Positions 1-64,000 of a stretch of DNA of 64,000 nt are shown in pieces. Below the pieces are notes generated by a model that ran no database searches, had not been told where the DNA came from, and saw nothing but the letters and a program-made list of their open reading frames with translations. Both the position numbers and the translations under genes were made by a program. The stretch is from Nostoc sp. DedSLP01. GTDB taxonomy: Bacteria > Cyanobacteriota > Cyanobacteriia > Cyanobacteriales > Nostocaceae. Within the stretch, counting starts at the first letter, position 1. The number at the start of each line of letters is the position of its first letter. Where the stretch lies: assembly GCA_034530875.2 (NCBI GenBank), contig JAVRCJ020000002.1, positions 192,001 through 256,000 on the forward strand, written 5' to 3'.

Positions 1-1
1 C

Positions 2-1390
2 ATCTTCAGCAACGGCGGCTTCGGCGGCGGCGGCGGCTACGGCACCGCCAACGGCGGCTTCGGCGGCTTTGGCGGCGGCGGCGGCGGCGGCTACTTCGGC
101 AACGGCGGCTTTGGCGGCTTCGGCGGCGGCGGCGGCTTCGCCATCTACGGCGGCGGCGGCGACGGCGGCTACGGCAGCGGCGGCGGCGGCGGCAGCGGCG
201 GCGGCGGCTTCGGCGGCAGCTTCGGCGGCTTTGGCGGCGGCTTCGGCGGCGGCGGTGCTGGATTAGGGGGTGGCATCTTCGTCCGCAGTGGCTCTTTAAC
301 CCTCAACAACACCAGCTTTACCAACAACACAGCCACAGGTGGGACGGGTGCTAACTCAGGTCAAGGCTTGGGTGGGGCAATCTTCATTATGCAGTCTACC
401 AACAATACCAACGGCAATAACCAGGGAATGCCGACTACCCTTGGCAGTGTCAGTTCTGCTGGTACCCAGCCTACCTTTAGCGGCAACAGTGCGGCGAATG
501 ATGCGGCAACACCGACAAATAACGATGATGTTTACGGCACAATTAACGTCACTGCAACCAACCAAGCCCCCGTTGCTGTTGATGACATTGTTTCCACATT
601 CTTTGGTACTAGCGTCAACATCCCAGTTACTACCCTACTAGCCAATGATAGCGATGCCGATGGCAACCCTCTGAGCATCACTGCTGTCAGCAGTGCTACC
701 AACGGTACTGCCGTGCTGAATAATAACGGCACCCCCAACAACAGTGCAGATGATTACGTTACCTTTACTCCAAATCTTCTATTCGTTGGTAATGCCAGCT
801 TTAACTACACCCTCAGCGATGGTAGCCTCACTGATACTGGTACGGTGACTGTGGCTGTCGGTCTTAACAGTAATGGCACTAATTTTGCTGATAGCTTGAT
901 TGGTACCCTTGGTAACGACATCATCAACGGCGGCAATGGCAACGATACCATCTACGGCGGCGCGGGTAACGATAGCCTCAACGGTGATAATGGCAACGAC
1001 ATCTTGTATGGCGATGGACTGATGGATGGCGGCGCGGGTAACGATACCCTCAACGGTGGTAATGGCAATGATACCCTCTATGGTGGCGGCGGTAGCGATC
1101 GCCTCTCTGGTGGTAATGGCAACGATTTACTCTATGGTGGTGCCAGCAGCGATATCCTCACAGGTGGCAGTGGTAACGATATCTTTGCTTTTGCTGGTGG
1201 GGAAGGTACTGACACCATTACTGATTTCATTAAGGGTAGCGATCTGATTGGATTGTATGGTGGTTTAAGCTTTGGGCAATTAAGTTTCTCTGGTAACAAT
1301 ATCCTGGTGACTTCCACTAATGAAATTTTGGCGACGCTGACTGGCATTAATACTACGACGCTGACTGCTGCTAATTTCGTCACGCTTTAA
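2..1390 (+). CDS. Secreted glycine-rich / cadherin-like / RTX calcium-binding repeat protein, paralog 1 (5' end outside the window)
   Basis: The frame of ORF 368..1390 reads open from base 2 ([14 protein letters not shown]...[15 protein letters not shown]). It then has an [19 protein letters not shown] cadherin-like domain, GGxGNDxL nonapeptides and a C-terminal [17 protein letters not shown] tail, collinear with 3278..5215. Confidence 0.9.
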
Positions 1391-1399
1391 TCATCCTTA

Positions 1400-1476
1400 T
1401 TTGATGCAAGCACCTTTGATGCATTGGCTTGCACCTTTGATGCATTGGCTTGCACCTTTAATGCATGAGCGTTGCA
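1400..1476. repeat. 21-bp tandem repeat array (unit TGCACCTTTGATGCATTGGCT), about 3 units
   Basis: Read directly; same unit family as 2619..2771 and 5528..5618. Confidence 0.9.
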
Positions 1477-1510
1477 AAAATTAGCCTTGCTCAGTCTTCA
1501 GAGAGTGGAG

Positions 1511-1541
1511 GCGATGTCTACGACAAGGCTTACGCCTACGC
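1511..1541 (+). mobile_element. Very small HIP1-targeting dispersed repeat (SDR5-like) splitting a GCGATCGC site
   Basis: GCGAT|GTCTACGACAAGGCTTACGCCTA|CGC, a 23-nt insert; related inserts at 39533 and 62691. Confidence 0.75.
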
Positions 1542-1577
1542 TACTCTCACGTTTCACATAAGTATCAATTATATAGG

Positions 1578-1609
1578 ACAAAGATCCTAGTCAAAACTTG
1601 GATCTTTGT
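1578..1609. terminator. Stem-loop between RTX paralog 1 and the sulfotransferase
   Basis: ACAAAGATCC...GGATCTTTGT inverted repeat. Confidence 0.45.
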
Positions 1610-1745
1610 ACGATGCGGTCGTTGAGGCGATCGCTATATAATCTCACCAACGCAAAATTTTAACAACTGTCTAGCCTGTGCGGGTAAAACACACAGGTGC
1701 AAAAGCTTTTATATCAAGGCAATAAATCAAAGCCAATCAATCATC

Positions 1746-2588
1746 ATGACTGCCAAAATCCACTTTATCTCCGGCTTACCTCGTTCTGGTTCCACCTTAC
1801 TCGGAGCCTTACTGCGGCAAAACCCCCGGTTTCATGCCAGCATGACTAGCCCTGTTGGTAGTCTGGTGAACCGAATGCTCGAAGCGATGAGCGAAGACAA
1901 CGAATATTCTGTCTTTATCACCCCTGAGCAAAAACGAGCATTAACCTTAACTATATTTTCCACATTCTACCAGCCGCAAGCAGATAAAGAAGTCATCTTT
2001 GACACTAACCGCTTGTGGTGTAGCAAATTATCCTTAATTCACGAGCTATTTCCTGGCTCCAAGGTGATTTGCTGCGTGCGGAATGTCGCTTGGATTATGG
2101 ATAGCATCGAACGGCTGATTAGAAAAAACGCTTTTGATGTGTCGCGGATGTTTAATAATGCTGGTGAACGCTCCACAGTTTACACCCGCACCGAAGCCTT
2201 GAGTCAAGGGGGACGGTTAGTGGGGTTTGCTTATAACGCCCTCAAAGAAGCATTTTATAGCGAACACAGCGCCTCTTTGCTTTTGGTGGACTATGACTTA
2301 TTGACCCAAGCACCTGATAAAACCCTATCGCTGATTTATCAATTTTTACAAGAGGAACCCTTTAAGCATGATTTTGCCAATGTAGAATACGAAGCTGAGG
2401 AATTTGATAATCGCCTGAATACTAAGGGACTACATCAGGTGCGTCGCAAAGTCGAGTTTCAGCCGCGACTGACAATTTTACCACCGGATTTATTTACTCA
2501 GTATGATGGGTTGTCTTTTTGGAAGAATCCTAGCAATAGTCTAGCAAATGTGATTGTCGCCCAGCCAGTAGAAGCAGTGAGTAAATGA
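1746..2588 (+). CDS. PAPS-dependent sulfotransferase, RaxST-like (putative protein/peptide tyrosine sulfotransferase)
   Basis: 5'-PSB motif HFISGLPRSGSTLL and 3'-PB motif CCVRNVAWIMDS. The blocks LLRQNP, FDTNRxWC and LPPDLF..FW match my recollection of Xanthomonas RaxST. Confidence 0.85.
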   Translation: MTAKIHFISGLPRSGSTLLGALLRQNPRFHASMTSPVGSLVNRMLEAMSEDNEYSVFITPEQKRALTLTIFSTFYQPQADKEVIFDTNRLWCSKLSLIHELFPGSKVICCVRNVAWIMDSIERLIRKNAFDVSRMFNNAGERSTVYTRTEALSQGGRLVGFAYNALKEAFYSEHSASLLLVDYDLLTQAPDKTLSLIYQFLQEEPFKHDFANVEYEAEEFDNRLNTKGLHQVRRKVEFQPRLTILPPDLFTQYDGLSFWKNPSNSLANVIVAQPVEAVSK

Positions 2589-2618
2589 AGCTTTGAATTT
2601 TCCCCTTCTCTACCAGGC

Positions 2619-2771
2619 TGCAACTTAGATGCATCGGCTTGCAACTTAGATGCATCGACTTGCACCTTTAATGCATTGACCTGCACCTTTGATGTATCAA
2701 ATTGCAACTTTAGTGCATCGGCTTGCAACTTAGTTGCATCAACCCGCACCTTAGTTGCATCTACCTGCAAC
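2619..2771. repeat. 21-bp tandem repeat array, 7 units plus a partial unit
   Basis: Units such as TGCAACTTAGATGCATCGGCT and TGCACCTTTAATGCATTGACC start at 2619, 2640, 2661, 2682, 2703, 2724 and 2745. Confidence 0.92.
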
Positions 2772-2777
2772 AAGCAA

Positions 2778-2834
2778 GTTTGTAGTAAGAACTTTAGTCG
2801 TTATTTTCTAAGCACTAAAGTGCTTACTACAAAC
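2778..2834. repeat. GTAG-type REP-like palindrome
   Basis: GTTTGTAGTAAGAACTTTAGT ... ACTAAAGTGCTTACTACAAAC inverted repeat. Confidence 0.75.
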
Positions 2835-2874
2835 CCTCAAAACATCTGAATTTGTAGGGTGCGTTATGGAGATA

Positions 2875-3061
2875 CAGCACCAATGAAATCCTGGCAACGC
2901 TGACGGGTATTAATACCACTACCCTCACATCTGCTGATTTCTTAACGGTCTAGGATTATAGCTTTTTTAGTTGATTAGTGATGCGATCGCTTTTTCTTTT
3001 GACCTCAAAGGCGATCGCATTTTCGCCCATCAAGTCTATTTAATCAAACGCGCTGAAAACA
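2875..3061 (+). pseudogene. 3' remnant (last codons, stop and downstream DNA) of a further RTX paralog
   Basis: Near-identical direct copy of 5137..5324 ([28 protein letters not shown] at 2951-2953, plus the trailer). Confidence 0.88.
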
Positions 3062-3090
3062 ACAGGAATTACTCTATGCCTAATTGCGAG

Positions 3091-3217
3091 CGCGCCAGAC
3101 GATTTTACCACCAGATTTATTTACCCAGTCTAATCAGTTGTCTTTTTGACCAAATCCTAGCAATGGTTTGGCGAATTTGATCGCTCCCCAGCCCATAGAG
3201 ACAACGGTTAAATCTAG
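3091..3217 (+). pseudogene. Degenerate 3' remnant of a second sulfotransferase copy
   Basis: Aligns with 2464..2588 (ATTTTACCACC.GATTTATTTAC.CAGT...TTGTCTTTTTG...AATCCTAGCAAT); the Trp codon TGG has become TGA. Confidence 0.8.
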
Positions 3218-3277
3218 TTTCCTTTTTTAAGGGACAAAAGTTTCACTGACTCGAACTAAACCAAGGAAAAAAATCAA

Positions 3278-5215
3278 ATGGCAACTTTTAATGTAACTTC
3301 TACTACCGATGACGGAACTGGCTTAACCACAGGCACCCTCAGTTATGCAATTCTCCAAGCCAACCAACAGGCAGGGGATGACACGATTAGCATCGATACC
3401 GATGTCCGCATTACAGGGGTGATGAAAACCCTCGTCAACAGCAATATCTCCATCGTCGGCAACGGCAACAGCATCAGTGGTGATGCCAACAACAACGGCA
3501 TCAACGACAACGGCGACGTGCGCCCCCTATTCATCCTATCGGGAAGCGTCGATATTTCTGACCTGACCATCACCAACGGACGAGCTAAAGGCGGAGATAG
3601 TGAACAAGGTGGCGGTGGTGCTGGTATGGGAGGCGGCTTGTTCATCTATGATGGCAATGTGTCTTTGACCGATGTCGCTTTCACTAATAACGCAGCACAA
3701 GGCGGTAATAGCGGTATCGGCTTCGGCAACAACGGTGGTGGTGGGATGTTCGGCAATTCTGGCGGCTACGGCGGCGGCGGACTGTTTGGTTCGAGCAACG
3801 GCAACAACGGCGGCTATGGTGGTAACGGTAACTACGGCGGCAGCAGCAACGGCGGCTTCGGCGGTGGCGGCTTCGGCAGCAGCGGTATCGGCGGCAGCGG
3901 CGGCTTCGGCGGCGGTGGTGGCAGGGGTGTTGTCGGCGACGCCGGCAGCGGCGGCTTCGGCGGCGGTGGTGGCAGTAGCGTTGCCGGCGATGGTGGCAGT
4001 GGCGGCTACGGCGGCGGCGGCGGCTACTTCGGCGGCAGCGGCGGCTTCGGCGGTGGCGACGGCACTGGCTTTCTCGGTGGCGGCGGTGCTGGACTAGGGG
4101 GTGGCATTTTCGTCCGTACTGGTTCTTTAACCCTCAACAACACCAGCTTTACCAACAACACGGCTACAGGTGGTTCGTCTTTAAACGATGGCCAAGGCTT
4201 AGGTGGGGCAATCTTCATCATGCAGTCCACCACCAATACCAACGGCAACAACCAGGGAATGCCGACTGTCCTACCTACCGTCAATTCTGTAGGTAATCCT
4301 ACCTTTAGTGGCAACAGTGCAGCAAATGATGCAGGAACAGCCACCAATAACGATAATGTCTACGGCACGATTAACATCACTGCCAGCAACCAATCCCCCG
4401 TCGCTAACCCCGACAGTGCGACCACTGCCAAAAATACTGCCGTCAGCATCTCGGTAAGTACCCTGTTAGCTAACGATACCGATCCCGACAGCAACCCCCT
4501 CAGCATCACTGGTGTCAGCGGTGTGACTAACGGTACTGCCGTCTTTAACAATAACGGCACAGCCAGCAACACGGCAGATGATTTCGTTCTCTTTACTCCA
4601 ACTACTGGATTCAGTGGTAATGCCAGCTTTGACTACACCCTCAGCGATGGTAGCCTCACTGATACTGCTACAGTTACCGTGGCTGTCGGTAACAACATTC
4701 TAGGCGGTAATGGTGCTGATAGCCTGAGTGGCACAGCAGGCAATGACTCCATTGCCGGAGGCAATAGCACTGACACTCTCAACGGCTTGGGGGGTGATGA
4801 CACCCTTGTCGGCGGTAATCAAGGGGATATCCTCAATGGAGGCGATGGCAATGACCTCCTGCTAGGGGAAGAAAGCGATAACAGTGGCGGTGGCAAAGAC
4901 ATTCTCAATGGCGGTGCTGGTAATGACATTCTCAATGGCGGTAACGGCGTAGATAACCTTACAGGTGGTACTGGCAACGACATCTTAACTGGTGGCAATG
5001 GTTCTGATACTTTCATCTTCGCCGCCCTAGACGGCACCGATACCATCACCGATTTTAGTGGAGCAGATGTAATTGGTTTGTCTGGGGGTCTGAGTTTCGG
5101 CGCTCTGTCCTTCTCTGGCAGCAACATCATTGTTACCAGCACCAATGAAATCCTGGCAACGCTGACGGGTATTAATACCACTACCCTCACATCTGCTGAT
5201 TTCATCACGGTCTAG
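3278..5215 (+). CDS. Secreted glycine-rich / cadherin-like / RTX calcium-binding repeat protein, paralog 2 (probable type I secretion substrate)
   Basis: N-terminal [19 protein letters not shown] cap, [12 protein letters not shown] and [12 protein letters not shown] motifs bracketing a poly-Gly region, cadherin-like domain, GGxGND repeats, and no N-terminal signal peptide. Confidence 0.92.
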
Positions 5216-5325
5216 GATTATAGCCTTTTTTCGGTGATTAGTGATGCGATCGCTTTTTCTTTTGATCTTAAACGCGATCGCATTTTCGCCCATAAAGCCT
5301 ATTTAATCAAACGCGCTGAAAACAT

Positions 5326-5482
5326 TAGTTTGGGTCAAGGAGACAAAATCGGTTTGTCTGGCTTGAGTTTTAGTCAGTTGTCTTTCTCTGGTAATGAGAT
5401 TCGGTTAGGTAATCAAACTTTAGCAATACTCACTGGCTTTGATACGACGACGCTGACACAAAACAACTTTACTTCTGTTTAA
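5326..5482 (+). pseudogene. C-terminal fragment of another, more divergent RTX protein
   Basis: Translates SLGQGDKIGLSGLSFSQLSFSGNEIRLGNQTLAILTGFDTTTLTQNNFTSV*, homologous to the tails of both paralogs; no credible start of its own. Confidence 0.75.
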
Positions 5483-5527
5483 GTCTTTTGGGTGGGCAAA
5501 CGTTTGCCCACTCAACAAATTGGCTAA

Positions 5528-5618
5528 ATGCATTGACTTGCACCTTTGTTGCATTGACTTGCACCTTTGTTGCATTGGCTTGCACCTTTGTTGCATTGGC
5601 TTGCACCTTAATTGCATT
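5528..5618. repeat. 21-bp tandem repeat array, about 4 units (TGCACCTTTGTTGCATTGRCT)
   Basis: Read directly; units start at 5539, 5560, 5581 and 5602. Confidence 0.92.
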
Positions 5619-5624
5619 AAAGGA

Positions 5625-6266
5625 TTATTGTTGAAATTGGCTCAATAACCAAGCACCAACTTGACTTTGATACATTTGACGAGTTCGCCGTAATGCTTCG
5701 TTTAATAAAGAAATAGCTAATCCTGGCAACACCTGAGATTCTGTAATTCGGCGGCTACCTTGGTTTTCAATGGCAAAAGCCATAATTTCCACGTTTTGGA
5801 CATTTGAAATCCAGTATTCTTTGACTCCTAAATCTTCGTATAGTAACCGTTTGTTACCGAGGTCGTCAGCAAGGGAAGTATTGGCAACTTCAATTACTAA
5901 ATCTGATGGTGGATAGATGTCTAAGTTAACAATAGAAGTACCGTAGGGAATAATATTAGCATTCTCGCTAATGTAGTAAGACACATCAGGTTGAGCTTCA
6001 TTCAAGCCTGTTTTTCGATATGTACAATTATCTTTACCATTGAGAGCAATGCCTTTGATGGTGGCAAACAAGTTAACAGCAAACAGAATAATTGTATGGT
6101 CGCTGGCGTGGTCATTTCCTACTGCGTAGATTTCAATCCTCATGTGTCCATTGTGGTAGTAGCCCTTGGCTTTTTCGTAGGCAGGATTTTCTATGAATCC
6201 AATATATTCATCCCAAGTGGCTTTTATCCAAATATCAGTTACTAGTGGGATCTGTAATTCGCTCAT
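5625..6266 (-). CDS. Uma2 family (DUF820) PD-(D/E)xK endonuclease-like protein
   Basis: QPDVSYY, SDLVIEVANTSLADDL, KRLLYEDLGVKEYW; the likely start is MSELQ at 6266. Confidence 0.88.
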   Translation of the reverse strand: MSELQIPLVTDIWIKATWDEYIGFIENPAYEKAKGYYHNGHMRIEIYAVGNDHASDHTIILFAVNLFATIKGIALNGKDNCTYRKTGLNEAQPDVSYYISENANIIPYGTSIVNLDIYPPSDLVIEVANTSLADDLGNKRLLYEDLGVKEYWISNVQNVEIMAFAIENQGSRRITESQVLPGLAISLLNEALRRTRQMYQSQVGAWLLSQFQQ

Positions 6267-6499
6267 AATATTATTGCCAAAGGATAACTCGAACAACGAT
6301 CGCACAAGTTGTATCACCATTAAGCTGATAATAAAGCTTTCGTCGCCTTCTTGCTGACTCTTTTCGTAAGATATCCCAAAGCCTCTAAAGTGATTTTTTG
6401 TAAAATTATATACTGCACTTTTCAATTTTCTGGGTAATCAAAATTTAGAGGCGATCGCTACTTAAAATTTGAGAATGCGATTAAATTTTAAATAAAACT

Positions 6500-7084
6500 A
6501 TGAAACAACAAGGCATAATTCTCTGGCTAACAGGCTTAAGCGGTGCTGGAAAAACAACCATCGCCCACGGTGTCGCCCAAGAACTACTTCTGAGAAATTA
6601 CGCACTAGAAGTACTAGATGGTGATGTGGTTCGCACCCATCTTTCGCAAGGGTTGGGTTTTAGCAAACAAGACCGAGATACAAATGTGCGTCGTATTGGC
6701 TTTGTTGCTGAATTACTCAGTCGCAATGGCATAATTGCGATCGTTGCTGCAATCAGCCCTTACCGTGAAATTCGAGACGAACTCAAAAAGACTTCTACCA
6801 ATTTTGTAGAAGTTTATGTAAAAGCTCCACTTACAGTTTGTGAATTACGTGATGAGAAAGGACTTTACGCTAAAGCCAAGGCAGGAGAAATCAAACATTT
6901 TACTGGAATCTCTGACCCCTATGAAGAACCATTAAATCCAGAGATTATCTGCCAAACCGATAAATTTACTATTGAGCAATGTGTTAACCGAGTAATTAAC
7001 TATTTAGAACACAAAAATTTTATCGTTGCTGATAAAAAATCTCATGCTAATTTAATTACAATCTCTCATAAAGATATGATTTAA
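6500..7084 (+). CDS. cysC: Adenylyl-sulfate (APS) kinase
   Basis: WLTGLSGAGKTT P-loop, LDGDVVR, LGFSKQDRDTNVRRIG, RDEKGLY, FTGISDPYEEP. Confidence 0.96.
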   Translation: MKQQGIILWLTGLSGAGKTTIAHGVAQELLLRNYALEVLDGDVVRTHLSQGLGFSKQDRDTNVRRIGFVAELLSRNGIIAIVAAISPYREIRDELKKTSTNFVEVYVKAPLTVCELRDEKGLYAKAKAGEIKHFTGISDPYEEPLNPEIICQTDKFTIEQCVNRVINYLEHKNFIVADKKSHANLITISHKDMI

Positions 7085-7113
7085 TGATTAAAAGTTGATG
7101 ATTCCTATCAAGC

Positions 7114-7262
7114 CTTGGCGAATAAAATTCGCGGCTACACAAGCGAAGTCCGCCTATCGCGCTTGCGCTGCGCTTGACGCACTACGCGGACTAACAGAAA
7201 ATTAAGGTTTTGAAACCCACGTAGATGGGTAAAGTTTAGTGTAGACGCGGTTTCTAACCGCC
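7114..7262. repeat. Composite REP-like dispersed repeat with a nested small insert
   Basis: GCGAATAAAATTCGC hairpin (also at about 9887); AGTCCGC...GCGGACT stem interrupted by TCGCGCTTGCGCTGCGCTTGACGCACTA; ACCCACGTAGATGGGT hairpin. Confidence 0.55.
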
Positions 7263-7402
7263 CTTGTAACGTTAAGCTAACTTTATATAATTTTTAACCC
7301 ATAAGCGATCGCACTACAATACTGGGAAAAAGTTTTTAAAATTTGGTGGTAGTTAAAAGCCACCACCAGAATTTTTTAATTTGGTATCAAATCCCCTTGA
7401 CT

Positions 7403-8068
7403 TTACTTTTTCAAAACTATTTGAAAGGAATTTAAATACCCCGTAATAGTTTTAGCTAATGTCTTTTGCTGCTTTTTGGTCGTTATTGCCATTACTTGAT
7501 ATAACCTTCCTTCAGCAACATACATTCTACTTCTAGTGATTTTTCCTCCAGAATTGATGTACTCAATTTCTTTGCCGGGATGATTATTTGAACTCCGAAT
7601 GTTTCGTTGACTAATTAAATTACTTTGCGTAGTTTTGAGAGCCATATCCCGTGCGTTATTCAGTACAGCTTGGGGGTCAGTCATCTCTCCATAACTAAAA
7701 GGAAAATCATTGTAAGTAACTATGTATGCTACTTGCTGTTTTGGTGGTTGAGCGACAAATATTTCTAAGTTAATTTCGCCCATGTAAGTTTTTTGGAATT
7801 GGGTTTCTCTGTTGGGTCTTCCCGGCATCAAAATAGTAAAACGCCCATCTGGAGGAGTAAATAATTTCCATTTTGGTTGTTTTACGGGTTGAGAAACGGT
7901 TGGTTTAACCTTGGCTTTAATAGTTGGTTTGACTTTTGGTTTAACAGTTGGTTTGGGAGTTGTTTTGACAACAGGCGCAGGTGATTTGGGTTGACGCGCT
8001 TCCACCAAAACAGATCCGCCACAAATAAATGTGGCGGCGAGCAATGGCAACAGACGTTTAATTGTCAT
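7403..8068 (-). CDS. Exported hypothetical protein with a Lys/Pro-rich linker
   Basis: Signal peptide, PTVKPKVK repeats, and a globular WKLFTPPDGRFTILMPG...GRLYQV..YLNSF domain. Confidence 0.8.
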   Translation of the reverse strand: MTIKRLLPLLAATFICGGSVLVEARQPKSPAPVVKTTPKPTVKPKVKPTIKAKVKPTVSQPVKQPKWKLFTPPDGRFTILMPGRPNRETQFQKTYMGEINLEIFVAQPPKQQVAYIVTYNDFPFSYGEMTDPQAVLNNARDMALKTTQSNLISQRNIRSSNNHPGKEIEYINSGGKITRSRMYVAEGRLYQVMAITTKKQQKTLAKTITGYLNSFQIVLKK

Positions 8069-8112
8069 ATTTTTTGCCTTTGAGATGCTAATCTCACTGA
8101 TGATGCCAGCTG

Positions 8113-9138
8113 TTATAACCTAGCAGCACACAAAGCAGCACCTATTAGGCCAACTTGAGGGTTGAGAATAATATACACGGGTATTTCTTCCAGCAGGGGA
8201 CGCATCCTACCCTTTTGGGTGAAATTGAGTAAGAAACTGCTGTTTTGGATTAACGGCAGGATTTTGGGCGCAATTCCACCAGCAATGTATAAGCCGCCAT
8301 AAGGTAGGAGTTTAAGGGCGAGATTACCGGCTTCTGCACCGTAAGCTTCTATGAATAATTGCAAGGTTTGTTCGGAAAGGCGATCGCGTTTTTCTAGTGC
8401 AGCTGTACCAATGACAGCACCAGGATCGACGCTTTTCTCTTCCTTGCCGGCTTCTTGTTCCCAAGTTCTCACGACTTGGGCGACGTCTGGTGATTCGCTG
8501 GCAAATTTGCGATCGCGCAAAAATTGGTAAATTGAGACAATTCCCATTCCCGAAACTACGCGTTCTACAGAAATGCGCTGGATATCATGCTTACCAAGCA
8601 GGTATTTCAACAATTGAAACTCCATCTCGTTTCGGGGAGCAAAATCAGCGTGTCCGCCTTCTGAGGGAAAAACTTGATAGTAGTTACCCTGTCTAATTAA
8701 AAATCCTTGCCCTAAGCCCGTACCGGCACCAATAATGCCAACTGGGGCTTGTGGTTGAGGTTTGCCAGCCTGTAAAGTATGCAAGTCTTGTTTTTCTAAA
8801 CCGGAAATGCCATAGCCGACGGCTGCGAAGTCGTTTATTAAAGAAATTTGCGGGATACCCAAGTCTTGTTGTAGACGTTCGGTATCCAGGAACCAAGCTA
8901 AATTAGTTAGCTTGGCAGTATTTTTAACAATGGGGCCGGCGATCGCAAAACAAGCTTTTTCTGGTATCGATGTATTAGCTTTAGCCAAAAACTGCTGCAC
9001 TATGGGTGCTAAATCGGGAAAGTCTGCACTGTGGTAACTTTCCTGATGAATAGTATGTAAACTCTGCGAATCGGATGTTTCAACCAATCGCAGAATAGTT
9101 TTCGTACCGCCGATATCTCCCGCAAGTAGCAAAGTCAT
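8113..9138 (-). CDS. glk: Glucokinase
   Basis: LAGDIGGTK, LINDFAAVGYG, GAGTGLG, SEGGH, GGLYIAGGIAPK; likely start MTLLLAG at 9138. Confidence 0.96.
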   Translation of the reverse strand: MTLLLAGDIGGTKTILRLVETSDSQSLHTIHQESYHSADFPDLAPIVQQFLAKANTSIPEKACFAIAGPIVKNTAKLTNLAWFLDTERLQQDLGIPQISLINDFAAVGYGISGLEKQDLHTLQAGKPQPQAPVGIIGAGTGLGQGFLIRQGNYYQVFPSEGGHADFAPRNEMEFQLLKYLLGKHDIQRISVERVVSGMGIVSIYQFLRDRKFASESPDVAQVVRTWEQEAGKEEKSVDPGAVIGTAALEKRDRLSEQTLQLFIEAYGAEAGNLALKLLPYGGLYIAGGIAPKILPLIQNSSFLLNFTQKGRMRPLLEEIPVYIILNPQVGLIGAALCAARL

Positions 9139-9222
9139 AGAATTTATTGGCGAATTCATTATTTTTTTGGAGGATATACCCAACGTAGCAAAAGGCACGA
9201 TTTTAAGTACCTATCTGACGAT

Positions 9223-9870
9223 TTAGGCAAACCGAATCACTTTCTCTATATGGGTCAAATGGGAAGTATCTCCCTTTAGTTCTAATAACCATTGTGGTTC
9301 TTCGCGTACCACTTTTACCAAGGAACATAGAGAAGCTTTGACTTCTGTTTTGGCTATTTCACCGACTAACCCCATTGCGGCACCCAACACAGACGCACCA
9401 TGTGCTACTAACAGGATATTGTCTGGAAAAAATTCATGGGCTAGACATCTGGCAGTTTGTCCGGAACGTTCCCGCACTTTTTCGTGAGTTTCAGGATAAT
9501 TGGCAGCAATGCGCGGAGTGTAACTAATGTCAATTCTCTGGAATAATTCTGCCAAGGCTGGAGTTGAAAGCCTTTCGGGTTCTTCTGTCATCCAAGCTGG
9601 ATTTAGCCATTCACTCAAGCCTGTTTCGAGTTTGATAGGTAAATTGAGAACTTCTGCTACTGCGTTTGCGGTTTGTACGGTTCGTAAGAAAGGCGATGCA
9701 AAAATATGAGCAATTTTTTCTCCCTGCAAACGATTTGCTAACTGGTGGGCTTGGATTATACCATCGTCAGACAAAGGTGGATCGTAGCGTCGTTCGGCGG
9801 TGAGAAACCAATCAGGATTTACGAAGTCGAGGCGGTTGGCGTGTCTTGCGATCCAGACTATTTGACTCAT
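9223..9870 (-). CDS. Histidine phosphatase (phosphoglycerate mutase family)
   Basis: ARHA, ASPFLRTVQTA and LLVAHG motifs. Confidence 0.92.
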   Translation of the reverse strand: MSQIVWIARHANRLDFVNPDWFLTAERRYDPPLSDDGIIQAHQLANRLQGEKIAHIFASPFLRTVQTANAVAEVLNLPIKLETGLSEWLNPAWMTEEPERLSTPALAELFQRIDISYTPRIAANYPETHEKVRERSGQTARCLAHEFFPDNILLVAHGASVLGAAMGLVGEIAKTEVKASLCSLVKVVREEPQWLLELKGDTSHLTHIEKVIRFA

Positions 9871-10065
9871 GGGTTTAAATATTCTCGCGAATAAAATTCG
9901 CCGCTAAACAAATATAGATATCTGCAAACAGGGCTGCAAATATTAATATAAAACAAAATTTGTAATGATTTGTAATAAATCAAACTCTCGAATTATCTGT
10001 TGCCAAAAAATTATACTAGCGATCGCTATAACCTTCGTCTCATCCCTACACCATAATTTTCCAGC

Positions 10066-13000
10066 CTAAAAGCGATTGCACAGATGTCGATCTTCTTGTT
10101 CTACCTCATGGCTATTTTTAAGATAGTCCTTTGTCCAATTACAAGCGCGAACCATCAGTTCGTCGAGAAGCCGTTCTGTATCTAAACCGTTGAAATCCCA
10201 CAGCATTACATTATTGTCTCCACTAGCAGAAGCTAGGGTATAACCGTTAGGGCTAAAGACCACATTACTAACTGTAGCCTGATGCCCAATGAGGGTTTGT
10301 AGTTCGTTTCCCTCTAAATCCCAGATTTTGATGGTCTCGTCTTCACTTGCAGAGACTAAAGTTTTACTATCGCGGCTAAAAACTATACTATTCACTTTAG
10401 CCTTATGCCCTTTCAAGATGCGCGGTTGCAATTCCCAATTCATGAAATTCCAGAGTTCGATGGTTTCATCTTCACTGCTAGCAGCCAGCATTTTGCCGTC
10501 GGGGCTAAAGACAATGCTGGTAATGCCATCTTTAGAGTTATCATTGGAGCGATCGGGCATTTGCAATTGGATGCTTCGGGGTTTGTTGCCGTTTAAATTC
10601 CAAACTTTAACACTACCGTCTTCACATCCAGAAGCAATGGTTTGATTATCGGGACTAAAAACTATACTTGTTACCCCAGCCTTATGCTTGAGGGTTTGCA
10701 GCAGTTTGCCATTTAAGTCCCAAAGTTTCACAGTTTTGTCTTCACTTGCAGATGCTAGGGTTTTGCCATCAGCGCTAAAGACTACACTTGCTATTTCAGC
10801 CCCTTCTTGTTGAAATATTTTCGGTTTGTTGGTTATTAAATTCCAAAGTTGAACAGTACCGTCTTGATTAGAGAATGCCAGATTTTTACCATCGGGGCTA
10901 AAGGCTATACTTGTAATCACAGCCCCATCTTTTGAAAGGATTTGCGATCGCGGTTCCTTGCTTGTTAAAGTTTTTACATCCCACAGTTGAACAGTACCGT
11001 CTTCGCTACCAGAGGCAATGCTTTGGCCCTTGGGATTAAACACCACAGTGACTACCGCAGCGTGATGCGGGAGACTTGATAGGGGCTTACCTGTGAAATC
11101 CCACAGTTGAACTGTTTTGTCATCACTAGCAGAGGCTAAAGTTTTACCATCAGGACTGAAGACAACTTCGTTGACAGAATCCTGATGCTTTGAAAGGGTG
11201 TGGAGTTCCTTTAAATGCCAGAATTTAACGGTTTTGTCATCACTACCAGATGCCAGAGTTTTACCATCAGGGCTAAAGACTACACTTGTCACCCCTGCTT
11301 CATGCCCTCTGAAAGTTTGCAGACGCTTGCCTTTGAAACTCCATAGAATAACGGTATTATCTTGACTAGCAGATGCCAGAGTTTTGCCGTTGGGATTGAA
11401 GGCAACACTTGTCACCCCTGCTTCATGCCCTTTGAGAATCTGTGGTTTATAGGCGTCCTTGAGATTCCACAGGATAACAGTCTTGTCTTCGCTAGCAGAT
11501 GCTAGAGTTTGACCGTTGGGACTGAAAGCAACGCTTGTAACTACTGCCTTATGTTCTCTAAAGGTATGCAGGGGGTGACCATCTAAATCCCAGAGGATAA
11601 CAGTATTGTCAACGCTTCCAGATGCCACAGTCTGACAATCGGGACTCAAAGCTACACTTGTAACTGCATACTTATGTCCTGTAAAAGTTTTTTGTAGCTT
11701 GTTGCCTATACTCCAAAGTTTAACAGTCTTATCTTTACTTCCAGAGACTAAGAGATTACATGTTTGTGGTGGCAAAGCAAAGGCTACACTTGTAAACACT
11801 GGCTTGTTTTCTGCAATTAGAACATCTGCCTGATGTCCGCGAAAGGTTTGCAAAAAATTGGCTTTTAAATTCCAAAATCTAATAGTGCTGTCTTCGCTAC
11901 TAGATGCCAGGGTATTACCATCGGGGCTAAAAGCCACACCTGTAACTGTATAGTTGTGTTGTGTGAAAGTTTTTTGCAGCTTGCCATCTATACTCCAAAG
12001 TTTAACAGTCTTGTCTTTGCTAGTAGATGCCAGTGTATTACCGTCAGGGCTAAAAGCTACACTTGTCACTCCTGCTTCATGTCCTGCAAAAGTTTGCAAA
12101 AGCTTGCCCTGTAAATTCCAGAGGATAACAGTATTATCTTTACTAGCAGAGGCAAGAGTGCTGCCATCGGGACTAAAGGCTACAGTTGTGACATCAGCCT
12201 CATGTCCTATAAAGCTTTTCAGGCGATCGCCCTGTAAATTCCATATTGTAATAGCATTATCTTTAGTAACAGAGGCTAGAGTTTTACTATCGGGGCTGAA
12301 AACCACAGTTGTAACCTCTGCATCATGCTTGAGGGGGAGTTTTGTCAGTTCCTTGCCCTTTTTTAAATCCCAGAGTTTAACGGTTTTGTTTTCACTACCT
12401 GATGCCAGAATTTTATTATCGGGGCTAAAAGCCACAGTTGTAACCTCTCCACCATGCTTGAGGGTGTGTAGTAATTTGCCCTTTAAATCCCAGAGTTTAA
12501 CTGTTTTGTCTTTACTAACCGATGCCAAAGTTTTACCATCGGGGCTGAAAACCACAGTTGTCACCTCTGCATCATGCTTGAAGGTGTGTAGTAATTTACC
12601 GTTTAAATCCCAGAGTTTAACAGTTTTGTCTTGACTCCCTGAGGCAATAGTTTTACCATCGGAGCTAAAAACCACACTTGTAACCTCTGCACCATGTTGG
12701 AGAAGGAATTTTTTCAGTTCCTTGCCGTTTAAATCCCAGAGTTTAACAGTTTTGTCTTCACTAACCGATGCCAAAGTTTTACCATCGGAGCTGAAAACTG
12801 CACTTGTCACCGCTGCATCATGCTTGAGGGGGGATTTTGTCAGTTGATTGCCGTTTAAATCCCAAACTTTAACGGTTTTGTCTTCACTAACCGATGCCAA
12901 AGTTTTACCATCGGGGCTGAAAACTACACTTGTCACCCCTGCACTATGGTTGAGGGGGGATTTTGTCAGTTCTTTACCCTTTAAATCCCAGAGTTTGATG

Positions 13001-16000
13001 GTTGTGTCGTTACTAGCTGTGGCAATAGTTTTACCATCTGGACTAAAAACCACACTTGTGACCGCAGAGGTATGTGCAGTTAAGCGATTGCGTGCTTGTA
13101 CTATATCAATAGCTTGCTGCAATGCTGCGATCGCTTTTGACTGGGCATCAATTTGACCTTTGCCTTTGAACCACAATAATCTCCCAATTATCGAGTTTTT
13201 GAGAATCATTCTCGCCTTAATTCCTTCTACAAGGGATTGCAAATCTTTGTGAGATTTAGAGAGTAACAAAGAATTTTGGCTGAGAGAATTGGCTTTATTT
13301 AATTCGGCTTCATAGGTTTTGATTGAGGCTATTAACCCCAAACTAGTAGTAACAATAACAACAACTGCTCCACTCAAAATTGTTCTATTTGTGCGGATAT
13401 CGCGACGACGACGACTTTCTTGTTCTTGTTGTTGGCGATCGCGCAATTCAACACATGCTTGCACGTAATTAGCTTCTAAAAAATTAAAAAAATTCGATTT
13501 TTTTAATAGTTCTTTGGCTTCCTCTAAACGTCCGCCTCGATGTAATAGATAGCTTTCGTCTTTTTGAAACTTTTCCCATTCCAAAGCTGCTTGGCGGATA
13601 GTTTCCCGCAACTGAAGCAGGGTACGGTCTTCGTCTAACCAAGCCAGCAATTTCGGCCAGTAACGAATTAAGGCTTCGTGGGCAACTTCCACTTCTTCCT
13701 GCTGTGTAGCTGAATCTACACTGGTAACTATTAAGCGGGCGCCATCACCAGCTAATCGCTTGAGCAACTGTTTGATGGGATTGCGATCGCTACCAGCAGG
13801 GACTAATTCTTCTAACCCAACTCGTCGGCGCGTGTCGCGGCGTTTCTCTCCCGGTTCTTCAGAGTCATCTAAACGGGTGAGGCGCACAAAAATATTCTTG
13901 ATTTGTTCTTGTTCTTCTGGCGTACAGCTATCGTAAAAAGCATCGGCGGTTTGAGCGATCGCCATATTCACGCCACCAATCGCTTCATACTCTACAGACC
14001 GCAACCATCTGCCATGTCGCCGCTTCCACAATTCCAACAGTGCATGTTGTAGTAATGGCATTGCCCCTGGTTCATCTTGGACATCATCCAAAATCCGATT
14101 GCTCAAACCTGGTTCAAAGCGCAATCCCACTTGAGCCGCTTGCATTTCCATTGCTTTTCGCAGTTCTGCGGTATCCATCGGGCCGATCAATTCTTGCCGA
14201 CATTGCATTAATTCTTTGAGTTTCGGGTAGGAAGCACACTCACCCCAAAAGTCTGCCCGCATGGTAATCGCTACTGTTTGCTGTTGCACGACGAACAGGA
14301 ATTTATCAATAAATTCCAGCCTCATGTTTTCATCGGTACAGAGGGTGAAAAGCTCCTCAAATTGGTCGATGACTAGGATTGAAGATTGATTTTGCACCCC
14401 TGACAAAGTAGCTGCTAGTTGCTCAATGGGATTACTACTTGGTGTCATGTAGGCCATGACTAAATCGGGCTGTTTTTCCAACAAAGCCGGAATCAGCCCC
14501 GCTACTACCATTGATGATTTACCGCTACCGGAAGCGCCAAATACAGCTAAGAAGTTATGGGTTGCTAACTGCTGTTGCAATTGTTTGATTAACTTTTCCC
14601 TACCAAAGAAGAATTTACGGTCTTTGATGCGGAAGGGATACAAGCCGAGAAAGGGACACAGAGCATCATAGACAGGTGGCTGCTCTGCTAAAGCTAAAGC
14701 ATTGAAAGTCAGGTCAAGGACTTCTTGACATAAATTGTTGACCTCTTGTAAAGCTTGCGATCGCTCTTGCTGAGTTTCTTTGCTTAAGGCTGTAGTATTT
14801 GTATTGAGAACGTTAGCTAACTTCTGGGCTGGTTCTTGCAGCTTGGATTGCAGTATAGGCGATCGCTCTTGCAAAAATACTTGTAAGCGCTCCAATCCAT
14901 ATTTAATTTCGCTGTTGGTTAAGTTGCGGTCGAGTTGGTCGCTAAATAACGGCCGTCCGCCCAAGCGACTAAACAAGGCTGGGACTGTAATATCACCCCG
15001 CTTTGCTAAAGCTGCTGTCGCTTCATGCAAAGCAGAATCCACCTCTCCCGATGCTCTGAGTTGTTTATAAAAGCTCTCTATTAAGGTTTGCGCTGTTTTG
15101 ATAGTTACTTTATCGGTCATTGCTACCACCGCAGGCATCCCCAAATCCCGGACTAATCTTTGCCCTAAGCCTCCTAAGGAACCTTCAGCTTCCGGGCTGG
15201 CGCTTTCACAAGTACAAAGAAAGGTAAAGTGCGGTAAACCTTTGGCTCCCCGTAACGGCCGCAATCGCTCTAGTAAGTGCGTTGCTGGGATGGCGTCTAC
15301 TGTATTATCAGCTTTTGACCAGTAGACAATGGTTTCACCGCTATCCGTTACTCTACCGTGACTGACAAAATGTAGTATTGTATATTGTTTGTTGCGATCG
15401 CTTAATTGGCTACACAGTTGGTCGATGGTAGGCAAACCAATAGCTCCATCAAGTGTTGCCAGGACATCACAAGGTATTTCCCCCAATGCAGACTTGACGC
15501 TATTAACGCTGGCTGCAACATCGAATTCAGCTAATTTATACTTTAGGGAATCGCTAGGACTAGCAACTAACACCAGCGCCCGCAAATCCCGCCGCCCAAT
15601 GGGGGGAAAGCTACGGTCAGTAATTGCCGGAATGTAGAAAGAAAATGGTACTCGCTGATTTAGTGCTAATAACTCCCAGTCCCCATCAACAGGGGCGCAT
15701 AGCTTTTCCCAACGTAAGGTTCTTAATTCTGGATCTGATGCTTCAATAAAAAGCAACATTCTCAGTGCTTCCTCAGTTTCACGCAAAGCACAGATAAAAG
15801 CATCGCGTACATCATCGAGAAATAGCTTTTTTCCTAGTAATTTACCGTAGTCTTTCGGCTGTCCGAGAAGGCTGGTTAGCTGTTGAAAATTTTCAGGAGT
15901 GAGTTCGAGATTACCTTCTGAGCGTAACGGCAAAAGTTCGCCAAATCTGGTATGTTCTACAACAATTGGCCAGTTATTTCCTGATTTGCGCTGGATGGTA

Positions 16001-16017
16001 ATCTCAAAGGTGTTCAT
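10066..16017 (-). CDS. CHAT caspase-like protease + STAND (nSTAND1-type) ATPase + hydrophobic helix + 23 WD40 repeats
   Basis: CHAT dyad ILHFVSHG and FLCTCES; CPFLGL..FFGRE, Walker A GASGSGKSS, Walker B LVIDQFEELF, GAMPLL, EVAHEAL; 23 GH..WD repeats counted by eye. Confidence 0.92.
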   Translation of the reverse strand: MNTFEITIQRKSGNNWPIVVEHTRFGELLPLRSEGNLELTPENFQQLTSLLGQPKDYGKLLGKKLFLDDVRDAFICALRETEEALRMLLFIEASDPELRTLRWEKLCAPVDGDWELLALNQRVPFSFYIPAITDRSFPPIGRRDLRALVLVASPSDSLKYKLAEFDVAASVNSVKSALGEIPCDVLATLDGAIGLPTIDQLCSQLSDRNKQYTILHFVSHGRVTDSGETIVYWSKADNTVDAIPATHLLERLRPLRGAKGLPHFTFLCTCESASPEAEGSLGGLGQRLVRDLGMPAVVAMTDKVTIKTAQTLIESFYKQLRASGEVDSALHEATAALAKRGDITVPALFSRLGGRPLFSDQLDRNLTNSEIKYGLERLQVFLQERSPILQSKLQEPAQKLANVLNTNTTALSKETQQERSQALQEVNNLCQEVLDLTFNALALAEQPPVYDALCPFLGLYPFRIKDRKFFFGREKLIKQLQQQLATHNFLAVFGASGSGKSSMVVAGLIPALLEKQPDLVMAYMTPSSNPIEQLAATLSGVQNQSSILVIDQFEELFTLCTDENMRLEFIDKFLFVVQQQTVAITMRADFWGECASYPKLKELMQCRQELIGPMDTAELRKAMEMQAAQVGLRFEPGLSNRILDDVQDEPGAMPLLQHALLELWKRRHGRWLRSVEYEAIGGVNMAIAQTADAFYDSCTPEEQEQIKNIFVRLTRLDDSEEPGEKRRDTRRRVGLEELVPAGSDRNPIKQLLKRLAGDGARLIVTSVDSATQQEEVEVAHEALIRYWPKLLAWLDEDRTLLQLRETIRQAALEWEKFQKDESYLLHRGGRLEEAKELLKKSNFFNFLEANYVQACVELRDRQQQEQESRRRRDIRTNRTILSGAVVVIVTTSLGLIASIKTYEAELNKANSLSQNSLLLSKSHKDLQSLVEGIKARMILKNSIIGRLLWFKGKGQIDAQSKAIAALQQAIDIVQARNRLTAHTSAVTSVVFSPDGKTIATASNDTTIKLWDLKGKELTKSPLNHSAGVTSVVFSPDGKTLASVSEDKTVKVWDLNGNQLTKSPLKHDAAVTSAVFSSDGKTLASVSEDKTVKLWDLNGKELKKFLLQHGAEVTSVVFSSDGKTIASGSQDKTVKLWDLNGKLLHTFKHDAEVTTVVFSPDGKTLASVSKDKTVKLWDLKGKLLHTLKHGGEVTTVAFSPDNKILASGSENKTVKLWDLKKGKELTKLPLKHDAEVTTVVFSPDSKTLASVTKDNAITIWNLQGDRLKSFIGHEADVTTVAFSPDGSTLASASKDNTVILWNLQGKLLQTFAGHEAGVTSVAFSPDGNTLASTSKDKTVKLWSIDGKLQKTFTQHNYTVTGVAFSPDGNTLASSSEDSTIRFWNLKANFLQTFRGHQADVLIAENKPVFTSVAFALPPQTCNLLVSGSKDKTVKLWSIGNKLQKTFTGHKYAVTSVALSPDCQTVASGSVDNTVILWDLDGHPLHTFREHKAVVTSVAFSPNGQTLASASEDKTVILWNLKDAYKPQILKGHEAGVTSVAFNPNGKTLASASQDNTVILWSFKGKRLQTFRGHEAGVTSVVFSPDGKTLASGSDDKTVKFWHLKELHTLSKHQDSVNEVVFSPDGKTLASASDDKTVQLWDFTGKPLSSLPHHAAVVTVVFNPKGQSIASGSEDGTVQLWDVKTLTSKEPRSQILSKDGAVITSIAFSPDGKNLAFSNQDGTVQLWNLITNKPKIFQQEGAEIASVVFSADGKTLASASEDKTVKLWDLNGKLLQTLKHKAGVTSIVFSPDNQTIASGCEDGSVKVWNLNGNKPRSIQLQMPDRSNDNSKDGITSIVFSPDGKMLAASSEDETIELWNFMNWELQPRILKGHKAKVNSIVFSRDSKTLVSASEDETIKIWDLEGNELQTLIGHQATVSNVVFSPNGYTLASASGDNNVMLWDFNGLDTERLLDELMVRACNWTKDYLKNSHEVEQEDRHLCNRF

Positions 16018-16488
16018 ATAACAGTCAGCTTTGATTTGGAGAACTTATTTACGAGGTAATAAGAAAGAAGGCTCTTTGAGTTTTACTGAGTTTGATATAA
16101 GGCTTGTGTGTTAAGTCCGGGGTTGCTTTATCTCACGCAGAGGCGCACAGACGCAGAGAGAATAAGGAGTTAAAAATTTCATCATCCCCTGATTCAGCAA
16201 TGCTTTAAGTCCAATGGAAAACTAGCCCCAGCCTTTGTTCTACAAGCGTTGGGAAGTAAGATTTTATATCACTGAATTATCACTGAGCAAAAATTATACT
16301 AACTGCTAAAGAATAGCTTTACAAAATCTCAAAGTCTTGAGTAAGAATACTGAGCATTTGAGATAATCGCTTTTCATCTGTGATGTGCGCCCAGAAAAGG
16401 GGAAAGGTGTAAAATTACCCTTTCCCCTTTAATACCAATTCACGAAATTACTGTTACAAATCACTTCCTCTGCTTCCCCTTACATTTA

Positions 16489-17220
16489 TTACCCCAAATA
16501 AGCCTTTTTCACTCGCTCATCACTAATTAATTCTGATGCTGCGCCTGTTAAAGTTATAGAACCAGCTTCTAGAACATAACCGCGATCGGCAATTTGAAGT
16601 GCTAAATTAGCGTTTTGTTCAACTAACAAAATAGTCACGCCAGTAGCTCGTAAATTTTCAATAATCGAGAAAATTTCCCGAACGATCGCAGGTGCTAAAC
16701 CTAAGCTAGGTTCGTCTAAAAGTAACAGTTTTGGTTTACTCATTAAAGCACGAGCGATCGCTAACATTTGTTGTTCGCCACCACTCAAAGTTCCTGCTAA
16801 TTGATTGCGTCTTTGTGACAAACGGGGAAATAGCTCAAATTGACGTCCGATATCTGCTTTTATCTCTGCTTGGTTAGAGCGAATATAAGCACCCAAAAGT
16901 AAATTATCAAATACTGTTTGTCGTGCTAAAACTCTCCGCCCTTCTGGACAATGAGCAATCCCAAGTTGTACAACTTCATGAGCTTGGCGGCGGGTAATAT
17001 TTCGTCCATCATAGATAATTGCACCACTTCTGGGATTAACTATTTTCGATATAGCCCGGAGTGTAGTAGTTTTCCCAGCACCATTAGCGCCAATTAAAGT
17101 AACTACCTCACCTTTTTTAATAACTAAATTAATTTTCTTCAGAGCTTGAATACCGCCATAGTTTACATCAAGTTCTTGAATTTCTAAAATTGTATAATTT
17201 TGTGTAATATCAACGTTCAT
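16489..17220 (-). CDS. livF: LIV-type amino-acid ABC transporter ATPase
   Basis: GANGAGKTT, HCPEGRR, LSGGEQQMLA, LLLDEPSLGLAP, LVEQN. Confidence 0.95.
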   Translation of the reverse strand: MNVDITQNYTILEIQELDVNYGGIQALKKINLVIKKGEVVTLIGANGAGKTTTLRAISKIVNPRSGAIIYDGRNITRRQAHEVVQLGIAHCPEGRRVLARQTVFDNLLLGAYIRSNQAEIKADIGRQFELFPRLSQRRNQLAGTLSGGEQQMLAIARALMSKPKLLLLDEPSLGLAPAIVREIFSIIENLRATGVTILLVEQNANLALQIADRGYVLEAGSITLTGAASELISDERVKKAYLG

Positions 17221-17399
17221 TGGCGGTTTAGATCGAGAAATATATTGATTTAAAACTTAACATACATCAATTATAGGTTTCTAAAAACAGTACTTAGTTG
17301 TAGCTGGTTGTAGATATTGCATCAACTTAAAAATCAATGCCACAATACTGCAACCATTTTGGTATAGCATTAATTAGCGATCGAGATAACAAGCGTCCT

Positions 17400-18243
17400 G
17401 TGGCAAAAGCAGCAGATATTGGTAGTAAGCGACTAATTAATTTAGCTCCCGATACATGGGTAAAGTGGGTAACACAGCGTCCAGAAGTTGTGGCAAAAGA
17501 AATTCTTGGTTCCGAGTTTCAATGGATTAGCCGAGAAACAGATGTTTTGGTGAAAGCATACAGTCCTACTCACGGAGATTTTCTTGTACTGAATGAACTA
17601 CAGTTGCGTTACACAACACACATGCCACTACGCATGAGAGCATATACTGCCTTGGCACAAGAACGGTATCGACTCCCGACTTACCCTGTACTTATTAACA
17701 TCTTACCGCCCTCACCCAGCTTAACTATTGTTAGCAGTTACGAGCAGGAATTTTTAGGATTACGTGCGATTCAAGATTATCGCGTAATTAATTTGTGGGA
17801 AGTGGACGCTGAAATAGTGTTTCAGCAACCACTACCATCATTGTTACCATTTGTACCCATTCTGCGGGGAGGGGGAGAAGCATCAGTAGTGCAACGCGCA
17901 CTAGAAATATTGCGAGCAGATGCACAGTTAGACCAATTAGAATCTTTGCTGGCATTTTTTGCTTGCTAGCTTTGTGTTAGACACACCTTTAGTCCAACAA
18001 ATTATGAGGTGGGATATGGCAATATTGCGAGAATCGCCTTGGTATCAAGAAATTGAGCAAAGAGGTATTCAGCAGGGTGCGCGACAGCAGTTAATTCGAG
18101 TATTACGACGACGATTTGGCGAACTTCCTCAAGAATTAGAAGCAAGACTTCAAGGCCAAAGTGTGGAACAATTAGAAACTTTAATGGATAGTGCGATCGC
18201 AGTCAATTCTTTAGAAGAATTCGTCAACATTTTGTCTGTTTAA
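17400..18243 (+). pseudogene. Rpn-family / DUF4351 recombination-promoting nuclease-like gene split by a 4-bp duplication
   Basis: GTG start (AKAADIGSKRL), ELQLRY..MPLRMRAY. LAFFA|SFVLD is broken at about 17960 by TGCT-TGCT; the second frame ends with RRFGELP...LEEF. Confidence 0.88.
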
Positions 18244-18288
18244 ATTTCCTATTTCCCTTCTAAATTCTAACTTTTCAATTCTGCTTTC

Positions 18289-19059
18289 TCATTCATTTCC
18301 CAAATACGCTTCAATCACAGCCGGATTATTTCTAACTATAGATGGTTCGCCCAAAGCAATCAATTGTCCAAAATCTAAAACGGCAATGCGATCGCATAAA
18401 CCCATCACTAAAGGTACGTGATGTTCGATCAGTACAATTGTTAAATTAAACTGTTCTCTCAAACTGCGGATAAATTCACTCAGTTGTTGCTTTTCATAGG
18501 GGTTCATTCCCGCAGCTGGTTCATCGAGAAGTAAGATTTGCGGTTCTAGGGCTAACGCACGGGCAATTTCTAGACGGCGTTGGTCGCCATAAGCAAAGTT
18601 TTTCGCTTTTTCCTGGGCGCGATCGCTCAAGCCTACCATATTCAATAATTCCAAAGCTTTTAGTCTGCTTTTTTTCTCTTCCCTACGCGCTTGTCGTAAT
18701 CCCAAAACTCCTGTTAATACATTACTTTTATTATGTAAATGTCGAGCAGTTATTACATTTTCTAACGCTGATAATTCACCAAATAAGCGAATATTTTGAA
18801 AAGTCCGAGCAATACCTAAACCTGCAATTTCATGGGCGCGTAGTTGGGAAATGTTTGTATTTTTATAGCGTAATTCTCCACTAGAAAGTGGAATAAAAGC
18901 TGTAATCAAATTAAATAGTGTTGTTTTCCCAGCACCATTAGGGCCAATCAGTCCAAAAATCTCATGTTGATTGACTGTAAAAGATACATTATTCACCGCC
19001 ACTAAACCTCCAAAGCGGCGAGTCAATGATTTGGCTTCTAAAATAATGTTGTTTGTCAT
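18289..19059 (-). CDS. livG: LIV-type amino-acid ABC transporter ATPase
   Basis: FGGLVAV, GPNGAGKTTLFN, ARTFQNIRLF, LDEPAAGM, EAYLG. Confidence 0.95.
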   Translation of the reverse strand: MTNNIILEAKSLTRRFGGLVAVNNVSFTVNQHEIFGLIGPNGAGKTTLFNLITAFIPLSSGELRYKNTNISQLRAHEIAGLGIARTFQNIRLFGELSALENVITARHLHNKSNVLTGVLGLRQARREEKKSRLKALELLNMVGLSDRAQEKAKNFAYGDQRRLEIARALALEPQILLLDEPAAGMNPYEKQQLSEFIRSLREQFNLTIVLIEHHVPLVMGLCDRIAVLDFGQLIALGEPSIVRNNPAVIEAYLGNE

Positions 19060-20582
19060 TGCGCTGCGGCTTTAATCAAATCGGCTGCTTTTTCACCAAT
19101 CATAATTGTCGGTGCATTAGTATTTCCCGTGGTAATAGTTGGCATGATTGATGCATCTACTACACGCAAGCCCGTAACACCATGCACTTTTAGTTCGGGG
19201 TTTACTACTGAATCAGGGTCAGTTCCCATTTTACAAGTGCCGACTGGATGGTATGTACTGTCGCAAGTTTCCCGAATGTAAGCCAGAAGTGTTTCATCAC
19301 TATTATTATCAGCACCAGGGGCTACTTCTTCTCCTCGGAATTCATCAAATACACTTGATTGGAATATCTGCCGCATAATTTTGATTCCTGCTAGCAGCTT
19401 TTGCAAATCAGATTCGCTTTGAAGATAGTTCATCCGAATTAGAGGTGGATCTTTGGGAAAAGCAGAACCCAGACTGACACTACCACGACTTTCCGGATTA
19501 GTCACACATACTGTAGCTGTGAATCCCGGCGCAGAACGCGCATAAGTAGGATGCGTCCACAAAATAGGGCCAGAGAAAAACTGTAAATCTGGCGCAACAT
19601 CTAAACGACCTTCTGTATGCAAGAACAATCCAACTTCTGCAATATTGCTGGTTAAGTCGGGTTGCAAATCCTGTGTTGCTTCGTGTGCTACACCGACTAA
19701 CAAGTGGTCTTGGAGGTTCTGACCGACACCAGGTAAATCAACGATCGCAGCAATGTCCAAAGCCTGTAATTGTTTTGCATTCCCAATTCCAGAGAGCATC
19801 AACAACTTGGGCGAATCGATCGCACCAGCACTTAAAATCACTTCCCGTTCTACCCAAACTTGGTGTATAGTTCCCTGATGGATGTATTCCACCCCTACAG
19901 TCTGCGTTCCCTCAAACAATAACCTAGTAACTAACGCACCAGTCGTAACGGTTAAATTAGGACGCTCCAAAATCGGTAGTAGAAAAGCCGTCGCCGTACT
20001 GTGGCGCTTACCATCTTTAATTGTCAACTGATAAAATCCGGCTCCCTGCTGTTGTCCGCCATTAAAATCAGGATTCTCTTCGTAGCCAAGTCCAACGGCG
20101 GCTTCCACAAATCGGTGTGAAATAACGTTAGGAGCTATGGGATCTGTCACGCTCAAAAATCCATCAACACCGTGAAATTCAGATGTTCCTCGCTGCTGGT
20201 TTTCAGATTTTTGGAAATAGGGCAATACGTCTTGATAACTCCAACCAATATTGCCTAACTTTTCCCAGTAATCATAATCATAACGACTGCCTCGAATATA
20301 AATCATGGCATTAATTGCACTGCTGCCACCCAAGACTTTGCCCCGCGGACAATAGATTTTACGGTTATTAATATATGGTTCTTCTTCTGTAAAATATGCC
20401 CAGTCCGCTTCTGTACCCCAAAGTTTTATCCAGCCTACAGGAAGTTCGTGTTCTGGTAGGTTAGGCGGATTGCCTGCTTCCAATAACAATACTGTTGTTT
20501 CGGCATCTTCCGTTAACCGATTAGCAACGACACAACCCGCCGAACCCGCACCAATGACAACATGATCGTATTTGGTCTTCAT
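19056..20582 (-). CDS. GMC-family FAD oxidoreductase (choline/alcohol dehydrogenase-like)
   Basis: GAGSAG, RGKVLGGSSAINAM, GQNLQDH, YHPVGTCKMG, GNTNAPTIMIGEK. Confidence 0.95.
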   Translation of the reverse strand: MKTKYDHVVIGAGSAGCVVANRLTEDAETTVLLLEAGNPPNLPEHELPVGWIKLWGTEADWAYFTEEEPYINNRKIYCPRGKVLGGSSAINAMIYIRGSRYDYDYWEKLGNIGWSYQDVLPYFQKSENQQRGTSEFHGVDGFLSVTDPIAPNVISHRFVEAAVGLGYEENPDFNGGQQQGAGFYQLTIKDGKRHSTATAFLLPILERPNLTVTTGALVTRLLFEGTQTVGVEYIHQGTIHQVWVEREVILSAGAIDSPKLLMLSGIGNAKQLQALDIAAIVDLPGVGQNLQDHLLVGVAHEATQDLQPDLTSNIAEVGLFLHTEGRLDVAPDLQFFSGPILWTHPTYARSAPGFTATVCVTNPESRGSVSLGSAFPKDPPLIRMNYLQSESDLQKLLAGIKIMRQIFQSSVFDEFRGEEVAPGADNNSDETLLAYIRETCDSTYHPVGTCKMGTDPDSVVNPELKVHGVTGLRVVDASIMPTITTGNTNAPTIMIGEKAADLIKAAAQ

Positions 20583-20605
20583 AATAATTGGTCTATTTGT
20601 GTTTG

Positions 20606-21568
20606 TTAACTTGTTTGTCTTGAAGTTTTTAAAATTAAATTTTTCAATAATTTTTTACACTTTTTCAAAATATCTGGAGTCACAAACCCTTGAGGAAAAA
20701 ATATAGTACCTAGCACTATTAACAATCCATAAATAATTAGTCTTCCATCTCGTAAAAATTGCGCTAACCAAATAGGTAAACCTGCTATATCGGCTATTCT
20801 GCGTAAAATAATTTCTAATAAAACTTTCAAGACAACAGCGCCTACTACCGAACCTAAAAAAGTTCTCGAACCGCCAATTAATACAATCGTTAAATAGGTA
20901 ATGCTGGCATCAAAAGTACCTTGTCGAGCATTCCAGGTATTAAGGAAATGAGCGCTGATGACACCGACAATTCCCGCAAGAATTGCTCCGAGAGTAAAAG
21001 CTAAAACTTTGTAGTAAGTTGGGTTAATTCCCATTGCACTGGCGGCTAATTCATCTTCGCGGATGGCGATGAATGCCCTACCCGTGCGAATGCGTTCTAA
21101 ACGGTAAAATAACACCATACTAATTAATAGTAATGGCAGCGCAATCCATAAATATTGCAGTTGGGTTGAAAATGGTTGAGGAATACCAAAAATTCCGACA
21201 GCACCGCCTGTAATATCTAAATTTAATGATACAACTCGTAATACTTCTACAAAGGCAATAGTGGCGATCGCTAAATAAATTCCCCGCAATCGTAACGCTG
21301 GAATTCCCACTACTATAGCCAATATACCAGACACTAAACCAGCAATTACCATTTCCAATAAAAGAAATGGAATCGGAAATGAATTATTAGTAGATGTAAA
21401 AACTTTTGTCGATAAAATTGCTGCAATATATCCACCTAAAGCATAGAATCCCGGACTAGCCAAAGACAATTGTCCAGCCATCAACGGTAAATAAAGCGAT
21501 AGTCCTAATAAAGCCTCCAATACCATGTAGACTATTGGCGATTCATAAGTAGAAAAAAATTCAGCCAT
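20606..21568 (-). CDS. livM: LIV-type ABC transporter permease
   Basis: GQLSLA, LRLRGIYLAIAT, GRAFIAIREDE. Confidence 0.93.
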   Translation of the reverse strand: MAEFFSTYESPIVYMVLEALLGLSLYLPLMAGQLSLASPGFYALGGYIAAILSTKVFTSTNNSFPIPFLLLEMVIAGLVSGILAIVVGIPALRLRGIYLAIATIAFVEVLRVVSLNLDITGGAVGIFGIPQPFSTQLQYLWIALPLLLISMVLFYRLERIRTGRAFIAIREDELAASAMGINPTYYKVLAFTLGAILAGIVGVISAHFLNTWNARQGTFDASITYLTIVLIGGSRTFLGSVVGAVVLKVLLEIILRRIADIAGLPIWLAQFLRDGRLIIYGLLIVLGTIFFPQGFVTPDILKKCKKLLKNLILKTSRQTS

Positions 21569-21586
21569 TGTAAAATATTTTGATTA

Positions 21587-21741
21587 AGGAGTCAGGAGTC
21601 AGAATTCAGGAGTCAGAAGTAAAAGTATTTAAATATCCCATCCAATTTTCAATCTGGTAGTCTACAATTAGTGGCGGGTCTAAATCTCCTACTAATTAAT
21701 TCTGAATTTTGAGTTCTCTATTCTGTATTCTGTATTCTTCT
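21587..21741. repeat. Heptamer-repeat-bounded intergenic element with an internal hairpin
   Basis: AGGAGTC/AGAATTC repeats on the left, TTCTGTA repeats on the right, and an ATTAGTGG..CTACTAAT stem. Confidence 0.55.
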
Positions 21742-22344
21742 TCAAGCTGTTAATATTTGCTCTGCTGTCAGCGCTAATTCAGGAAAAGTTCGTGAGACAA
21801 TTCGCTCAGAACCTCTAAAGTGTGTGCGTTGGTATTTACCCTCAGCATCTAATAGAAAAACAAATACAGTTGGAATTTTAGGATTTCCTAAATACTCTCT
21901 CGAACCAATTGCTAAATAATCTACAATCCAATATTCTGTAATCCCTAAGCGTTGGTATTCATCTAATTTATCAATGTAGTCATCTTCCCAATTAGTTGAT
22001 GTTACCTCTACCGCTAACTGGATGGGTTCTTCAAGTGCGGAATAAGCAGAACGATTTGAGCGCCATACATCTTTATCTATCACGCTGACATCAGGCTTAC
22101 GTCCTTGTTCTATGCCATTGGCGGTTATAGTTTTTAAAACTGCTGTGTTTTTTACTACGTAATTCAGATTTATTCGCCTAATTTCATCATTGAAGCCAAA
22201 GAATAAAAAATCAGCAACATCATCATGATTTCTCGTTGCACGCACTTCTACAATTTCTCCATTCACAAGTTCATATAAACCTTCCTCTGGACACTGTTCC
22301 AAAAAATCATCAAAAGTTAGTTTTTGTTTGGTGGATGTTTTCAT
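21742..22344 (-). CDS. Uma2 family endonuclease-like protein
   Basis: YELVNGEI, KPDVSV, LAVEVTS, KLDEYQRLGITEYWIVD. Confidence 0.92.
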   Translation of the reverse strand: MKTSTKQKLTFDDFLEQCPEEGLYELVNGEIVEVRATRNHDDVADFLFFGFNDEIRRINLNYVVKNTAVLKTITANGIEQGRKPDVSVIDKDVWRSNRSAYSALEEPIQLAVEVTSTNWEDDYIDKLDEYQRLGITEYWIVDYLAIGSREYLGNPKIPTVFVFLLDAEGKYQRTHFRGSERIVSRTFPELALTAEQILTA

Positions 22345-22358
22345 AGTGCTACGTCTGT

Positions 22359-23309
22359 TTAAACTTTCTGAATAAATCGACGACCTAGCAAACCTTGGGG
22401 TCTAACTAACAACATGATAAATAATATTCCGTAGGCTACAGCGTCTTTGTAACCGGAATATTCCGCCGGCACAAAGGCTTCAACTAATCCAATCAGTAAT
22501 CCTCCTAAAACTGCGCCGGGAATACTACCCAAACCACCCAAGACAATTACTGCTAAACCTCTCAAACCAAAGGCAATACCGAAATACGGCCCGGCAATAC
22601 TAACACTAGAAGCGACTAAAGTTCCTGCTAATCCTGCTAAGAAACTGCTGATAAAGAATGTTAAGACGATAAAGCGATCGCTATTAATTCCTAATAAACT
22701 CGCAGTAATTGGATCTTCAGCGATCGCTTGCATTGCTTTACCATATTTTGTCCGATTGATAAAATAGCTGAGAATTGCCACAATCGTCACTGATACAGCA
22801 AAAATTATTATCTGAACGGTGCGAATTGGAATTTCCTGCTCTTGAGTACCAAAGTTAATCGAAGGTGGCAAATTACCGTAAGTATTTGCTGGGTAAGTGT
22901 AACTTTCTGCGCCTACTAAATACTGGATTAAATTTACAATTACTACTGCTACTCCCAAACTCGAAACAACAGTCAGTAAAGGATCGGATCCTTGACGCCG
23001 CAGGGGTTGAAAAGCAAACCGTTCCATTACTACCCCAACTAACCCCGCTAAGCTACTTCCTATAATTAAGGCTAAAGCAAATGGTAATTTTATCGGCAAG
23101 GCTGCATTAGCTAATAAGCCATTAAATCCAAAGTTACCGCCCATGAGTGCATAAGTAAAATATGCACCCAAGGTAAAAATCGCTCCATGAGCTAAATTAA
23201 TGATGCCCAAAATGGAATAAACCAAGGTATATCCTAAGGCAAAAATCGCATATACGCTGCCAATGGATAAGCCGTTTAATAATTGCTGCAAAAATATAGT
23301 TATATTCAT
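22359..23309 (-). CDS. livH: LIV-type ABC transporter permease
   Basis: QQLLNGLSIGSVYAIFALGYTLVY, INLAHG, GGLGSIPGA, RPQGLLG. Confidence 0.94.
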   Translation of the reverse strand: MNITIFLQQLLNGLSIGSVYAIFALGYTLVYSILGIINLAHGAIFTLGAYFTYALMGGNFGFNGLLANAALPIKLPFALALIIGSSLAGLVGVVMERFAFQPLRRQGSDPLLTVVSSLGVAVVIVNLIQYLVGAESYTYPANTYGNLPPSINFGTQEQEIPIRTVQIIIFAVSVTIVAILSYFINRTKYGKAMQAIAEDPITASLLGINSDRFIVLTFFISSFLAGLAGTLVASSVSIAGPYFGIAFGLRGLAVIVLGGLGSIPGAVLGGLLIGLVEAFVPAEYSGYKDAVAYGILFIMLLVRPQGLLGRRFIQKV

Positions 23310-23316
23310 CTAGCAA

Positions 23317-24561
23317 CTATTTCAAAAATGTAAATTTACCTTGACTTCCATCTTTTTCCATTTTGATTTGCGCTACATAGAAATCTTTTTGCACAACCTC
23401 ACCCACTGGAGTAAATCCAAGTTCGCCCAGCGGTGTATTGTATTTTCCAGTGAGTATTTCTTTATTTAATTGCGTCCGTAATTCTGGTAGCTGTAATTTA
23501 TTAACTTTGCTCTTATTATCTAAAGCTTTCAGTGCTTCGACATAAACTTGCACTGCTGCAAAAGCTTGGGCGCTAAATTGGGGTGGTTCTTTCTTATATT
23601 CGTCAACATAAGCTCTGCGAAATGCTGCATTAATCTCGCCTGGATGTTCTGGACTGTAAGCTTGAGCAATCAATACACCATCACAAAGTGCTTTACAAAC
23701 AGGCAATATATTTGATGTATTTAGACCGTTACCACCAACAATTAAACCTTTATAACCAAGTTCTCGCAATTGTCGGACTAAATTACCGCCATCAGCAGCC
23801 AATCCAGAAATAATAACTAAATCTGGCTTGAGATTAATTGCATTGGTAGCTTGGCTTTGAAAATCTGTATCGCTAGTTTGGAATTTTTGAACTGTAACTA
23901 ATTCCAGTCCTTGATCCTTAACTGTTTGCTGAAAAATCTCAGTTTCAGATTTGCTAAATGCATCATTTTGAGCATAGAAAACTGCGACTTTTTTAATTTG
24001 AGGGTTTTGCTTGAGGGCAGCTTTTACTGAATTAGGAGCCACAACCGAAACCGGCGCGGAAACACGAGCAACATAATCACCAATTTCCGGAATATTTTTG
24101 GCAGTATTTGACGGGCCAATAATTGGTACTTTTGCACGTTCGGCAAGGGGGTCGGCACTAAAGGCTTGCTGTGATAAAGTAGGCCCAACAATACCAATAA
24201 CTTTATCTTTATTAATTAAAGTTTGAACAGCGTTAATTGCTCCTGCTTCATCACCGCTAGTATCTTGAAATACTAATTTAATTGGAGTACCATTGATACC
24301 ACCCTTAGCATTGAAATACTTCTCGGCAATTTTGACTCCAGCGACTTGTTCTTGACCCAATAATGCTACATTGCTAGTTTGAGCAACAGCAATACCAATA
24401 GGAATTGCACCCGATGATGTTTCTGTTGTCGCTGCGGCATTAGCTGGAGTGCTATTCGCAGTACTTTGAGGATTGACGCTAGTAGTGTCACTACCACATG
24501 CTGTAAGTAGCAAACTACAACTTGATAAAAATGCTGTGATCCCAAAAAACGTGTTTTTCAT
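23317..24561 (-). CDS. livK: LIV-type ABC transporter substrate-binding lipoprotein
   Basis: Lipobox LTAC, NAKGGING, TDFQSQ; first gene of the liv-type operon. Confidence 0.9.
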   Translation of the reverse strand: MKNTFFGITAFLSSCSLLLTACGSDTTSVNPQSTANSTPANAAATTETSSGAIPIGIAVAQTSNVALLGQEQVAGVKIAEKYFNAKGGINGTPIKLVFQDTSGDEAGAINAVQTLINKDKVIGIVGPTLSQQAFSADPLAERAKVPIIGPSNTAKNIPEIGDYVARVSAPVSVVAPNSVKAALKQNPQIKKVAVFYAQNDAFSKSETEIFQQTVKDQGLELVTVQKFQTSDTDFQSQATNAINLKPDLVIISGLAADGGNLVRQLRELGYKGLIVGGNGLNTSNILPVCKALCDGVLIAQAYSPEHPGEINAAFRRAYVDEYKKEPPQFSAQAFAAVQVYVEALKALDNKSKVNKLQLPELRTQLNKEILTGKYNTPLGELGFTPVGEVVQKDFYVAQIKMEKDGSQGKFTFLK

Positions 24562-24597
24562 CGTTAAATAATCATCTAGTTATTAGATAATTTGCAA

Positions 24598-24772
24598 AAA
24601 TTAAAAGTAAAAGTTAGAATCTGCGAACAAAATGAGGCAGATTTAGACTTTTGCAAGAATTAAACCTAGAATTCACAATAGGTTACGTCCTGCTATGCTC
24701 ATAGCAGTAAAACAGGCTTGATGTTTAGTTATCAAACCCAATTAGCGTAACTTACTCAGTTGAAATCTGCTG
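24598..24772 (-). ncRNA. Candidate structured cis-regulatory leader (three-way junction plus terminator/antiterminator)
   Basis: Stems on the minus strand: GTTACG/CGTAAC, GGTTTGAT/ATCAAGCC and CTGCTATG/CATAGCAG. A downstream AATCTGC/GCAGATT hairpin precedes a U-rich run, and its 5' arm can alternatively pair with the 5'-terminal GCAGATTT. Confidence 0.55.
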
Positions 24773-25001
24773 TATATTAAATCATTTTTATTTGACCATA
24801 CAAAGACAAATATTCAAAGTGTTTGTAAATACAAATTCTAGCAGGCAACGATTTTATCACCCCCAGGTTCAATCTGGGAATGTAGTACTAATATTCTTAT
24901 AATTCTTCAACTATCCTAAATTCTGGCTCTCCAAAGCTTCGATTAAAGGAAGCCTTTGTTGGAGACGCTACGCGAACTGCTCGAACTTCTCTGTAAAATT
25001 C

Positions 25002-25328
25002 TTACGCCTTTTTTTGATTGCTAGCTAATTCTTTCGGCTCGTAGTGACGACAACCGTTACATGGCCCGTCAGGATTCACGGCACAGCGGATGTAACCAGA
25101 TCGGGCATTATATTTACAGCTGATGTCGCCAATTAGGTAACCCACCCCTTCTAAATAATAGCGATCGCCTTCTGGTGATGTGAAGTTTTGCCCTTGCCGC
25201 ATTCGTGGGAAATTCATCGCTGCTTGTCTCATCCGTAAACGCGTTCGCGATCGCGTTTTGCGGATTACCCACAACGAAAACAGGGACGGTAAAAAACCAA
25301 TGGCAATTACTAAAAGTGTCTTTAACAC
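25002..25328 (-). CDS. DUF6464-like conserved cyanobacterial protein
   Basis: IGDISCKYNARSGYIRCAVNPDGPCNGCRHYE motif and an N-terminal TM segment; GTG start at 25328. Confidence 0.8.
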   Translation of the reverse strand: MLKTLLVIAIGFLPSLFSLWVIRKTRSRTRLRMRQAAMNFPRMRQGQNFTSPEGDRYYLEGVGYLIGDISCKYNARSGYIRCAVNPDGPCNGCRHYEPKELASNQKKA

Positions 25329-25673
25329 CTTCTTTTTACCTCTTTTTAACACCGATCGTCCGCAATCTTGCACTTTGCTTTTACAAAAGCGCAAATCTCC
25401 GGGCAGATGTGCCGATTGCTACTAACTGTGGTTGCAACTAGCAATGGCAACGTGGTAACTGGCAATTTTAAGAATATTTTCCTTCTACCACTTCAATCAG
25501 CATAACTTTTACAACCTCAGAGGTGGGTTGCCTTTAAATGGCGATCGCTTTAAGATTTGTTGACTAACGTCAGCAAGAAAGCAACAGGTTTTTCCTTCCT
25601 GTTGCTTTCTAGATGTAATTACCAGGTTTGAGTCTCCTACGAATTGAGCGTGTCACTTAATTCGTAGTACGCC

Positions 25674-26198
25674 TTAGTGGGAGTTCAAAGTCCCGATCAT
25701 ACAAAGTCTCCGTTCCCTATTCGCCGTTCCTTGTTCCCTTTTACTCGCATCCTTGTTTTTTCTGTGTCGTTGGGATGCTAATCTTTTTTTCGTTTGCTGA
25801 CGAAGTTGCTGTGCTAAAAGTGCTGCTTCCCTTTCTGCTCGGAATAAATCAACTCTTCGCGTGGTCAAAATAAAAGACTTGTCTGATTTTTGTCTGACAC
25901 AGGGGACGCTAACTGCTAAATACTCACAAATATTTTTACGTGGTTTCGGCTTGATGAGTGAATAACGTTTTTGCGTATTGAGCGTATTAGCGATCGCTTT
26001 CAACTCCATTATCGCGGCTTCTAGCTCCCCTGCCATCCGGTTGATACGTTCAACTTGCGCCGCTAAACGTTCCTCATCGCTAATGATTTTTTCCTCTTGC
26101 GGTTGTAATGGCGCTATGGCAGTAGTTACAGATGTCGGCTGCAACAGGGAAACTTTTGCGGAAATAGGCTGTTTGTAGCTGTCTTGGATTTTTTTCAT
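25674..26198 (-). CDS. Hypothetical coiled-coil protein, probably LexA-regulated
   Basis: 174-aa ORF with a GAGG RBS; LexA-type box 50 bp upstream. Confidence 0.7.
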   Translation of the reverse strand: MKKIQDSYKQPISAKVSLLQPTSVTTAIAPLQPQEEKIISDEERLAAQVERINRMAGELEAAIMELKAIANTLNTQKRYSLIKPKPRKNICEYLAVSVPCVRQKSDKSFILTTRRVDLFRAEREAALLAQQLRQQTKKRLASQRHRKNKDASKREQGTANRERRLCMIGTLNSH

Positions 26199-26248
26199 AC
26201 TACCTCAAACAAGGCTAGCTGACTTGTAAGGCATTTTAGCAGCAAAGC

Positions 26249-26262
26249 AGTACATTTGTACT
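26249..26262. promoter_or_regulatory. Cyanobacterial LexA box
   Basis: AGTACATTTGTACT matches RGTAC-N3-DGTWCB. Confidence 0.75.
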
Positions 26263-26376
26263 GTAAAATTTTATATATGAGGTTTAATGTGAAGGAAAAA
26301 GGCAGCAATTATACCAATTCATTTATTATTGGCGACCGAGTGAGAAAATTTTACACAGAATAAGCATAGATAATCG

Positions 26377-26405
26377 TAGGGGCGCACAGCTAGCTGTGCG
26401 CCCCT
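26377..26405. repeat. GTAG-type REP-like hairpin
   Basis: GTAGGGGCGCACAGCTAGCTGTGCGCCCCT; a related hairpin lies at about 37415. Confidence 0.7.
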
Positions 26406-26460
26406 ATTTGTGTGCTTTATCGGGAAAGGCAGAGGGCAGGAGGCAGAAGGCTTTTATGAA

Positions 26461-26676
26461 TTAACTATTAGCGGTTCGATAATCAGCATCCAACCAACAG
26501 CGTGGTAAATCTTCACCAGAAGGAAAAACGAGATTTTCTTTTTTAAAAGTATCGGCTTGCTGTTCTTCTTGGCCTTCTTGGTCTTTTGCACGAACAACAT
26601 CAGTATTAGGGTCGAGTAATTCTTCAATTTCTACAATTTTGACCAATTCACCACTGTCTTTGATTTGTAAAAGCAT
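26461..26676 (-). CDS. Small conserved cyanobacterial protein
   Basis: 71 aa with the conserved-looking QEGQEEQ..FKKENLVFPSGEDLPRCWLD motif; GAGG RBS. Confidence 0.8.
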   Translation of the reverse strand: MLLQIKDSGELVKIVEIEELLDPNTDVVRAKDQEGQEEQQADTFKKENLVFPSGEDLPRCWLDADYRTANS

Positions 26677-26778
26677 ATAATTAGCCTCAATAAATTTACA
26701 TGGAAAATTACGACGAGTTTCAATACAAACTCGTCAAAGGCAGAGAATTTATTCTGATACGTTAATTCTGACTACCGA

Positions 26779-27087
26779 TTAAATTTCGCGTTGGTATTTT
26801 TCCAAAATATCTACTAAATTGACTTGGCATTGCAACGGTAGCAAGTCAATTAAAGGTAGTTCGCGTTTGCCGCCACCAATTTTTACGGGGATGGATTCCA
26901 ACACTTGTTTAACTTTGTCTTCATTTACAGTGTTGGAAGTAATTAAAGGATATAGTTTTTCAGCAACAATTGTATGCAGTTTGGCATTAGATAAATAAAG
27001 ATGCCATTTGGCGACGTCTATATAGACGTTTTCACCAATTTCAGCTGCTAGGGCTTCCAGTAGTTCTGTGGTGTTAGTCTTAGCCAT
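26779..27087 (-). CDS. DUF3181 family protein
   Basis: LAAEIGENVYIDVAKWHLYL, VKIGGG; start MAKT at 27087. Confidence 0.8.
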   Translation of the reverse strand: MAKTNTTELLEALAAEIGENVYIDVAKWHLYLSNAKLHTIVAEKLYPLITSNTVNEDKVKQVLESIPVKIGGGKRELPLIDLLPLQCQVNLVDILEKYQREI

Positions 27088-27208
27088 AAAAATAACCCTA
27101 CTTTGAGAAAGAGCGCGAAATTCCAAGCTCTATTTAGATTATGGCTCAATTCACGAGGCTGATTCTACTGCCACAGGTTACAATCGCCCTAGCATCAGCA
27201 GTCCATCT

Positions 27209-27466
27209 TCAGGTGGATTTGGGCGGTGTTTCGGTGTAGTTGGCGATCGCAGCAATATAAATTAGATGTCCCAACAATATTACTAGCCAACTAACAGTCA
27301 ACCAGGGCAGCCACTCCCAATTAGTTCCTTTCAAATTGTGGAAGAACCACAAGCCAGAATTAATAGTAGCAGCGATCGCCACATGCACGGCAAAATTCAT
27401 TCGGTCATCGATTTTGCGGTACTCTGGGTCATTGCGATCGGGTTTGCGAGGCCAACGAGGAGGCAT
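27209..27466 (-). CDS. 2TM domain small membrane protein
   Basis: MPPRWPRKPDR..RMNFAVH followed by two hydrophobic segments. Confidence 0.8.
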   Translation of the reverse strand: MPPRWPRKPDRNDPEYRKIDDRMNFAVHVAIAATINSGLWFFHNLKGTNWEWLPWLTVSWLVILLGHLIYIAAIANYTETPPKST

Positions 27467-27527
27467 AAATATTTGTTACAGATTTAAATACACCCTACTC
27501 ATTCTAAGGTTTTTGCAGCTGCCCTTG

Positions 27528-28022
27528 CTAATAATCTCCTGATTTACCGCCAGTTTTACTAATTAACCTAATTGATTCAATTTGAATCGACTTTTCTAAA
27601 GCTTTGGCCATATCGTATAAAGTTAAAGCAGCAACAGAAACGGCAGTTAAAGCTTCCATCTCTACACCAGTCTCGGCTTTAGTTTTGACTGTGGCTTGAA
27701 TTTCATAACCGGGTAGTTCGGCATCGGGGATAACCTCGATCGCAATTTTTTGCAATGGTAAGGGATGACATAAGGGAATTAAAGTCGCTGTTTGCTTGGC
27801 TGCCATAATTCCAGCCAACCTCACAGTCCCCAACACATCGCCTTTTGGCACATTTCCGGCTTGAATTGCAGCAAAGGTTGTCGGCAGCATCCGCACCTTG
27901 GCTGCCGCTACTGCTTGGCGAACGGTGGCTGCTTTTTCAGACACATCGACCATTTGTGCTTGCCCTCGCTCGTCTAGATGGCTTAGGTTGGCAGAATTAG
28001 ATGAAAAATTATCTTGCGTCAT
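27528..28022 (-). CDS. moaC: Cyclic pyranopterin monophosphate synthase
   Basis: [33 protein letters not shown]. Confidence 0.97.
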
Positions 28023-28056
28023 TTAAGAACAACGTGTTAATATAATTTCTTGTCAA

Positions 28057-28130
28057 GGGCGTGTAGCTCAGTGGACTAGAGCACGTGGCTACGGACCACG
28101 GTGTCGGGGGTTCGAATCCCTCCTCGCCCG
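28057..28130 (+). tRNA. tRNA-Arg (anticodon ACG)
   Basis: GGGCGTG/CTCGCCC acceptor stem, anticodon arm CGTGG-CTACGGA-CCACG, GGTTCGAATCC T-arm; no encoded CCA. Confidence 0.97.
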
Positions 28131-28136
28131 TTTTTT

Positions 28137-28172
28137 AAAGTTAGGAGCTATCGATTAAAGCTCCTGACTTTT
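28137..28172. terminator. Bidirectional terminator between tRNA-Arg and the MFS gene
   Basis: AAAGTTAGGAGCT...AGCTCCTGACTTTT. Confidence 0.7.
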
Positions 28173-28175
28173 CAC

Positions 28176-29402
28176 TTATTTTAAAGCATAGGTATCTGGG
28201 GCACGACCTAATGCAAAGCGCCAAGAGCTAGATAAATCTTTACTCGAATTGGTGCAGAAAATTACAAATGCCACACAAGTGATTGCAGCAGCATAGCCAA
28301 ACATATTGGGATAGCCAACTTGCTCGGCAACAGAACCTAAAACAGGTGCGGCGATCGCAATTCCCAAATCAAATCCAGTGACGCAAATAGCAAAAATTCG
28401 GCCCCGTTCTTGTGGCAGCGATCGGTCTGCCATCATCGTCACAATCATTGATATAACTGTACCAGCACCAGCACCTTCACAAATCGCTGCCAGCAAGAAA
28501 CTACTTACATTCCTAGCCTGCCACAGCAATATAGAAGATAGAGTATAACAAATTATACCAATAGTAATAAACAAACCACGACCGAGGCGATCGCTGGCTT
28601 TACCAGCAAATACCCTGGTACTAAAACTAGCAATTGCAGCAACCGTAAAAAACAAGCCGCCATTAAAGTCTATCTGAATTGATTTGATAAACAACGACAC
28701 AAAAGTATGTACCGCACCCACAGACAAACCAACCAGCAACATAACTAAAGTCGGAATTCTCACGCGCGGGCTAATGAGAATTTGCCAAAATTTCTGATTA
28801 TTGTTTGGAGTTTGCTCCTGTGTCTGTACTGGTGGATTGCTAACTTGTAAAATTGCCAAGAAAGCCACAAAACCCAACTCAGCAGAAAACAAAAATAACA
28901 ACCCATAACCAGTTGTGGCTTCTAAAAACGATCCCAAAGCAGGGCCAATTGCTAAACCAAGGGGAGTTGCTAAGGTCATGTAACTAATAATTTCACCACG
29001 TTTTTCAGGTGGGGCTAAATCTGCAATTAATGCACTGTAGCCAGTGGTAAAAGCAGCAATGCTAACGCCGTGAAAAATCCGCACCAGAATCAATAAATTA
29101 ATAGATTGGGTTGCCAAGTAACCAAAAGGTGCGATCGCAGCTACTATGCTACCAAGCAACAAGACAAATTTTCGCCCGCGCTCATCGGCTAATCGTCCCA
29201 GCATCGGGCGAGTCAGCAATAAACCAATGGCGAAACTGCCCGTTACAATGCCAATTTGCTGCTTATTCGCGCCCACATGTTCGATATAAAGCGGTAGAGT
29301 TGGCAACAACGAAGACAAACTCGACCAGAATAATAAACCTGCCGTGAATAAAATCAGCAGGTTAGACCGCAGTTCGGTGTCAAAAGTATTAAATGCTTTC
29401 AA
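28176..29402 (-). CDS. MFS transporter
   Basis: GRLADERGRK and GKASDRLGRG motifs; about 12 hydrophobic segments. Confidence 0.93.
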   Translation of the reverse strand: MKAFNTFDTELRSNLLILFTAGLLFWSSLSSLLPTLPLYIEHVGANKQQIGIVTGSFAIGLLLTRPMLGRLADERGRKFVLLLGSIVAAIAPFGYLATQSINLLILVRIFHGVSIAAFTTGYSALIADLAPPEKRGEIISYMTLATPLGLAIGPALGSFLEATTGYGLLFLFSAELGFVAFLAILQVSNPPVQTQEQTPNNNQKFWQILISPRVRIPTLVMLLVGLSVGAVHTFVSLFIKSIQIDFNGGLFFTVAAIASFSTRVFAGKASDRLGRGLFITIGIICYTLSSILLWQARNVSSFLLAAICEGAGAGTVISMIVTMMADRSLPQERGRIFAICVTGFDLGIAIAAPVLGSVAEQVGYPNMFGYAAAITCVAFVIFCTNSSKDLSSSWRFALGRAPDTYALK

Positions 29403-29417
29403 GGTAGATGCAAGTTA

Positions 29418-29472
29418 ATTAGTTATTAGTCATTAGTCATTAGTCATTAGTTATTAGTCATTAGTCACTAGT
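29418..29472. repeat. Heptameric tandem repeat (ATTAGTC)n, STRR type
   Basis: Read directly, about 8 units. Confidence 0.9.
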
Positions 29473-29531
29473 TTAGAGTTACCAATATTTACTCTTCACT
29501 ATTTATTAATTACCAATGCGCTATGCCCAAT

Positions 29532-29621
29532 GACGCCAGTCGCCTCAAGTCAAGCCACTGCGTTGGACGGGTTTCCCGGCTTGAAGCAAGTGGCGCGGGA
29601 AACCCGCCCACAGCGCTGGCT
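29532..29621. mobile_element. Nested small dispersed repeats
   Basis: ACGCCAGTCGCCTCAAGTC..GGGAAACCCGCCCACAGCGCTGGCTC interrupted by an inverted relative, AAGCCACTGCGTTGGACGGGTTTCCCGGCTTGAAGCAAGTGGCG. Confidence 0.6.
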
Positions 29622-29650
29622 CCCCTATGCCCATTTTCACTATTTTTACC

Positions 29651-30655
29651 TTAGTTAACCTTTTTTGCTACCACCTCTCGCACGCGATAGATAGGCCGGC
29701 CTTGGGATTCATGATATGTACGCATGAGTAATTCTGCTAAAAGGCCAAAGCAAAATAATTGTACTCCAGTCACTAACAACAGAACTGCCAAAATCAGTAG
29801 CGGGCGATTGCCAATCATTTCACCTAAAGCTAATTTGATGAATGTCAAATAAATTCCGATTAACGTTCCCGAAACCATTGAAATCAATCCCAACAACCCA
29901 AAAACATGCATCGGGCGTGTGAGGAACTTTTTCATAAACAAAATGGTTAACAAATCCATCAACACTCGGAATGTACGCCAAATCCCATACTTACTGCGGC
30001 CAAAGCGGCGGGGGTGATGGCGCACGGGCATTTCTGTAATTCTTGCTCCTTCGATGTATGCCAAAGCAGGTAAGAACCGATGTAATTCACCGTAGAGGTT
30101 CATATCTGCCAATAGTTCTGCACGATAGGCTTTGAGGGAACAGCCATAGTCATGAATATTCACGCTAGTGGTGCGACGAATTAACCAGTTGGCAATTTTG
30201 GAAGGAAGCAACCGATTTATGGCACCATCTTGGCGTTTTTGCCGCCAACCACTCACCAAATCGTAACCTTCATCGAGCTTGGCCAATAACATGGGAATAT
30301 CAGCCGGGTCATTTTGCAAGTCAGCATCTAAAGAAACGATCGCTTTACCTATTGCATAATGAAATCCAGCAGCCATAGCCGCAGTTTGGCCGTAATTGCG
30401 ACGCAGGATCACAGCTTTTAAATCAGAACGTGTTTGCGCTGCTTGCTTGAGAAATTCCCCAGAACCATCGCTAGAACCATCGTCTACACAGATGATTTCA
30501 TAGCTTATCTGACTCGAAGATAATGTAGATGCGATCGCTTCTAATAAAAGTGGCAAACTTTCCACTTCATTATGTATCGGCACCACCACTGAAACATCTG
30601 GCGCAATTGTCGAAATCGCGCCATTTACCCCGCCATCAACCAACCCACTCCTCAT
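29651..30655 (-). CDS. GT2 glycosyltransferase (ArnC/GtrB-like)
   Basis: SVVVPIHNE, VDDGSSD, RNYGQTAA, LDADLQNDP, GELHRF and two C-terminal TMs; start MRSG at 30655. Confidence 0.93.
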   Translation of the reverse strand: MRSGLVDGGVNGAISTIAPDVSVVVPIHNEVESLPLLLEAIASTLSSSQISYEIICVDDGSSDGSGEFLKQAAQTRSDLKAVILRRNYGQTAAMAAGFHYAIGKAIVSLDADLQNDPADIPMLLAKLDEGYDLVSGWRQKRQDGAINRLLPSKIANWLIRRTTSVNIHDYGCSLKAYRAELLADMNLYGELHRFLPALAYIEGARITEMPVRHHPRRFGRSKYGIWRTFRVLMDLLTILFMKKFLTRPMHVFGLLGLISMVSGTLIGIYLTFIKLALGEMIGNRPLLILAVLLLVTGVQLFCFGLLAELLMRTYHESQGRPIYRVREVVAKKVN

Positions 30656-30716
30656 CTTCCTGTGCTTCCTCAGCGTATTGACCGAAGTTCTGAGCGGCGG
30701 AAGCCGCCGCTCAGAC

Positions 30717-31418
30717 TTATCTCTGTGGTTCGTAACTCTCGATAACTCTACCAGCACCTCGCAGCTGTTGATAGTAGGACTGACTAACCGCATCGCCGTG
30801 TTCCGAAAGAATATCAATCCCAATTCCATTGCGTCCCTGTTCTTTTCCAGAACTGTGGATATAATAACCATCCGCCAAATACAGTCCGACATGTGTTGCT
30901 TTTTGGCTAGTTCCAAAAAATACTAGATCCCCAGCCTCTAATTGTGCAATGGTAATTGGTTGGGTAAATCCTTCTTGTTGATAAGCATCTCTCGGTAACC
31001 AAATACCCACCGAAGCGAAAGCCGCTTGCATTAATCCAGAACAATCATAATTTGGCCCTACCGTACCGCCCCAAAGGTAATAATTTGATTGTTGCATGGC
31101 TTTTTGGGTAAAAGCGATAACCTCTGTTAGTAGTTTTTTTATTTCAGATTCAGAAAATCTTGCAGCCTGATAAAGTACAGTAGCAGATTGTAAGAAACCC
31201 AAATCTGAAAAGGATACCCATCCCGGATAGTCATCTTCACGCAAATACACCTCAACCGCCGAACCCTGATGATTTGATGTTACCCATAAATGTCGCCCAG
31301 CAGCGGCTTGAGTTGATAGGCGCGTACACTCAGGAGAATCGTATAAGTTCAGGTCAGCTAGACACTCATATTCTCCTGACTTGAGATTTTGGATTTGGGA
31401 TTTTAGATTAAAGGACAT
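30717..31418 (-). CDS. NlpC/P60 (C40) peptidase
   Basis: YLWGG, YDCSGL, LPRDA, GDLVFF, HVGLY, IHSSG. Confidence 0.93.
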   Translation of the reverse strand: MSFNLKSQIQNLKSGEYECLADLNLYDSPECTRLSTQAAAGRHLWVTSNHQGSAVEVYLREDDYPGWVSFSDLGFLQSATVLYQAARFSESEIKKLLTEVIAFTQKAMQQSNYYLWGGTVGPNYDCSGLMQAAFASVGIWLPRDAYQQEGFTQPITIAQLEAGDLVFFGTSQKATHVGLYLADGYYIHSSGKEQGRNGIGIDILSEHGDAVSQSYYQQLRGAGRVIESYEPQR

Positions 31419-31427
31419 TATTCAAGA

Positions 31428-32360
31428 ATGGTTTTTTTTAATAAAGACGAACAACTCGAAAATCTTGGGTTAGGCATTTTAGATGCAACTTGGGCAGCAT
31501 TTCCCACATTAGCGCGCAATCAAATTGCCTTGACTTGGGTTGTTTACGACCCACCAGTGCCGGTAAATACTGGTGGCGCGCTGACTCCCAACGCTTTTTG
31601 GAATCACCCAGTTCGTGGTTTTAGTTATCGCGGTGTCGAACGGATTTACCCTGCAAGTGTAGTCAAACTATTTTATCTGGTGGCTGTGAATGAATGGCTG
31701 GAAAAAGGCATGAGTCAAACGTCCAAAGAATTGGAACGAGCCTTGCGGGATATGATTATAGATTCTAGTAATGATGCTACCAGCTTGGTTGTTGACATTC
31801 TCACTGGCACCACCTCAGGCCCAGAACTACCAGTAGCCCCATTTGAAACTTGGAAATATCAGCGTAATATCGTTAACCGCTATTACCAATCTTTAGGATG
31901 GGAAGAAATGGAGACGATTAACGTCTGTCAAAAAACTTGGGGTGATGGCCCTTATGGACGGGAGAGGGCATTTGTAGGAGAGTTACTAGAAAATCGTAAT
32001 ATGTTAACCACAAATGCGATCGCCAGATTACTACATAGTATTATCGGTGGTGTCGCAGTTTCCAGTGCGCGATCGCAAGCGATGATGGGCTTACTCAAAC
32101 GCAATCTCCAAAATTTGCCTACCGATGCCGAAGAAGACCAAATAACAGGTTTTTTAGGCGGTGGACTGCCTAAAGATGCCCAAATTTGGTCAAAAGCCGG
32201 TTGGACAAGTCAAGTTCGCCATGACGTCGCGTATATTGAGTTACCAAACCAGCGCCCTTATCTTTTAGTAGTATTTACTGAAGGCAAAGCCCAGGCTAAA
32301 AATCGGGAAATTGTACCCTTTGTTTCCAAGCTAATTGTAGAAGCGATTAGTAGTTTGTAA
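31428..32360 (+). CDS. Class A beta-lactamase-like serine hydrolase
   Basis: PASVVK (SxxK), SSN, SKAG, HD motifs. Confidence 0.9.
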   Translation: MVFFNKDEQLENLGLGILDATWAAFPTLARNQIALTWVVYDPPVPVNTGGALTPNAFWNHPVRGFSYRGVERIYPASVVKLFYLVAVNEWLEKGMSQTSKELERALRDMIIDSSNDATSLVVDILTGTTSGPELPVAPFETWKYQRNIVNRYYQSLGWEEMETINVCQKTWGDGPYGRERAFVGELLENRNMLTTNAIARLLHSIIGGVAVSSARSQAMMGLLKRNLQNLPTDAEEDQITGFLGGGLPKDAQIWSKAGWTSQVRHDVAYIELPNQRPYLLVVFTEGKAQAKNREIVPFVSKLIVEAISSL

Positions 32361-32409
32361 AGGGAACTGCACATTGGGCATGGGGCATGGGGCATAGGGT
32401 AAGTTAAAT

Positions 32410-32991
32410 TTATCCCTTTTCCCCTATCCCCAATCCCTTTTTATTTTTAACCTGTCTGTAGATAGATGCGATATTGCGAGCATCATCAATGCCACGATGG
32501 TGCGTACCTTGTAATTCTAGCCCCAACCGATCGAGAGCTTGTGCCATACCAAATTTTTTAGACACGCCAAGGTATTTGGAAAATTCTTCTTTGATGTTGA
32601 TGTGTTCTGAACTAAAAGGATAGGGAAAATTATGAAACTTGCAATCTTGAATAAATTGGTTTTTGTCATAATTGCCCCAAGAACAAAAAATATGGTTGGG
32701 AAATAAATCAATCCATTCTTGAAAGCGAGACATTGCCTCTACAAATTTTGGCGCTTCATCAACATCTTGCTGCCGAATAGTAGTTAATTCTGTACAAAAA
32801 GCTGTCAGTTGGGGATGTCTGATAGGTTGGATGAATTGCTGAAAATCTGAATCAATTTCCCAGGTTTCTCGATTGAGCATTACTGCACCAATTTCAATAA
32901 TTTCCATTTCATGACGGGGAACAGTCCCCTTATCGCAGCATGTAGCCTCTAAATCAATTATTAAATAATAGTGGGATTTTTTAGTTTTCAT
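32410..32991 (-). CDS. DEDDh 3'-5' exonuclease (ERI-1/KapD-like)
   Basis: IDLEATC, EIIEIGAV, SWGNYD, HHRGIDDARN. Confidence 0.92.
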   Translation of the reverse strand: MKTKKSHYYLIIDLEATCCDKGTVPRHEMEIIEIGAVMLNRETWEIDSDFQQFIQPIRHPQLTAFCTELTTIRQQDVDEAPKFVEAMSRFQEWIDLFPNHIFCSWGNYDKNQFIQDCKFHNFPYPFSSEHINIKEEFSKYLGVSKKFGMAQALDRLGLELQGTHHRGIDDARNIASIYRQVKNKKGLGIGEKG

Positions 32992-33149
32992 TTAGTTAAA
33001 AAAATTAATTAATATCGGTAATTATTTATACCTATTCTTTCAAGCCACACATTTTTGTAATTTTTATATAACAATTATACTACAAAAGGTAATGGTTGCA
33101 GATTTTTATCTATTTATGTGCAGCAGCACAGTTAGTTGTGCTACGGCGC

Positions 33150-33611
33150 TTAAGTTGATGAAAAAGGCTTAACCCTATTCAGTTGCATCGCAATATCGAG
33201 AGCGATCGCTGCTATTCCAAAGCACAAAACACTTTCTGCGGCTAATATTAAAAAAGGCCAAATCGTGCTGTGCAAATTCCATCCAAGTTCTATTTGGGTT
33301 AATCCGCGCACCAAGCCAAAAGCCATTACACCACCGGCTTTGAGTTGAGGATTTTTATCCGAACGGATGATATAGCGGTAAGTGACACCAAATAGAAAAC
33401 CAGTCAAAGCTGCAACAGCAGCGCTAATCCATAAATGCCAATTAAATTCACTTTGCAGACTTGCGAGTATCGGAAAATACTTTGCCACTACTAAAGTATT
33501 GACAACACTAGCGATCGCAAAGCTAGAAAATAGGAAAAAACCTCCGACTATCCCAGCCTTGAGAGATTCTAGGCGTTCTGCCATTAATTGAGGATTGGAA
33601 ATTGCGTTCAC
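33150..33611 (-). CDS. Conserved membrane protein
   Basis: Four hydrophobic segments; LFGVTYRYIIR..NPQLKAG..AFGLVRGL. Confidence 0.8.
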   Translation of the reverse strand: MNAISNPQLMAERLESLKAGIVGGFFLFSSFAIASVVNTLVVAKYFPILASLQSEFNWHLWISAAVAALTGFLFGVTYRYIIRSDKNPQLKAGGVMAFGLVRGLTQIELGWNLHSTIWPFLILAAESVLCFGIAAIALDIAMQLNRVKPFSST

Positions 33612-33698
33612 GATGTATATAAATTAGGGATTGGCGATTATATCATCTGAAATCAATTTAAATAAAGAATGGGAGAATTTTGTAATTCAATACTGCTC

Positions 33699-34961
33699 TT
33701 ATATGGGAATTTTGATGGTAAATTCGGTTCCCATACCTGGTTGAGAGTGTACCTCTAATTGACCTTTGTGTTTTTCTACAACTATTTGATATGCGATGGA
33801 CAAGCCAAGTCCAGTGCCTTTACCAACAGTTTTTGTAGTAAATAATGGTTCAAATAAGCGTTGTTTCAAACGTTCGGGAATACCAATCCCATTGTCAGCA
33901 ATCCGAATTATAGCGAATTGTTCGGAATTTATTGCTGTTCTAATTTGAATCTCAGGAATTATATGGCTGATTTTGCCTTGCAAGATCGCTTCATCCAGGG
34001 CATCAATCGCGTTTGCGAGAATATTCATAAATACTTGGTTCATCTGCCCTAAAAAACAATTGACTTGTGGTAATTCTCCATAATTTTTAATAACTTCAAT
34101 GGCGGGGCGATCGCTATTAGCTTTCAAGCGGTGTTGTAAAATCATCAGTGTGCTATCTAGCCCTTGGTGTAAATCAGCAGATATTTTGGCATCACTGTCT
34201 GAACGAGAGAAGTTGCGGAGTGAAGTAGAAAGGTTGCGAATTCGTTCGCTTCCTAATTCAAGTGAGTCCAAGATTTTGGTTATATCTTCAAGAACAAAAT
34301 CCAGATCCAATTTCTTAATAGCGCTGGTAAGTTTGGTTGTTGGGTTTGGATATTCTTGTTGATACAGCAAAAGCAACTCGCTTATCCCTGCTATGTATTC
34401 TTGCAAAGGTGGAATATTGCTGGAAATAAAGTTAATGGGATTATTGATTTCATGACCGATACCAGCAACTAACTCTCCGAGTGTTGATAGTTTTTCTTGC
34501 TGTACCAGTTTGACTTGAGCTTGTTGCAAAGCCTTAGTGCGATCGCTCACTTTTTGTTCCAAAGATTCAGTCAATTGTTTGAGTTGTAAATGCACGCGTA
34601 CTCTAGCAATAACTTCCTCTTGTGCAAACGGTTTGGGGATATAGTCTACTGCACCAAGGGCAAATCCCTTAGTTTTGCTTTCAGTATCTGCTAAAGCAGT
34701 GGTAAAAATAATCGGAATGTTCTGAGTAGTAGGATTGGCTTTGAGGCGACGACAAGTTTCAAATCCGTCAATACCAGGCATTTGTACGTCCAGTAAAATC
34801 AACTCTGGTTGGTTGCGTTCAACTTGAGCGATCGCACTTTCTCCATCCACTGCAACGCGGAAACGAAAACCCTCACTATTGAGTGCTTCACACAGAAGAG
34901 ATAAATTTGTGGGATTATCATCCACAATTAAGATAAATCCAGTATTATTATTCTTATTCAT
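33699..34961 (-). CDS. Hybrid receiver + histidine kinase
   Basis: ILIVDD, LLDVQMP, DYIPKP; H-box GHEINNP; FTTKTVGKGTGLGLSI. Confidence 0.95.
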   Translation of the reverse strand: MNKNNNTGFILIVDDNPTNLSLLCEALNSEGFRFRVAVDGESAIAQVERNQPELILLDVQMPGIDGFETCRRLKANPTTQNIPIIFTTALADTESKTKGFALGAVDYIPKPFAQEEVIARVRVHLQLKQLTESLEQKVSDRTKALQQAQVKLVQQEKLSTLGELVAGIGHEINNPINFISSNIPPLQEYIAGISELLLLYQQEYPNPTTKLTSAIKKLDLDFVLEDITKILDSLELGSERIRNLSTSLRNFSRSDSDAKISADLHQGLDSTLMILQHRLKANSDRPAIEVIKNYGELPQVNCFLGQMNQVFMNILANAIDALDEAILQGKISHIIPEIQIRTAINSEQFAIIRIADNGIGIPERLKQRLFEPLFTTKTVGKGTGLGLSIAYQIVVEKHKGQLEVHSQPGMGTEFTIKIPI

Positions 34962-34991
34962 GATAAATTTCAAACTTACATTAAACTTAAA

Positions 34992-36878
34992 CTAATTTAA
35001 ATTTTCTTCGATAAAATTTTCCAAGCGTTTAAGTTGAAAATTACTAGCAAGCTGGACAACTTTTTGAGCAAAAAATCTTAATGTTTCGTCATAAATAGAA
35101 AGTTGTTCGGCTAGTTCTAAAACATTTTGAATGTCGCCATCTTTGACGAAATCAAGTAACTCTTTTAACACATCATTAGCAGGATAAATTATTTCATTAT
35201 CTTCCTCTAAAGCATTTGTTTTATTTTTTGAGTTTACATCTAGCTTCTCGTCAAAAATCCATTGCAGTTGCAAAAATTGTCGGAGCATTTCCAGCAGTAC
35301 TTCAGCTTCTATAGGCTTTGGTAGAAATGCATCTGCACCGACATCAATGCTCTTGTGCTGGTCGATTGCAAACACGCTGGCAGACGAAGCAATGATAGCA
35401 ATCTTTTGAAATTGGTCTGACTGACGCAAACGATTAATTAACTCAAATCCATCTAATATTGGCATTACTAAGTCTGTGATAACCAAGTCTGGTTTATGGA
35501 TTAGAGCCTGTTCCCATGCTTCCTGACCGTGACAAGCTTCTACGACAGTAAACCCAACTGGCTCTAGTAAATTTACAATTACTGCTCGGTTTTCCCATTT
35601 ATCATCTGCAATTAAAATGGTGCGTCTTTGTCCCAGATAGCCAAGAATTGTTCCTTGCTCAAGTACTCTCGAAACCTTTGCCCAGTCTTTAGATTCTACG
35701 AATTGTACCTCAAACCAGAAACTACTACCTTTGCCTAAAGTACTTTTTACCTGAATTTGGCCGCCCATTAACAAAACAATTTTTTGGCTAATTGCTAATC
35801 CTAAACCTGTGCCTTCAGATTGTCGTTTCTGATTGCCTACTTGCTCAAAAGGCTGGAAGATTTTCTCGGCTTGTTCGGGTTTTATACCTGTACCGGTATC
35901 TATTACCTCAAAGCGAATTTTGTAGTTAGTTTTTCCATTAGTATTTAATTCTCGATTGACGATCTGAACTTTAAAGGTGACACTGCCTTCTTGGGTAAAT
36001 TTAATTGCATTACTAAGTAAATTAATCAGTACTTGTCGTAGGCGTTTTTCATCACCGTGAATACCTGTTGGTAAATCGGGATCGATTTGGACATCAAAGG
36101 CAATGACCTTTTGTTCTGCACGGATGCGGCAAATTTCAGTCACGCTATCAATAAAGGCAGGCAAGTAAAAATCAACAGGATACAATTCGAGTCTGCGAGC
36201 TTCGATTTTGGAAAGATCGAGAACATCATTAATCAATGTTAAAAGATGAGAACCACATTGATAAATGACGCCCAGTCCTTTGCGTCCTTTTTCAGTCAGA
36301 GATTCTGTGCGTTGCAGGATTTGTGTATAGCCCAGGATGCCGTTGAGGGGTGTACGTAATTCATGACTCATATTCGCCAAAAATTCACTCTTGGCCTGGC
36401 TGGAATTTTGAGCGACTTCTTCAGCTTTGCGTAATTCTTTTTCAATGCGCTTGCGCTGTAAAATTTCAGTAGAAAGCACTCTATTGATAGCTTCTAACTG
36501 TGCTGGACTGGGTAGCGTCAGGGCTTGAGGCATTAGAGAAACTAAAGCAAATGCCGTGTATATGGAAATAATCGCAGTTAGAGCTTTTACACAACCTGCA
36601 ACCCAATAATCCGGATGCCAAAGCGTCCAAATATCCATTAAGTGTCCAGTTCCGCAGGCAATGATAAAAGTACTAAATAACACAAAGACTCCATTGAAAG
36701 GAACGTCTTGGCGCTTGGAAATAAAGTAAATCAGTAGAAAGGGAATGGAATAATAGGCAAGAGCGATTGTGGCATCAGAAATAATGTGGAGCCAAACTAA
36801 TCCAGTTTTCCACAGATAACAATGTCCGTGGGGAATAAAACCATCAGAATGGAAAGCGTTGGTGAGAAATGTCGGCAT
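34992..36878 (-). CDS. ETR1-type ethylene-binding domain hybrid histidine kinase with receiver
   Basis: SDATIALAYYSIP (D..Y spacing of ETR1 D25/Y32), FIIACGTGH (I62/C65/H69 spacing), FLANMSHELRTPLNG, GTGLGLAI, receiver TDLVMP. Confidence 0.88.
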   Translation of the reverse strand: MPTFLTNAFHSDGFIPHGHCYLWKTGLVWLHIISDATIALAYYSIPFLLIYFISKRQDVPFNGVFVLFSTFIIACGTGHLMDIWTLWHPDYWVAGCVKALTAIISIYTAFALVSLMPQALTLPSPAQLEAINRVLSTEILQRKRIEKELRKAEEVAQNSSQAKSEFLANMSHELRTPLNGILGYTQILQRTESLTEKGRKGLGVIYQCGSHLLTLINDVLDLSKIEARRLELYPVDFYLPAFIDSVTEICRIRAEQKVIAFDVQIDPDLPTGIHGDEKRLRQVLINLLSNAIKFTQEGSVTFKVQIVNRELNTNGKTNYKIRFEVIDTGTGIKPEQAEKIFQPFEQVGNQKRQSEGTGLGLAISQKIVLLMGGQIQVKSTLGKGSSFWFEVQFVESKDWAKVSRVLEQGTILGYLGQRRTILIADDKWENRAVIVNLLEPVGFTVVEACHGQEAWEQALIHKPDLVITDLVMPILDGFELINRLRQSDQFQKIAIIASSASVFAIDQHKSIDVGADAFLPKPIEAEVLLEMLRQFLQLQWIFDEKLDVNSKNKTNALEEDNEIIYPANDVLKELLDFVKDGDIQNVLELAEQLSIYDETLRFFAQKVVQLASNFQLKRLENFIEENLN

Positions 36879-37129
36879 TGGTTACTAGGGCTTGAGAAGA
36901 AATATATCTACATAACTTAATATTCCCAATCCAGCCACTAAAAAGCGCGATCGCTACTTTTTGCACTTGTCTTCAAAATGACTTAAATTCGTAATACTTA
37001 GACAAAGATGGTATTAGATTTATCATTATTTACAAAACTTACAACATCATTGATAAAAAAATCTCAGCCTGCCCTTTGCCAGTATGATGAATATTAGAAA
37101 CGTTTTGTAATTATTTGAAAAGTGGGACT

Positions 37130-37219
37130 ATGGAAATTTTGACACTAGGCTGGGTATCGCTGCTAGTTGTGTTTACTTGGTCAATTGCAATGGTAGTTTG
37201 GGGACGTAACGGACTGTAG
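37130..37219 (+). CDS. petN: Cytochrome b6f subunit VIII
   Basis: Translated by hand: [29 protein letters not shown]. Confidence 0.96.
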
Positions 37220-37223
37220 AGGC

Positions 37224-37388
37224 ATGGTAGAAAATCCATTCCTGAGTATTTTGGCTTTAGTTGCTATAGTGCTGCTGGTAGCAGTTACAGGTGGCGTTGG
37301 TTATTTAACCTTGGCTGATTGGCGCGATCGCCGTCGTCGAGATGAAGAAAAACGCACGACTCGCAGCACCACTCCTAAGCGGCGATAA
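37224..37388 (+). CDS. 54-aa single-TM small protein downstream of petN
   Basis: MVENPFLSILALVAIVLLVAVTGGVGYLTLADWRDRRRRDEEKRTTRSTTPKRR*; starts 4 nt after the petN stop. Confidence 0.75.
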   Translation: MVENPFLSILALVAIVLLVAVTGGVGYLTLADWRDRRRRDEEKRTTRSTTPKRR

Positions 37389-37609
37389 TTCGCTCGTAGT
37401 TAAAAAATCTTTTTGTAGGGGCATGATATTATCATGTCCCTAAAATTTTGCATTTTTTTAGAGAAAAATCTATTTTTTACTGTTTTTTACCAAATTCCCA
37501 GTCCAGAATCGCCAGTCGCCAGTCCCTTTTACGCAGGTAATTGTTACCTTAGCGATGGTTAAGGGAATTATGAGATGGAGAACTTTTAATATTTAAAATT
37601 CCCCAGGGA

Positions 37610-40600
37610 ATGGAAAACTCCTCTATTATTCAACCCATAGAAGCAGATTCACAACAGCCAGAATCTCATTCTGACGCAACATTTTCCTTGCGTCAGAATG
37701 AGCATCAAAAAGCTTTATCTGGAGTTATAGCCCGAATTCGTGAATCTTTAGATATAAACGCCATATTCAAAATTACAGTTACAGAAGTGCGCCAGCTTCT
37801 GAAAAGCGATCGAGTCGGTGTATTCCGTTTTTATCCTGATTTGGAATGGGAAGGTGAATTTATCTATGAAGATGTGGGAGGTGAATGGAGTTCAGCACTA
37901 GCAGCCAAATTACACGATCACTGCTTTGGCGAAGAGTATGCAGAACTATATAAACAAGGTCGAATTAAAGCAACAACTGATATTTATCAAGGTAATGGCG
38001 CTGATTGCTACATTCAGATTCTAGAAAGATTTCAGGTACGTGCCAATATAGTTGCCCCATTGCTCAAAGGTAAAGATTTATGGGGATTGTTGTGTATTCA
38101 TCAGTGTAATAGTCCTCGGGAATGGGAAACATCAGAAATTGAGTTCGTACAACTCATTGCCGAACATCTAGGAGTAGCTTTACAGCAAGCAGATTACCTA
38201 GAACAAGTAAAACAACAATCAGCACAACTAGCACAAGCAAAAGCAAAAGAAAAAGCAGCAGAATGGCAGAGAACGATCGCCATAACTATTGAAAAAATTC
38301 GTCAGTCCCTAGACTTAGAAAGCATTTTCCGTACAAGTACAGTAGAACTCAGGCAGCTACTAAATGCCGATCGCGTCGGTATCTATCGCTTTAATCCAGA
38401 TTGGAGTGGTGAATTTGTATTTGAATCAGTAGCAGAAGGTTGGATCTCGCTGATAGACGAGCAATTGCGGCGACCGGAATTGCGCGACAACATCAGCGAA
38501 TGTAGCGCTAAAGATTTAGCTAAACCACCAACTACTGATACCTACTTACAAGAAACAGCAGGTGGGCGCTTCACCAGAAGCGAAGTCTACCGTATTTGTA
38601 ATGATATTTACAATGCAGGTTTTAACGACTGCTACATTAAAATTTTAGAAATCTATCAAGCAAGAGCTTACGCAATCATTGCTATTTACCACGGTCAAAA
38701 GCTCTGGGGCTTGCTAGCAGTCTACCAAAACACTGGAAGGCGTGATTGGCAAGAAGATGAGGTCTACTTACTCACCCAAGTTAGTACCCAGCTTGGTGTA
38801 GCTTTGCAACAAGCCGAATTTTTACAGCAAATGCAGATTCAAGCAGCACAGATCGGTAAAGCTGCTGAAAGGCAAAGAGCCTTGGCGAACACCGTAGAAA
38901 AAATTCGTCAGTCACTTGACATTGAAGCTATTTTTAAAACCACTACTCAAGAAGTCCGACGGCTATTAGAAGTAGAAAGAGTGGCAATTTATCGCTTTTA
39001 TCCAGACTGGAGTGGTGAATTTGTCGCTGATTCCATTGTTGATGGTTGGACGCCATTGGTTAAGCCGCAGCCTGTGACGGAAACTGTTCTTGTACAAGGA
39101 ACGCAAGCAGGTAAATATGCACGTCATGAGGTTTTTGTACCTATTTCTCAGGGTGAGAAACTGTGGGGATTGCTAGTAGCTTATCAAAACTCCCAACCTC
39201 GTTATTGGCAAGATGAGGAAGTCAACTTGCTAGCACAAGTTGGCGTTCAATTGGGGGTGGCGTTACAGCAAGCTGAATCCTTGAGACAGGTGCAGGCGCA
39301 AGCCCAGAAGTTGGCTAAAGCTGCCGGTAGAGAGAAAGCCCTAGCCGCAACAGTGGAGAAAATTCGCCAATCTCTCGATATTGATACCATTTTTGCCACT
39401 AGTACAGAAGAAGTCCAACGGCTATTAGAAGTCGATCGCGTGACAATCTATCGCTTCCAGGCTGATTGGAGTGGAGAATTTGTAGCTGAGTCTTTAGCCC
39501 AGGGTTGGATACCAATTAGAGAACTTGTAGGTGCGATGTCTACGACGGTCTACGCATCTGATGAGTTGCAAAATAGCCAAGGCGGAGACTTTGCTCAAGG
39601 TAAAATTCTTGTCGTTAAGGATACTTACAAGGCTAATGATTCTATTTCTCATACACCTCTAATCGAGCTAATAGAGGCTAGGGCATATATGATTGTGCCG
39701 ATTTTTCAAGGCGAGAAACTCTGGGGATTGCTAGCAGCGTATCAAAATATTCAACCTCGTGATTGGCAAGAGGATGAAGTAGATTTACTGATGCAGATTG
39801 GTACTCAGTTAGGCGTGGGACTTCAGCAAGCAGAATTACTCGAACAAACTCAACGTCAAAAGGAAGAACTCACCCAGACTCTAAAAGAATTACGGCAAAC
39901 TCAAAGCCAGTTGATTCAAAGCGAAAAAATGGCAGGTTTAGGACAATTAGTTGCTGGGATAGCACATGAAATTAACAATCCAATTAGTTTCATTTACGGC
40001 AACATTACTTATGTTAACGAACATGCGGAAAATTTATTGAAATTACTACAAGTCTACGAAAAACGGTATCCCAAGCTAAGACAAGAAATTCAAAAACAAG
40101 CAGCCGAACTAGATTTAGATTATATTGCCGATGATTTGCCAAAAATTCTCAACTCAATGACAATGGGTGCAGAGAGAATTTCTCAATTAGTGTTGTCTTT
40201 ACGCAGTTTTTCTCGACTCGATGAAGCCGAAATGAAACCGGTTGACCTGCATGAAGGGATAGACAGCACTTTATTAATATTACAACATCGACTCAAACCG
40301 CAGGGTAATTCTTTTGCAATAGAAGTAGTTAAAGAATATGGGGATTTGCCTCCAGTAGTCTGTTATGCAGCACAGATGAATCAGGTATTTATGAATATTT
40401 TGAATAATGCGATCGATGCTCTAGAACACTCAGTAAATGTTGAGCAAATAATTAACAATCCTAAAATATGGGTGACGACAAAAGTCCAAGAATCGAATAC
40501 TATTTTGATATGTATCGCTGATAATGGTTGCGGTATTCCAGAGAGGGTGCGATCGCGGATTTTTGAACCCTTCTTTACTACCAAGCAACCCGGTCAAGGC

Positions 40601-40732
40601 ACTGGTTTAGGACTATCTATTAGCTATCAAATTATTGTGGATAAACACGGCGGTAATATCAAGTGTGTTTCTGAACCTGGTAAAGGTTGTGAGTTTTGGA
40701 TAGAAATTCCCATTAAACAAACGATTGCTTAA
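37610..40732 (+). CDS. Four-GAF cyanobacteriochrome-type histidine kinase
   Basis: Four IRQSLD..DRV..YRF..LWGLL units; GAF1 DHCF..CY; GAF2 DTYLQET..CY with a Cys-bearing insert; H-box AHEINNP and G-boxes. Confidence 0.93.
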   Translation: MENSSIIQPIEADSQQPESHSDATFSLRQNEHQKALSGVIARIRESLDINAIFKITVTEVRQLLKSDRVGVFRFYPDLEWEGEFIYEDVGGEWSSALAAKLHDHCFGEEYAELYKQGRIKATTDIYQGNGADCYIQILERFQVRANIVAPLLKGKDLWGLLCIHQCNSPREWETSEIEFVQLIAEHLGVALQQADYLEQVKQQSAQLAQAKAKEKAAEWQRTIAITIEKIRQSLDLESIFRTSTVELRQLLNADRVGIYRFNPDWSGEFVFESVAEGWISLIDEQLRRPELRDNISECSAKDLAKPPTTDTYLQETAGGRFTRSEVYRICNDIYNAGFNDCYIKILEIYQARAYAIIAIYHGQKLWGLLAVYQNTGRRDWQEDEVYLLTQVSTQLGVALQQAEFLQQMQIQAAQIGKAAERQRALANTVEKIRQSLDIEAIFKTTTQEVRRLLEVERVAIYRFYPDWSGEFVADSIVDGWTPLVKPQPVTETVLVQGTQAGKYARHEVFVPISQGEKLWGLLVAYQNSQPRYWQDEEVNLLAQVGVQLGVALQQAESLRQVQAQAQKLAKAAGREKALAATVEKIRQSLDIDTIFATSTEEVQRLLEVDRVTIYRFQADWSGEFVAESLAQGWIPIRELVGAMSTTVYASDELQNSQGGDFAQGKILVVKDTYKANDSISHTPLIELIEARAYMIVPIFQGEKLWGLLAAYQNIQPRDWQEDEVDLLMQIGTQLGVGLQQAELLEQTQRQKEELTQTLKELRQTQSQLIQSEKMAGLGQLVAGIAHEINNPISFIYGNITYVNEHAENLLKLLQVYEKRYPKLRQEIQKQAAELDLDYIADDLPKILNSMTMGAERISQLVLSLRSFSRLDEAEMKPVDLHEGIDSTLLILQHRLKPQGNSFAIEVVKEYGDLPPVVCYAAQMNQVFMNILNNAIDALEHSVNVEQIINNPKIWVTTKVQESNTILICIADNGCGIPERVRSRIFEPFFTTKQPGQGTGLGLSISYQIIVDKHGGNIKCVSEPGKGCEFWIEIPIKQTIA
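39533..39555 (+). mobile_element. In-frame 15-nt HIP1-targeting insert (SDR5-like) inside GAF4
   Basis: GCGAT|GTCTACGACGGTCTA|CGC encodes AMSTTVYA. Confidence 0.7.
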
Positions 40733-40961
40733 AAAATAGCGTTGATGTTATATCTTATTGGCTTTTTTTATCACGCAGGGGGGCAGAGAACGCAGAGGAA
40801 TAAGAGGGCAATCGTATTTGAATAAAAATTTAGCGATCGCTTTTATTATGAAGGTGCAATTAGGTGATGACATTTGAATAAAAATTTAGCGATCGCCTAG
40901 CTTATAAAATCAGATTAAGTAATACAAAATAAGCGAGTCACTTTGTCAACACGCTACCCAT

Positions 40962-41180
40962 TTAAGCCACCTTACAAACGGTCGGTTTTGGAAGTGCTTC
41001 CCCGGTAGCTTCATAAGCGATTATCAGTGACTCTAATGCTTCAGTACCATTTGCAACAGCTTCTTCATAAGTATCGCCATGCGTGCGAAAAGGCTGTCCA
41101 GGGAAATCGGGAAATCCGACTAAAAAGCAGTTGTCTTCATCAGACCATTGAATTAGCATTTGATATTTAAATTTGCTCAT
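40962..41180 (-). CDS. hicB: HicB family antitoxin
   Basis: YQMLIQWSDEDNCFLVGFPDF..THGDTYEEAV..GEALPKP. Confidence 0.88.
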   Translation of the reverse strand: MSKFKYQMLIQWSDEDNCFLVGFPDFPGQPFRTHGDTYEEAVANGTEALESLIIAYEATGEALPKPTVCKVA

Positions 41181-41247
41181 CTTCTTGATTCTTTTGCTGT
41201 TTTTCTTCTACTTCTTTAATTGCTTGTTGAACGTCTTTCTCTTGATT
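41167..41247 (-). pseudogene. Probable 3' remnant of the HicA toxin gene
   Basis: The minus frame QEKDVQQAIKEVEEKQQKNQEDEQI* overlaps the hicB start and resembles cyanobacterial HicA C-termini; the GSH-containing N-half is absent. Confidence 0.6.
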
Positions 41248-41458
41248 GGCAAATCAGGAAATGCGGTACTCGAAGACGAATCCAAGGCGATCGCATCGTG
41301 GAGATTTTGCAGGCGATCGCTTTTTTTATCTCACGCAGAGGCGCGGAGAACGCAGAGGAAGAAGAGAAGAAGCAATACCTGTGGTAAACTACGCTAACTT
41401 ACACTGTAAATGCCGTATTTTGATTACGATTAGTAATATCTCGGCTCTCTTAACTTAT

Positions 41459-41731
41459 ATGCAAATCAAAGAAATTCTCGAAGCACTTCCAAGTTTGAGC
41501 ATAAGCGATCGCTTAAAGATAGCTGAATCAGCCCTGCAATTGGTTCTTCAAGAAAAATACTCACTTACTAAAGATGAGCAAAAACAACAATTAACCCTAG
41601 CAGCAATGACAGCTATTGCAGATTATGCACCTGGTAGTGAATTAAATATATTCTCGGATTTAGAGGGAGAAGACTTTTGCGATTATCCAGATGAAGACTT
41701 CTATAACTCAGAGACTTATGTACAGAGGTGA
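41459..41731 (+). CDS. Putative antitoxin (acidic tail) upstream of the PemK toxin
   Basis: MQIKEILEALPSLSISDRLKIAE..ELNIFSDLEGEDF; overlaps the toxin start. Confidence 0.7.
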   Translation: MQIKEILEALPSLSISDRLKIAESALQLVLQEKYSLTKDEQKQQLTLAAMTAIADYAPGSELNIFSDLEGEDFCDYPDEDFYNSETYVQR

Positions 41732-42071
41732 AGTCTGGCTAGTGAACTTAGATCCAACTGTCGGGACAGAAATTAGCAAAAAACGTCCTTGTATCATAGT
41801 AAATGATGATGCTATTGGAATTTTACCTTTGAAGGTTATTGTCCCAATTACGGATTGGAAAGAAAGATATGCAATCAGACCTTGGATGGTGCGGTTGGAA
41901 CCAAGCATAGAAAACAGTTTAGCCAAAGTTTCTGGTGTCGATGCTTTTCAAATACGTTCAGTTTCAGAAATAAGATTAGTTAGAAAATTAGGTCAACTCT
42001 CGGACTCAGAAATGCAACTTGTTTCTCAAGCATTAGCTGTTGTCTTAAATATTTCTCACCCAATATCTTAG
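41718..42071 (+). CDS. PemK/MazF family endoribonuclease toxin
   Basis: RGEVWLVNLDPTVGTEISKKRPCIIV, VPIT, QIRSVS..RL..KLGQL. Confidence 0.93.
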   Translation: MYRGEVWLVNLDPTVGTEISKKRPCIIVNDDAIGILPLKVIVPITDWKERYAIRPWMVRLEPSIENSLAKVSGVDAFQIRSVSEIRLVRKLGQLSDSEMQLVSQALAVVLNISHPIS

Positions 42072-42148
42072 CGATCGCATAGTGGAGTTTTTGCTGGCGG
42101 CTTTTATCTCACGCATGAAGCAAGAGAGACGCAGAGAGAAAGCGATAA

Positions 42149-42898
42149 TTATTTTGACTCTGCTAGTTTCTCAGCGATTGATATACCAATTTTATGAAAA
42201 TATTCATTTGTTAAACCTTTAGTGGCAGGATGTTTAGCTATTACAAATACAGTTTGAGCATTTCTACCAATGAAAAAACCTTCTGACCTCCATAAAAAAT
42301 CAATATCCCCTATTTTTTTAGTTATTTCTCTCCAAGAAGATTCATATCCTATTCCGTAGTAAATAACTGCTTTAAGTTGATGACATTCTTTTATTTTCTC
42401 GCTGAGATGATTAATTCGAGTTTCAAGACAATGCTTTTCATAACTTTCCCTATTGCATAAATAAGACAATTGGGAATGCTCATTATATATCCAATGCTTA
42501 AGAGATGGTGACGGTAAAGGCAATAGTTCTAACAAACAAGTCTCTTGATTTCTTCTACCTAATTTGCTTATTTGATACTGACGAACATCTTCTATATCAA
42601 TATTTTCTTGCCCTTTAGCACTTAATAAAATACGAATAATTTTATTCCAAACTGGCACATCCAATCTGGCATTTGCTTCAAAACTCGATCCATATCCGAT
42701 AGCTTGATGAAATTCTGCAATATCTTCTATTTCCTGTTCTCCTCTATCTGACCATGTTTTTATTCTGTTATTAATCTCTTGAAAATCTCCTCCTGCTTCT
42801 TCCATACCAATAAACCAATAACTTCCTTGATAGTTACCATATCCATAAAATGTATGAACTATTTTTTCGAGAATCTTATCATCAAAAAAATTTGACAT
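42149..42898 (-). CDS. AT-rich hypothetical protein, possibly of the uracil-DNA-glycosylase superfamily fold
   Basis: GYGN..YWFIGMEEAGG, LLELLPLPSP, AVIYYG and KHP motifs. Confidence 0.65.
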   Translation of the reverse strand: MSNFFDDKILEKIVHTFYGYGNYQGSYWFIGMEEAGGDFQEINNRIKTWSDRGEQEIEDIAEFHQAIGYGSSFEANARLDVPVWNKIIRILLSAKGQENIDIEDVRQYQISKLGRRNQETCLLELLPLPSPSLKHWIYNEHSQLSYLCNRESYEKHCLETRINHLSEKIKECHQLKAVIYYGIGYESSWREITKKIGDIDFLWRSEGFFIGRNAQTVFVIAKHPATKGLTNEYFHKIGISIAEKLAESK

Positions 42899-43050
42899 AT
42901 CATAACTCTGCAATTTTGTTTATGAAATTAAATTTGGCTAGTCAAAAATAATTGAGGGCACTCAGAATGTCAAGTAAAGAAATAAAAATTTATCCATAAT
43001 TTTCGGAAATGAATTTTCTAATCTTTGTGCCTTTGTGTGGATTAGTTCCC

Positions 43051-43091
43051 AAAAAAAACTAGCCTTGGAAGTATCACACTCCCAAGGCTAG
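43051..43091 (-). terminator. Intrinsic terminator of the pnt operon
   Basis: CTAGCCTTGG stem followed by a T8 run on the minus strand. Confidence 0.8.
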
Positions 43092-43137
43092 CCAACTCTC
43101 TAAATTCTTTCTTTACATTGCGCCCTTTGCGCTTCGT

Positions 43138-44544
43138 TTAGAGTTGCTTCACTTCCGAAACCAACTTCGATACCATATCTTTCGCGCTACCAAAAAGCAT
43201 CGTAGTTTTATCCTTGTAGAACAACTCATTATCTACACCGGCAAAACCCGTACTCATCCCGCGCTTAATTACAATTGTCTGCTTCGCCCGATCTACTTCC
43301 AGAATCGGCATACCATAAATTGGGCTATTTGTATCACTCCGCGCTGCTGGATTTACTACGTCATTTGCCCCAATTACTAAAGCCACATCAGCTTGTTCAA
43401 ACTGGGGATTAATATCATCCATGTCGTATAACTGCGTATAAGGCACATTCGCCTCAGCCAACAACACATTCATGTGTCCTGGCATTCTTCCAGCTACGGG
43501 GTGAATGGCATACTTGACATCTACGCCCATACGTTCTAATTGATCTGATAATTCCCGGACACTATGTTGTGCTTGGGCAACTGCCATACCATAACCAGGT
43601 ACAATTACCACAGAACGGGCATATCCTAACATCATCGCCCCTTCTTCAGGATCGATACTGCGGACAGTTTGATCTACTGCACCACCACCAGCAGCACCAC
43701 CGCCAGCAGTAGAACCTGTACCAAAAGCGCTGAACAGCACACTGAAGAGGGAGCGGTTCATTGCCTTACACATAATTTCGGTGAGGATTAACCCAGAGGC
43801 TCCCACCAACGCCCCGGCGATGATTAACATATTGTTCATCACCACAAAACCAGCAGCAGCAGCCGCCACACCTGACAAGGAGTTCAACAGCGAAATTACC
43901 ACGGGCATATCGCCACCACCAATGGGGATGACGAACATCACACCCAGCACTAAGGAAACAGCAACTACTCCCAAGAATATGGGTAGGCTATCTGGTGTGA
44001 TGATTAAGTAAACACTGCCTGTTACGTAAGCAGCCAGAAGCAGCAGGTTAAATGGTTGCTGGAAGGGAAATGTAATCGGGGAACCACTGATTAAACCTTG
44101 CAATTTTGCAAAGGCGAGAAAACTACCTGTAAAGGTAACGCCACCGATTAACACATCCAGCAGCATGGAAATGTTCACATCTAGGGGTACGGGTGCGCCA
44201 GAATCCAATAACCGCCAGAATTCGGCAACGGCGACTAAAGCCGAAGCCGCACCGCCCAAACCGTTGAGTAAACCTACCATTTGGGGCATTTCCGTCATTT
44301 GGACTTTGTAGGCAACGATCGCACCAATTCCCGATCCAATTGCCAAGCCTAACAAAATCATTTCATAGTTCAACACGTGTCGATCTAGCATTGTGGCCAC
44401 AATTGCCAGCAACATCCCCACTGCCGCAATCACATTACCATTTCGTGCTGTCGCTGGCGAACCCAGCTTTTTCAAACCAAAAATGAATAAGGATGCAGCG
44501 ACTAAATATGTCAGCTGAATGCCAGTTGGTAAAAAGTCGCTCAC
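43138..44544 (-). CDS. pntB: NAD(P) transhydrogenase beta subunit
   Basis: MPQMV, IGGGDMPVVIS, MCKAMNRS, PGYGMAVAQAQ, HPVAGRMPGHMNVLLAEA. Confidence 0.98.
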   Translation of the reverse strand: MSDFLPTGIQLTYLVAASLFIFGLKKLGSPATARNGNVIAAVGMLLAIVATMLDRHVLNYEMILLGLAIGSGIGAIVAYKVQMTEMPQMVGLLNGLGGAASALVAVAEFWRLLDSGAPVPLDVNISMLLDVLIGGVTFTGSFLAFAKLQGLISGSPITFPFQQPFNLLLLAAYVTGSVYLIITPDSLPIFLGVVAVSLVLGVMFVIPIGGGDMPVVISLLNSLSGVAAAAAGFVVMNNMLIIAGALVGASGLILTEIMCKAMNRSLFSVLFSAFGTGSTAGGGAAGGGAVDQTVRSIDPEEGAMMLGYARSVVIVPGYGMAVAQAQHSVRELSDQLERMGVDVKYAIHPVAGRMPGHMNVLLAEANVPYTQLYDMDDINPQFEQADVALVIGANDVVNPAARSDTNSPIYGMPILEVDRAKQTIVIKRGMSTGFAGVDNELFYKDKTTMLFGSAKDMVSKLVSEVKQL

Positions 44545-44834
44545 GCCTTAATCTCCTTCTTCTTGAACATAAGCAGCATTCTGTCTGTGACGAGGAAACC
44601 ACCAACAACGTTGACAGTTGCTAGTACGACAGCAATTAAACCGAGAATCACTGACACACTCGTTTCTCTAGCACCTGAGGCCACAATTGCCCCAAGTACC
44701 GAAATGCCAGAAATTGCGTTTGAGCCTGACATTAAAGGTGTGTGTAACGTAGGTGGTATTTTGTTGATGACTTCAAAGCCAATAAAAGACGCCAGAACAA
44801 ACACAAACAAAGCAGCGAGTAATGCCTCTGTCAT
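44541..44834 (-). CDS. pntA: NAD(P) transhydrogenase alpha subunit, membrane part (alpha-2)
   Basis: LHTPLMSGSNAISG, NVVGGFLVTDRML. Confidence 0.96.
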   Translation of the reverse strand: MTEALLAALFVFVLASFIGFEVINKIPPTLHTPLMSGSNAISGISVLGAIVASGARETSVSVILGLIAVVLATVNVVGGFLVTDRMLLMFKKKEIKA

Positions 44835-44850
44835 TAAATAAAACTCCTCT

Positions 44851-44906
44851 TGGGAATGGGTACTGGGTACTGGGGATTGGGTACTGGGGATTGGGTATTG
44901 GGTACT
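44851..44906. repeat. Heptameric tandem repeat (TGGGTAC/TGGGGAT), STRR type
   Basis: Read directly. Confidence 0.85.
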
Positions 44907-44968
44907 GAGAACGTATTGCTAAATATTTATTTCCCAGTTCCTAATCCCTAGTCGCAAGTCCTCAGTCC

Positions 44969-46144
44969 CTAATTAACCGCCGGTTCTTGAGTATTCAAAG
45001 CTTGTAGCGCCTCACACACTCGTTGATTGCGAATTTCACCTGCGTGGGTAACGCAAGCTGCATCAACGATGTCGTCGCCAAAGTCAACTTGCAAAGCTTT
45101 CTCTTTGTTAATCAACAGTTGGATTAACGATGTCAAATTCTTGGAATACAATTGGCTGGCGTGGACTGGCATCGAGGACGGTAAATTGATGGGGCCGATT
45201 ATTGTGACGCCATTCCAGACAATATCTTTGCCGGGTTCGGTGCAGGCGCAGTTACCACCCTGTTCGGCAGCTAAATCTACAATTACTGAACCGGGTTTCA
45301 TCTGTGCCACCATTTCTTCTGTCACGAGTCGCGGTGCTTTTTTCCCTGGTACTTGGGCGGTGGTAATCACTACATCGCTATTTTTGATGTGTTCGGCGAC
45401 AACTTCCTGGGTACGTTGTTTGCTAGCCTCAGAAATTTCTTTGGCGTAACCACCTGCGGCGACGGTTTCTTCTTCGAGTTTAACTTCGACGAATTTTGCC
45501 CCTAAGCTTTGCACTTCTTCTTTTACAGCCGGACGAATATCGAAGGCTTCTACCACTGCTCCCAGGCGTCTAGCAGTGGCGATCGCTTGCAATCCAGCCA
45601 CACCAGCACCCATAATAAATACTTTCGCTGGGGCAATGGTGCCTGCGGCTGTTGTCAGCATCGGGAAATATTTCGGTAATGCAGCTGCGGCAATCAATAC
45701 TGCCTTGTAACCTGCTAGTGAAGCTTGCGAGGACAAAGCATCCATACTTTGCGCCCTGGTGGTACGGGGAATTAGTTCCATACTCAAGGCTGTGACTTTG
45801 CGATTTGCCAATTGCTGTGCCACCACAGGATTTCCTAAAGGATTGAGGAAGCTAACTAATACAGCTCCTTCCTTTAACAAATCAACTTCTGAACGTCCAT
45901 CTTCTCGCTCTTGGGGTGGGCTAACTTTGAGCAAAATATCTGCTTCGCCCCATAATTTGACAGAATCGCTAATAATTGTGGCTCCTGCTGCTTCATAAGC
46001 AGGATCGCTAAAAAAGGAGCGCTCTCCTGCACCTGATTCTACCCAAACTTCTAAACCTTGTTTTACCAATCGGGCAACAACGTCAGGAATTAATGCCACA
46101 CGACGTTCGCAAACTTCAATTTCTTTAGCAACTGCTATTCTCAT
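44969..46144 (-). CDS. pntA: NAD(P) transhydrogenase alpha subunit, soluble part (alpha-1)
   Basis: ERRVALIP, RTTRAQSMDALSS, GAGVAGLQAI, VDLAAEQGGNC; start MRIAV at 46144. Confidence 0.97.
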   Translation of the reverse strand: MRIAVAKEIEVCERRVALIPDVVARLVKQGLEVWVESGAGERSFFSDPAYEAAGATIISDSVKLWGEADILLKVSPPQEREDGRSEVDLLKEGAVLVSFLNPLGNPVVAQQLANRKVTALSMELIPRTTRAQSMDALSSQASLAGYKAVLIAAAALPKYFPMLTTAAGTIAPAKVFIMGAGVAGLQAIATARRLGAVVEAFDIRPAVKEEVQSLGAKFVEVKLEEETVAAGGYAKEISEASKQRTQEVVAEHIKNSDVVITTAQVPGKKAPRLVTEEMVAQMKPGSVIVDLAAEQGGNCACTEPGKDIVWNGVTIIGPINLPSSMPVHASQLYSKNLTSLIQLLINKEKALQVDFGDDIVDAACVTHAGEIRNQRVCEALQALNTQEPAVN

Positions 46145-46904
46145 GAAATCTCCTGAAGATAAATACTTAATCTCTGCCAAGTAAGCGATCGCTCAGATGA
46201 GAGATATTTCGCACTTTTAATACTGAGGCAGGAACATCAGCCATGATTTTTACTAGTAGATTGAACCTTGAATCTTTCCTCTCCCACTCTTCGTTATCCG
46301 CGCAAAGCCTGACTTTGACGCTTGCAGATGTTAGATTTTCAGATATTTGCAAATAGGGTTACATATTGCACATACTATGTTGTTCCCAAATTTTGCATCT
46401 TTATCTTCAGCTTATTTTCGGGATTGAGAAATTGGCTATATCCATTCTTATAGAGTAATATTGACCAAATTTTTAAAGCTTGATAATTATTCAAATCAAA
46501 TTTTAATAATTCCGACTTTGATTCAAGCTTGTTTTAATCAATTTATCTCAAGTTCACTGGCGATCGCTAACCGTAGGGCTGAATTTTTATAACAAAATTC
46601 TTAAGTTTATATACACTTATACATATTCAGAAACACAATCTCATCTCAACTGTGTTTTCATTTAGTTTCACATTTGACCAATCAACTAATCAAATCAAGT
46701 CTCTGTAAGGATAATGAAGTGAATTAAGTTAACGTTAAATTTATGAGTAAGCAAAATTACTGTCAGCCAAAACTCACAAAAATGGCACTTTATTTTGCTA
46801 CTCAACGTCTATTGTCAGGGAATCAGTAGTAAAGTTTAGTAAAGAATACTAACATACCGTTATTTTAGATAACAGATTTATATTTTGGTGGAGGGAGCCT
46901 AACT

Positions 46905-47417
46905 ATGCGACGTTTACTTTCAGCTTTAGCCGTTACTAGCTGTTTGCTGGCTGGATTTCCAGCTTTAACTTCGGCGCAAAGCTTACCTGGATTTACCCTG
47001 TTTAGCGGTGTCAAAAGCGAAAATCAGCTGCCCTTCCGGTTAGATTATGGCGGACAAAGCAATGGTTGGGATCGTTATAGATTGAGGATTCCAGCTAAAA
47101 GAATGAAATTGGCAGTTGCTCAATTTGCCATTACCTATCCTGATTATTACCAAGGAACTTTTGACCCCAAAAAAATTGAGGTACGAGTCAAAGGTAAATC
47201 AGTGAAGCTTTCTGAAGTGAAGTGGGATAAAGAAGGTAAACTGATTAGTATTTTTCCCGAAGAACCCGTGCCAGCAGGTAGTGGAGTTGAGTTAGTCTTA
47301 TCCAACGTTAAAAACCCTTCCTTTGGTGGAATGTATTATTTCAACTGTCAAGTTCTCTCCCCTGGCGACGTTCCACTACTGCGCTACATGGGAACGTGGA
47401 TTTTGAGTATCAGTTGA
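46905..47417 (+). CDS. DUF2808 family exported protein
   Basis: Signal peptide; NVKNPSFGGMYYFN..PGDVPLLRYMGTW; position upstream of rpmH. Confidence 0.8.
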   Translation: MRRLLSALAVTSCLLAGFPALTSAQSLPGFTLFSGVKSENQLPFRLDYGGQSNGWDRYRLRIPAKRMKLAVAQFAITYPDYYQGTFDPKKIEVRVKGKSVKLSEVKWDKEGKLISIFPEEPVPAGSGVELVLSNVKNPSFGGMYYFNCQVLSPGDVPLLRYMGTWILSIS

Positions 47418-47570
47418 GTTTGGGGAGTGGGGAGTAGGGGAAAATGAGGGAGTGTGGGGAGATTATAAAAAACTTCCTACCCCTCCCTACTCCCCATTCC
47501 CCATTCCCTTTTAAGGTGATACAATTAGAGATTGTGAGTTTTTATAAAAATCACCTAACAGGAGAGTAGT

Positions 47571-47705
47571 ATGCAAAGAACGCTAGGCGGCACTTGCCGT
47601 AAGAGAAAAAGAACCTCTGGTTTTCGCGCTCGGATGCGGACGCCAGATGGCAGAAATGTAATTAGTGCTAGAAGAAGAAAAGGGCGTCATCGGTTGAGCG
47701 TTTAG
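47571..47705 (+). CDS. rpmH: 50S ribosomal protein L34
   Basis: Translated by hand: [44 protein letters not shown]. Confidence 0.97.
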
Positions 47706-47731
47706 GGTATATCAGGTCAAAAGAGTATTTT

Positions 47732-48154
47732 GTGGCTTTGCCCAAACCAAATCGGCTAAAATCCCGAAAAGATTTTCAGGCAGTTTTCCGGGACGGAATT
47801 CGGCGTCATGGCTCTTATTTAACATTGAGAGCCTTAAAGCCTTTGTCTTCAATAAATCCTTCTTCGGAAACCGCCACTGAAACGACACAAGCAACTGATT
47901 CAAGACATCTTGCCAGCACCCAATTTGGCATTTCGATTAGCACCAAAGTCAGCAAAAGAGCAGTAGTTCGTAACCGTATCAAACGGCAGATTACTGCTGC
48001 TTTGTACAATTTGCTGCCCAAATTATCACCAGGATGGCGGCTAGTGGTAGTTGTTAAACCTACAGCAGCAGAATCTAAGTGCGTAAGCCCACAATTTCTG
48101 CAAGAATTAGAGCAGTTGTTGGCACAAGCCGAGGTGTTCGATGGGCATTCGTGA
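47732..48154 (+). CDS. rnpA: RNase P protein component
   Basis: NRLKSRKDF, GISISTKVSKRAVVRNRIKR. Confidence 0.96.
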   Translation: MALPKPNRLKSRKDFQAVFRDGIRRHGSYLTLRALKPLSSINPSSETATETTQATDSRHLASTQFGISISTKVSKRAVVRNRIKRQITAALYNLLPKLSPGWRLVVVVKPTAAESKCVSPQFLQELEQLLAQAEVFDGHS

Positions 48155-48533
48155 AGAAGTTTATTATGAAGGTGGCCCCCATATTGGGGATCTAATTATA
48201 AATCTGCTAATTGGGCTAACCGTTGTTGGTATACCCTTGACAGTCGGGGCAATTGTCAGAGCATTATGGCTGCGCTTCCGCATCACCGATCGCCGAGTTA
48301 CTGTAACAGGAGGTTGGCAAGGACGCGATCGCACTGACGTAATTTACTCAGAAATTGTAAAAGTTGTCAAAGTCCCCCGTGGCATAGGTCTTTGGGGAGA
48401 TATGGTGCTAACCCTGAAAAACGGCAGTCGCCTCGAATTGCGTGCGATTCCCAATTTCCGGGAAGTTTATGACTACATTAATGAAAAAATTGCTGCCAAA
48501 AATCCCCAATATACCCCTGCTGCTAACAAGTGA
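48141..48533 (+). CDS. Bacterial PH domain membrane protein
   Basis: YEGGPHIGDL, RFRITDRRV, WGDMV; lies between rnpA and yidC. Confidence 0.85.
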   Translation: MGIREEVYYEGGPHIGDLIINLLIGLTVVGIPLTVGAIVRALWLRFRITDRRVTVTGGWQGRDRTDVIYSEIVKVVKVPRGIGLWGDMVLTLKNGSRLELRAIPNFREVYDYINEKIAAKNPQYTPAANK

Positions 48534-48734
48534 TGGAGAGATGGGCAGCAGAGGCGCAGAGGAGATAGGGGAGATTAGAAAAAAGCTTCCCACACCTCCC
48601 ACACCTCCCACACTCTCTGCTTACCCCATGCCCAAAAAAATTGTGCGGCTATCCGTAGCAAAGACAGTCGCACATCCGCCACGATTTAGATAAATTAGAT
48701 TCAGTTTACAGTACCTCAGGTTAAATTCAGAATA

Positions 48735-49979
48735 ATGGATTTTGGTATCGGCTTTCTCTCGAACAACGTGATGCTGCCAATCATAGATTTTTTCTATGGT
48801 ATTTTTCCAAGCTATGGATTGGCGATCGTTGCTTTGACACTGATAGTCCGCTTTGCGCTCTATCCCCTGAGTGCTGGCTCAATTCGCAATATGCGGAAAA
48901 TGCGAATTGTACAACCTCTGATGCAAAAGCGGATGGCAGAAATTAAAGAGCGCTTTAAAGACGATCCGCAAAAGCAGCAAGAAGAAATGGTCAATGTCCA
49001 AAAAGAATTTGGCAACCCTTTGGCTGGCTGTTTTCCATTGCTGATTCAAATGCCGGTTTTATTAGCGCTGTTCGCCACTTTGCGGGGTTCGCCTTTTGCA
49101 GGTGTCAACTATAGCGTTAACTTGCAAGTCTTTCCCACAGAACAAATCGAACAAATTCAACCGCAAGCCTTTGCCACTCCCCCTCAAAATATCTACATTG
49201 CTGATGGCGAACACGTTAAGGTCACTGCAATTCTTCCCAGCGGTAACAAACTAGCTGTAGGCGAACACACAAAAATACAATATCAGACCGTTGAAGGCAA
49301 ACCATTTCAGGTACTTTTAGCAGAACACCCAGACACCAAGCTGATCCCCGAATGGAAAGTTACCAAAGGCGAAGATAGGGTAAAAATTGATGCCGAAGGT
49401 AATTTGTCAGCCTTGCAGCCTGGAGAAGTGACGATTCAAGGAACAATTCCGGGATTAGCAGCTGATAAAGGCTTCTTATTTATTGATGCCTTAGGCAGAG
49501 TTGGGGCAACCGATCCCGATGGCACAATCCACTGGGATATCGTCGCCATGATTATTTTCTTTGGAATCAGCCTTTATGTTAGCCAAATGCTTTCTGGGCA
49601 AAATTCCACTGGTGGTAATCCCCAGCAAGATACAGTTAACAAAATCACCCCGGTGATCTTTTCTGGGATGTTTTTATTCTTCCCCCTACCAGCTGGGGTA
49701 CTGATGTATATGGTGATTGGTAATATTTTCCAAACACTGCAAACCTACATTCTCTCCCGCGAACCATTACCAGAAGACCTGCAAAAAATCGTAGACGCTC
49801 AAGAAAAAGAAGCAGCCAAAGAACAAAAAGTATTACCGTTTGAGCCGACAAGTTCCAAGAAAACTGAGCCAGCAACTTCCAAAAAAACTGAGCCGACAAG
49901 TCCTAAGAAAACCGAGCCGGCAAGTCCCAAGAAAACTGAGCCGAAAACTTCTAAGAAAAAGGCTACAGGGGGTTCATGA
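48735..49979 (+). CDS. yidC: Membrane protein insertase
   Basis: [34 protein letters not shown]. Confidence 0.97.
49841..49960 (+). repeat. Five 24-bp coding tandem repeats in the yidC tail
   Basis: TGAGCCGACAAGTTCCAAGAAAAC-like units encoding EPx(S/T)(S/P)KKT. Confidence 0.9.
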
Positions 49980-50491
49980 GCAACATTCCCATGCAGCGAG
50001 GTCAGCAGTGGTTAAAAACACTGCTGGAACTCAGTGGGATATCTACTGAGATTCACGGTAGTGTAGAAACAGCCCAACCTCAAGATGACGATTCTCTAGA
50101 ATCAGATAGCTACTGGTTGACAATTGATGAAACGAATTTGACGCCAGAACAAATTCAGGTATTAATTGGTGCCGATGGTTCTGCTCTAGACGCAATTCAG
50201 TATCTAGCAAATTCGGTTCTCAACTTGAGTCAATCTCACGAAGGACAAGCTTCTTACACTATTGAGTTGAATGGCTACCGTGTCAAAAGACAAGCCGAAA
50301 TTCGTGCATTAGCAGAAGCAGCAGCCGATGAAGTGCGCTTTTCTGGTAGAGAAGTGGAAATTAAATCCCTAAGTTCTGCCGAACGGCGTCAAGTCCATAC
50401 TTTCTTGAAAGACTTTGGAGATTTGGAAACCTTCAGTCGTGGCAAAGAACCACATCGTCATCTGGTTGTGCGTCCGGCTTCGTTAGAATAA
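49976..50491 (+). CDS. jag: Jag/KhpB KH-R3H RNA-binding protein
   Basis: [27 protein letters not shown]. Confidence 0.92.
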
Positions 50492-50715
50492 GTTAGAAAT
50501 TAGGAGTCATTCAATTTTGGATTTGAAATTTTAGATTTTTCCTTCAATCCAAAATTGAAAATCTAAAATTGGCAAAGTTAGGAGTTAGTTGAAAGCTCAT
50601 AACTATAAATGATTTCAAAATTTCTATTATCGCTAAGAGATAAAATAAAAATGTGCGCTCGGCGATCGCGCTGATAATCAAGATAAATTTTTAGTGAGGA
50701 TGTCTCACAAATCCT

Positions 50716-51237
50716 ATGGACGCAATTTATATTCCGCAGCTAACTAGAGCATCGGAGCGGACAGAGGAAGTCCAAGTTAAGGAATTTCTGCCTGGTCTGG
50801 AAACGTTGACGCCAGTTCGCGGCCGCGTGCGCGTGCAGCATCATGGCAATTACTTGGAAGTGTCTGGTCAAGCAGAAACGATTATTACTTGTACCTGCAA
50901 CCGCTGCTTGCAGCAATACAATCAACGTTTAGGGATTGATACTAAAGAAATCATCTGGTTAGACGAAAGCGCAAATCAGCTAGAAGACTTACCTCTAGAA
51001 AGGGAAGTGACTATGGAAGATTTGGTGGAAACTCTACCACCCGATGGTTATTTTTATCCCAGTGAATGGCTGTACGAGCAGATGTGCTTAGCAATACCTC
51101 AACGTCAGTTGTGCGATCGCAATTGCCCCGGTATTCCACCAATTAATGCTGATACTTCAGAAGAGTCAGTTGACAAGCGAGTTGACAACCGCTGGGCTGG
51201 TTTAGAAGCATTGAAAAAGCAACTTCCAGGACAGTAA
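50716..51237 (+). CDS. YceD/DUF177 metal-binding protein
   Basis: CNRCL, LCDRNCPG, DNRWAGL. Confidence 0.92.
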   Translation: MDAIYIPQLTRASERTEEVQVKEFLPGLETLTPVRGRVRVQHHGNYLEVSGQAETIITCTCNRCLQQYNQRLGIDTKEIIWLDESANQLEDLPLEREVTMEDLVETLPPDGYFYPSEWLYEQMCLAIPQRQLCDRNCPGIPPINADTSEESVDKRVDNRWAGLEALKKQLPGQ

Positions 51238-51414
51238 TTTGATAATTCCGTCAGACTGAAGTCTGCGGCTAAACGAACTAAGCCTGTCCCTACAGGCTTA
51301 TTGTTTTATATTTTATTAAATACTTCGTTTAAATTCAAAATTTATCAGTTCATACTATTAAAACTTGTTTTGTTCAACTACTGATTAATTAACTTCCAAT
51401 ACAAAGATCCTATA

Positions 51415-52002
51415 ATGAAGACTTTTGACTGGGAAAGTCGTATTAGAGAATGGAGCCGTCAGCGAATAGAAGCACTTGAAGAGTATGAGCAGGAAGAGTT
51501 AGCTCCAGAAGTTATTGAATCTGGATATCTAGGCTATACAGGTGCAAATGAAGAAGAAATTTCTGCTACCGAAGCTAGATTAGGTGTAACCTTGCCGCCT
51601 TCTTACAGACATTTTCTCAAAGTTTCTAATGGGTTGCATTCTACTTCAAAGTATGGCATCAGATTTTATTCAATTGAAGAAGTTGAGTGGTATATTATAG
51701 GCAAAGAAATCTCTATAGATAATTTGATAGAACTGCACCAGGATTTGGAACCAGTACCAGATGAAGAATACTTTATTTACGGTGATGAGCAATCTTATAG
51801 TCGTGTAGAACATCTACAAACGTGTCTAGAAATTAGTACTGAAGACTATCCGATGATTTTTTTACTTAATCCTCAAGTTATTACAAGCGATGGTGAGTGG
51901 GAAGCTTGGTACTTTGATTCTAAATATGGAGACGCAACAAGATATCCATCTTTTGGTCAAATGATGGAGGAAATATTAAACGATCCAGAATTTCTACCAT
52001 AA
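51415..52002 (+). CDS. SMI1/KNR4 (SUKH) family immunity-like protein
   Basis: GANEEEI..EARLGVTLPPSYRHFLKVSNG, GEWEAW, RYPSF. Confidence 0.9.
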   Translation: MKTFDWESRIREWSRQRIEALEEYEQEELAPEVIESGYLGYTGANEEEISATEARLGVTLPPSYRHFLKVSNGLHSTSKYGIRFYSIEEVEWYIIGKEISIDNLIELHQDLEPVPDEEYFIYGDEQSYSRVEHLQTCLEISTEDYPMIFLLNPQVITSDGEWEAWYFDSKYGDATRYPSFGQMMEEILNDPEFLP

Positions 52003-52072
52003 ACTACACGAAACCCAACCCCCCAAACCACAATAAAAGAGGTTTTCCAGATATGGTGAAAAGTCAGACCTA

Positions 52073-52771
52073 TTATTCAGGTTGGTTAATTTCTTCTTTC
52101 ATTTGTTCTAACAATGGACGAAATGAAGAATACGAAGTATAGCCATTTATATTTATTCCTCTTACTTCTAACGTCCGCAATAGTTTAAAACGAGTGTTAA
52201 ATTCTGCTGTTTTGTCTATATGAATTAAAGCGTCAATTATCTCTTTATTCCACTTACTAAGATTTGTAAAATAATCAACGCATAAGTTGTGAATATATTC
52301 ATCTGAACTTTTATATATTAAATCAATTAGAGCATTAATAGCCTCTCTATTACCTTTTCCAATAAGTCTTAAAGTATAAGCAACATACTGGTGAGTATGT
52401 TCTTCTTCTGTTATTTTTGCCAAACTTATTAGACTAGTAATTGCATATTGATTCCCAACAGCAATTTTTGCCAAGTTCTGAGCTGCTATCCTGCGGGTAG
52501 GTATACGAGCAGTGTTGAGTTGCTCAATCAGAATTTGGATAACATCATTATTATCAGTACCAATTTCGCCCAAACTTTGAATTACTGCCCAGCGTGTTGG
52601 TTCATCAGTTGTGGTACGTACTATATTAATCAGAGCAGCTATTACATCCGGGTTATTAGCACCAAGAAACCCCAAATGTTTAGCAGTCTGTTTGAGAACA
52701 GCATTATCTTGACTTGTGCGTAGTTGCTGAACGAGAAAATCTATATTGTATTGTTCTTGCTGGTTACTCAT
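52073..52771 (-). CDS. HEAT-repeat protein
   Basis: Repeated SLGEIGTDN.DVI..LI-type helical units. Confidence 0.8.
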   Translation of the reverse strand: MSNQQEQYNIDFLVQQLRTSQDNAVLKQTAKHLGFLGANNPDVIAALINIVRTTTDEPTRWAVIQSLGEIGTDNNDVIQILIEQLNTARIPTRRIAAQNLAKIAVGNQYAITSLISLAKITEEEHTHQYVAYTLRLIGKGNREAINALIDLIYKSSDEYIHNLCVDYFTNLSKWNKEIIDALIHIDKTAEFNTRFKLLRTLEVRGININGYTSYSSFRPLLEQMKEEINQPE

Positions 52772-52835
52772 TGGCTTTCTGAACCAAGAAAGTTGTACAT
52801 TGCGTTCAAGATAAACTAACCAATAACAGCTATAT

Positions 52836-54347
52836 ATGAACTTTCGTGATGAGTTTAAACTACTGCTACGCGCCCGCTACCCGTTGATTTATATTCCTAC
52901 ATACGAAGAGGAACGGGTAGAAGCATCTATCCGAGAAGAAGCAGCAAATCAAGGCAATCGCCCTGTGTATACTTGGGATTTTGTCGATGGTTACCAAGGA
53001 AATCCTAATGATGCGGGATTTGGGCGGCGTAACCCGCTGCAAGCTTTGGAATTCGTGGAAAAATTACCAGCCTCCGCGCCAGCGGTATTGATTTTACGAG
53101 ATTATCATCGCTTTTTAGAAGATGTGGCGATCGCCCGCAAACTCCGCAACCTCGCCCGACTCCTCAAGTCGCAACCAAAAAATATTGTACTGCTGTCGCC
53201 ACGCATCGCCATTCCTGATGATTTAACCGAAGTGCTGACAGTCGTCGAGTTTCCTTTACCCAGCGCCCCAGAAATTAAAACTGAGGTAGAACGCTTACTG
53301 CAAGCTACTGGTAACTCGCTGTCTGGGAAAGTTTTAGATGACTTGGTGCGCTCTTGTCAAGGACTTTCGATGGAACGGATTCGGCGGGTTTTGGCAAGAG
53401 CGATCGCTAGCCACGGTGAATTGCAGCCAGAAGACGTGGATCTCGTTTTGGAAGAAAAACGCCAAACTATCCGCCAAACCCAAATCCTGGACTTCTACCC
53501 CGCCACAGAGCAAATTTCCGATATCGGCGGACTCGATAACTTGAAAGACTGGCTGATTCGTCGGGGAGGCTCATTTAGCGAACGAGCAAGGCAGTACGGA
53601 TTACCGCACCCCCGTGGTTTAATGTTGGTGGGTATTCAGGGGACTGGTAAATCGTTAACGGCAAAAGCGATCGCTCATCACTGGCATTTACCCCTGCTAC
53701 GTTTGGATGTCGGGCGGTTATTTGGTGGTTTAGTGGGCGAATCAGAATCTCGCACCCGCCAAATGATTCAAGTAGCTGAAGCCCTCGCCCCCTGTATTTT
53801 GTGGATTGATGAAATAGATAAAGCCTTTTCCGGGCTTGGTAGCAAAGGAGATGCCGGCACCACTAGCCGCGTATTTGGTACATTTATTAACTGGCTAGCC
53901 GAAAAAACCTCACCCGTCTTTGTCGTCGCCACCGCCAACGATATCCAAGCCCTACCGCCAGAAATGCTGCGTAAAGGGCGATTTGATGAAATTTTCTTTG
54001 TCGGTTTGCCCACCCAAGAAGAGAGAAAAGCAATTTTTAACGTTCATTTATCCCGGCTGCGCCCCCATAACTTAAAAAGTTATGACATCGACAGGTTAGC
54101 TTATGAGACACCTGATTTTTCTGGGGCAGAAATTGAGCAAACTTTAATTGAAGCCATGCACATTGGATTTAGCCAAAACCGCGATTTTACTAAAGACGAT
54201 ATTTTAGAAGCTGCTAGTCAAATCATCCCCTTAGCACGAACCGCCGTAGAACAAATTCAACAACTTCAAGAATGGGCTGCTGCTGGAAGAGCGCGTTTAG
54301 CCTCGAAACACAGCCCTTTGAGCGATACTTTCGGTAAGCTACGCTAA
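52836..54347 (+). CDS. ycf46: Ycf46-like AAA+ ATPase
   Basis: [47 protein letters not shown]. Confidence 0.92.
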
Positions 54348-54387
54348 CGCATTCAGTGGCGGCTAGAATAATCAGTTGTCAAAAACA

Positions 54388-54521
54388 GGCAGAGGGGCAG
54401 GGGAGGCAGAGGGAGCAGGGGGAGCAGGGGGAGATGGGGAAGTGTGGGAAGTGCGGGGGAAAGAGAATTGATGCTTCCCCATCCTCCCACACCTCCCACA
54501 CCCCCTGCTTGCCCCATACCC
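54388..54521. repeat. Left copy of a roughly 120-130 bp inverted repeat pair flanking the SH3 gene
   Basis: Reverse complement of 55212..55332, including the unique core GAAAGAGAATTGATGCTTCCCCATCC. Confidence 0.88.
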
Positions 54522-54681
54522 TGCCTGTTTCAACAGATAAACACGTGTTTCTGTGCTTTTTTGCAAATAGCCGGCAGTCTATAGCCAAAACATAACGATC
54601 GATTATCATGAACTATTGATTCTTATACAAATGCCTTAAATTGCTTCTCTACTGGTAACCCTTGATAATCAGGTTTTAATT

Positions 54682-55206
54682 ATGTTGTCTGGCTTGTTAA
54701 AGTATGTACTGGGATTTTTCTTAGCGATCGCTGTATTAATCGGTAGCGGTGTTGCAGTTGCACTCTACTTCATGAATCGCACTGCCATACCCCCTGGCAA
54801 ACCCATTTATCCCAATGATAGCCCCTTGGTCAAAGCCCAAGCCCCAAAAAAACCAACCGAGGCTGGAGGTAAACCCACCGCTACACCTAAAACCTCAGCT
54901 GACCCTTCTCCAACCGCAACCTCTACTCCAACCTCCACTGAATCACCTCAGCCTACCCCATCCTCAACACCAAAACCATTACCACCGGGAGCTTACCGCG
55001 GGCGTGTTAGTTGGGCTGACGGCTTGAGTTTGCGTTCAGAACCAAATCAAGACGCTGAACGTATTGGTGGAGTTGGTTTTAATCAGAAAATTATTGTCTT
55101 GGAAGAAAGCCCAGATAAAGCTTGGCAAAAAATCCGTTTGGAAGATACCGAACAAGAAGGTTGGGTGAAATCAGGTAATACTGAAAAAGTTGATGAACAA
55201 CAATAG
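54682..55206 (+). CDS. Membrane-anchored SH3b domain protein
   Basis: N-terminal TM, Pro/Thr linker, GLSLRSEP..WQKI..EGWVK. Confidence 0.88.
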   Translation: MLSGLLKYVLGFFLAIAVLIGSGVAVALYFMNRTAIPPGKPIYPNDSPLVKAQAPKKPTEAGGKPTATPKTSADPSPTATSTPTSTESPQPTPSSTPKPLPPGAYRGRVSWADGLSLRSEPNQDAERIGGVGFNQKIIVLEESPDKAWQKIRLEDTEQEGWVKSGNTEKVDEQQ

Positions 55207-55211
55207 GTATT

Positions 55212-55332
55212 GGGCATGGGGCAAGCAGGGAGTGTGGGAGGTGTGGGAGGATGGGGAAGCATCAATTCTCTTTCCCCCCACACTTCCCACACTTCCCCAT
55301 CTTCCCCTGCTCCCTCTGCCCCTCTGCTCCCC
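55212..55332. repeat. Right copy of the inverted repeat pair
   Basis: Contains GGATGGGGAAGCATCAATTCTCTTTC. Confidence 0.88.
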
Positions 55333-55430
55333 ACTCCCCAATTCACTCAGTTGTAAAGAATCATACAAAAACAAATATTACACAGAGAAGCTGGTATAAT
55401 CGTGCATGGTCATAACCTGAAAAAAAACAA

Positions 55431-56855
55431 GTGAACACAGGGGAAAATAGCTCTTTAACAGAGCTAGCCTCAGTCTTTGAGGCATCTGGAAGTATCAAAG
55501 TTGTTCATCTCCCGCCGAATCTAAAATTTTTGCATTGGAAAAATTTATCTAGTAGTGCTGCGATGCGCCTTTTATCTGTGGCACTAACTATGGGATTTCT
55601 CAGTATTGCTGGGCAAGCTTTAGCACTTCAGAAAATTGGAAGTAATAGTTCTGAAGTCGCTAGTAGTCAAAGATGTTTAAAAAAGTTAGGCTACTTTAAA
55701 GGCCCGGTAACAGGGAAGTTTGCTGCATTGACTCAGAATGCTGTCATCAAATTTCAGCAAGCAAATAGATTACCTGCGGTTGGGTTTATCGGCCCTAGTA
55801 CTCAAAGAGCGTTGCAAAAAGCCTGTCAGAACAAAACATCTAAAAGCAATCTTAATCGAAATTCGCGCTCGACACTCGGTGGATATCCTACTCTTTCTCA
55901 AGGCAGTAGTGGTGCAGCCGTAACTAAGTTGCAACAGCGTCTCAAGCAACGCGGTTACTTTAATGCTAATCCTACAGGAAAGTTTGGGTTAATTACTAAA
56001 GATGCTGTAATTGCATTTCAGAGAAATTACGGTATATCTCCTACTGGAGTTGTCGGTCGGCAAACTTGGAACGCACTAGTAAGTTCTTCTAAGGCTCCAA
56101 CTAGATCGAGTAAGCCTCCAGCTAGATCGAGTTTTTCCACTCAACAAATCAGAGAACTACAAGAGCATTTACGAAAACTAGGCTACTTTCAAGCTAATCC
56201 CACTGGCAATACTGGCCCGCTTACTAGACAAGCGATCGCCAAATTCCAAAAAGATTATAGATTACCGATTAATGGTGTAGCTAACGCCCAAGTTTTGGCA
56301 GCAGTACGTAGAGCCTCAGCTGGTGGATATAGTACTCAACAACCAAGTAAAAATTATCTCACAGTTGGCGATCGCTCGGATAGCGTGAAATTAGTTCAAG
56401 ACCGTTTGTTCCAATTGGGCTTTTTTAATGCCACTTCTGATGGTTATTTCAGCGATTACACCAAAGAATCTGTACTTGCATTCCAGCAATCTTCTCGACT
56501 CAATCCGACTGGAAATGTAGATTGGCAAACTTGGGAAGCATTAGGATTAAATAACTCAAATAGCAGTAATTATACTGAAGCCAGTCGTTCTGTAGTTCCT
56601 GCAACCAATGACTATTTATTACCTGAAACTAACGGTAATGTTTTAGCTGGTAACACTCGCTATACAGTTATTGTGCCTATTTTCAGTCATGATACCCTCA
56701 CTAAAGTGCAACAGTATATACCTAATGCTGTGGCAGAGCAATCTAGTTTAGGTGATTATGTGAATGCTGGAGCATTTAGCGATCGCACACAAGCAGAAAC
56801 GCTAACGAAAATGCTCCGTTCCTACGGTATAGATGCACGGGTTAGATACAATTGA
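55431..56855 (+). CDS. Protein with four peptidoglycan-binding (PG_binding_1) domains
   Basis: Repeated LQ..L...GYF....TG.FG..T..AV..FQ units. Confidence 0.9.
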   Translation: MNTGENSSLTELASVFEASGSIKVVHLPPNLKFLHWKNLSSSAAMRLLSVALTMGFLSIAGQALALQKIGSNSSEVASSQRCLKKLGYFKGPVTGKFAALTQNAVIKFQQANRLPAVGFIGPSTQRALQKACQNKTSKSNLNRNSRSTLGGYPTLSQGSSGAAVTKLQQRLKQRGYFNANPTGKFGLITKDAVIAFQRNYGISPTGVVGRQTWNALVSSSKAPTRSSKPPARSSFSTQQIRELQEHLRKLGYFQANPTGNTGPLTRQAIAKFQKDYRLPINGVANAQVLAAVRRASAGGYSTQQPSKNYLTVGDRSDSVKLVQDRLFQLGFFNATSDGYFSDYTKESVLAFQQSSRLNPTGNVDWQTWEALGLNNSNSSNYTEASRSVVPATNDYLLPETNGNVLAGNTRYTVIVPIFSHDTLTKVQQYIPNAVAEQSSLGDYVNAGAFSDRTQAETLTKMLRSYGIDARVRYN

Positions 56856-56911
56856 AGAATTCTGTTAGCGCAGCGGGGCGTAGCCCATTCTGACTCCTGA
56901 ATTCTTACCAA

Positions 56912-59900
56912 TTAAATTGACAAACTCAACTGGGAACCTTGCTGAGTTTTATTCACTTCAATCCTGGCTTGGAAAGCTTCCTTGAGGTGGGGCATGTGAG
57001 TGACAGTGAGAATGCAAGCGAAATCAGAAGCGATCGCATTAATCGCTGCAACTAAGCGATCGCATCCTTCAGCATCTTGCGTCCCAAAACCCTCATCCAC
57101 AATTAACAATTGCAACGCCGCCCCCGCCCGTTGTGCTAATAATTTCGCTAAGGCTAAACGGATAGCAAAGTTAATTCTAAAAGCTTCTCCACCAGAATAA
57201 GTTTCATAAGCCCGGGTTCCTCTAGAATCGGCGATTAAAATATCCAAAGTATCTATCAACTTCACATTTTTCTTAGTTGATTTACCATTGCGTCCAGCTT
57301 TTTGAGTAATAAATTGTACGTGAAATTGATTGGCACTTAACCGCGAAAGTAATTGATTTGTCTCAGCTTCCAATTGCGGCAAGACATTTTCAATCATCAG
57401 TGTTTGGATGCCATTTTTACCAAAAGCTTGCGCCAATTCCTGATAAACACGCTGTTCGCGTTTGCAAGATTGTAATTGTTTGTATTGTTGTTCGTACTGA
57501 ATTTGCAGCGTTTCTAGTTGATGCGCCAACTGTTCTAAACGCCCCAACTTGGCGATTTGCTCGTCGAGTTGGCGTCTGCGTATTGCTAACTGCTGCTCTA
57601 GGGCTTGAATTTGGGCAGATGGGTTGGCTGTTGCTTGTAGTTGCTCGATTATGCTTTCGATTTGACTAGCAAGTTTTTGTCGCTCTGCTATTCTGACGCC
57701 TTTAGACTCCTCTAATTCTTGCAATCTCGTCTGAAGTTGGGGATACTGCTGCTGGGCTGCTATGAGTTGCTGATATCGCAAATGCCAAGATTGAGCTTTC
57801 TTGACAGCCATGCGGAGGTTGTTATGCACCTCCAAACTGTAGCCAATTTCAACGATGTGACGTTCCAGAGCTGCAATTTGTTTGGCACATTCAGAATTAG
57901 TTTGCTCTTGCTGGATTCTAGCTTGTAATTCTGCAATAGTAGCCATAAGTTCTGGCTTTCGGGCTGCTAGTTGCACTTGTCGCTTAGTAGCGTCTTTAAT
58001 CTGGCTTTGTTTAATTTCTGCCCAGCGCCATCGCTCAACTTCGCTGCGAGCTAGGGCGTGGTCTTGCTCGTTATAATTTGCTTGTTGCAGGTATTGGTCT
58101 AATTTTCGCAGTTCGGCTTGTTGTTCCGGAGCGTAATCACCACCTTGTAGCGATCGCTCTAAATGTTGTTTTTCAGCAGCAATTTGTTCTAATTGATTTT
58201 GGACATCAGTTGTCGCTTCTAACTGTGCTGCCAATTGTCCCCGTTGTTCGCGCAAACCGTCATAAATCGCCAATTCCTGCAAAATTTCCCGATATTTTTG
58301 TCTTAGCACCTGAATTTCTTTATCTGACACAGCCATTTGTTCCCGCACGACCCAAAACTGTCCTTGAGTATCATCAATCTCATTTTGGGTTTTTTCCACC
58401 ACGCGGCTCCAATGATGTTCGTCTAGTGGACGTTCGCACAACGGACAAAGAGCATTGGGATTTTGGAGCATTTGCAATTTTTGCTCTAATTGTCCCAGCA
58501 GTTTTTCATAATCGCGTTGATGAGCTTGCAGACGTTCGAGAAAATGACGCCTTTCTTGCCCTTTTTCCTGGACTCGTTGCAAATAAACCCGCTTTTTATC
58601 CAATTCCTCTATTTGGATTGCGACATCCATCACCGCTTGTTGCAATTGCGGTTGGCGTCGTTGCTGGCGTTGCAATTGGTTTTCTGTATTTTCCAGTTGT
58701 TCGAGCCTAGCGACTAAACCAGCATGAGTCCGATCTAATTGGCTTTGTAAAGCTGCTCGTTGTTGCAACAAAGGAGTCACCTGCATTTGCAATTGGTCTA
58801 AATGAGCAAGATGGTGACGTGCTGCGCCTAGTTGAGATAAAGCAGCCTCAACTTCACCTGATTTGGTGAGAGTTTGCTGAATTTCTCGCTCTTGTTGTTG
58901 CAAAGCTTCGAGTTGGGCTTGAGCTTGTTGCAGTTGGCGTTCGATTTCCTGAATTTGTTTGGTAAGCTGTTGTTGCTTTTGTTGGCGAGTTTGCCCAGCG
59001 CGGCTATATTCTTCAAATTTGGCAGCAAAAGCTTCTTCTTGAGATTGCAGACTTTGATATTGGGCGTATCCAGCCTTAATCTCGGCTTCTCGATCTAAAA
59101 TTTTTTCTAATTCTGATAGCTGACTCCTAACCGCTAACTGTTCTTGTTGCAGGCGATCGCAGTCTTGATTAAGATTTTGATATTGCTGCTTGACAAAGCT
59201 CAGTTGTTGTTCCCAGTTTTGCCGCTGGTGCTGGACAACTTGCAAACTTTGTAATTGAATATTGTCAAAAGCTTGTACTTGTTGCAGTTGATTTAGTTCG
59301 GCTTCTAACTGTTCTCTTTGCGCCTCAGTTGTCTGGCGTTGTTGCAGCTGAATTTTAATCGCATCTAAAGAACGTTCTAGTTCCTCCGCCCGTGCTTTAA
59401 ACTGACGAGAAGATTCCTTGGCTCGTTCTTCTAAATCATCATACTGATTGAGTTTTAACAACTCTGCTAAAATTTCCTTGCGTTCGGTAGGCCGTTTGAG
59501 CATGAATTCATCAGCTCGACCTTGACGCAGATAGGCAGAATTAATAAAAGTATCGTAATCGAGTTTAATGTGTTCTAAAATCAAATCTTGGGTTGCCCTT
59601 ACTCCTTTACCAGTGAGTGGGCGAAATCCAGAAGGTGTTTCTATTTGAAATTCTAGGACGCTACTACCTCCCCGAATTCGAGTGCGAATCACCCGATATG
59701 TTTGCTGGTTGCTTTGAAAAGTAAAATCAACCCGGACTTCTTTGGCACCAGAATAAATAACATCGTCTTCAGCACTGGCACGGCTTTCACCCCAAATTGC
59801 CCAAGTGATTGCTTCTAAAAGAGAGGATTTACCCGCACCATTGGAACCAGAAATACAAGCCGTATGCAAACCACGAAAATCTAAAGTTGCATCACGGTAA

Positions 59901-59938
59901 CTAAGGAAGTTTTTGAGGATAATTTGTACTGGGATCAT
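56912..59938 (-). CDS. sbcC: SbcC/Rad50 SMC-like ATPase
   Basis: GSNGAGKSS, central CPLC zinc hook, YSGGE signature, VDEGFGTQD. Confidence 0.95.
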   Translation of the reverse strand: MIPVQIILKNFLSYRDATLDFRGLHTACISGSNGAGKSSLLEAITWAIWGESRASAEDDVIYSGAKEVRVDFTFQSNQQTYRVIRTRIRGGSSVLEFQIETPSGFRPLTGKGVRATQDLILEHIKLDYDTFINSAYLRQGRADEFMLKRPTERKEILAELLKLNQYDDLEERAKESSRQFKARAEELERSLDAIKIQLQQRQTTEAQREQLEAELNQLQQVQAFDNIQLQSLQVVQHQRQNWEQQLSFVKQQYQNLNQDCDRLQQEQLAVRSQLSELEKILDREAEIKAGYAQYQSLQSQEEAFAAKFEEYSRAGQTRQQKQQQLTKQIQEIERQLQQAQAQLEALQQQEREIQQTLTKSGEVEAALSQLGAARHHLAHLDQLQMQVTPLLQQRAALQSQLDRTHAGLVARLEQLENTENQLQRQQRRQPQLQQAVMDVAIQIEELDKKRVYLQRVQEKGQERRHFLERLQAHQRDYEKLLGQLEQKLQMLQNPNALCPLCERPLDEHHWSRVVEKTQNEIDDTQGQFWVVREQMAVSDKEIQVLRQKYREILQELAIYDGLREQRGQLAAQLEATTDVQNQLEQIAAEKQHLERSLQGGDYAPEQQAELRKLDQYLQQANYNEQDHALARSEVERWRWAEIKQSQIKDATKRQVQLAARKPELMATIAELQARIQQEQTNSECAKQIAALERHIVEIGYSLEVHNNLRMAVKKAQSWHLRYQQLIAAQQQYPQLQTRLQELEESKGVRIAERQKLASQIESIIEQLQATANPSAQIQALEQQLAIRRRQLDEQIAKLGRLEQLAHQLETLQIQYEQQYKQLQSCKREQRVYQELAQAFGKNGIQTLMIENVLPQLEAETNQLLSRLSANQFHVQFITQKAGRNGKSTKKNVKLIDTLDILIADSRGTRAYETYSGGEAFRINFAIRLALAKLLAQRAGAALQLLIVDEGFGTQDAEGCDRLVAAINAIASDFACILTVTHMPHLKEAFQARIEVNKTQQGSQLSLSI

Positions 59939-59975
59939 TCACGCTATAGCGTCACATCTACTTTTAATCATTAAG

Positions 59976-59989
59976 AGTACAGATGCACT
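59976..59989. promoter_or_regulatory. LexA-box-like site upstream of sbcC
   Basis: AGTACAGATGCACT, one mismatch to the AGTAC-N4-GTACT palindrome, 37 bp before the start. Confidence 0.6.
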
Positions 59990-60624
59990 GTTTGTTAGTT
60001 TAGCTATCTAGATATCAGGTTTCTAGTCTTGAAGATATCAAATTTACAAAATTTTACAATTTTATAAGTAAATTTTTCTTGTTGGATGAATAATTTTTGC
60101 AGCATTCAGAGAAAAACGAAACTATTTTAGAGACTCCCTTGTATTTCCTGACGCTGACGGAGAATTGAAAATGAAAAGGGATGGAGAAGATAAACGAGAT
60201 AAGGCAGATAAGAGAGATATTAGTTTCGCATATTCTTTATTTCTAGATGCTATTTCCGAACGCCAATTAGTATCTAGAACTTGTATTTGATTTTTGAAAA
60301 ACTCCCCACTCCCCACTCCCTGGCGAACTTTATTACTTGACTAGGTATCAACAGTCCAATATATTTACCTAGAGCAATGAGGATGTTGTGTATGCGATGG
60401 GGATAAATTACCAAATCTATAGTAAAAATTAGCACAATTTTAGTGCTGAGATAAGATCCTAGCGATCGCTTTGCTATTCTCCAAGTTGCTAAACCAGCCA
60501 CATCACCAGTACCGCTTTGGGTAATTGCTAATTTCTATACCGCAAGCGTTTGCTTTTCGAGAAGTTGGTGAACTTGCATTGCAATTAAAAATCCGAAAAT
60601 TTCAGATACTCACGCAGTAACCCG

Positions 60625-61584
60625 ATGATTGAAAAAACAGTAAAAGTAACAAAAAGCGAACTATTGCCAGAGGGAGATTACGTTTCACCAGGATTTTCCA
60701 TTATTCAGCCAGATTCATGTTTTCCTAATATGATTTTGGGAAATCCATATAATAGTTTTTGGTATTACCTGCGGCGAGATATTGCTCATAACTGGTATGT
60801 AGATAGGCGACGCCAGGATACAGGATTTGTCAGCAGAGATGAAGCTCATATTCTGTATAATACAGCCTTAAAATTTCAGGGTAAAAAAGCTTTAGAAATC
60901 GGCTGTTGGATGGGTTGGTCAGCTTGTCATTTAGCTTTAGGAGGAGTGCAGCTAGATGTTATCGATCCGATGCTATCCCAAGAATTATTTTATGAGAGCG
61001 TCACAGATTCACTCAAATCAGCTGGTGTTAAGGAATCAGTGAATCTCATACCAGGATATAGCCCCCAAGCAGTAGAAGAATTAGCAAATAAATTTCAACG
61101 TAAATGGTCATTGATATTTATAGATGGGCATCACGAAACACCAGCCCCACTCAATGATGCAATAATTTGCGAACAATTTGCAGAACCCGATGCTTTAATT
61201 TTATTCCACGATTTAGCTTCTCCTGATGTTGGTGAAGGTTTGAATTACTTCAAACACAAAGGTTGGAACACAATGGTATATCAAACTATGCAAATCATGG
61301 GAGTTGCATGGCGCGGAAATATCGAGCCAGTAATGCATCAACCAGATCCTCAAATTAACTGGCGCTTACCTCCACATTTACGACAGTATCCTGTTAGTGG
61401 TTTGATACCAACTGTCGCGGAAGAAAAATTTAGAAAAGTCCTCAAATCATTTCAGCCGTATACTTTATTAAATGAAGAAAAATTATTCTCGCTGTACAGT
61501 CATGCAGATCAATTCTCTTATTATGTTTCTTGGCTACCACAAATGTTAAAACAGGCGATCGCCAGAACTAATAAAACCCAGTAA
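60625..61584 (+). CDS. Class I SAM-dependent methyltransferase (Methyltransf_24-like)
   Basis: LEIGCWMGWS, IFIDGHH, LFHD. Confidence 0.85.
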   Translation: MIEKTVKVTKSELLPEGDYVSPGFSIIQPDSCFPNMILGNPYNSFWYYLRRDIAHNWYVDRRRQDTGFVSRDEAHILYNTALKFQGKKALEIGCWMGWSACHLALGGVQLDVIDPMLSQELFYESVTDSLKSAGVKESVNLIPGYSPQAVEELANKFQRKWSLIFIDGHHETPAPLNDAIICEQFAEPDALILFHDLASPDVGEGLNYFKHKGWNTMVYQTMQIMGVAWRGNIEPVMHQPDPQINWRLPPHLRQYPVSGLIPTVAEEKFRKVLKSFQPYTLLNEEKLFSLYSHADQFSYYVSWLPQMLKQAIARTNKTQ

Positions 61585-61710
61585 CGCTAGTATCTTGATG
61601 GGATGGGCTTAATTACCCGTCCTATTATTATCAAATGGCTAATTGCGATCGCTTCACCTAGACCGAAGATAATTCAATCCTTACATTACTTGTTAAAACT
61701 ACCAATTTAA

Positions 61711-61873
61711 GAGGATGTTTGAAAAGTCCTCTTGTCGGTATCGAAAAGTTCTAGATCCCCTTAAATCCCCCTTTTTAAGGGGGACTTTGATTCCAGTTCC
61801 CCCCTTTTTAAGGGGGGTTAGGGGGGATCTAAACGCGCCTAAAATCACAGTAAAATACTTTTCAAACAACCTC
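61711..61873. mobile_element. 163-bp MITE with 17-bp terminal inverted repeats and a TAA target duplication
   Basis: GAGGATGTTTGAAAAGT ... ACTTTTCAAACAACCTC (1 mismatch); TAA at 61708-61710 and 61874-61876; internal CCCCC-TTTT-AA-GGGGG hairpins. Confidence 0.88.
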
Positions 61874-62160
61874 TAAGAATCAGTTCCCACTTGCTTTTTA
61901 TCTAATGGTAAATTCTCAGGTAACTGCCAAGAACGCCCTTGACAATAAACATAACCATTAGCGATGGAAATACCAAACATTTGTCGCATGATTTTGGTTG
62001 CTTCTTTTCTCTCTTCATCTGTTAAGTAATCCTCACCTTTGAAACCTGCTCGATAATGTCTAGGATTACCACCAGCTTCTACATAACGCTGCTTTCCAAT
62101 TTCTAAAATCTCTTGGAACCTTGCATACTTTTGTTTTTGCTCTTCAGTCCAATTTGCCAT
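61873..62160 (-). CDS. Hypothetical protein (95 aa)
   Basis: MANWTEEQ..RYVEAGG..YLTDEERKE; starts 2 nt after the upstream small ORF. Confidence 0.7.
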   Translation of the reverse strand: MANWTEEQKQKYARFQEILEIGKQRYVEAGGNPRHYRAGFKGEDYLTDEERKEATKIMRQMFGISIANGYVYCQGRSWQLPENLPLDKKQVGTDS

Positions 62161-62162
62161 AA

Positions 62163-62342
62163 TTACAAGTCCCAAGTAGTCGGAACAATATCACCATTTT
62201 GCAAAATCATAGCAATCGGCAAGACTGGGCTAGGCGTATTTATATACCAATTGCCACTATCTTCATCATAGAACGTATTACCGAGTAAATCTAGGGTTGT
62301 CAGTGCGTTCATAATTAAGTATTGCGCTTCACTCGGTTCCAT
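62163..62342 (-). CDS. Small acidic hypothetical protein (59 aa)
   Basis: Translated by hand: MEPSEAQYLIMNALTTLDLLGNTFYDEDSGNWYINTPSPVLPIAMILQNGDIVPTTWDL*. Confidence 0.65.
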   Translation of the reverse strand: MEPSEAQYLIMNALTTLDLLGNTFYDEDSGNWYINTPSPVLPIAMILQNGDIVPTTWDL

Positions 62343-62848
62343 CAGGAATTACTCTACAAATGGGTTTTAGCAATTCTTAAGGAAAGAGAAAGTATTTCCC
62401 AAGTCCTAGTAAATAATATATAGTAATCGGCTGAGATTGTTTAACTTACTTGGCTTACTAGCTAGAAACGCGATTAACCATTGTCTTTACGGGAATGGCT
62501 AAGAAGCTTTTCGAGTTAGAAAAAATCAAATACAAATCTTATAAAATAGAAGTAATAGTTTGCAATTACGTAAGTAAGTGGACGTCAGCAATCAAACAAA
62601 GTCAGGAAACAATTAAACTAATTTGGCGTCATTAAGAGTCTTTTACCTTCTATTTAGTAACGCACATTAGTACAATAAAAATTCTCAGGAGCAATATCTT
62701 TGATGGGCTATGCCAACGCATATACTCTACATCAAAAAAGTACTTCTGCCTCCGGAATATGCCTAAAGTCACGTTCGATAATATTCTGAAACAAACTCAG
62801 TAAACCCTCGTCATTACAGATACCACACATATTAAGGTCAACTTACCT

Positions 62849-63532
62849 ATGACTCATCTACATCAATTGAAATCTGGAACTGCTGCACTCATGGCAATGG
62901 CTGTTACTGCCAGTGTCATTAGCCCCATGATTCCTTTTGCTCCTGCTAACGCACAATACAATAGCGGGCAATATGGAAGCGTTACAATTCCTTCTGGAGT
63001 CAATTTACCTGTTAAGTACGAAAAAGAAACAATTACTATTGCTCCTGGGGAAAGTAAATCCATAACCTTGAGAATAGCAAATGATATTATCGACAGGAAT
63101 AGAAATGTCTTGATTCCCGCTGGTACTAAAGTAATTGGACGTTTAGAACCTGTTGACCTAGATGGTTATTCAACAGAGGATGATAACAAAGGGAAAGGCG
63201 TCCGATTTGTAGCCCAAGAATTAGAATTTTCTAACGGCCGCCGTCTGTCAATTAATGCAACTTCTCGCACATACACTACAACTCAAAAAGTTAAACAAGG
63301 ACCTAGCACTGGTCAAGTCTTAACTGATGCAGGTATTGGTGCTGGTGCTGGTCTTTTGGGTTCGCTAGTTACTGGCAATAGCAAAATTGATGATTTAAAA
63401 CCTGTGATTGGCGCGGCTGCGGGTGCAGGAGCAAGTGTCCTATTGCGGAAAAAAGAAACAAATGCTTTCGTGATCAGACCTGCACAAGATTTGAGGCTGA
63501 CACTAAATTCTAATTTGACCCTATCCCGCTAA
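62849..63532 (+). CDS. Exported protein with a TrbI-like beta domain and glycine zipper
   Basis: Signal peptide, LIPAGTKVIGRL, GAGAGLLG..GAAAGAGA. Confidence 0.8.
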   Translation: MTHLHQLKSGTAALMAMAVTASVISPMIPFAPANAQYNSGQYGSVTIPSGVNLPVKYEKETITIAPGESKSITLRIANDIIDRNRNVLIPAGTKVIGRLEPVDLDGYSTEDDNKGKGVRFVAQELEFSNGRRLSINATSRTYTTTQKVKQGPSTGQVLTDAGIGAGAGLLGSLVTGNSKIDDLKPVIGAAAGAGASVLLRKKETNAFVIRPAQDLRLTLNSNLTLSR

Positions 63533-63576
63533 TAGGTTTAACTTTATTCAAGTCGTGACTTTAATCATTATCCATA

Positions 63577-63612
63577 GGCGATCGCACACTATATTGAAGG
63601 TGGCGATCGCCT
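63577..63612 (+). terminator. HIP1-based stem-loop downstream of 62849..63532
   Basis: AGGCGATCGC...GCGATCGCCT. Confidence 0.5.
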
Positions 63613-63907
63613 TCATTTTTCAGCCTAAAAAATTTATTTTCACGCAACTATTCCATCTCTATATCGTCTTACTGCATATTCAGAATTTTATAGACATTTA
63701 TTTAATAGCGTTAACCGATAAAAGCCCAATCGGGCTATTACTTATTGCCTAATTTTTGAAAACCGTTTTGCAATTTTGATTATGTGTTTTAACTATATTT
63801 TCGAGGTATTTTTTCTGACAGAAAATCTAAAGTGACAGGAACATAAAAAGTTAGAAAGTGTCTAATTAATTAACAGTAAATAAATAATTGTAGAGGAATA
63901 AAAAGTA

Positions 63908-64000
63908 ATGTTTACTTTAAATCGTTGGCAATCTGGAACAGCTGCACTCATGGCTTTAAGCGTTACAGTTGGAACTGTAGCACCCTTCGTTACAGCTGCA
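63908..64000 (+). CDS. Start of an exported protein whose signal peptide is paralogous to 62849..63532 (truncated by the window end)
   Basis: MFTLNRWQSGTAALMALSVTVGTVAPFVTAA versus MTHLHQLKSGTAALMAMAVTASVISP. Confidence 0.75.
   Translation, partial: MFTLNRWQSGTAALMALSVTVGTVAPFVTAA

Follow-up and report, generated by a model that had tools for sequence, protein, structure and literature searches.

A RaxST-family sulfotransferase paired with a Gly-rich beta-helix protein in Nostoc: a candidate two-gene unit for sulfation of exported proteins

Bacterial protein tyrosine sulfation so far rests on a single enzyme, RaxST. In the raxX-raxSTAB system of Xanthomonas the gene for this cytoplasmic enzyme adjoins that of its exported product, a 60-aa peptide with a double-glycine leader, and is tied to PAPS supply. 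Other cytoplasmic modifiers are dedicated to adhesins or toxins (HMW1C, Aah/TibC, GtfA/B, HlyC). These are likewise encoded beside a large secreted protein that is altered before export, and differ in that they glycosylate or acylate it. No dedicated enzyme that sulfates large secreted proteins in this way is known to us. Among cyanobacterial PAPS-type sulfotransferases, those of the pSYSM exopolysaccharide cluster (which we take to be xss/synechan) also serve extracellular products and are set among glycosyltransferases.

RaxST is the only characterised member of its family and sulfates a Tyr two residues past Gly-Gly, in the cytoplasm and before secretion (10.1101/442517; PMC9372746, passages concerned). 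Animal TPST1 and TPST2 also sulfate secreted proteins; they are Golgi membrane enzymes that favour Asp-Tyr in acidic tracts, and most known TPST substrates carry Asp before Tyr (PMC9372746, passages concerned). Homologues of raxST from Proteobacteria and Cyanobacteria are already in print, with the substrates of many left open (PMC6637879, relevant passages), and their adjacency to exported-protein genes is given one sentence, cited as unpublished, in the relevant part of PMC9372746. A preliminary description of the present locus knew of no report of such a system in cyanobacteria. For the enzyme such reports exist; the partner, its Gly-rich cassette, the second enzyme clade and the substrate are not named in the passages concerned of either paper.

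The window (64,000 nucleotides of Nostoc sp. DedSLP01) was read from ORFs of at least 80 aa, and 32 larger neighbouring ORFs (27 within the window, 5 upstream) were scanned. Four co-oriented ORFs, the first 5′-open, were found as previously laid out (Table 1). The sulfotransferase is flanked by two Gly-rich/cadherin/RTX genes (Big_9/cadherin-like domains in both, Pfam), and cysC starts 1284 bp past the second, close to the 1.3 kb given earlier. ATP sulfurylase, PKS and NRPS genes, also reported as missing, were absent from the 32 scanned ORFs, and the only glycosyltransferase among them lies about 22 kb past cysC. The anatomy is larger than first described and forms a tandem array of sulfotransferase and Gly-rich RTX gene pairs. 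Protein 1 has 652 aa and its ATG lies 568 bp upstream of the window; the part within the window comprises the end of the Gly/Tyr insert, the C-half of the beta-helix (about 251-544), an Ig/cadherin-like domain and RTX repeats. Sulfotransferase copies 1 and 2 are 93% identical, their codon differences being synonymous in 57 cases and non-synonymous in 20, and the third copy is a 3′-only remnant near 3078-3212. Promoter and terminator scans of the sequence did not rise above shuffles (13 vs 10.4 and 2 vs 8.1, respectively).

Table 1. Features of the locus. Positions are those of the window, except for sulfotransferase copy 1.
Feature	Position	Strand	Basis or remark
Sulfotransferase copy 1, intact	G000:C2:190434-191282		149 bp before start of Gly-rich gene 1
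Gly-rich RTX protein 1, 3′ part	2..1390	+	ORF and Pfam
RaxST-family PAPS-dependent sulfotransferase, copy 2, 280 aa	1746..2588	+	PF13469/PF00685
Duplication debris: RTX-gene tail end and 3′ remnant of third sulfotransferase copy	2875..3220	+	Directly before Gly-rich protein 2
Gly-rich RTX protein 2, 645 aa, without Cys, proposed substrate	3278..5215	+	
Conserved cassette: right-handed beta-helix (about 170 residues) with Gly-rich insert	3278..4372	+	Structure model
Gly/Tyr/Phe insert of protein 2 (GGYGG, GNYGG, GGFGG; 5 Tyr), proposed acceptor region	3698..4078	+	
Big_9/cadherin-like domain, protein 2	4367..4687	+	Pfam
RTX nonapeptide region, protein 2	4700..5113	+	NCBIfam, repeat pattern
Remnant of another RTX-gene tail	5342..5482	+	
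Uma2-family gene, probably unrelated insert	5625..6425	-	Between protein 2 gene and cysC
APS kinase (cysC), extra paralogue	6500..7084	+	Above TIGR00455 and PRK00889 cut-offs

The RaxST-like identity proposed for the enzyme was confirmed by identity, clade and motifs. It shares 48% identity (124/261, E 7e-87) with the RaxST orthologue of locus L224, which lies in a raxX-raxST-raxA-raxB-like cluster beside gcvP; this orthologue was identified by eye, from the sequence given in PMC6637879 (Fig. S6). Columns conserved in at least 90% of 132 family sequences are all kept (73/73). The enzyme has the length of RaxST and intact PAPS motifs, with RaxST Arg-11 and Ser-118 (5′-PSB and 3′-PB motifs) present as Arg-13 and Ser-120. 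RaxST His-50 and Arg-129, published as essential, are replaced by Asn-52 and Asp-131, and are rare across the family (2/132 and 9/132). In a quick tree of 141 rows (midpoint root, TPSTs left out) both enzymes fell into a group of 128 rows (support 90), in different subclades. The window enzyme is a typical family member and RaxST an outlier; since it sits on a long branch (1.41), its exact place is unsure. A published raxST primer gave 2 chance matches to metagenome contigs, neither with a sulfotransferase.

The nearest solved structures were found with a family profile, which matched TPST1/2 at E 1e-15 to 1e-10, PKS sulfotransferases at 1e-8 to 1e-6 and cytosolic SULTs at 1e-3 or weaker. TPSTs thus ranked first by 7 orders of magnitude, with CurM/OLS and SULT not nearest, and kinship to TPSTs, as opposed to glycan or small-molecule sulfotransferases, was upheld. 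Single-sequence similarity to animal TPSTs was weak (E 0.002).

The partner, at 645-652 aa, is a beta-helix/Gly/Ig/RTX protein, in contrast to the short peptide of Xanthomonas. An alignment-based model of the cassette reached pLDDT 87.5 and pTM 0.89 and was used in place of a single-sequence fold (pLDDT 38.6). Its best structural match was a beta-helix alginate lyase (Z 16.0, rmsd 2.5, 172 aligned), with many other beta-helices ranked close behind. No Foldseek hit reached E 0.001, and the ESM Atlas returned unnamed or PMP/beta-helix clusters at 0.85-0.90, taken as a lead only. Within the insert, residues 191-280 were modelled at pLDDT 70-94 without helix or strand, and residues 172-190 at under 50. 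The insert may be a polyglycine-II bundle of the type found in PGRS and in the Gly-rich domain of ALK/LTK. The best 50 fold matches listed for the cassette were filled by beta-helices and included no such bundle. Inserts pooled from 17 cassettes contain 54% Gly and 5.7% Tyr; the residue before Tyr is Gly in 75/127 cases, and Asp is outside the six commonest.

Both proteins lack Cys and carry 6 C-terminal nonapeptide repeats each by pattern. RTX repeats were scored by Pfam for protein 1, and NCBIfam RTX-region matches for both were below cut-off. Several HlyD-type adaptors in the genome reach the TIGR01843 cut-off once neighbouring pieces are summed. By these repeats and exporter parts, proteins 1 and 2 appear to fit RTX type I secretion substrates. 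Among neighbouring ORFs read or scanned, no peptidase ABC exporter of the raxX-raxSTAB kind adjoins the enzyme; the opposite strand carries a MacB/RND-type pair some 10 kb upstream of the window.

The conserved unit was defined by comparing genomes. Genome-wide, the 47 RTX-repeat ORFs and 13 Gly-rich ORFs include only two with the beta-helix/Gly cassette. The pairing is more than chance, because each of these follows one of the only two PF13469/PF00685 matches. RTX repeats were rejected as the link to the enzyme (cassette in 2/47 RTX ORFs). A linkage between enzyme and secreted protein had been expected, and in genus-level genomes with a full-length enzyme the cassette adjoins it in 22/25. The trio of sulfotransferase, cysC and RTX gene recurs as far as enzyme and secreted partner are concerned; its other two parts are not constant. 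The trio with cysC was found in 10/31 genus-level genomes, 1/20 other cyanobacterial loci and 7/80 cross-phylum loci, and cysC was rejected as a defining part on the genus-level count and classed as accessory. What is conserved is the enzyme with the Gly-rich beta-helix cassette, neither RTX nor cysC.

At order level 17/151 genomes were enzyme-positive and all 17 hold the cassette; in 19/19 chosen 20-kb loci the cassette gene lies no more than 2.5 kb downstream of the enzyme. A cassette-like domain was found in 51 of 201 Pseudomonas-type genomes, each time beside the enzyme (51/51), and in 0/144 enzyme-negative ones. The remaining 6 enzyme-positive genomes have a Gly-rich gene of 1,027-2,273 aa next door, so that a Gly-rich giant adjoins the enzyme in 57/57. 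A second sulfotransferase clade, 22-29% identical, lies beside a cassette gene in 5/9 genomes holding it. Cassettes also occur in genomes where no family enzyme was found (e.g. G110, G150, G833, G846, G873), and the family enzyme is therefore dispensable for the cassette.

The pairing extends beyond cyanobacteria and recurs in several bacterial phyla. A Gly-rich ORF lies within 1.3 kb of the enzyme in 40 of 80 cross-phylum loci (this count omits one ORF, L112, that is probably a shadow frame, and includes L087, L143 and L147 as additions). These neighbours include PE/PGRS and PEP-CTERM proteins, so the export routes differ and the enzyme is common. A further 20/80 loci have a secretion-type neighbour (ESPR/PATR, DUF4347, RTX, TPS, YadA, beta-helix) without a Gly-rich tract, 17/80 have no secreted neighbour and 3/80 were ambiguous. 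At Xanthomonadaceae level, 9 of the 18 loci, all of one clade, have housekeeping-type genes around them in place of such partners, and a Ralstonia homologue precedes cysC and an NRPS.

Cytoplasmic tyrosine sulfation of the neighbour's product before export is our best reading of the sequence evidence, and on balance a probable one, for a candidate activity. Enzyme and partner would form a post-translational modification unit of two genes, present at this locus as a tandem duplicate. PAPS would be the sulfate donor of the cytoplasmic enzyme, with ATP sulfurylase provided from elsewhere in the genome and the extra cysC adding APS kinase capacity. Its acceptors would be Tyr in the product of the adjacent gene, most likely those of the cassette's Gly-rich insert, O-sulfated before that chain folds or leaves the cytoplasm. 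Export of the sulfated protein would then fall to a type I system encoded elsewhere, and the protein would fold outside as a negatively charged, possibly adhesin-like surface or matrix protein. Several observations stand against it: insert Tyr lack acidic context, the RaxST residues His-50 and Arg-129 are replaced, part of the family adjoins genes of another kind, and cassettes occur in genomes where no family enzyme was found. The Asp-Tyr sites SADDYV and SFDYTL, offered earlier as acceptors, are not kept between the two paralogues, DDFV and NYTL standing at the matching places, and the Asp-Tyr sites of the Ig-like domain were rejected as unconserved. A complex prediction for the enzyme with cassette residues 100-300 gave no verdict (score 0.00, mark 0.32) and carries no weight here.

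Residue content was compared between enzyme-adjacent and distant cassettes (4 rows of unknown context left out). Median insert Tyr was 4.0% (n=34) vs 1.7% (n=14; p 0.023), a difference confounded by kinship, as the labels cluster on the tree. Phe rises likewise (p 0.0004), two distant cassettes are Tyr-rich, and some enzyme-adjacent inserts hold only 1-2 Tyr. Enzyme-adjacent cyanobacterial inserts show no rise in Ser or Thr, which speaks against the partner being right and the chemistry another, with sulfate placed on Ser/Thr hydroxyls, an attached glycan or Tyr outside the insert. We regard this as unlikely. The linkage evidence fits it equally, and the 20 secreted neighbours without a Gly-rich tract favour it. 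In actinobacterial Gly tracts Tyr was 1.4% beside the enzyme and 0.8% in the controls (29 loci; a control that was the adjacent gene itself was dropped); Thr was 9.9%, against 5.9% for the control PGRS tracts, and Thr sulfation is found in methanobactins (PMC11143521). Against this, the sole characterised family member is a tyrosyl enzyme whose family-conserved columns the window enzyme keeps in full, and the cyanobacterial pair travels without a glycosyltransferase.

A separate acceptor (exopolysaccharide, small phenolic or peptide), bound or processed by the beta-helix protein, with the link being a shared purpose, is improbable to a similar degree. The cassette fold resembles carbohydrate-active beta-helices, but sharing this fold shows no function. 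Family members adjoin NRPS, sulfatase and PLP decarboxylase genes, so some of the family probably have other acceptors; the cyanobacterial pair, however, has no accompanying biosynthetic gene, and what cross-phylum partners have in common is secretion and often Gly-richness, not a catalytic domain. The enzyme has no meaningful similarity to two pSYSM-cluster sulfotransferases (best E 0.15 and 0.009), and heparan and Nod-factor sulfotransferases are absent from the 46 PDB matches of the family profile.

Co-transfer and co-duplication as one mobile block, with no functional link, would suit the patchy distribution (enzyme found in 31/121 genomes of the genus), the duplication debris and pseudogenes, and the non-independence of relatives. 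It is very unlikely, as two enzyme clades about 25% identical hold the same position, gene order flips (cassette, then enzyme, in one plasmid) and adjacency persists while the partner shifts from RTX to autotransporter, PGRS and PEP-CTERM. A RaxX-like plant-hormone mimic (a sulfated small peptide, or a piece of the large proteins, that a plant or fungal host would sense) is hardly credible: close relatives include lichen cyanobionts by database names, but relatives under the names Microcoleus, Okeania and Crocosphaera occur just as well, a raxA/raxB-type exporter is absent from the neighbouring ORFs read or scanned, the RaxST-specific His-50/Arg-129 are missing, and nothing among ORFs of 80 aa or more points to such mimicry.

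The pairing suggests that bacteria may add sulfate to large surface proteins of their own prior to export, and the locus offers a minimal non-pathogen case of one enzyme, one adjacent candidate substrate and defined tyrosines. A wider proposal, tentative and somewhat short of an even chance, is that the RaxST family is a general sulfotyrosine writer on large exported proteins. The cyanobacterial cassette would be served by two distant clades, and Gly-rich (polyglycine-II) segments would be modified on type I, autotransporter, PGRS and PEP-CTERM proteins in at least three phyla. Xanthomonas RaxST would be a derived offshoot recruited to a GG-D-Y plant-hormone-mimic peptide, which would give RaxST a likely origin. 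If true, sulfation would join glycosylation and acylation as a dedicated bacterial surface-protein modification, cyanobacterial mats and crusts would have an extra, protein-borne source of sulfate, and the family would supply soluble enzymes for tyrosine sulfation, perhaps at non-acidic sites.

ATP sulfurylase is encoded on another contig of the genome. The window cysC is 55% identical to the other genomic copy, on contig C37, and probably serves as an accessory PAPS supply.

The four genes named in the preliminary description were confirmed in position and identity: a PF13469 sulfotransferase (closest named proteins Nostoc sulfotransferases, 94-97%), two Ig/cadherin-like and RTX proteins and an APS kinase (cysC). 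Read from upstream into the window, the gene order began with an RTX/cadherin gene that has no Gly tract, followed by a CAP-domain gene and sulfotransferase copy 1. Then came Gly-rich protein 1, sulfotransferase copy 2 (the window enzyme) and what remains of the 3' end of a third copy; Gly-rich protein 2, a remnant of an RTX tail, a Uma2 gene on the other strand and cysC completed the series. With two enzyme copies, a remnant and two Gly-rich genes, the locus is a tandem array of enzyme and Gly-rich gene pairs. Copy 1 was intact and 93% identical to copy 2 (57 synonymous and 20 non-synonymous codon differences), and these two were the only PF13469 or PF00685 matches in the genome. The cysC of the locus is an extra copy, the other lying on contig C37; ATP sulfurylase is encoded on contig C10.

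Coordinates of the features discussed (bare numbers, window positions; G000:C2, the contig of the window, which spans 192001-256000 of it; L and G846, loci and a genome from the samples)
Feature	Location	Strand	Remark
CAP-domain gene	G000:C2:189248-189814		directly before copy 1; similar ORF after the cassette gene in locus L058
Sulfotransferase copy 1	G000:C2:190434-191282		upstream of the window
Gly-rich protein 1	2-1390	+	start upstream of the window
Sulfotransferase copy 2	1746-2588	+	window enzyme
Gly-rich protein 2	3278-5215	+	cassette 3278-4372, insert 3698-4078
cysC	6500-7084	+	
21-bp tandem repeat arrays	1389-1487, 2599-2781, 5519-5638		downstream of locus genes
1983-aa protein	10066-16017		long WD40 region; N-terminal parts CHAT- and NTPase-like by eye
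Hybrid histidine kinase	34992-36878		N-terminal domain ethylene-receptor-like
L229	G846:C1:2493000-2507000		retains the cassette gene and a cysC of the window type, no enzyme found; Gly insert short (70 residues)
Pseudomonas-type cluster	L261:724-19118		enzyme, DUF4347/Gly giant, outer-membrane efflux protein, HlyD-like pair, M50 peptidase fusion, collar-domain, GNAT, Asp/Asn hydroxylase and second sulfotransferase genes
Ralstonia megaplasmid locus	L033:12001-24807		enzyme-cysC-NRPS order conserved; enzyme matched in 133 Ralstonia records
Cyanophage S-SKS1 locus	L160:1663-6192		RaxST-like sulfotransferase, 33% identical, between Kelch-like repeat genes rich in SYGYFGGG

A single raxST-bearing locus (L224, L262) was found among 301 Xanthomonadaceae-level genomes searched, carrying gcvP, a RaxX-like ORF, raxST, and HlyD-type and C39/ABC-type genes. 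Its enzyme was designated the RaxST orthologue on a by-eye match to the sequence that PMC6637879 gives for RaxST (Fig. S6). The window enzyme shared 48% identity with it across 261 residues and agreed at 73/73 columns that were at least 90% conserved among 132 family sequences; the RaxST orthologue departs at 10. Equivalents of RaxST Arg-11 and Ser-118 were kept. His-50 and Arg-129, essential for RaxST according to PMC6637879, were replaced by Asn and Asp; few family members carry them (2/132 and 9/132). In a quick tree of 141 rows, the cyanobacterial enzymes formed one clade (support 100) within a larger group (99) with Pseudomonas, Massilia and Ralstonia members, and RaxST, on a long branch, fell in the other half. 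Actinobacterial enzymes (L077-L080, L104, L105) branched beside those of Dyella/Rhodanobacter and adjoined PGRS-type genes, which suggests transfer with a change of partner. A 120-row family profile ranked TPST1/2 first (1e-15), PKS sulfotransferases next (1e-8 to 1e-6) and then SULTs, and no meaningful similarity was seen to either sulfotransferase of the pSYSM glycosyltransferase cluster. In these comparisons the enzyme did not group with glycan or small-molecule sulfotransferases, the outcome that would have refuted the first proposal.

The first 365 residues of both Gly-rich proteins form a cassette, a beta-helix with a Gly/Tyr insert, found only in these two proteins of a genome with 47 RTX-repeat ORFs. 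The model (35-row alignment, pLDDT 87.5) was a right-handed beta-helix, with a best fold match of Z 16.0 (rmsd 2.5, 172 residues aligned) that many beta-helices nearly tied. It was broken by ~125 residues without helix or strand, which by analogy may form a polyglycine-II bundle. Pooled inserts (n = 17) contained 54% Gly, 6.5% Phe, 5.7% Tyr and 2.5% Asp. Outside the cassette, relatives varied in DUF4347 head, Ig domains and RTX tail.

Among 151 order-level genomes the enzyme was present in 17, all within the 27 with the N-terminal half of the cassette; in the phylum sample it was present in 29/401. A cassette gene lay within 2.5 kb downstream of the enzyme in 19/19 twenty-kilobase loci, picked from these matches with full-length ones favoured. 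Some cassette-bearing genomes yielded no family enzyme, and for L229 decay after enzyme loss is possible. A second sulfotransferase clade, sharing 22-29% identity with the window enzyme, was present in 5/10 cassette-only genomes. Found in 9/151 genomes, it adjoined a cassette gene in G004, G020, G073, G079 and G067, and lay on the same contig as a cassette but at the opposite end in G109. In G134 it preceded another protein, of 1,700 aa and with a peptidase domain; G041 and G070 showed no cassette match. In L252 and L254 second-clade enzymes were followed by a GNAT-like gene, not a cassette, one with an upstream RTX gene. At genus level the enzyme matched in 31 of 121 genomes, near full length in 25, and 22 of these, compared by hand, had a cassette within ~3 kb on the same contig; two others stopped at a contig edge and one preceded an FG-GAP/beta-helix/RTX protein. 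On a Nostoc plasmid the cassette gene came first, then the enzyme with cysC directly after it. Of the proposed trio of sulfotransferase, cysC and Gly-rich gene, enzyme and cassette were the recurring pair and cysC was an accessory, found within 10 kb of the enzyme in at least 10/31 genus-level genomes, in 1/20 wider cyanobacterial loci and in 7/80 cross-phylum loci.

The cross-phylum sample comprised the best 80 of at least 277 confirmed matches from at least 600 stretches, ranked to a non-window first row and including many near kin. Neighbours were classified by hand among the ORFs listed, with a domain scan on 66 selected pieces. A Gly-rich ORF lay within 1.3 kb of the enzyme in 40/80 loci, against a background of ~0.4% in the Nostoc genome that is higher in mycobacteria (3-48 PGRS matches each); 20 had a secretion-type neighbour without a Gly-rich tract, 3 were ambiguous and 17 had neither. 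The Gly-rich neighbours of Actinomycetota were of PE/PGRS type and those of Dyella-like genomes were ESPR autotransporters; Pseudomonas-like genomes had DUF4347 giants, Alphaproteobacteria had PEP-CTERM proteins and cyanobacteria had the cassette. Among 201 Pseudomonas-type genomes the enzyme was present in 57; a cassette-like beta-helix was found in 51, beside the enzyme in 51/51, and in 0/144 enzyme-negative genomes. In the other six the next gene encoded a Gly-rich protein of 1,027-2,273 aa. The Pseudomonas-type pair often sat in a larger cluster (outer-membrane efflux, HlyD-like, collar-domain, GNAT, Asp/Asn hydroxylase, second sulfotransferase). Since the cyanobacterial pair occurs without these extra genes, the evidence points to the large secreted protein as the enzyme's partner.

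The preferred reading, held at slightly better than even, is that the enzyme has the putative activity of sulfating Tyr of the neighbouring secreted protein. The Asp-Tyr sites first put forward lie within an Ig-like domain, are not common to both paralogues and were abandoned. In the insert, Tyr was preceded by Gly in 75/127 cases, unlike the typical TPST sites described in PMC9372746; non-acidic acceptor sites would fit the loss of the two basic residues of RaxST. According to 10.1101/442517, RaxX Tyr-41 comes after Gly-38/Gly-39, and an Asp-Tyr peptide is a substrate of RaxST in vitro. Median Tyr was 4.0% in enzyme-adjacent inserts vs 1.7% in others, but Phe shifts too and the groups follow the tree. 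Another acceptor on the same protein is unlikely, and a separate polysaccharide or small molecule equally so. Some loci stand against the linkage. Ralstonia has the order enzyme-cysC-NRPS, a candidate sulfated peptide pathway. Among 18 Xanthomonadaceae-level loci, 8 adjoined an autotransporter or DUF4347 gene and 1 was RaxST; the other 9, one clade, sat among MATCAP/QEGLA peptidase, PLP decarboxylase and malic enzyme genes (flank seen, 1.5 kb). In L209, L211, L214-L216 and L218-L220 the enzyme was next to a MATCAP/QEGLA tyrosine-carboxypeptidase-like gene, with a PLP-dependent decarboxylase on the other side in several; this clade possibly serves a free-tyrosine or aromatic-amine sulfation route. 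Three Mycolicibacter-type loci showed no partner, also against the linkage. That enzyme and neighbour lack any functional link is very improbable, and hormone mimicry is hardly credible. The enzyme belongs to the same family as that of raxX-raxSTAB, but the system is of a different kind.

RTX-type substrates are unfolded until export, and type I adaptors are encoded elsewhere in the genome. PAPS, made by RaxP/RaxQ (PMC4216712), and RaxST-type enzymes are cytoplasmic (PMC9372746). On these grounds Tyr sulfation was placed before export: it would occur on the unfolded chain, and its outcome would be a polyanionic surface domain.

PMC6637879 describes raxST homologues of ~40% identity in Proteobacteria and Cyanobacteria, with diverse contexts and unknown substrates, and PMC11143521 reports no new RiPP clusters from mining with RaxST. 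The general adjacency is already hinted in one printed sentence (PMC9372746). A literature search, with most subscription journals outside its coverage, returned nothing joining a sulfotransferase with DUF4347, MapA adhesin or polyglycine II. The Gly-rich cassette, second clade and linkage counts were not found in the literature searched, where PE_PGRS papers were possibly missed. Two genes make the question of the substrates of RaxST homologues testable, with sulfation as the prediction. RaxST-like sulfotransferases of the cyanophage S-SKS1 type were present in 10 phage records.
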